The notes under the pieces were generated by a model. The model was not told the origin of the DNA and ran no database searches. It was given only the letters and a program-made list of their open reading frames with translations. A stretch of 33,267 nucleotides of DNA from Octopus bimaculoides (Eukaryota): NCBI RefSeq assembly GCF_001194135.2, contig NC_068998.1:37819104-37852370 (forward strand), read 5' to 3'. Positions 1 through 33,267 of the stretch are shown here, piece by piece. The position numbers and the translations under genes are program-made. Each line of letters opens with the position of its first letter. Positions within the stretch are counted from its first letter, which is position 1.

Positions 1-126
1 TTGCACCTTGTTTACCATTTTGTCCATGTTCTTTTGCCACGTCATGTACCCAGTAATGTATCCATATGTACATGTGGATGAAGGTATATACATACATGTA
101 CATATATATGCATATACTTATATATT

Positions 127-129
<3 letters not shown>

Positions 130-166
<37 letters not shown>
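130..166. repeat. (AT)n microsatellite
   Basis: Directly visible. Confidence 0.95.
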
Positions 167-168
<2 letters not shown>

Positions 169-324
169 CTGTGCTGTCAACGCTTTCAATGGTGATGAAA
201 GGGGGGAGAGTTAGTGGTGTCGTTCTTCTTGTTGCTGTTGTCGCTATCCTAATGATATGATTTCTATTTTTGCAATCAATGTTGTAGAGGTTGTTACTAT
301 CGCCGTTATTGAAATTGTTGCAGC

Positions 325-401
325 TGTTGTTGTTGTTGTTGTTGTTGTTATTGCTGCTGCCGTTGTTGTTGTTGTTGTTGTTGTTGTTATTGCTGCTGCC
401 G

Positions 402-465
<64 letters not shown>
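325..465. repeat. (GTT)n microsatellite with a duplicated ATTGCTGCTGCC interruption
   Basis: Directly visible. Confidence 0.95.
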
Positions 466-468
<3 letters not shown>

Positions 469-2265
469 CAGGCCACGTGTCCAGTGCTGCTTCAGTATGT
501 ACGGAATGCCCATAGTCATAAACCAACCAACTGCTGTTCCCTTCAATGCAGTCGCTTTAATAAACCCCTTCTTCCTCCTCCTCCTCCTCCGCTTTTCAAT
601 CTCTCCTGCTTCACGTGATAAACTCTTCTGTTAATTAAAGCGTAGGCGTCAGGTGATGGGGAGCGGCGGTGTGGGCTGGAAGTCGGTTGAGGCGGAGGTG
701 TTACAAGCGCCCCAGGAGGTGGAGTGGGGTAGCTTGTGTAAGATAACAGCATGTATGTATGTGTCGGTGCGCAAAATACTGCGTGTATATGTATATTTGT
801 GTGTGTGCGTGCACGTGTGTGCATGGCATCTGTATGTATGTATGCATGTATGTATGTATTATGGTAAGGGTGACGGTGTTTCTTGTGTGTTTGTATGTGC
901 AACGGGGGTGTTCAGCCTATGTACATATGTATGACTGCATATTATATGAGTGCGTACGTGTGCCTGAGGTAGGATTGTGTGTGTGTGTGTGTGTGTGTGC
1001 GCACGTGTGTGTGTGTGTGTGTGCGCGTGTGTGTGTGTGTGTGTGTGTGTGNNNNNNNNNNNNNNNNNNNNNNNNNNNNNNNNNNNNNNNNNNNNNNNNN
1101 NNNNNNNNNNNNNNNNNNNNNNNNNNNNNNNNNNNNNNNNNNNNNNNNNNNNNNNNNNNNNNNNNNNNNNNNNNNNNNNNNNNNNNNNNNNNNNNNNNNN
1201 NNNNNNNNNNNNNNNNNNNNNNNNNNNNNNNNNNNNNNNNNNNNNNNNNNNNNNNNNNNNNNNNNNNNNNNNNNNNNNNNNNNNNNNNNNNNNNNNNNNN
1301 NNNNNNNNNNNNNNNNNNNNNNNNNNNNNNNNNNNNNNNNNNNNNNNNNNNNNNNNNNNNNNNNNNNNNNNNNNNNNNNNNNNNNNNNNNNNNNNNNNNN
1401 NNNNNNNNNNNNNNNNNNNNNNNNNNNNNNNNNNNNNNNNNNNNNNNNNNNNNNNNNNNNNNNNNNNNNNNNNNNNNNNNNNNNNNNNNNNNNNNNNNNN
1501 NNNNNNNNNNNNNNNNNNNNNNNNNNNNNNNNNNNNNNNNNNNNNNNNNNNNNNNNNNNNNNNNNNNNNNNNNNNNNNNNNNNNNNNNNNNNNNNNNNNN
1601 NNNNNNNNNNNNNNNNNNNNNNNNNNNNNNNNNNNNNNNNNNNNNNNNNNNNNNNNNNNNNNNNNNNNNNNNNNNNNNNNNNNNNNNNNNNNNNNNNNNN
1701 NNNNNNNNNNNNNNNNNNNNNNNNNNNNNNNNNNNNNNNNNNNNNNNNNNNNNNNNNNNNNNNNNNNNNNNNNNNNNNNNNNNNNNNNNNNNNNNNNNNN
1801 NNNNNNNNNNNNNNNNNGAAATCCTAAATAAGGGAATATAGTAGATCACGCATTTGCTATCGAATCCCTTGCCAGTCAATATGGCATCCCTTGACGACAA
1901 TGTTAACTTCTTTCAAGTAAAGTAATTTTGGGCCCGAAGAGTAGCTGGCGGATTATCCCTCGTTTGGATAATTACTACTTCCAAGGTTCTGCTAGCTATG
2001 AAACATATGTACCCTGGAATTTATCTACTCCATTCCATAATTTTGAATTTCTATTCGCATGCAGGGTAACCCTTGCTGCTAATAGTAAGCTATAAAACAT
2101 TTTTTTTTTGTTTTTTTTTTTGCAACTTATTGAACTTCGATGGGGAGGAATTTACAGCCTTCTACGTCAATAAATCATTATTGTTCTGAAAAGTTGTTTA
2201 TTTTATACCTTCAACGGAATGCTCGACGCTTACTATCTTCCTACACCTTGATTCTTAGATCTTAC

Positions 2266-2305
<40 letters not shown>

Positions 2306-2881
2306 CCGCGCGCACACACACACAAGTACCAATACACGAAACTCTCGGCCCTTGAGTCACTCTATTGCTCCTGCTAAATATTAATTAATATGCATATACT
2401 CATATTTTGAGTTCTATTTTTACTGCTTGCATCGCCATACCTATATATGTGTGTCTGCACACACACACGCACGCGCGCACGCACACGTATGTATGTATGT
2501 ATGTATGTATGTATGTATGTATGTATGCAGATTCTTCATAATGATTGCGCTTGCTTAGTCTCGTATTTGACCCCTAATAGGTTACATATAATAGCTATAG
2601 GATGTTTAAAAAGGAAGTATATTTATCGTGTCATCTCGTTTTTAGTGAAACAAATGTCACTATCTTGAAAATGAATGATAGATCGCTGACCACTACACAC
2701 ATTTTTTTCTCTGCTTGTTTCTCTCCTTGTTTCTTCCTGTGTTCTTTTCTGTGAAAGAGCGTAGGCTCGAAACGTTAAAGACTTTCTCAATTTGCAAGCG
2801 TTATACTAATACATCTATTTATTTTCTACACCACCTGTCTTCGTCTTTTCTTTTTGTTTTGTTTTTCTTTTTGTAAATTCT

Positions 2882-2920
<39 letters not shown>

Positions 2921-3043
2921 AACCAGTGTAAAATATGATTTCGGTGCAGGCTTGACTGCTATTTCAAGCATATCGTGTAACCACGTTGAGACTCCCTTAT
3001 TGGGTCGACAAAGGCAGCGGTGGAGGAAGTATGTAAACAGACA

Positions 3044-3256
3044 TGAGAGGGGCTGCTGAACAGTTCCTGGCTTTAAGGTTATCGCGAAAGGCTTGGTTCG
3101 AGGTTCAATCTTCCGAGTTCTTTTACAAGAAGAACTGAAGGACTGTTGCAATATGTGTGTGAATCTGAGAGTGGAATATGTTGAATAAAGTCATAATTAA
3201 CTGATCCCCCTGTACTTCCTTTTATCCAAAGTCATGAACTTTTCAGCACCCATTTG
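3044..3256 (+). mobile_element. Non-autonomous mariner derivative (MITE-like) with both TIRs and the transposase C-terminal tip
   Basis: Left GGGGCTGCTGAACAGTTCCTGGCTTT and the reverse complement of the right end (GGGTGCTGAAAAGTTCATGACTTT) are imperfect inverted repeats, with TA at 3257-3258. 3126-3188 translates QEELKDCCNMCVNLRVEYVE*, resembling the mariner C-terminus. Confidence 0.7.
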
Positions 3257-3365
3257 TAAAAGACTAGGTTGTGTGATTTAGCACTCACCGGGATGGTTAA
3301 GTTTTAGCAATCTCTTAGTAGACTGCTGTATTCTAGACACTTGTAGGCTGCTATTAAATAAACTG

Positions 3366-3563
3366 TGGAGGCGCGTGGATTTTGCAGTTAGGGTGTTGCA
3401 TTCAGGATCGTGTAATTGTGATTCGATTCCTGAACCGAACGATGCGTTATGTTCTTGAGGTCCAGTCCAATCAGTTAGCAAAAATGAGTAATCCTGCAAC
3501 GAACTGACATCCCACCCGGGGGATGCGAGGATTGTGTATGCCACAGAATCAGGAAAAACGAGC
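3366..3563 (+). mobile_element. tRNA-derived SINE, family D (single diverged copy)
   Basis: GGAGGCGCGTGG...GTTAGGG A-box region and GATTCGATTCC B box. Central CCTGCAACGAACTGACATCCCACCCGGGGG resembles, from recall, the V-SINE-type CCTGCGATGGACTGGCRTCCYRTCCAGGG block. Confidence 0.55.
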
Positions 3564-4140
3564 CCACATGGTTCCGGGTTCAGCCCCACTGCGTGGCACT
3601 GTGGGCAGATGTTTTCTACAATAGCCTCGGGCCGACTAAAGACTTGTGAGCGGTTTGGGTAGACGGAAACTGAAAGAATATATATACAATTTTCTTTTTT
3701 GTTCCGCAGGGTGTCTATCAATCACCCTTCTCACCAAGCACACTTGTGGGGTTGCCAGTTTAGTCGGCGACGTCCCGACTATGTAACAGGTCGTATTGGA
3801 TTACATGGTACCAGTAGCGCTCAAGAGCGACCTAACATATTTGTATATGTGTGTGTATGTGTGCGTGTGTATGTGTGTGTGTGTGCGTGCACATGTGTGT
3901 GCGTGCACATGTGTGTGCGTGCACATGTGTGTGTGTGTCTTTGTGTCTGTGTTTGTTTCTCACCACCGCTTGAAAACCGGTGTCGGTGTATTTATGTCGG
4001 CAAAGAGAGCGATAGAATAAGTAACAGACTTTAAAAAGAATAAGTACCGGGGTCAATACATTCGACTAATACTTCTTCAAGGTGGTGCCCCAGCATGGCC
4101 ACAGTCTAATGAGTAAAAATGAATAAAAGATAAATGATAA
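3564..4140 (+). mobile_element. SINE family C, 5'-truncated and internally interrupted
   Basis: 3564-3680 matches the family C 5' half and about 3950-4140 the 3' half, separated by unique sequence and (TG)n. Confidence 0.7.
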
Positions 4141-4184
4141 AAGATCTGATTACGTTCGTAATCAGATCTTTTATCATTTATCTT
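4127..4184. repeat. Perfect palindrome: 28-bp arms and a 2-nt loop
   Basis: AAGATAAATGATAAAAGATCTGATTACG-TT-CGTAATCAGATCTTTTATCATTTATCTT, 28/28 complementary. Confidence 0.95.
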
Positions 4185-4564
4185 CAATCAGTCATTCGAT
4201 AAATTAAAAAATAACTAGTTTTTTGGTAGGCTTTTATCATTATGCATAGGTAAATAAGGAATTGAATAAAAAGAGAATGATCAAAATAAGTGCTGGATTG
4301 AAAGAAGAAGCAATGTATGTTTAATGGTTTATGTTGGACACGAAACTTCATCAGTATTTCATTATTTTCCATGGTTTATTATAACGAAAGAGCCCGCTCA
4401 TTTTCGGTTTTATTGTGACTGTATTAACGCTACAATGTAAATGTATTATTGTAAATGTATTGAAAGTGTATTAACGGTGAAAAATCAGAAATCTGAACGA
4501 AAAGGTCATCCATGCTTAACCAACTTGCCTAAGTGATATTCTCAATATAAAAGCTACTTTATAA

Positions 4565-4786
4565 GGCGGCGAGTTGGCAGAATCGTTAGCACGCCAGGCA
4601 AAATTCTTAGCAGTATTTTTTCTGTCTTTAGGTTCTGAGATCAAATTCCACCGAGGTGGACTTCACTTTTAATCCTTTCGGAGTCGATGAAATAAGTACC
4701 AGCTGAGCACTGGGGTCTATGTAGTCGATTTAATTCGACCCCACGCACCATCTTGCTGGCCTTGTGCCACAAGTTGGAACCAATAC
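4565..4786 (+). mobile_element. tRNA-derived SINE, family B
   Basis: Head GGCGGCGAGTTGGCAGAATCGTTAGC, B-box-like GATCAAATTCC, core TTTAATCCTTTCGGAGTCGATGAAATAAGTACC and tail TTGCTGGCCTTGTGCC. About ten copies in the window. Confidence 0.8.
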
Positions 4787-5268
4787 AAAAACTACAATGT
4801 ATACCTTCTCCTCTTCTGGCACTCTATGCATTTGCTGTTTTTTTCTTTCTTCTGGCAGTACATCCTCAGAGTGAGCTTTGCAAGTAAGTGGGGGAAGAAA
4901 AACTGCGTGAGAGTCAACTGATATGAACAAGCCACCTCCGCATTACAGAAGAATTTGGATACGTAATAGAACAATGATTTTTTATGTCAAAAAATTAACC
5001 AGATGGTTGGTATGTTTCTGAAATTTGGACAATTTGAAAGAATTTTTTCAAAAACAGAATAAACACACTAATTACACAATCCAAGAGTTTAGAACATAAC
5101 TCACTTTTGTCTCGCAGATTAAAATCGTTTGTTCGGCAATCAGTAAATTCTGAAGTCATGAAGCATGTGGTCAAATTTTTGTATCAGAAGGTTTAATTAT
5201 TTAGCATTATTCCTTTTGTTGTTGTTATATTTGTGTTTGTGTATGACTGTGTTTCGTGTATGTATGTA

Positions 5269-5328
<60 letters not shown>

Positions 5329-6388
5329 GATATAGATATATGTATGTATGTATATACAGATATAGATGATATAGATATATATGCATGTATATATATATAT
5401 ATATATATATATANNNNNNNNNNNNNNNNNNNNNNNNNNNNNNNNNNNNNNNNNNNNNNNNNNNNNNNNNNNNNNNNNNNNNNNNNNNNNNNNNNNNNNN
5501 NNNNNNNNNNNNNNNNNNNNNNNNNNNNNNNNNNNNNNNNNNNNNNNNNNNNNNNNNNNNNNNNNNNNNNNNNNNNNNNNNNNNNNNNNNNNNNNNNNNN
5601 NNNNNNNNNNNNNNNNNNNNNNNNNNNNNNNNNNNNNNNNNNNNNNNNNNNNNNNNNNNNNNNNNNNNNNNNNNNNNNNNNNNNNNNNNNNNNNNNNNNN
5701 NNNNNNNNNNNNNNNNNNNNNNNNNNNNNNNNNNNNNNNNNNNNNNNNNNNNNNNNNNNNNNNNNNNNNNNNNNNNNNNNNNNNNNNNNNNNNNNNNNNN
5801 NNNNNNNNNNNNNNNNNNNNNNNNNNNNNNNNNNNNNNNNNNNNNNNNNNNNNNNNNNNNNNNNNNNNNNNNNNNNNNNNNNNNNNNNNNNNNNNNNNNN
5901 NNNNNNNNNNNNNNNNNNNNNNNNNNNNNNNNNNNNNNNNNNNNNNNNNNNNNNNNNNNNNNNNNNNNNNNNNNNNNNNNNNNNNNNNNNNNNNNNNNNN
6001 NNNNNNNNNNNNNNNNNNNNNNNNNNNNNNNNNNNNNNNNNNNNNNNNNNNNNNNNNNNNNNNNNNNNNNNNNNNNNNNNNNNNNNNNNNNNNNNNNNNN
6101 NNNNNNNNNNNNNNNNNNNNNNNNNNNNNNNNNNNNNNNNNNNNNNNNNNNNNNNNNNNNNNNNNNNNNNNNNNNNNNNNNNNNNNNNNNNNNNNNNNNN
6201 NNNNNNNNNNNNNNNNNNNNNNNNNNNNNNNNNNNNNNNNNNNNNNNNNNNNNNNNNNNNNNNNNNNNNNNNNNNNNNNNNNNNNNNNNNNNNNNNNNNN
6301 NNNNNNNNNNNNNNNNNNNNNNNNNNNNNNNNNNNNNNNNNNNNNNNNNNNNNNNNNNNNNNNNNNNNNNNNNNNNNNNNNNNNNNNN

Positions 6389-6721
6389 GCCAAGTAGATT
6401 GTGCAGAATATTCTCAAGTGTCTCATAGAGTATGTTAATAGCATTGGCTATTTGATCTATTGTCAATCGCCTGTCATCCGTCAGCATGTGGTGAACACGC
6501 TCAATGTTTTCCTCGGTGGTGGCAGTTGCAGGACGTGCAGACCTTGGGTCATTTTCAAGACTCTCTCTTTCCCTCCTAAATTCAGCCGCCCATTTTTGCA
6601 CTATTGTATAAGCTGGAGCGTCGTCCCCTAATGTAGCAACCATGTCATCATGAATGTTGCTGGGGGCTAAACCCTTTTTCTGCAGGTACTTGATAACAAG
6701 ACGATGCCAAATTTTGTCCAT
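6389..6721 (-). mobile_element. Mariner (Mos1/Hsmar-like) transposase N-terminal HTH region; remainder lost in the gap
   Basis: Uninterrupted 111 codons MDKIWHRLVIKYLQKKGLAPSNIHDDMVATLGDDAPAYTIVQKWAAEFRRERESLENDPRSARP...DDRRLTIDQIA... with the typical mariner W...F...LEDxPRSGRP and DRRxT motifs. Confidence 0.85.
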
Positions 6722-7057
6722 TTTCAAGAGAAGTCGCTACTAGTTACTTTTTAAGTGTTCTTTGAACAGTGAAATATCCTTAGTGAAATATCCGTTTACT
6801 TTGGTTTGATATCATTGTATCATACATTCCAATAGTGTATATGTGTAAGTATACATATGGCATACATGTAGGGAGAATGCTTGCAAGACATGCAACATCA
6901 ATGAAACTCGAACATCAATAACGGAAAATGTAAAGTAGAGCTATAAGATGAAATGAAATTATGTTAAAAGAACGGGCATTTATAAAGCAATGAAAAATTA
7001 CTACCGAAATACTGCAAATAAATTTTGATATATATGTGTGTGCATATACACACCCGC

Positions 7058-7088
<31 letters not shown>

Positions 7089-7252
7089 TACGATGCATTT
7101 TTAATACAGTTAGTATTCGTTACTAAAAACATTATAATAGTAAACACCGTTATCCTATTTACGTTTATTTGTAGTGAAAGATTGAGCCCTCTCGTTCACA
7201 TTATTGTCACCCTTTTGATGCAAACCAAACGGAAGACGTATATTCTTTGTGG

Positions 7253-7292
<40 letters not shown>

Positions 7293-7933
7293 NNNNNNNN
7301 NNNNNNNNNNNNNNNNNNNNNNNNNNNNNNNNNNNNNNNNNNNNNNNNNNNNNNNNNNNNNNNNNNNNNNNNNNNNNNNNNNNNNNNNNNNNNNNNNNNN
7401 NNNNNNNNNNNNNNNNNNNNNNNNNNNNNNNNNNNNNNNNNNNNNNNNNNNNNNNNNNNNNNNNNNNNNNNNNNNNNNNNNNNNNNNNNNNNNNNNNNNN
7501 NNNNNNNNNNNNNNNNNNNNNNNNNNNNNNNNNNNNNNNNNNNNNNNNNNNNNNNNNNNNNNNNNNNNNNNNNNNNNNNNNNNNNNNNNNNNNNNNNNNN
7601 NNNNNNNNNNNNNNNNNNNNNNNNNNNNNNNNNNNNNNNNNNNNNNNNNNNNNNNNNNNNNNNNNNNNNNNNNNNNNNNNNNNNNNNNNNNNNNNNNNNN
7701 NNNNNNNNNNNNNNNNNNNNNNNNNNNNNNNNNNNNNNNNNNNNNNNNNNNNNNNNNNNNNNNNNNNNNNNNNNNNNNNNNNNNNNNNNNNNNNNNNNNN
7801 NNNNNNNNNNNNNNNNNNNNNNNNNNNNNNNNNNNNNNNNNNNNNNNNNNNNNNNNNNNNNNNNNNNNNNNNAATTCTGTACATCACACCTAACACTCTA
7901 CACACACGCACACACACACACACACACACACAC

Positions 7934-7972
7934 GTAGGTAGGTAGGTAGGTAGGTAGGTAGGTAGGTAGGTA
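7934..7972. repeat. (TAGG)n microsatellite
   Basis: Directly visible. Confidence 0.95.
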
Positions 7973-8544
7973 GTGGGTAACGAGTTTCTTCACTACTTCA
8001 GAGAATGACGACCCTGTCTGACACGAGTCCCGGGCTCAGCGGGCTCTGGCTGACAGTATCCGGTATGGGCCCCTATCCAGAGTTACAGAAAGGAGACACC
8101 CTTCAAAGAAATCCGGAGTGGAGCCTTGTAGGCGGTTTAGTGTTCGACTCGACACTCTCCTGGCAGTTCCTTCAACCAAGCTGCTGCCAAACGTAATGCT
8201 CTGCGCTCCTTTGGACTACGTCAGCAAGGTCGAGAGGGGAATCCTGACGATTGGGCTACCCAGGATTTTCTTGCATCTAGCCTAGGCCTGTGCAAAACTG
8301 GAGAGGAAGCTGGAGAGGACATGAAATGTAAAAACCAGACAAGATTAGTTTATGCGCAACTCCATTCTCTCCCGAGAAAAAAGAATGCTAACAACAACAA
8401 TGTATGTATGTATGTATGTATAAGTAGTTATATAATTATGTACTGATACATAAAAAATGAAAGTGAAGCTAAGCAAGTCGATATGTAGATACAAAATAAC
8501 AATGTAACCTTAGTATTACTTGTGTTAAAGCAATTGGCATACAT

Positions 8545-10270
8545 ACACAAATGTGCCCCTCCAGCTTTGTTTCCTGATAACTTCCGGAAAAATAGATATT
8601 TCTTAATGAAATTTTGTACACATATGCTTCAGTTGGTGTAGATTCCAGTTACATCTGAATTTTTTGTGAAAATTATTTTTTCGAGAGAGTGGAAAGAGGA
8701 ATTTCAGAAAACTTAGAAGAGTCAGCTTTGTATTCCTAATACCTTTCGGAAAATGAGTATTTTTAAATGAAAATTTAAATGAAAATTTAAATGAAAATTT
8801 CTACAAATGTCTTTCAGAGTATGTAAATGACGAATATATAAGAATTTGATGTGAAAAGCAAAATGGTGAGCACACACATATATATACACTGAGACATATA
8901 CCACCTTTTTTTTTTTTTTTTTTTCGAAATTCCAAGTTTTATTGTCTAGATATATTTGATGCACATCAGTATATATATGTGCTGCCCCGCCATTTTTTTT
9001 TTTTTTTGCATTTTAAATTCTGACATAATCGTAATCTACACTCTGAAAGGTATTTGTAAAAAAAGCTTCATAAAAAGTACCCATTTCTTTGATAGCCATG
9101 AGGAAACAAAGCTGACTCGCGTGAATTTTTCGAAAGTCCTTTCACTAACCGTGCAAAATTATTTTCCCTACTAATGGTTATATTATTTGGAATCTACACA
9201 AAGTCCAGTCATGAATGCTTCGCTCCGGCCGGTTATCGCATATCATTGCGCATGTGTTACCGGAAGCTTATAATGTTAAAGCAGTGGTTATACGTAAACA
9301 AATGTGCCCTGCCTACTTTGCTTCCTCATAACTTCAAGAAAACTGGATACTTTTTACTGAAATTTTCTGCAAATAAGCTCTAGGTGGTACAGGCTCCGAT
9401 TATACCTGCATTTGTTGTGGAAATAAAATGTTTTGGGGTAGTGGAGAGGGGAGTTTCAGAAAATTTACACAAGTCAGCTTTGTTTCCTCATAACTTTCGG
9501 AATAATGAGTATTTTTAAACTCTTACTCTCTCTTTTATTCTTTTACTTGTTTCAGTCATTTGACTGTGGCCATGCTGGAGCACCACCTTTAGTCGAGCAA
9601 ATCGACCCCAGGACTTATTCTTTGTATGCTTAGTACTTATTCTATCGGTTTCTTTTGCCGAACCGCTAGGTTACGGAGACGTAAACACACCAGCATCGGT
9701 TGTCAAGCGATGTTGGGGGGATAAACACAGACACAAACACACATACACACATATATATACATATACATATATATACGACGGGCTTCTTTCAGTTTCCGTC
9801 TACCAAATTCACTCACAAGGCTTTGGTCGGCCCGAGGCTATAGTAGAAGACACTTGCCCAAGGTGCCACGCAGTGGGACTGAACCCGGAACCATGTGGTT
9901 GGTAAGCAAGCTACTTACCACACAGCCACTCCTGTGCCTGGAAACTTTTGGCAAATACTTTTCAGAGTGTGTACACTACGAATATATTGGAATTTGATAT
10001 GGAAGTAAACATTGTGGAATAGCACACATACATACTGACAGACATCACCTTTTTGGCGGGTGTAGATTTATTTCACAACAAATTCCGATATAATGGGAAT
10101 CTACGTCATTTGGAGCGAATTTGGTGAAGATTCCATTAAAGAAATATCCATTTTTGTCAAAGATATGAGGAAAGAAATTCGTTTGGGCACATATGTGTAG
10201 GTATCCTGCAATTAACTCGAGACGCTTATTGTATATCATTGCACATGCGTTACCGGAAGTCCAGAGTACA
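8545..10270. repeat. Cluster of diverged direct and inverted copies of an AT-rich module (CAGCTTTGTTTCCTCATAAC subrepeat)
   Basis: 8545-8900 recurs directly at 9298-9520 plus 9940-10050. Inverted copies lie at about 8960-9170 and 10060-10190 (e.g. GAGTCAGCTTTG 8719-8730 vs CAAAGCTGACTC 9107-9118). Confidence 0.7.
9521..9938 (-). mobile_element. tRNA-derived SINE, family C, full length with internal (TA/TG)n
   Basis: Reverse complement: GGCACAGGAGTGGCTGTGTGGTAAG, B-box-like GGTTCAGTCCC, CACCTTGGGCAAG core and 3' CCAGCATGGCCACAGTCAAATGACTGAAACAAG. Inserted into the 8545-10270 repeat cluster. Confidence 0.85.
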
Positions 10271-11394
10271 CACGTATTTTTTAAAATTAATAATCGTGGA
10301 TATATATTTCGTGTTACGCTAAGAAGCGGTGTGCATGGTACCAGAAATTTCGGTACATGCATACATAGATACATGCATGCATACATACATACATACATAC
10401 ATACATACATACATACATACATACATGCAAGCATGCATACATGCATACATACATACATACATACATATATATATATATATTTGTACCTTTCGGTTGTAAA
10501 ATTGCGAATAAACCACCATTATATGTGTGTGTGTGTGTGTGTGTGTGTATGCATGTATATATATNNNNNNNNNNNNNNNNNNNNNNNNNNNNNNNNNNNN
10601 NNNNNNNNNNNNNNNNNNNNNNNNNNNNNNNNNNNNNNNNNNNNNNNNNNNNNNNNNNNNNNNNNNNNNNNNNNNNNNNNNNNNNNNNNNNNNNNNNNNN
10701 NNNNNNNNNNNNNNNNNNNNNNNNNNNNNNNNNNNNNNNNNNNNNNNNNNNNNNNNNNNNNNNNNNNNNNNNNNNNNNNNNNNNNNNNNNNNNNNNNNNN
10801 NNNNNNNNNNNNNNNNNNNNNNNNNNNNNNNNNNNNNNNNNNNNNNNNNNNNNNNNNNNNNNNNNNNNNNNNNNNNNNNNNNNNNNNNNNNNNNNNNNNN
10901 NNNNNNNNNNNNNNNNNNNNNNNNNNNNNNNNNNNNNNNNNNNNNNNNNNNNNNNNNNNNNNNNNNNNNNNNNNNNNNNNNNNNNNNNNNNNNNNNNNNA
11001 TAAAAATTTTGTGACTTCGCACTCAAATTAAAAATTTGTTTCTTTGTTCGAATGTTAGAGTTCAGTATTAGAAGTCTCTGGGCTTTTGATCTTTATCTTT
11101 AGAGTGTATGCTTACAATAGTTATATCTAATCTTCGTTTCGATCAATTCAGTGTCTGATTTTCATTATCTGTCTTATTCCTGGACATTAATACTCTGTAG
11201 GTTGGTGGATAAATTTTCAATTAGTTCAATAAAAATAAAGATAGAATTCATTTCAATTGGTTTGATAACGTTGGTATAGATATCGATATTTTTAACTTGC
11301 TTCAGTCATTGGGATGCAACCATGCTGAGGGCTGTGAAGATTTCAATCCAACAAATGCATAAGTGTGTGTGTATGTGTGTGTGTGTGTGTGTGT

Positions 11395-11580
11395 GTGTTT
11401 GTCTCACATCGCTATCCCTGTATTCAAGCAGCTCGGCAAAAAGAAACCGATAAAATACGTACCAGGCCTTAAAAAAAAAAAGCAATGAGTTACTAGAGTG
11501 ATTTGTTCCTCTAAAATGAAACGTTCAAGGTGGTGCTCCAGCACGGCCGCAGTCCAGAGAGTGAATCAAGTGAAAAATAA
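11395..11580 (+). mobile_element. SINE family C, 3' half
   Basis: CTCGGCAAAAAGAAACCGATAAAATACGTACC...GTGCTCCAGCACGGCCGCAGTC. Confidence 0.65.
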
Positions 11581-11986
11581 CGGGTATACTATGGAGAAAC
11601 AGAAAATTGACAAACATTTGTATCCATCGGAAACCACAAAATTAAGAATAAAACACTATACAGGATAATTAGCATCGTATGGACAAGAAAGCAGCAGCAA
11701 TAGCGCTCATACCGAACGCCATGCTAGAATAAAAACCTCATAAGTTGTGTAAAGGTGCTTTTGAAGTTTGTAAAATTGCTTTCATTGATGTGCAATTTGT
11801 GTTATAATGATAATTAGTGGGTGGTCCGAAGGAAATCGTTAGGGGTTTTCAAAAATATTCTTTTGTATCTTTTTTCCGCTTTTAATTTGATATATCCTTC
11901 GAACCTGTGACAGCCGTTAGGAAGGGAGATAACTGTAATATTGTTTTTTTATCATTGGTGTTACTGTATTGTTATTGTTAATTTCC

Positions 11987-12087
11987 CGCGCGCGCGCGCG
12001 CGTGTGTGTGTGTGTATGTATGTATGTATGTATGTATGTATGTATGTATGTGTGTATGTATGTATGTATGTATGTATGTATGTATGT
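11987..12087. repeat. Compound (CG)8-(TG)n-(TATG)n microsatellite
   Basis: Directly visible; uninterrupted purine-pyrimidine alternation. Confidence 0.95.
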
Positions 12088-12799
12088 AGAAAAATGTTAC
12101 ACGGCAGGACAACGAAGAAATAAACGGAGAAAGGAAATATACACAAAGGACGTGGGTACGTTCACCCCTCATCAGTTATCGACCAAAAGTCATCACAATT
12201 TCGACGTCTTATCGATATTGATTGGAGTATTTGCAAATGTTGAATGGTGGAAGTGTGAATGAATAGTTTGTAGTTTTTGTTCGTATATGTTGGAAAAAAA
12301 TCTTTGACAATCCATTACACAGATCGACTGTCATTCAACCCTTCACCATCCGGGTTTCTTTTTTTTTTCTGCCATATTATATTCGGGAATATTTAATAAC
12401 GTATAGCAATATCAAGATGGATGGACATGATTTGAAAGGGGATTCACTGCAATTTTGGCATAACGACCGACCATGTGCAGGTTCTAGCACGGCCAAATTT
12501 AATCTTCCTCTTCCTCCACGTTTTTTCTTTTTTTCTACTCCACTCCCTCCTCTTTCTCCCCTTTCTGCCGCATCCACTTCCTCCGCCCTATTTTCCTCAT
12601 CTCTCTTCTCTTTTTCATTCTCTTCTCGCTGTTCCTCAGGCCCCTTTTCTTTTCCTTCATTTTCCTCTACACTGTCCTCTACTCCATCATCCTCCTCTTC
12701 CTCATCATTCCCCCTTTTCCCCATCGCCCTCCTTCCCTTCCTGTCTTCGTATTCATCTCCTTCTCCCCCCGCCCCTGCTTCTTCGCCTTCGTGTCTTCT

Positions 12800-12935
12800 T
12801 GTTGCTGTTGTTGTTGGTTGCTGATATTTTCGCCCTAGGTCAACTCTGGATCAAAGTAACATGTTTGATCTTATTGCTGGTGAAGCTGGCCTATGATCAG
12901 AGGCGTTCCTGACACGTTGACCATCCCGTCGTTTT
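12800..12935 (-). mobile_element. Retroposon 3' end with (CAA)n tail, unclassified
   Basis: Reverse complement GACGGGATGGTCAACGTGTCAGGAACGCCTCTGATCATAGG... ending in (CAA)n. Confidence 0.4.
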
Positions 12936-13145
12936 TTGGAGGGTTTGTTTGATTTATTTTCAGACAGGTATGCATAGTGTATCTAAGAGTATATTATCTA
13001 ATGTGTCCTTCCGGTGTTTCTGTTACCCTTTTGATACCACCCCGACTGAAATCGCCCCTGGTTTTATGATACAGACTCCTTCATTTAAAGCGATTTAAAT
13101 TAAATCCTTTCATTAATATTTCATGTTAATTTACGTTCAGAATTC

Positions 13146-13262
13146 GGCGGCGAGCTAGCATAACCGCTAGCAAACCAGGGGAAAAGGCTTAACGGCATTG
13201 TGTCAGTCTCTACATTTTGATTTCAAATTCCACCAAGATCAACTTTGCCTTTCATCCTTTCG
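13146..13262 (+). mobile_element. SINE family B, 5' portion
   Basis: GGCGGCGAGCTAGCATAACCGCTAGC...TTCAAATTCCACC...GCCTTTCATCCTTT. Confidence 0.7.
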
Positions 13263-13387
13263 TCAAAATTTGAAATACCGGCTTAATAAAGATAAAATTA
13301 TGTTAAATTATGAATTTTTTTTCTTTCCAGAAAATAATTTAAACAAAGACAGTATATTTCAACAGTGATATTATAACAAAAGGCTTC

Positions 13388-13758
13388 AGAAATACAGAAG
13401 TGGGAATCGGATTAATATTCCCGAACCCGAACTCGGAGAGTGCCCGTCCAACGGCGGGAACGTGGCGTGCTCCTAGCAGCACATCTGTCGTCGAAGCCGG
13501 CGGCCGGGCGAAGCAGCGGCAAAGCAAGCGAGCCAGGAGACGTTGCCGGGAGCCCCGGGAAGAGTTCTCTCTTCTTCGTAAAGAACCGCGTCCGTGGAAT
13601 CGGCTCGTTCGGAGATACGGATATGGTGCCTGTAGAGCGCCGCGTCTCGGGCGGCGTCCGGTGCGCTCTCGACGGCCCTGGAAAATCCGGGTCCGTAACT
13701 AAAGCCCTCTGTGTGTAACCCCTTGTGGGCAGTAAAGAAATAAGAAACACTCAAGTGG
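13388..13758 (+). mobile_element. Candidate 28S-derived retroposon: rRNA body, 48-nt non-rRNA tail and putative TSD
   Basis: Tail AAAGCCCTCTGTGTGTAACCCCTTGTGGGCAGTAAAGAAATAAGAAAC (13701-13748) ends in a short AAGAAAT-like repeat. Flanking direct repeats AGAAATACAGAAGTGG (13388-13403) and AGAAACACTCAAGTGG (13743-13758) are 13/16 identical. Confidence 0.55.
13398..13700 (+). rRNA. Dispersed 28S rRNA-derived fragment (D7 region, 5' part of 28S-beta); not a functional rRNA gene
   Basis: Conserved LSU blocks: GGGAATCGGATTAATATTCCCGAACC, GGGAGCCCCGGGAAGAGTTCTCTCTTCTT, GGCGGCGTCCGGTGCGCTCTCGACGGCCCTGGAAAATCCGGG, then TCCGTAACT (a block normally about 110 nt further 3'). Sharp GC-rich island in AT-rich DNA, with no other rDNA nearby. 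Confidence 0.9.
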
Positions 13759-14717
13759 TTGTTGCACAAGATATTGTTTTAAATTTAAGTCAATTTTTGG
13801 TTAAGCAAGATGTGATATGAAGGAAATCCCGTTGCTATTTCTAGCGGGTCGGGCGACTATTTAGAGAAAAAAATCATCGTTGGTTTGCTTGCATGCTTTT
13901 GCGTTTCGAGGTAAGTAACACTTATAGAGCACCAACACTGATCTCCCCAAAACACCTCAGATCCTTAGTTTTTATCTGTTTGTTTCTTTATCATTTTTCT
14001 TTTACTTTTTGCGATAGAGATTTTTATGTGTGGGTGGCTCTCTGTATGCTGTAGCATTCTCGCGCTTATGTTGGCCTATTTGCAATGTGAACTAAGGCAG
14101 CAAGACGTTGCTAGTGCTTTTCGGATTCCAGTTCTAAAATTTAGATGAATTGGTAATTTTCATTTCCTTTTTTTCACTTTTTGGAGAAAGGGGGATTTTC
14201 TTTGTAATTTCTATTTTTATTGGTATTTTTTTCTCCTTATATTTCCTAATTTCACCGGTAAATCAAACACGAGACGTTCCAAAATAACCTACATCCTCTT
14301 TTATGACAACTATTCTGAATATTGACTGGTTCTTGATAACCAAATATTGGTTTTCTTTTATGTAAGACGCGCGCGCACATACACACAAGCACACACACAT
14401 ATGCACACACACAAACACACACACGTGCGTGCACACACAAACATGCGCACCTATATGCATATATATACATAGACACGTGTACACAAAAAACTCAGTCAAG
14501 AACGCACGTACACACACACACACACATGCACACACAGACACACACATACACACACACACACACACACATGCACACACAGACACACACATACACACACACG
14601 CACACAAGTCGTGACGACATTCTTTCATCTACACCGCTCGACTCTACAGAAACGGATCAAAAGATTTTGTCAACCCATTCCATAATTGTCTTCTGTATTT
14701 TTTATTTTTTTATTTTG

Positions 14718-14791
14718 CTTTTCTTCTTCTTCTTCTGCTTCTTCTTCTTCTTCCTCTTCTTCTTCTTCTTCTTCTGCTTCTTCTTCTTCTG

Positions 14792-14822
<31 letters not shown>

Positions 14823-14905
14823 TTCTTCTTCTTCCTTCCTTCCTTCCTTCCTTCCGCCTTCTACCTTATCCATCCACCTTCGCTTTAGTTTTCTTCTCTT
14901 CTTCC
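14718..14905. repeat. (TTC)n/(TTCC)n polypyrimidine tract
   Basis: Directly visible; explains the poly-S and poly-E ORFs. Confidence 0.95.
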
Positions 14906-15336
14906 TTCCGTCCACCCCTCCCTGCTCTCTATACCTTGTGAGATTTTGTATGTATTTTTTTTTTTGCATTTTTTTATTTTTAAATTTTTATTTTTTTCTG
15001 TTTGCGGCCCGTAAGACTTGCAAACACAATATTTATCCCAGGGCATTACACTATGGCAAACAAATATTTCTGACATGGCTCTGTGAAGGTGAACTGCAGG
15101 ATTATCGAAATTCTTGCCAGCCCGTGGCGGTTTACTTCTCTAAATACTGAAAAGCTAGTCAACTCTGGTTCTGCTTAAAATTCAAGGGACGGGGTGTAAA
15201 ATAACCAACTGAAGAAGCAGTGTTTATACTCAGAGTACACGGCGAGTAAAGATAGACTTAGAGCATGGGAGAGGGGGAGCTTTGGCTATTAGTGGTTTTA
15301 TTTAACATACTACTACTGTTGTTATTACGATTAATG

Positions 15337-15526
15337 ATGGCTTCACATTTTTGCACACGTCCATCAGTTTCATGGACCCCAGTATTCATCTGCTACTTAT
15401 TTTATCGAGACCGAAAGAATGAAAAACAAAGTCGACCTAGGCGGAATTTGATCCCAGAACGTAAAGACGAACGTAATGTCGCTAAGCATTTTTCCCGGAG
15501 TGCTAACAATTCTGCCACCTCACCGA
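15337..15526 (-). mobile_element. SINE family B
   Basis: Reverse complement matches the 4565-4786 head and core. Confidence 0.75.
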
Positions 15527-15538
15527 CTTTGTTACGAC

Positions 15539-15604
<66 letters not shown>

Positions 15605-15626
15605 TGATGATTTCAANNNNNNNNNN

Positions 15627-15658
<32 letters not shown>

Positions 15659-15662
15659 TGAT
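15539..15662. repeat. (AAT)n-(ATG)n microsatellite spanning a 10-N gap
   Basis: Directly visible; the ATGATGATGATTTCAA junction appears on both sides of the gap, suggesting assembly overlap. Confidence 0.9.
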
Positions 15663-15874
15663 GATTTCAAATTCTAACACAAGGCAAGCCATTTCAGAGT
15701 AAGGAGTTAATTCGATTACATCGACCCCAGTACTCAACTGGTACTTATTTTATCAACCACGAGAGGAAGACAAGCAAAGAGACTTAGACGGAATGTGAAC
15801 TCAGAATGTAAAGACGGACTAAATGCCGCTATGCATTATGTCCGGCATGATAACGGTTCTGCCAGTTCGCCGCC
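15663..15874 (-). mobile_element. SINE family B
   Basis: Reverse complement begins GGCGGCGAACTGGCAGAACCGTTATC; core and tail present. Confidence 0.8.
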
Positions 15875-15892
15875 TTAAAAATGATAATCCTT

Positions 15893-16101
15893 TCTGCTGT
15901 AGGCACAGAACCTGAAATTTTTTGGGACGGGGTCTAATCGATTACTTCTACCCCAGTACATGACTGGTATTTATTTCATCGACTCCGAAAGGATGAAAGA
16001 CAAAGTCGACCTCAGCAGCATTTGAACTCAGAAAATATATCCGGAACAAAAATTACTAAGCATTTTGTCCGGCGTGATAACGATTCCACCAGCTTGCCTG
16101 C
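15893..16101 (-). mobile_element. SINE family B (variant tail)
   Basis: Head and core match the other copies. Confidence 0.75.
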
Positions 16102-16198
16102 TGACACGGTTACTCATGCTACACTTTGGGCAAAGGAGGGAGAGAGCTATGACTAATAATGTTTCAGTTTATTTTATTTCTGTTATTACTACTGTGAA

Positions 16199-16586
16199 GG
16201 CGCAATGGCCTAATGGTTAGCGCAGCGGACTCGCGGTCATAGGATCGCGGTTTCGATGTCCAAACCGGGCGTTGTGAGTGTTTATTGAGCGAAAGCACCT
16301 AAAAGCTCCACGAGGCTCCGGCAGGGGATGGTGGCGAACCCTGCTGTACTCTTTCACCACAACTTTCTCTCACTCTTACTTCCTGTTTCTGTTGTGCCTG
16401 TAATTCAAAGGGTCAGCCTTGTCACACTGTGTCACGCTGAATATCCCCGAGAACTACGTTAAGGGCACACGTGTCTGTGGAGTGCTCAGCCACTTGCACG
16501 TCACTTTCACGAGCAGGCTGTTCTGTTGATCGGATCAACTCGAACCCTCGACGTCGTAAACGACGGAGTGCCAACAAAAACAAAAC
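16199..16586 (+). mobile_element. tRNA-derived SINE, family A (Arg-like head), full length
   Basis: A box TGGCCTAATGG, B box GGTTTCGATGTCC and a CAA-rich tail. Closely similar copies at 17687-18062 and 21471-21805. Confidence 0.85.
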
Positions 16587-16699
16587 AGCTATTACTATTT
16601 CTACTACTACTGTTGCTGCTGTGCTGCTACTACTACTACTATTACAAATGATGATGATGATGATGATGATGATATTTTTACTGCTACAAATAATGATTC

Positions 16700-16802
16700 T
16701 TTCCACTATAAGCACCAGGCTTGACGTTGGCGGGGGCGGAGGGGGCGCCTAGTCAATTACATCGACTCCAATGCTCAACTGGTACTAATTTTATCGACCC
16801 TT
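16700..16802 (-). mobile_element. SINE family B, 3' portion
   Basis: ATTACATCGACTCCAATGCTCAACTGGTACTAATTTTATCGACCC core. Confidence 0.65.
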
Positions 16803-17686
16803 TCAGGCGGATTGTTGTGACCTCGGCCACGTATACGCCATTGAAACAGGCTAACCAGCCGTATGAGTTTTAAAGCTCAAGAAAAAAAACAAATACATAT
16901 AGTCAAACCCCACTTGGACGCGTAAATAACAGACAGCTACTTATCTTTGTTTCAATAGATGCGTGGTTCGTGTTCTGCTGGTAACTTTCCCGTCTAAGGG
17001 GATTTTAACTCCATGCATTATCAGCTAGTTTATAGCTGAATTGGTATTCGAGATACATCGTTTACAGGAGACTTATTTAAATTTAATATATTTTTATCAT
17101 TAATTCTCTTTATGATTTAGAAGCCTAATGCATCTATTTTTCTTTATCGTTGTCAGTCAAAAGATTTTATTATAAATATTGATTTTTAAAAAATGTTAAA
17201 TAATTACTTAATTTTTTTTTTCTTTTTTTTTTTTTGAGACATGTAAAGGCTGTTTATTCATCTCAATATCATTCTAAAGCTGACTTGAAAACTAGGGTAA
17301 CGAATAGTAGAAAAATCAGCTGCAAATCTATTTCTAGAACTTCAAAATAGAATCACAGTTTGTATCTGTAATNNNNNNNNNNNNNNNNNNNNNNNNNNNN
17401 NNNNNNNNNNNNNNNNNNNNNNNNNNNNNNNNNNNNNNNNNNNNNNNNNNNNNNNNNNNNNNNNNNNNNNNNNNNNNNNNNNNNNNNNNNNNNNNNNNNN
17501 NNNNNNNNNNNNNNNNNNNNNNNNNNNNNNNNNNNNNNNNNNNNNNNNNNNNNNNNNNNNNNNNNNNNNNNNNNNNNNNNNNNNNNNNNNNNNNNNNNNN
17601 NNNNNNNNNNNNNNNNNNNNNNNNNNNNNNNNNNNNNNNNNNNNNNNNNNNNNNNNNNNNNNNNNNNNNNNNNNNNNNNNNNNNNN

Positions 17687-18062
17687 GGCATTCCGTCGCT
17701 TATGACGTCGAGGGTTCCAGTTGATCCGATCAACGGAACAGCCTGCTCGTGAAATTAACGTGCAAGTGGCTGAGCACTCCACAGACACGTGTACCCTTAA
17801 CATAGTTCTCGGGGATATTCAGCCTGACACAGTGTGACAAGGCTGGCCCTTCTAATTACAGGCACAACAGAAACAGGAAGTAAGAGTGAGAGAAAGTTGT
17901 GGTGAAAGAGTACAGCAGGGTTTACCACCATCCCCTGCCGGAGCCTCGTGGAGTTTTAGGTGTTTTCGCTCAATAAACACTCACAACGCCCGGTCTGGGA
18001 ATCGAAACCGCGATGCTATGATCGCGAGTCCGCTGCCCTAACCACTGGGCCATTGTGTCTCC
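17687..18062 (-). mobile_element. SINE family A copy
   Basis: Reverse complement aligns with 16199-16570 along its length. Confidence 0.85.
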
Positions 18063-18610
18063 ACCATGATATATACTTCTTGACCATTTAACTTTCCAAA
18101 GTATTCTCATAAATTTATCCTAAACGTCCATGCTTGTTTACAGACTTTTAGGTAGGCCTTGTTTAATACGTTCTGAGTAATACGAAGCTTACCACTAGTT
18201 AATATGGCGGCTGAAAAAATTGGTAATGTATATGATATATGATGCATGGACGCCAGTGAAATATGTCCGGTATATCACATGTGATACACAGGACAGGCAA
18301 ATGGTTAACCTATTTCTATATCAGATTCCTGGTGTTGTTTATAAACACACTATATTGTTACTTAGCATAAGGCATTTATATCATTACTAGCAGCAATATC
18401 CGCCCTTGTCCGCATTTATTAATACCTAAATTAATAAACAGACTCAATTGAATACAGGATATTTTGTATAAATTGCTTTTAAAATATGCTAACAATCTCG
18501 AGTCTTTTAGAAAAAAATTACAAACTTCTTGGTTCACTCAAACCTGCTGCAATTAGACAATTCGGGGAATTGGTTCAAATTTCATCTCAATGATTATTCA
18601 CAACAAAAAA

Positions 18611-18722
18611 GGCTGTGAGCTAGTAGAATCGTCACCTCGCCGGCCAAAATGCTTAGCGGCATTTCTTCTGACTTTACGTTTTTTGTTGAGTTCAAATTCC
18701 GCTGAAGTTGACTTCACTTTTT
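18611..18722 (+). mobile_element. SINE family B, 5' portion (runs into gap)
   Basis: AAAATGCTTAGCGGCATTTC...GAGTTCAAATTCCGC. Confidence 0.7.
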
Positions 18723-19395
18723 NNNNNNNNNNNNNNNNNNNNNNNNNNNNNNNNNNNNNNNNNNNNNNNNNNNNNNNNNNNNNNNNNNNNNNNNNNNNNN
18801 NNNNNNNNNNNNNNNNNNNNNNNNNNNNNNNNNNNNNNNNNNNNNNNNNNNNNNNNNNNNNNNNNNNNNNNNNNNNNNNNNNNNNNNNNNNNNNNNNNNN
18901 NNNNNNNNNNNNNNNNNNNNNNNNNNNNNNNNNNNNNNNNNNNNNNNNNNNNNNNNNNNNNNNNNNNNNNNNNNNNNNNNNNNNNNNNNNNNNNNNNNNN
19001 NNNNNNNNNNNNNNNNNNNNNNNNNNNNNNNNNNNNNNNNNNNNNNNNNNNNNNNNNNNNNNNNNNNNNNNNNNNNNNNNNNNNNNNNNNNNNNNNNNNN
19101 NNNNNNNNNNNNNNNNNNNNNNNNNNNNNNNNNNNNNNNNNNNNNNNNNNNNNNNNNNNNNNNNNNNNNNNNNNNNNNNNNNNNNNNNNNNNNNNNNNNN
19201 NNNNNNNNNNNNNNNNNNNNNNNNNNNNNNNNNNNNNNNNNNNNNNNNNNNNNNNNNNNNNNNNNNNNNNNNNNNNNNNNNNNNNNNNNNNNNNNNNNNN
19301 NNNNNNNNNNNNNNNNNNNNNNNNNNNNNNNNNNNNNNNNNNNNNNNNNNNNNNNNNNNNNNNNNNNNNNNNNNNNNNNNNNNNNNNNNNNNNNN

Positions 19396-19703
19396 GGCCG
19401 ACCAAAGCCTTTTGAGTGGATTTGGTAGACGGAAACTGAAAGAAGTCCGTCGTATATATGTATATACATATGTATGTGTGTGTGTCTGTGTGTGTGTATG
19501 TTTGTGTGTCTGTGTTTGTCCCCCCTAGCATTGCTTGACAACCGATGCTGGTGTGTTTGCGTCCTCGTAACTTAGCGGCTCGGCAAAAGAGACCGATAGA
19601 ATAAGTACTAGGCTTACAAAGAATAAGCTCTTGGGTCGATTTGCTCGACTATAAAGGCGGTGCTCCAGCATGGCCGCAGTCAAACGACTGAAACAAGTAA
19701 AAG
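19396..19703 (+). mobile_element. SINE family C (5' end in gap)
   Basis: Aligns to the reverse complement of 9530-9835. Confidence 0.85.
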
Positions 19704-19714
19704 ACTATACATAT

Positions 19715-19940
19715 ATAAATACATACATTCATTCATACATACATACGTACGTATGTTCATACATTCATATATACATACATACATGTTTATGCACAGGCCT
19801 GCATACATATTATAAAAATATACATACATACATACATACATACATACATACATGCATAAATACATACATACATAAATACATACATACATACATACATACA
19901 TACATACATACATACATACATACATACATACATACATACG
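19715..19940. repeat. (TACA)n microsatellite
   Basis: Directly visible. Confidence 0.95.
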
Positions 19941-20224
19941 TACACGATAGATGCCCAGAATCGCCATTTCTGAAAATTACACCTTTTTATTTTAGTTTAT
20001 ATATTCTGCAGTGACTCTTGAGCCCTGCTAACGACCTGCAGTTTTCATTAAAATTATGACATCCACGTGTTTTGTTTCACTTGGACGTATGCTGTAATAT
20101 CGTTGTTGTGGAATTCTGAATAACCAGTGACACCTGATTTATTCTTGCAGTACTTTCCTATATTCTACACCCATGTAAAAGACACCACTTACTTATATTG
20201 ATCATAATCACACCCTACGCTTGT

Positions 20225-20500
20225 TCATTCTCCCTATATGGTTCGGTTCCTCTTATGACTTGAAAGACCGGCATGCGAAAAGCCAAATGTAACAGCACAC
20301 GTCACAATTATACTCCTGAAGTGTATTTTCCTCCATTAACTCCGTCTTTCTGGCAGTTCATCTCATCTTAACATGCTGTAACATTTGATCCTGAAATCAA
20401 CCTTAATTATTGCTTGTCAAATAGATCAATTACATCCCACTTTCCCTTTTGAGATATTTGAAGGCAGCCAGTGAAGTGCAAGCATGTAATGACGCATTTG
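20225..20500 (-). mobile_element. Possible second, highly decayed RTE C-terminal remnant
   Basis: Minus strand gives ...HVKMR*TARK...EYNCDVC...(frameshift)HAGLSSHKR, resembling the RTE terminal CxxC...GLxSHxR motif. Confidence 0.4.
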
Positions 20501-20574
20501 TTTACGTCGCTACTCTAGTAAATCTTCACGTACATCGTTAGTTATTTAGACCTGTATACGTTCTACAGCTTTCT

Positions 20575-20830
20575 TTTTCTTTTTCCTTTTTTTTTTCTTT
20601 TACTTGTTTCAATCAGTGGACTACGGCCATGCTAGGGCACTGCCATGAAAGGGCTTAATCAAACAAATCCACACCAGCACTTCTTTTTTTTTTTTTTTGG
20701 TCTTTTAAATATNNNNNNNNNNACTTGTTGTATATCCCTTTTGCCAGGCTGCTAAGGTATAAGGACGTAAACAAACCAACACCGGTCGTCAATGGTGGTG
20801 GGAGCAAACAAATAAACAAGCACACACACA
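20575..20830 (-). mobile_element. SINE family C, diverged 3' portion
   Basis: TACTTGTTTCAATCAGTGGACTACGGCCATGCTAGGGCAC and GGACGTAAACAAACCAACACCGG match the family C tail. Confidence 0.6.
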
Positions 20831-20882
20831 CACAAACACGCACACATGTATGTACATATATTTGTAGTTCACATACTACATG

Positions 20883-20883
20883 T

Positions 20884-20924
<41 letters not shown>
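20883..20924. repeat. (ATG)n microsatellite
   Basis: Directly visible. Confidence 0.95.
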
Positions 20925-21227
20925 AACACTTCTCCCCAACATATACGCAATACCCACATATCTCAGTTGACCTTTGGATTAGTAAAAGAGAAAAACATCC
21001 TTCTGTGGTTCATCCACTAATGCCATATAGCCTGAAGAAATGAATCAATGATGATGATCAACCGGATGCCCAAGGGTACTACGGACTACACTGTAATCAT
21101 CCCAGGAATACGGACTGTGATCTTATAAGTCATGTGATTTGTGGAAACGCGCGTAGCGATGCATTAAATGTTTATAAATTCCTTTCTATGATTATTTTTA
21201 TTATTATTATATTTATCCTACATTATA

Positions 21228-21470
21228 TTGGGGAGCACCAAGGAAGCGTTACAAGGACTGCCTTAGCGTTTGTGACATCGATTATCGTATCTTGATTAGT
21301 CCACTCTAACAGCTGACCGCGTCGCTTGGCGCCACACCATCAGCGATGTTGTTTCCTCCTATGTGCATCTCTCGAAGATAAACGTCAGCGGCGAAAAAAT
21401 AATGCAGCTGCATCATCAGACCCTGAACAACCATACGCCTGTCATCACTGTAATCAGATATGTCGATCCC
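21228..21470 (+). mobile_element. RTE-clade LINE ORF2 C-terminal remnant
   Basis: Frameshifted GAPRKRYKDCL...TADRVAWRHTI...LEDKRQRRK...YACHHCNQICRSR matches the RTE C-terminal pattern (KRYKD, DR.xWR, KRQRRK, CxxC). It is cut by a family A SINE at 21471. Confidence 0.7.
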
Positions 21471-21805
21471 GTTGTTGGCACTCCGTCGCTTACGACCTCG
21501 AGGGTTCCAGTTGATCCGATCAACGGAACAGCCTGCTTGTGAAATTAACGTGCAAGGGGCTGAGCACTCCACAGGCACGTGTACCCTTAACGTAGTTCTC
21601 GAGGATATTCAGCGTGACACAGTGTGACAAGGCTGACCCTTTGAATTACAGGCACAACAGAAACAGGAAGTAAGAGTGAGAGAAAGTTGTGGTGAAAGAG
21701 TACAGCAGGGTTCGCCACCATCCCCTGCCGGAGCTTTAGGTGTTTTCGCTCAATAAACACTCACAACGCCCGGTCTGGGAATCGAAACTGCGATCCTATG
21801 ACCGC
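21471..21805 (-). mobile_element. SINE family A copy (5' end in gap)
   Basis: Reverse complement aligns with 16240-16575. Confidence 0.85.
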
Positions 21806-22679
21806 NNNNNNNNNNNNNNNNNNNNNNNNNNNNNNNNNNNNNNNNNNNNNNNNNNNNNNNNNNNNNNNNNNNNNNNNNNNNNNNNNNNNNNNNNNNNNNN
21901 NNNNNNNNNNNNNNNNNNNNNNNNNNNNNNNNNNNNNNNNNNNNNNNNNNNNNNNNNNNNNNNNNNNNNNNNNNNNNNNNNNNNNNNNNNNNNNNNNNNN
22001 NNNNNNNNNNNNNNNNNNNNNNNNNNNNNNNNNNNNNNNNNNNNNNNNNNNNNNNNNNNNNNNNNNNNNNNNNNNNNNNNNNNNNNNNNNNNNNNNNNNN
22101 NNNNNNNNNNNNNNNNNNNNNNNNNNNNNNNNNNNNNNNNNNNNNNNNNNNNNNNNNNNNNNNNNNNNNNNNNNNNNNNNNNNNNNNNNNNNNNNNNNNN
22201 NNNNNNNNNNNNNNNNNNNNNNNNNNNNNNNNNNNNNNNNNNNNNNNNNNNNNNNNNNNNNNNNNNNNNNNNNNNNNNNNNNNNNNNNNNNNNNNNNNNN
22301 NNNNNNNNNNNNNNNNNNNNNNNNNNNNNNNNNNNNNNNNNNNNNNNNNNNNNNNNNNNNNNNNNNNNNNNNNNNNNNNNNNNNNNNNNNNNNNNNNNNN
22401 NNNNNNNNNNNNNNNNNNNNNNNNNNNNNNNNNNNNNNNNNNNNNNNNNNNNNNNNNNNNNNNNNNNNNNNNNNNNNNNNNNNNNNNNNNNNNNNNNNNN
22501 NNNNNNNNNNNNNNNNNNNNNNNNNNNNNNNNNNNNNNNNNNNNNNNNNNNNNNNNNNNNNNNNNNNNNNNNNNNNNNNNNNNNNNNNNNNNNNNNNNNN
22601 NNNNNNNNNNNNNNNNNNNNNNNNNNNNNNNNNNNNNNNNNNNNNNNNNNNNNNNNNNNNNNNNNNNNNNNNNNNNNNN

Positions 22680-22711
<32 letters not shown>

Positions 22712-22791
22712 TGGTACACACGCACATATACATACATGCAAGCACACAGACACATACAAGCATAAATGCATACATACATCTTTATACATTA

Positions 22792-23002
22792 CTTTCAAAT
22801 TTTGGCACAAGGCTAGCAATTTTGGAGTAATGGATAATCGATTACATCAAGCCCCAATGTTCAACTGGTATTTATTTTATCGAATCCCGAAAGAATGAAA
22901 GGCAAAGTTGATCCCAGCAGCCTTTGAATTCTAAACGTAAAGTCGGAAGATTTGCCGATAAACACTTTGTCCGGCACGGTAGCAATTCTGCCAGCTAGCC
23001 GC
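22792..23002 (-). mobile_element. SINE family B
   Basis: Head, core and tail recognisable in the reverse complement. Confidence 0.8.
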
Positions 23003-23519
23003 TCTTATCCTCTTTTAAATATTAAACTGGAAATAATAAAACTATATTCATACTTGCTCTCATTTGTAAACTGTTTTCTGTTTCTACATTTTCACTATTG
23101 CAACAGGAAAGGCTCAACAAATGAAAACATAATTTTAAAGTGTTATTGTTCAAATATTCACTGACTAATATACTCAGTATCTTAAGTATAGCTAAGTATA
23201 TTAATTTAATAACACTTTAGTTTGTAAGGTTATAAGTTTGTTTCTATAATTTTGATCTTCTCTGAATTAATGAGGAAAATCTGTAAGTCGATGAAATATC
23301 CCGGAAGGAACATATCAAATCAAGGAGAAGAGAAAGATCGAAGGAATGGTGAGAAATTTAGTTAAAATTGTGTCCGTTTAAGTCTATATAAAGGAATAGA
23401 CTTTCCCTTTAAGGTTTAACATTAAACATGATAGACAAGGAAGGAGAAAGAATTTAGAAAAAATTTGAATGACAAATAAAGAAACGAATCAATTTATATA
23501 ACACAACAATAGAAATATA

Positions 23520-23720
23520 TTGGTTTCAAATTTTAGCACATGACCAACAATTTCGAGGGATTACATCGACCCTAGTATTCAACTGGTACTTATTTTATCG
23601 GCTCCGAAATGAGGAAAGGCAAAGTCAACCTGGGCGGAATTTGAACTTAGACCGTGAAAACGGACGCAATGCTGCTAAGCATTTTGCCCGGCGTGCTAAC
23701 GATTCTGCCAGCTCACCGCC
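23520..23720 (-). mobile_element. SINE family B
   Basis: Reverse complement begins GGCGGTGAGCTGGCAGAATCGTTAGCACGCCGGGC. Confidence 0.85.
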
Positions 23721-23996
23721 TTACGAAAGAAATATATTGACATTAATTGTGACCGAATGCTATAGATCTGAGATGCAAATGTGATCTAAGCTATATTAAG
23801 ATTGGAGACAAAATGAATTATTTTGTCAAAAACTACTAACGTCCAAAAATTAAAAACAAAATATCTTAAAACGAAGACATACAAGTTTTAAAATTAACAT
23901 TATTACACAAGGAGGAAAAATATATGAAAAATCTTGAGTTTGTTGGAAAAAATTGATGGAAGACCGAAATAATTATCTGAGGAAACGTACAATATT

Positions 23997-24197
23997 GATT
24001 TCAAAATTTTTGTATAAAGCCAGCATTTCCGGGTTGGGACAGTAAGTCGATTACATCGACCCCAGCACTCTACTGGTACTTATTTTATTGGTCTCAAAGG
24101 GATGAAAGGCAATGTCAGCCTAGACGGACTTTGAGCTCGGACGAAATGTTGCTAAGCATTTCACTCGGCGTGCTAACGATTCTGCCAGCTCACCGCC
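23997..24197 (-). mobile_element. SINE family B
   Basis: Reverse complement begins GGCGGTGAGCTGGCAGAATCGTTAGCACGCCGAG. Confidence 0.8.
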
Positions 24198-24538
24198 TTA
24201 ATTCTTAGTAGATTATAAGTACCAAACACAGAGAATTGTAGCGTTAGATAACTATTGGAAAAATTGGGTAAAAGGAGAGAGGCTGTTTACAAAGGAGATG
24301 AAAAAGTACAGATATCTGTAACAAAATATTTTAGTGAAGGCAAACAGCGCAAGTGATGTATATAGAAGAAGCGGACATACACTGGCCTAAATAAGTAATG
24401 GCGTAGATAGAGATTATACGAGAATAAAGATGCAAGCGAACGAAAATTTATACATCCATCTGTTGAATGAGTGAGCTTCACAAATCAGTTGCAGCCCCTA
24501 ATTTTAAGAAGTAAACACAAGAAAACACACACTATCGT

Positions 24539-24571
<33 letters not shown>

Positions 24572-24862
24572 NNNNNNNNNNNNNNNNNNNNNNNNNNNNN
24601 NNNNNNNNNNNNNNNNNNNNNNNNNNNNNNNNNNNNNNNNNNNNNNNNNNNNNNNNNNNNNNNNNNNNNNNNNNNNNNNNNNNNNNNNNNNNNNNNNNNN
24701 NNNNNNNNNNNNNNNNNNNNNNNNNNNNNNNNNNNNNNNNNNNNNNNNNNNNNNNNNNNNNNNNNNNNNNNNNNNNNNNNNNNNNNNNNNNNNNNNNNNN
24801 NNNNNNNNNNNNNNNNNNNNNNNNNNNNNNNNNNNNNNNNNNNNNNNNNNNNNNNNNNNNNN

Positions 24863-24932
<70 letters not shown>

Positions 24933-25030
24933 CATATACTAAAACTCTAGGGATGTTTGTGTGTAACTGAAATATCTCAGAACAAGTGTATTTTCTCTTA
25001 ATTTTTTCATATATTTATTTTCATACTTAC

Positions 25031-25062
25031 CTTCGGCAGGGCAGTACAATTCTTTGTGACAT
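25031..25062 (-). CDS. Candidate first coding exon of an unidentified minus-strand gene (MSQRIVLPCR, phase-2 intron)
   Basis: ATG at 25062 and a consensus donor AAG|GTAAGTAT (intron 25030-25023). ETS and CRE motifs lie about 60 nt upstream. No homology recognised. Confidence 0.4.
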
Positions 25063-25118
25063 TTGGACCTCTATTTAAACGATTAAAAACAATTTTTGTT
25101 ATTTCTTTAAAAAAATAT

Positions 25119-25136
25119 ATGGCTTCCGTGACGTCA
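25119..25136 (-). promoter_or_regulatory. Composite ETS (CGGAAG) and CRE (TGACGTCA) motif, putative promoter element
   Basis: Plus strand ATGGCTTCCGTGACGTCA: CTTCCG at 25123-25128 directly abuts the palindromic TGACGTCA at 25129-25136, upstream of the candidate exon. Confidence 0.4.
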
Positions 25137-25399
25137 ACACACATACACACATACAGAATACACACACATATAATGAATGTTATGGGGTGTCAATCAACAC
25201 AAACACACGTCCGCTATTTGTGACATATTTGTTGTTTATAGTTTCAGCTTAGAGCTGCGGCCATGCTGATGCACCGCCGTGTCTTCGCGTTCTCTAAGAA
25301 AAAAAAATGTCAACTTTTTGACGTGCACAATATTTTAATCATCTCGAAATATTTTTCATCATCTGCAGTTTGTTAATTTCCGTAAAAAATTTTATTTAT

Positions 25400-25883
25400 T
25401 TACTTTTGTTTTAAAGTGAAAGAGAGAAGACAATGAAAGATGTATGTATGTGTATATTAGATGGACGTGTGTGTGAGAATGAGAGAGAGAGAGAAAGAGA
25501 GGAAGAGAGAGTGAGAGGAAGAGAGAGTGAGAGGAAGAGAAAGAGAGGAAGAGAGAGAGAGAGGAAGAGAAAGAAAGGAAGAGAGAGAGAAAGTGAGTAA
25601 AGGTTTGTGTTGTCATGTGTACGTACATACATCAATACATATGCGCACATCTTTGTTGTATGTACGCGTGCATGTGTGTGTGAGAGAGAGAGTGTGTGTG
25701 TGTTTGTGAGTGAAGGTGTGTGTTCTCATGTATATGTAAGTGGCACACACACATTCTCTCTCTTTCTCTCGTTCTCTCTTTCTCTCTCACTCACACACAC
25801 ACACACACACACACACGTCCATTTCATATAGATGTTCAAACATCTTTCACTTTCTCGTCTCTTTCACTTTAAAACAAAAGTAA
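25400..25883. mobile_element. Foldback/MITE-like element with long inverted arms around microsatellite-rich DNA
   Basis: TTACTTTTGTTTTAAAGTGAAAGAGA (25400-25425) is the exact reverse complement of 25858-25883 (26/26). Imperfect pairing continues inward for about 100 nt (TGAAAGATG, ATGGACGTGTGTGTG, GA tracts). Confidence 0.7.
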
Positions 25884-26532
25884 CAGGTGATTTTCGGGAT
25901 AAAAATTGTTTAAAAAAAGCTTCTACTCATGTAAATTGATTACTATTGTTTGGATAGTTCCTATTAAATAAGTCCAGAAGTTAGTTTAAATATATATACA
26001 TGCATAAGTACCGTGAATTCCCATTCTACAAAACGGCAAACAATTCCGGGAATACTTTACCGGGCAACGCTGGGTAGTAAGTTTAGTTTATATTAAAAGG
26101 AAAATACCACGTAATCTAGAAAGAAGGCTAATTTAATAATGATCCAATGCCGGGAAAACTGCTGGAAGGGAATTATATCACATATCTGGAGACAATAATT
26201 CTTGCAAAATATCTTGATAATTAAAATTTGAGAAAAAAGGTTCATTCAAAGAAATATAGGTGACGAACCCGTTAAGTTATCATTTAGGAATTGGTGGAAC
26301 TGATAATATAAATAAGTCTTAACATGTAGTTTCGAACAAAGTAAGTTTGATTGGTTTTAGTGAAAGTAGATTTCGAAGAATAAAATCATCGTAGTAAAAC
26401 GAAAAAATATCGAAAGACGTAATAATTATTTATTTTAGATTCTATTAAATGGATATCTAAAAAGAAAGAAAAAGAATATGATGTAATACGGTTGAGAGGG
26501 ATGAAAAAGTGAAGAAGTTAGCTTTACTTAGC

Positions 26533-26604
26533 AACAAGATGGCGGACGACGTTACTGTTCCAAGTAGTGTTAGAAATGTATTGAAACAAGATGGCGAACG
26601 ACGT
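26533..26604 (+). repeat. 20-bp direct repeat of the start-codon context flanking a 32-bp insert; creates an out-of-frame uORF (26539-26619)
   Basis: AACAAGATGGCGGACGACGT (26533-26552) vs AACAAGATGGCGAACGACGT (26585-26604), 19/20. The uORF reads MADDVTVPSSVRNVLKQDGERRADLC*. Confidence 0.85.
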
Positions 26605-26797
26605 GCTGACTTGTGTTGATCAATTATTCCTTCCGGGTGAAATTGTTCGGGATTTGAAAGATATTGATGAACAAGAGAATAAAATAGTGTTAGAGCCAGG
26701 ATTTCGAGTTCAGGAAAAACAAGTATTACTAACAAAGCCTGGAATTCTTCATTTTAAACAATATATCACCTACTGGATTGACTGTCACTAACGTAGG
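26591..26797 (+). pseudogene. EXOSC3: Exon 1 of an exosome component RRP40/EXOSC3-like gene with an in-frame TAA (26789-26791); pseudogenised copy, null allele or consensus error
   Basis: Translates MANDVLTCVDQLFLPGEIVRDL...KIVLEPGFRVQEKQVLLTKPGILHFKQYITYWIDCH*RR. This matches RRP40 N-terminal motifs (VLPGE; GPGLR; LLVTKCGRL; YWVDSQQKR in human). A GTATGT donor follows at 26798-26803 in phase 0, the position where I recall human exon 1 ending. AAGATGGCG start context. No exon 2 (YVP...) found in the readable sequence. Confidence 0.8.
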
Positions 26798-26864
26798 GTA
26801 TGTAGTCGCTTTCATAGACAGCTCGTATTTCTTTGTATATGCAACATAAAAAAAAAGAATTACA

Positions 26865-27016
26865 AATGGGTGCAAGCATGGCTGTGGGATTTGGAAGTTC
26901 AGTTTGCAACCGTATAGTTTTGGATTCGATCCTACTACGCGGAATCTTCAGCAAGCGACTTCTACCACGGTTGGGTTGACCATTATTTTGTGTGGGGAAT
27001 TGATCGACGGAAACTT
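26865..27016 (+). mobile_element. SINE family C, diverged 5' half, within the putative EXOSC3 intron 1
   Basis: GGTGCAAGCATGGCTGTG...GGATTCGATCC...GACGGAAACT. Confidence 0.55.
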
Positions 27017-27020
27017 GTAC

Positions 27021-27064
<44 letters not shown>

Positions 27065-27306
27065 TTGTACATAGATGCACCAATCAAGAAACATATATAA
27101 GGAATATATACATACTCACTTACCTACCTACATACATACCTATCTACCTATATATGTAGATATCTAGATATGCATGCATTCATACGTACATATTAACATA
27201 TATGCTTGCGTGTGTGTGTGCATTGATGCAAGTGTGTGTTCTGTTGAATCCCGACCATGTTCTGTTTTACAACTTTCTCATGATTTTGGGGGTTTTTTTT
27301 CATGTA

Positions 27307-27341
27307 TTTTAATACACTTCTGACACTACTTGGAACAGTAA
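27307..27341 (-). repeat. Inverted copy of 26552-26586 located in the putative intron 1
   Basis: Reverse complement TTACTGTTCCAAGTAGTGTCAGAAGTGTATTAAAA vs TTACTGTTCCAAGTAGTGTTAGAAATGTATTGAAA, 32/35 identical. Confidence 0.85.
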
Positions 27342-27482
27342 AATTCTTAACTGTGTCATCAACGACTCTATACGTTCTGAGTCTCATCATCGGGATGTTG
27401 TGTTGCTGATGTGTGTTGGTGTCCCTTTGCTGGTAGAAGACATGGCCAATGTGACTGGTTTACATATGACACCAGAATTTAA

Positions 27483-27702
27483 CGCTTTAGCGTTCACATT
27501 ATTCTGTCAAACGTAATGCTTATTTATTCACGTTGTTTTGAATTAACCATGCGTTATCTCGTAGCTTCAAAATTTCGATGATGTGATTGCTTATTTTCAG
27601 AATGGCATGGTAGGATAGGTGTGAGAGCCTGGATTTGGTCAGTTTGAATAGAAAACAGATGGAATATTTTGGCCGAATATACCCGTTTTAAATGCTAAAG
27701 AA
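27483..27702. mobile_element. piggyBac-like MITE
   Basis: TTAA at 27479-27482 and 27703-27706. Imperfect TIRs CGCTTTAGCGTTCA and the reverse complement TTCTTTAGCATTTA. Confidence 0.55.
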
Positions 27703-28015
27703 TTAAATACTGACCGTTACAGTTATACATCAGCAGATATGCGCTTGTCTCTGTGCTTGTGTTAGAACGTCATGGCAGGGCGAATGCCTTAATCACACAA
27801 CAGAAATATATACAACACTGGGAGTAAAAGCAGAAGTCGTACTCAGCAGATATAAATATATATATACCTTTGTTGCAGCTGCGAATGTACAAGAGACTCA
27901 AAGTTAGAATTAAAACCGAAGAAACTCTGGTTCAATATATTCTCTCCTCCCTCTCTCTTTATCCATACGTGTGTGTGTGTATGCATGTGTGCGTGTGTGC
28001 TTGTGTGTGTTTATT

Positions 28016-28063
<48 letters not shown>

Positions 28064-28082
28064 GTGTGTGTGTGTGTGTGTA

Positions 28083-29019
28083 GGATTTCCCCAAAACTCA
28101 AACACACATTCAATGATTATAAATCGGTGTTTATCAAAATATATTTCGTTTTCAAAATTTAATAGAATTTACAGACTATTTAGTAATTTTATGAATGCCT
28201 GCTTTCAAACTAATCTTTCTGGTACAAGCTCTGCTGATAACGCGAAGCGACGGAATCGTAAATATAAAGAAATATTTTGCTCGGTATTTGTGCGCATTCA
28301 CGTTCAATGGCTGCTCTCAGTTCGTCGACTGTTGTCGGTGTTGTAACGTAACATTTACCTTTTAAATACCCCACTCCCCAAAAAGATGTCTAGTAGTGTA
28401 AGGTCCGTGTAACGTGAAGGGTATTCCACTGAACTTCTTCGATCAATCCACTAGTTTGGCAAATTATCAAAGTAAACCTTTACATTACTATTGTAGTGCA
28501 GGGAGTGTCCCATCTTGCTGGAAATAAAACCCACGTCTCCAAAGTCCTCTTAAACACTTAGCATGATGGAGTGATGAAGTAAGCTCAAGTAAAAGGGACC
28601 AGTCATAGTAATATAAAAAAAATAATGGCTCAATTAATCCTTTCGATGATAAACCGGATCATACTGTAATTCTTTTTTACTCTTTNNNNNNNNNNNNNNN
28701 NNNNNNNNNNNNNNNNNNNNNNNNNNNNNNNNNNNNNNNNNNNNNNNNNNNNNNNNNNNNNNNNNNNNNNNNNNNNNNNNNNNNNNNNNNNNNNNNNNNN
28801 NNNNNNNNNNNNNNNNNNNNNNNNNNNNNNNNNNNNNNNNNNNNNNNNNNNNNNNNNNNNNNNNNNNNNNNNNNNNNNNNNNNNNNNNNNNNNNNNNNNN
28901 NNNNNNNNNNNNNNNNNNNNNNNNNNNNNNNNNNNNNNNNNNNNNNNNNNNNNNNNNNNNNNNNNNNNNNNNNNNNNNNNNNNNNNNNNNNNNNNNNNNN
29001 NNNNNNNNNNNNNNNNNNN

Positions 29020-29050
<31 letters not shown>

Positions 29051-29804
29051 CATATATACGACAGGCTTCTTTCAGTTTCCGTCTTCCAAATCCACTCACA
29101 AGGTTTTGGTCGGTCCGAGGCCATAGTAGAAGCCCAAGGTGCAACGCAGTGAGACTTAACCCAGAACCTTCCTGATAGATTAATATGATGTTCCTCCATA
29201 TGCGGGAACGCTAGTAGCAATTGTGATGATTAATAGAGCCATTTAATTTCAACGCAGTTTCATCACTCCAAATAGTCTTAGAAAATCTTCTGCCCACCTT
29301 GCTACGTACCACTCTCAAAACTCCCCTCTTCGTTCCAGTTCATCTTCATTGAGAGATGGAGTATTGTTGAAAAGTAACTTTTTTCCCTACGAGAGCGCTT
29401 CAAAATGCGACGGGCGCTTGATTTTGAAATTCCTAACTCACAGCTCGGTTTGGCATACAAATTTATTTGAACTCTTCTAAAACCATTTCTTGCTTTGTGA
29501 GTTTCGTCTACCTCTGCGGCCTTCCGAAACGTTTCTTGTCGAAATTATGAACAATTCCAACGGCTTTAAACTTATACCTAATTCGATTGATGGTGAGTTG
29601 CATTGTGGATCTGATTGGAACTCCGACACAAACTTTGCACTTCGACTGCGTTTTCAAGCTTCCATTCGCACTTGAGGAATACATTTCTTGTTCAAAGATT
29701 AGACTGTCTGCATTTATTATTTCAAATGAATTAAATCTACAAACAAGTGAAAATTAACTGAGCTATCAGATGTTAAAGTATGGATACATTTTGGGGACAC
29801 ATTA
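28083..29804 (-). mobile_element. Decayed Tc1/mariner element, DD41D-like, with DUF4817-type HTH; interrupted by a SINE and a gap
   Basis: Frameshifted translation gives KCEWKLENAVEV..., IWSDETALKLNGSINHHNC (about 29220-29275), FYFQQDG (about 28510-28527), DLTLLD (about 28388-28405) and VDELRAAIERECAQIP. There are 121 nt between the second and third catalytic Asp codons (about 40-41 codons). Degenerate TIRs share CCCCAAAA (28089-28096; reverse complement at 29789-29796). Confidence 0.8.
29057..29165 (-). mobile_element. SINE family C fragment nested in the DD41D-like transposon
   Basis: ACGACAGGCTTCTTTCAGTTTCCGTC...CCCAAGGTGCAACGCAGTG matches 9775-9885. Confidence 0.75.
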
Positions 29805-30235
29805 TAGTTACACACACACACACACACACAAGCTGTGTATCCCATCGTTGCCGGGAAATTTTCACAATAGAATGCCTTCATTTCAATTATTTATATTCCA
29901 TGTCTTCTCCAACGAATAGACATCTTCATCAGGACATATTTCTGCAGTATTTGGTGCAGTTTATAATGCATCGATAAACAAAGATTTTGTTTTTCCATTT
30001 GGTGCATGGATGTAAAGATTTTTCTTAGTTCGCTGCTGATGCTTCGTAAGGGTCTTTCGACACTACTGCCCTAATGAAATTCCTTACAAACATGCGCGCG
30101 CACGCACACACTCACACACACATGTGCACGCGCACACACTCAATGTAGGCGATATATATTTACAAGGTGTAAGAGAGTGTGGTAAATATATATACAGAGG
30201 GGGAAGTTTACAATGAGAAAGCGTAAATGAAATAG

Positions 30236-30237
30236 AT

Positions 30238-30298
<61 letters not shown>

Positions 30299-30803
30299 NN
30301 NNNNNNNNNNNNNNNNNNNNNNNNNNNNNNNNNNNNNNNNNNNNNNNNNNNNNNNNNNNNNNNNNNNNNNNNNNNNNNNNNNNNNNNNNNNNNNNNNNNN
30401 NNNNNNNNNNNNNNNNNNNNNNNNNNNNNNNNNNNNNNNNNNNNNNNNNNNNNNNNNNNNNNNNNNNNNNNNNNNNNNNNNNNNNNNNNNNNNNNNNNNN
30501 NNNNNNNNNNNNNNNNNNNNNNNNNNNNNNNNNNNNNNNNNNNNNNNNNNNNNNNNNNNNNNNNNNNNNNNNNNNNNNNNNNNNNNNNNNNNNNNNNNNN
30601 NNNNNNNNNNNNNNNNNNNNNNNNNNNNNNNNNNNNNNNNNNNNNNNNNNNNNNNNNNNNNNNNNNNNNNNNNNNNNNNNNNNNNNNNNNNNNNNNNNNN
30701 NNNNNNNNNNNNNNNNNNNNNNNNNNNNNNNNNNNNNNNNNNNNNNNNNNNNNNNNNNNNNNNNNNNNNNNNNNNNNNNNNNNNNNNNNNNNNNNNNNNN
30801 NNN

Positions 30804-30862
<59 letters not shown>
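30236..30862. repeat. (GA)n microsatellite spanning a gap
   Basis: GA tracts on both sides of N 30299-30803. Confidence 0.9.
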
Positions 30863-30864
<2 letters not shown>

Positions 30865-31365
30865 TGGTGGAGACCGATAGAGAGTGGAAGATTTGTTGAT
30901 CTACAGGTTGAGTTATTTCTCGGAGAAATTTCTATTTTTTGATTAACCTGTAGCCGAATACCTTTCTGTTGGGATGCAGATGTCGAAAGTCAAATCCGTT
31001 TTTTCTTTGGGGCTATATACACATCTGTACACACCTGCACTCTAATTATAGTAGATATTTTACATGTAATAAAATGCAATGTGTGTCCCGTCGGTCACGC
31101 TTATAGAAGAAAACTAAATCAACAAATGCAGTGGAAGTGAGTGAGAGTCAGAGATGCTAAATGCAGGTGAACTGTTATAAAAGGTTTTGCTTATTGGTCA
31201 CAGATATTTTAAAATAACAATAAAAACTGCAAATTTTATCGCAAATTGTATTTAGCTTATCAGTATCACATACAACACACACACACAACCAAACAAACAC
31301 ACGCACATACACACACACATATAAGGAAAGATGTCACTTTCTGAGGTTTAAAGACAGAAATGTAG

Positions 31366-31512
31366 ACTGTGCGGTAAGTAGCTTGCTTACCAAACACATG
31401 GTTCCGGGTTTAGTCCCACTACGTGGCACCTTGGGCAAGTATCTTCTACTATGACCTCGAGCCGACCAAAGCCCTGTGAGTGGATTTGATAGACGGAAAC
31501 TGAAAGAAACCT
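31366..31512 (+). mobile_element. SINE family C, 5' half
   Basis: GGTAAGTAGCTTGCTTACCAAACACATGGTTCCGGG...GACGGAAACTGAAAG. Confidence 0.8.
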
Positions 31513-32462
31513 GCTGTGTGTGTGTGTGTGTTTGTGTGTATATAAGCTCATGTTTTCATGTATATGTATAAATGCATNNNNNNNNNNNNNNNNNNNNNNN
31601 NNNNNNNNNNNNNNNNNNNNNNNNNNNNNNNNNNNNNNNNNNNNNNNNNNNNNNNNNNNNNNNNNNNNNNNNNNNNNNNNNNNNNNNNNNNNNNNNNNNN
31701 NNNNNNNNNNNNNNNNNNNNNNNNNNNNNNNNNNNNNNNNNNNNNNNNNNNNNNNNNNNNNNNNNNNNNNNNNNNNNNNNNNNNNNNNNNNNNNNNNNNN
31801 NNNNNNNNNNNNNNNNNNNNNNNNNNNNNNNNNNNNNNNNNNNNNNNNNNNNNNNNNNNNNNNNNNNNNNNNNNNNNNNNNNNNNNNNNNNNNNNNNNNN
31901 NNNNNNNNNNNNNNNNNNNNNNNNNNNNNNNNNNNNNNNNNNNNNNNNNNNNNNNNNNNNNNNNNNNNNNNNNNNNNNNNNNNNNNNNNNNNNNNNNNNN
32001 NNNNNNNNNNNNNNNNNNNNNNNNNNNNNNNNNNNNNNNNNNNNNNNNNNNNNNNNNNNNNNNNNNNNNNNNNNNNNNNNNNNNNNNNNNNNNNNNNNNN
32101 NNNNNNNNNNNNNNNNNNNNNNNNNNNNNNNNNNNNNNNNNNNNNNNNNNNNNNNNNNNNNNNNNNNNNNNNNNNNNNNNNNNNNNNNNNNNNNNNNNNN
32201 NNNNNNNNNNNNNNNNNNNNNNNNNNNNNNNNNNNNNNNNNNNNNNNNNNNNNNNNNNNNNNNNNNNNNNNNNNNNNNNNNNNNNNNNNNNNNNNNNNNN
32301 NNNNNNNNNNNNNNNNNNNNNNNNNNNNNNNNNNNNNNNNNNNNNNNNNNNNNNNNNNNNNNNNNNNNNNNNNNNNNNNNNNNNNNNNNNNNNNNNNNNN
32401 NNNNNNNNNNNNNNNNNNNNNNNNNNNNNNNNNNNNNNNNNNNNNNNNNNNNNNNNNNNNNN

Positions 32463-32496
<34 letters not shown>

Positions 32497-33102
32497 GCAG
32501 TCAGGGACAGAAAGATATTTATTCATTCTATCTATATGTTAATAAATATTCATGAATATTTCTACAGCAATCAAAAAGAGCTATCAACCGAAAGATACCG
32601 TTTAAAACCTTTCTGAATTTCATTTCAGCTTCGGTGCTATCAGAGGCACCCATGCTCGTTTCAGTCACATATGATACACATATATGTGTGTGTGTCTCTG
32701 AATGCGTATTTGGATCTGTATGTGTCTGTATGTTTGTGTGTGTGTGTGAGCGAGTAATTATCCAGAATCGAATCAATCATCACGTGATATAGATTGGAAA
32801 TAAGATGTACGAGAAATATAATCTAAAACACCCTTAGGTTATAATCAAGTAAATATATATTAATTCTATGAGTGGTTATGAATGGGTAGGATAATTAATT
32901 CATATTCTCTTTTATGTCTAATGTTTGTATATATTTAAAATGTGTTTATTATATAAATAATATATCCACACATCCGGAACACATTTACGTACATAAGTAT
33001 GTGTGTGTGTGTGTTTGTGCGAGCGCGCTTGCCTGTGTATGCAGGTATATACACATATATGCACACATACATACATACATACATACATACATACTGTGTT
33101 AT

Positions 33103-33228
33103 AAGAAGTTTGCTTCCCAACCACATGGTTCCGGGTTCAGTCCCACTACTTGGCATCTTTGGGATAATCTCGAGTCGACCAAAGCTTTGTGAGTGGATTT
33201 GGTAGACAGAAACTGAAAGAAGCCCGCT
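33103..33228 (+). mobile_element. SINE family C, 5' half
   Basis: AAGAAGTTTGCTTCCCAACCACATGGTTCCGGGTTCAGTCCC...GAAACTGAAAGAAGCCCG. Confidence 0.8.
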
Positions 33229-33267
33229 CTGTGTGTGTGTGTGTATGTATATATAAATATATATATA

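What the first reader, a model, noticed from the sequence alone, without database searches (positions are those of the whole stretch)
13388..13758. Candidate 28S rRNA-derived SINE or chimeric retrocopy starting at the protostome hidden-break position
Seen: a roughly 300-nt 28S segment isolated from any rDNA unit. It is fused to a 48-nt non-rRNA tail ending in AAAGAAATAAGAAAC and bracketed by a 13/16 direct repeat. After GAAAATCCGGG it jumps to TCCGTAACT, which in 28S (GGATCCGTAACTTCGGG) lies about 110 nt downstream, implying an internal deletion at an AAATC-GG-like microhomology. Known: protostome 28S is cleaved in D7a, and the beta fragment begins near the conserved CGAAAGGGAATC block. LINE template switching makes cellular-RNA chimeras (U6/L1). 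A 28S-derived SINE (SINE28) is known in mammals, from a different part of the molecule. Inference: reverse transcription began on a LINE/SINE 3' tail, switched to mature 28S-beta RNA and ran off its natural 5' end. If the same deletion and tail recur genome-wide, this is an amplifying 28S-headed SINE family, which I do not know to be described in cephalopods. It would also record the break site in DNA.
Basis: partly seen in the sequence, partly recalled or inferred. Interest (0 to 1): 0.8.

Follow-up and report, generated by a model that had tools for sequence, protein, structure and literature searches.

The report
28S rRNA–SINE-tail chimeric retrocopy
A 298-base piece of 28S ribosomal RNA was reverse-transcribed into an octopus-like genome fused to the last 38 bases of a common SINE, a decaying one-off by-product of LINE activity of a kind already described in mammals.

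Summary
Window 13402-13699 is a genuine 28S fragment (Rfam LSU 104.8 bits, E 1e-25; 88% identical to Argonauta hians 28S positions 2122-2404). It is the only rDNA-like piece in the window.

- **Tail:** 13705-13742 matches, 35/38, the last 38 nt of an abundant 235-nt SINE in Octopus sinensis. That SINE always ends ...GTAAAGAAATA, exactly where the downstream direct repeat begins.
- **Target-site duplication:** the composite is bracketed by a 16-bp repeat, 13/16 matching (empirical p about 0.01-0.02). Full copies of the same SINE carry 10-12 bp duplications.
- **Mechanism:** one LINE-driven insertion that began on the SINE 3' end and continued on 28S rRNA. Template switching or RNA ligation is inferred.
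- **Decay:** six of 221 otherwise invariant 28S positions are mutated, all GC to AT. No Pol III box pair was found.

The 5' end lies 5 nt inside the conserved block after D7a, about 30 nt past the predicted break loop, so it does not prove the 28S-beta end. Whether sibling copies exist could not be tested genome-wide; none appeared in 115 kb of Octopus DNA. New member of a known kind; modest interest.

The parts
13388..13403 (+). Upstream copy of the target-site duplication, AGAAATACAGAAGTGG. Its last two G overlap the first two bases of the 28S part.
   Evidence: 13/16 match to 13743-13758 (empirical p about 0.01-0.02). Copies of the same SINE in O. sinensis have 10-12 bp duplications whose targets also start (A)GAA.
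13402..13699 (+). 28S rRNA-derived segment in sense orientation. It runs from GGGAATCGG, just 3' of expansion D7a, through D7b to GGGTCCGTAAC, and corresponds to Argonauta hians 28S 2122-2404.
   Evidence: Rfam LSU_rRNA_eukarya 104.8 bits, E 1.2e-25. blastn 263/298 to Argonauta 28S; 188/196 outside D7b. Multiple alignment with four native 28S sequences. 6 of 221 invariant columns changed, all GC to AT.
13700..13704 (+). Junction filler TAAAG of unresolved origin. It could be untemplated bases, a host-specific 28S loop sequence, or a SINE variant.
   Evidence: Matches neither the Argonauta 28S continuation (GATTCG...) nor the SINE copies (..TTGTC).
13705..13742 (+). 3'-terminal 38 nt of an abundant 235-nt Octopus SINE: CCCTCTGTGTGTAACCCCTTGTGGGCAGTAAAGAAATA.
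   Evidence: 35/38 identical to L010 24890-24927 (O. sinensis), SINE positions 198-235 of 235, E 5e-10. Seven copies of this 3' module in 115 kb of Octopus DNA; five end ...AAAGAAATA before unrelated flanks.
13743..13758 (+). Downstream copy of the target-site duplication, AGAAACACTCAAGTGG.
   Evidence: Begins exactly after the natural SINE 3' terminus; 13/16 to 13388-13403.
13183..13262 (+). Older, partial copy of the same SINE body in the left flank (SINE positions 38-117). It belongs to the context, not to the insertion.
   Evidence: blastn 80% over 80 nt to the O. sinensis SINE; matches other window copies.

Best explanation
This is a dead, chimeric processed pseudogene made in a single target-primed reverse transcription event by a LINE that normally mobilises an abundant Octopus SINE.

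Proposed sequence of events:
1. The endonuclease nicked a target beginning AGAAA.
2. Reverse transcription started at the natural 3' end of a SINE RNA (...GUAAAGAAAUA) and copied its last 38 nt.
3. The enzyme then continued on 28S rRNA, either by template switching or because the two RNAs had been ligated. It entered at about position 2404 (Argonauta numbering) and copied 298 nt up to GGGAAUC, just 3' of expansion segment D7a.
4. The cDNA end was joined to the target with a 2-nt GG overlap, leaving a 16-bp target-site duplication.

The copy has no promoter of its own that I could detect and has since decayed.

Shown: the composite structure, the identity of both parts, the natural SINE terminus, the flanking repeat and the decay.

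Inferred: the order of events, template switching versus RNA ligation, and that it is a single copy.
For: 28S part:
- (104.8 bits, E 1e-25).
- 88% to Argonauta 28S 2122-2404; 95.9% outside D7b.

Tail:
- It equals SINE positions 198-235 of 235, 35/38 identical.
- Seven copies of this module occur in 115 kb of Octopus DNA. Five end at ...AAAGAAATA followed by different flanks.

Target-site duplication:
- A full SINE copy has a perfect 12-bp duplication and a dimeric copy has a 10-bp one starting AGAAAG. The family therefore inserts with duplications of this size at AGAA-like targets.
- The window's repeat brackets the whole composite and starts exactly after the SINE terminus.

Real, old DNA rather than rDNA reads:
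- 6 of 221 invariant 28S columns are changed, all GC to AT.
- GC is 63% inside and 35% in the flanks.

Precedent:
- The human genome holds tailed LSU fragments with target-site duplications (PMC4994717).
Against: - The duplication has 3 mismatches in 16. Its first 7 nt (AGAAATA) equal the SINE's last 7 nt, so part of the repeat could reflect tail-like sequence rather than duplication. Without those bases only AC..AAGTGG (8/10) remains.
- The 5-nt filler is unexplained.
- Only 38 nt of SINE were copied before the switch, which needs either a broken SINE RNA or an internal switch.
- The partner LINE was not identified.
- The host's own 28S and an empty orthologous site were not available.
Confidence: 0.75

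Rival explanations
1. It is one member of an amplifying SINE (sub)family whose head is this 28S segment and whose tail is borrowed from the tRNA-type Octopus SINE.
For: - It carries the LINE-recognised 3' end of a very successful SINE.
- SINE families of this genome are modular. A dimeric form with the same internal junction occurs at two O. sinensis loci.
Against: - No A box plus B box pair on the sense strand.
- The 28S piece is internal to a Pol I transcript.
- No sibling ORFs were found in 5.8 billion proteins, using frames that span the tail and junction.
- No second copy in the window or in 115 kb of Octopus DNA. This only bounds the copy number at roughly under 60,000.
Confidence: 0.1
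2. DNA-level origin: an rDNA fragment (orphon) was captured at a double-strand break or moved by ectopic recombination next to a pre-existing 5'-truncated SINE. The flanking repeat is chance.
For: - Dispersed rDNA-like fragments without retroposition hallmarks are common in other genomes: 76 of 109 human LSU fragments have no adjacent simple or low-complexity repeat tail (PMC4994717).
- The repeat is imperfect and A-rich.
Against: - The 28S piece abuts, within 5 nt, a SINE fragment that ends at its natural 3' terminus.
- The repeat brackets both parts together and begins exactly at that terminus. An independent insertion landing exactly there is unlikely.
- No spacer or other rDNA parts are present.
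Confidence: 0.1
3. Assembly artefact: rDNA reads were wrongly joined into a draft scaffold.
For: The window is a draft scaffold with 13 N gaps and many microsatellites.
Against: - The element and 2 kb or more on each side lie in one gap-free contig.
- The 28S part carries six GC-to-AT changes at positions invariant in four native 28S sequences.
- It is joined to a SINE end and bracketed by a repeat.
Confidence: 0.03

Closest known systems
[quoted passage not shown]
   Same: - A 28S fragment of a few hundred nt (median 269; here 298) in sense orientation.
- It is fused 5' of the 3' end of a retroelement and flanked by one target-site duplication.
- It is explained by template switching or RNA ligation during target-primed reverse transcription.
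   Different: - The 3' partner here is a SINE end (38 nt), not LINE-1.
- The host is an octopod.
- The 28S region differs: D7a/D7b here against a recurrent start near 3636 in human.
- The partner LINE is unknown.
U6/L1 and other chimeric retrogenes (Buzdin et al. 2003, as cited in PMC4758252; my own knowledge for details)
   Same: Bipartite structure: a cellular non-coding RNA at the 5' side, a retroelement 3' end at the 3' side, and a single duplication.
   Different: U6 is usually copied full length from its natural ends. Here the 28S part is an internal fragment with neither natural end shown.
SINE28 and tailed LSU retropseudogenes of mammals (Longo et al. 2015, PMC4994717)
   Same: An LSU-derived fragment with an A-rich 3' end, a duplication and an endonuclease-like target.
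   Different: - SINE28 derives from the last ~500 nt of 28S, has a plain A-rich tail, is multi-copy and is transcribed by Pol III.
- Here the piece is from the middle of 28S and carries a SINE-derived tail.
- Copy number and transcription are unknown here.
[quoted passage not shown] 2006, as cited in PMC4824008)
   Same: The same proposed founding event: a SINE 3' part joined to an rRNA-derived 5' part.
   Different: 5S rRNA brings its own internal Pol III promoter. This 28S fragment shows none, so propagation is not expected.
Octopus tRNA-derived SINEs OK, OR1, OR2 (Ohshima and Okada 1994, cited in PMC4824008 and PMC4758252)
   Same: The tail donor is an abundant short interspersed repeat of Octopus with 10-12 bp duplications.
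   Different: I could not check whether the donor is one of these named families. Rfam and ARAGORN find no tRNA in it.

Membership tests
LINE-mediated chimeric retrocopy (cellular RNA + retroelement 3' end) | 5' part is a cellular RNA copy in the same orientation as the 3' part | tested here: met
   28S sense strand at 13402-13699; SINE end in sense at 13705-13742.
LINE-mediated chimeric retrocopy (cellular RNA + retroelement 3' end) | 3' part is a 5'-truncated retroelement that ends at its natural 3' terminus | tested here: met
   Matches SINE positions 198-235 of 235. Five of the seven Octopus copies of this 3' module end at the same ...AAAGAAATA.
LINE-mediated chimeric retrocopy (cellular RNA + retroelement 3' end) | One target-site duplication flanks the whole composite | tested here: met
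   13/16 repeat at 13388-13403 and 13743-13758, empirical p 0.01-0.02. Caveat: the first 7 nt resemble the SINE tail.
LINE-mediated chimeric retrocopy (cellular RNA + retroelement 3' end) | Single insertion event shown by an empty orthologous site | not testable with these tools
   No DNA search of cephalopod genomes is available. Only 115 kb of Octopus DNA could be fetched through protein look-ups.
SINE family (28S-headed) | Many copies with the same internal structure and different flanks | tested here: inconclusive
   None in the window, in 115 kb of Octopus DNA or among ORFs of public collections. This bounds the copy number only weakly.
SINE family (28S-headed) | Internal Pol III promoter (A and B boxes) or shown transcription | tested here: not met
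   No A+B box pair on the sense strand. The only hit is a 2-mismatch A-like match inside the flanking repeat. Transcription is not testable.
SINE family (28S-headed) | 3' tail shared with a LINE or an active SINE | tested here: met
SINE28 (Longo et al. 2015) | [quoted passage not shown] | tested here: not met
   The fragment is Argonauta 28S 2122-2404 of 4601.
Copy of mature 28S-beta starting at the protostome hidden break | 5' end coincides with the mapped 5' terminus of 28S-beta | tested here: inconclusive
   - The break lies between two conserved 20-mers, in the middle of the region (PMC6925239).
- The copy starts 5 nt inside the downstream marker.
- It lacks 22 nt conserved in all four natives and is about 29-31 nt past the predicted AU-rich loop of Argonauta D7a.
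- No RNA-end data exist for the host.
Functional rDNA or orphon rDNA unit | Contiguity with other rDNA parts and intact conserved positions | tested here: not met
   Only 298 nt are present, with no other rDNA in the window. Six changes at invariant sites.

The most novel reading that the evidence does not exclude
The chimera may not be a one-off. It could be one of a class of octopod retrocopies in which the SINE/LINE reverse transcriptase repeatedly switches onto fragments of the naturally broken 28S rRNA. Their 5' ends would then cluster at rRNA break sites: the protostome D7a gap and the octopus-specific H88 break reported in PMC13321053. If so, the genome keeps a DNA record of rRNA fragment ends, or even a young 28S-headed SINE lineage. 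My evidence does not exclude this. The copy ends within a few tens of nt of the predicted D7a break, and no genome-wide count was possible.
Probability: 0.1. Interest if true: 0.55.

Novelty: new member of a known kind. Interest (0 to 1): 0.3.

Why it matters
It is a clean, fully dissected example outside mammals of a reverse transcriptase joining two unrelated RNAs, a SINE end and ribosomal RNA, in one insertion.

- It shows that the LINE machinery behind the most abundant Octopus SINE also captures cellular RNAs.
- This is the event proposed to found rRNA-headed SINEs.
- It gives a concrete way to ask whether retrocopy ends record the break sites of cephalopod 28S rRNA.

On its own it is a decaying pseudogene with no sign of function.

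Tried and rejected
- **Rfam at gathering threshold over the whole window:** missed the fragment. The local E-value scan found it. The part of that alignment upstream of 13396 is filler.
- **Tail 44-mer and low-stringency blastn in the window:** only chance hits. A weak resemblance to the SINE motif AATAAGTACCAGT was considered and dropped.
- **The repeat finder on the whole window:** swamped by N runs and microsatellites.
- **Protein searches with ORFs across the tail and all other frames:** only native rDNA-type ORFs were found, from Argonauta, a decapodiform and marine metagenomes. No siblings.
- **Exact look-ups of window ORFs:** not on record, so the source assembly cannot be reached.
- **DNA pattern scans of JGI metagenomes and GTDB genomes:** nothing.
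- **Tail against the whole Argonauta rDNA unit:** chance level, with 97 of 200 shuffles as good. The tail is therefore not rDNA, ETS or ITS of that relative.
- **Tail folding:** no structure (z = 0.1).
- **Extension of 28S homology into 13700-13742 (as the MAFFT alignment suggested):** rejected. It is about 35-40% identical, and the stretch is explained by the SINE.
- **Host identification with the mariner ORF:** ambiguous (60-76% identity). However, other repeats are 88-91% identical to O. sinensis loci, and the 28S piece is closest to an octopod.
- **tRNA origin of the donor SINE:** not supported by ARAGORN or Rfam.
- **Cluster members of the Argonauta protein:** all from Argonauta, so no Octopus 28S was obtained.

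Full report
**What is in the sequence**

The window is a draft eukaryotic scaffold with 13 runs of N and many microsatellites. The region of the finding lies in a gap-free stretch from 11000 to 15616.

A local Rfam scan finds eukaryotic LSU rRNA at 104.8 bits, E 1.2e-25. The whole-window scan at gathering thresholds had missed it. The real similarity begins at GGGAATCGGATTAATATTCCCGAACC. The part of the cmscan alignment upstream of about 13396 is AT-rich filler.

**Getting native 28S for comparison**

No tool searches cephalopod DNA directly. I therefore translated reading frames across the fragment and searched the protein collections for spurious ORFs called on rDNA.

- The antisense ORF that spans tail and fragment (13412-13750, minus strand) hit only one protein, on a marine-metagenome 28S contig.
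- A concatenation of the other five frames hit nine proteins. The best was a 'hypothetical protein' of Argonauta hians.
- The contig of that protein (L005) is a true rDNA unit, with 18S, 5.8S and a 4601-nt 28S.
- A Logan RNA-seq contig (L006) shares exact peptide stretches with an Acanthosepion pharaonis rDNA-derived protein. It therefore gives a decapodiform 28S.

**The 28S part**

- Window 13402-13699 aligns with Argonauta 28S 2122-2404 at 263/298.
- The differences are concentrated in the D7b expansion. Outside it the identity is 188/196.
- A blastn of the whole Argonauta rDNA unit against the window finds nothing else, so the piece is isolated.
- At 221 columns invariant in four native 28S sequences, the window differs at six. 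All six are G or C changed to A or T.
- GC content is 63% inside and 35% in the flanks.

This is decayed genomic DNA, not misassembled rDNA reads.

Native Argonauta reads GGAAAATTCGGGTCCGTTACGATTCGCAGC. The decapodiform reads GGAAAATCCGGGTCCGGTTTTCGCAGC. The window's GGAAAATCCGGGTCCGTAAC is simply colinear with 28S up to 13699. No jump to GGATCCGTAACTTCGGG is needed. Beyond 13699 the window diverges from all natives.

**The tail**

Initial tests gave nothing.

- The tail is unique in the window.
- It has no notable fold.
- It does not match the Argonauta rDNA unit above chance.
- It is absent from the metagenome and prokaryote collections.

The answer came from Octopus genomic DNA, fetched through homologues of a mariner ORF that lies elsewhere in the window.

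- Window 13705-13742 is 35/38 identical to L010 24890-24927 of O. sinensis (E 5e-10).
- That stretch is the last 38 nt of a complete 235-nt SINE copy. The body of this SINE occurs about eight times in the window itself, including a partial copy at 13183-13262.
- The same 3' module occurs seven times in 115 kb of Octopus DNA. Five of those copies end at ...GTAAAGAAATA and are followed by unrelated sequence.
- One full copy has a perfect 12-bp target-site duplication (GAATCGAAACCA). A dimeric copy has a 10-bp one (AGAAAGTAGA).

**The flanking repeat**

AGAAATACAGAAGTGG (13388-13403) and AGAAACACTCAAGTGG (13743-13758) match at 13/16. In equally wide search zones, this is reached at 2.2% of random places in the window and in 0.9% of shuffles.

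Two independent facts strengthen it.

- The downstream copy begins exactly one base after the natural SINE terminus.
- The target starts with AGAA, like the targets of the Octopus copies.

The caveat is that the first 7 nt (AGAAATA) equal the SINE's last 7 nt. This fits priming by annealing of the nicked target to the RNA end, but it also means that part of the similarity is not independent.

**Anatomy**

| Part | Coordinates |
|---|---|
| Target-site duplication, left copy | 13388-13403 |
| 28S segment (GG shared with the duplication) | 13402-13699 |
| Unexplained bases TAAAG | 13700-13704 |
| SINE 3' end | 13705-13742 |
| Target-site duplication, right copy | 13743-13758 |

**Mechanism**

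The simplest account is one target-primed reverse transcription event. It was primed on the SINE RNA 3' end. After 38 nt the enzyme continued on 28S rRNA, either by template switching or because the two RNA fragments had been ligated. The cDNA was then joined to the target at a 2-nt overlap.

The composite structure and its boundaries are shown. The order of steps and the joining mechanism are inferred.

Two separate insertions are unlikely, because the repeat brackets both parts together.

**The hidden break**

According to Natsidis et al. (PMC6925239), the protostome break lies between two conserved 20-mers. It sits at the tip of a stem in the middle of that region, which is about 105 nt long in molluscs.

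In Argonauta the two markers are at 1967 and 2117. The AU-rich tip of the predicted D7a hairpin is at about 2064-2093.

The copy starts at 2122-2124, which is 5-7 nt inside the downstream marker.

- It lacks the 22 nt GGCCGGCCTYSCRTCGAAA that all four native sequences share just upstream.
- Its start is therefore about 29-31 nt past the likely break, not at it, unless the octopod 28S-beta begins at GGGAAUC. Only RNA-end mapping can show that.
- The GG overlap at the 5' junction is what microhomology-mediated joining of a truncated cDNA would leave.

The proximity is suggestive, since a broken template would limit the copy to about this length. It is not proof. A recent preprint reports a second, octopus-specific break in helix 88 (PMC13321053), which is far from this fragment.

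**SINE family or one-off?**

- No A box plus B box pair is present.
- No sibling ORFs exist in the protein collections.
- No second copy occurs in the window or in 115 kb of Octopus DNA.

The last result only bounds the copy number at some tens of thousands. The question stays open, but nothing favours a family.

**Comparison with what is known**

- The human genome holds 109 dispersed LSU fragments. Thirty-three have simple-repeat tails, and many have target-site duplications (PMC4994717).
- SINE28 proper comes from the 28S 3' end and is transcribed by Pol III. This element does not meet that definition.

The present element is thus a new, well-resolved member of a known kind, in an octopod, with a SINE rather than a LINE as the 3' partner.

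**Host**

- The 28S piece is closest to an octopod: Argonauta 88.9% against a decapodiform 83.6%.
- Other repeats in the window are 88-91% identical to O. sinensis loci.
- The species itself was not identified.

Noticed in passing
window 4564-4734(+), 13183-13262(+), 15372-15517(-), 15701-15875(-), 15938-16098(-), 22838-23002(-), 23559-23721(-), 24043-24141(-): About eight copies of the body of one SINE (AGGCGGCGAGCTGGCAGAATCGTTAGCACGCCGG...), roughly 235 nt when complete. The 3' modules differ between copies. It looks tRNA-like by eye, but ARAGORN and Rfam find no tRNA.
   Followed up: partly
L010 24693-25046 and L012 30585-30237(-) (O. sinensis): A dimeric form of that SINE at two separate loci: a full copy followed at once by a second copy starting at position 49, with the same internal junction (AAATA|RGTATTTCGTC). 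In L012 it is flanked by one 10-bp duplication. This suggests either a propagating dimer or recurrent template switching.
   Followed up: partly
window 6389-6727(-), continuing into the N gap 5414-6388: N-terminal 113 aa of a mariner/Mos1-type transposase. Its homologues carry PF17906 and PF13565. The best matches are 60-76% identical and include O. sinensis and O. bimaculoides proteins.
   Followed up: partly
window 16192-16571(+), 17688-18076(-), 21478-21805(-): Three copies of a repeat of about 390 bp, 89-91% identical to O. sinensis L010 22032-24424 region 22032-22424. Each is next to an N gap or a low-complexity tract.
   Followed up: no
window 9530-9939, 19401-19704, 29020-29168, 31367-31539, 33094-33267: Another interspersed repeat family shared with O. 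sinensis and O. bimaculoides loci at 75-92% identity, usually adjoining TG/CA microsatellites.
   Followed up: no
window 13402-13699 (tool behaviour): The whole-window cmscan at gathering thresholds reported no match, although the fragment scores 104.8 bits against a gathering score of 50 when only 1.2 kb is scanned. Short rRNA fragments can be lost by the speed filters.
   Followed up: yes
L005 (Argonauta hians BAAFZT010000267.1) and the Acanthosepion pharaonis protein P0010: Public cephalopod annotations contain 'hypothetical proteins' that are spurious ORFs on the antisense strand of 28S rDNA.
   Followed up: yes
window 13880-13915: An open stretch ending ...GCTTTTGCGTTTCGAG|GTAAGTAAC looks like an exon end with a consensus splice donor, about 150 nt downstream of the insertion. 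Whether the element sits in or near a gene was not examined.
   Followed up: no
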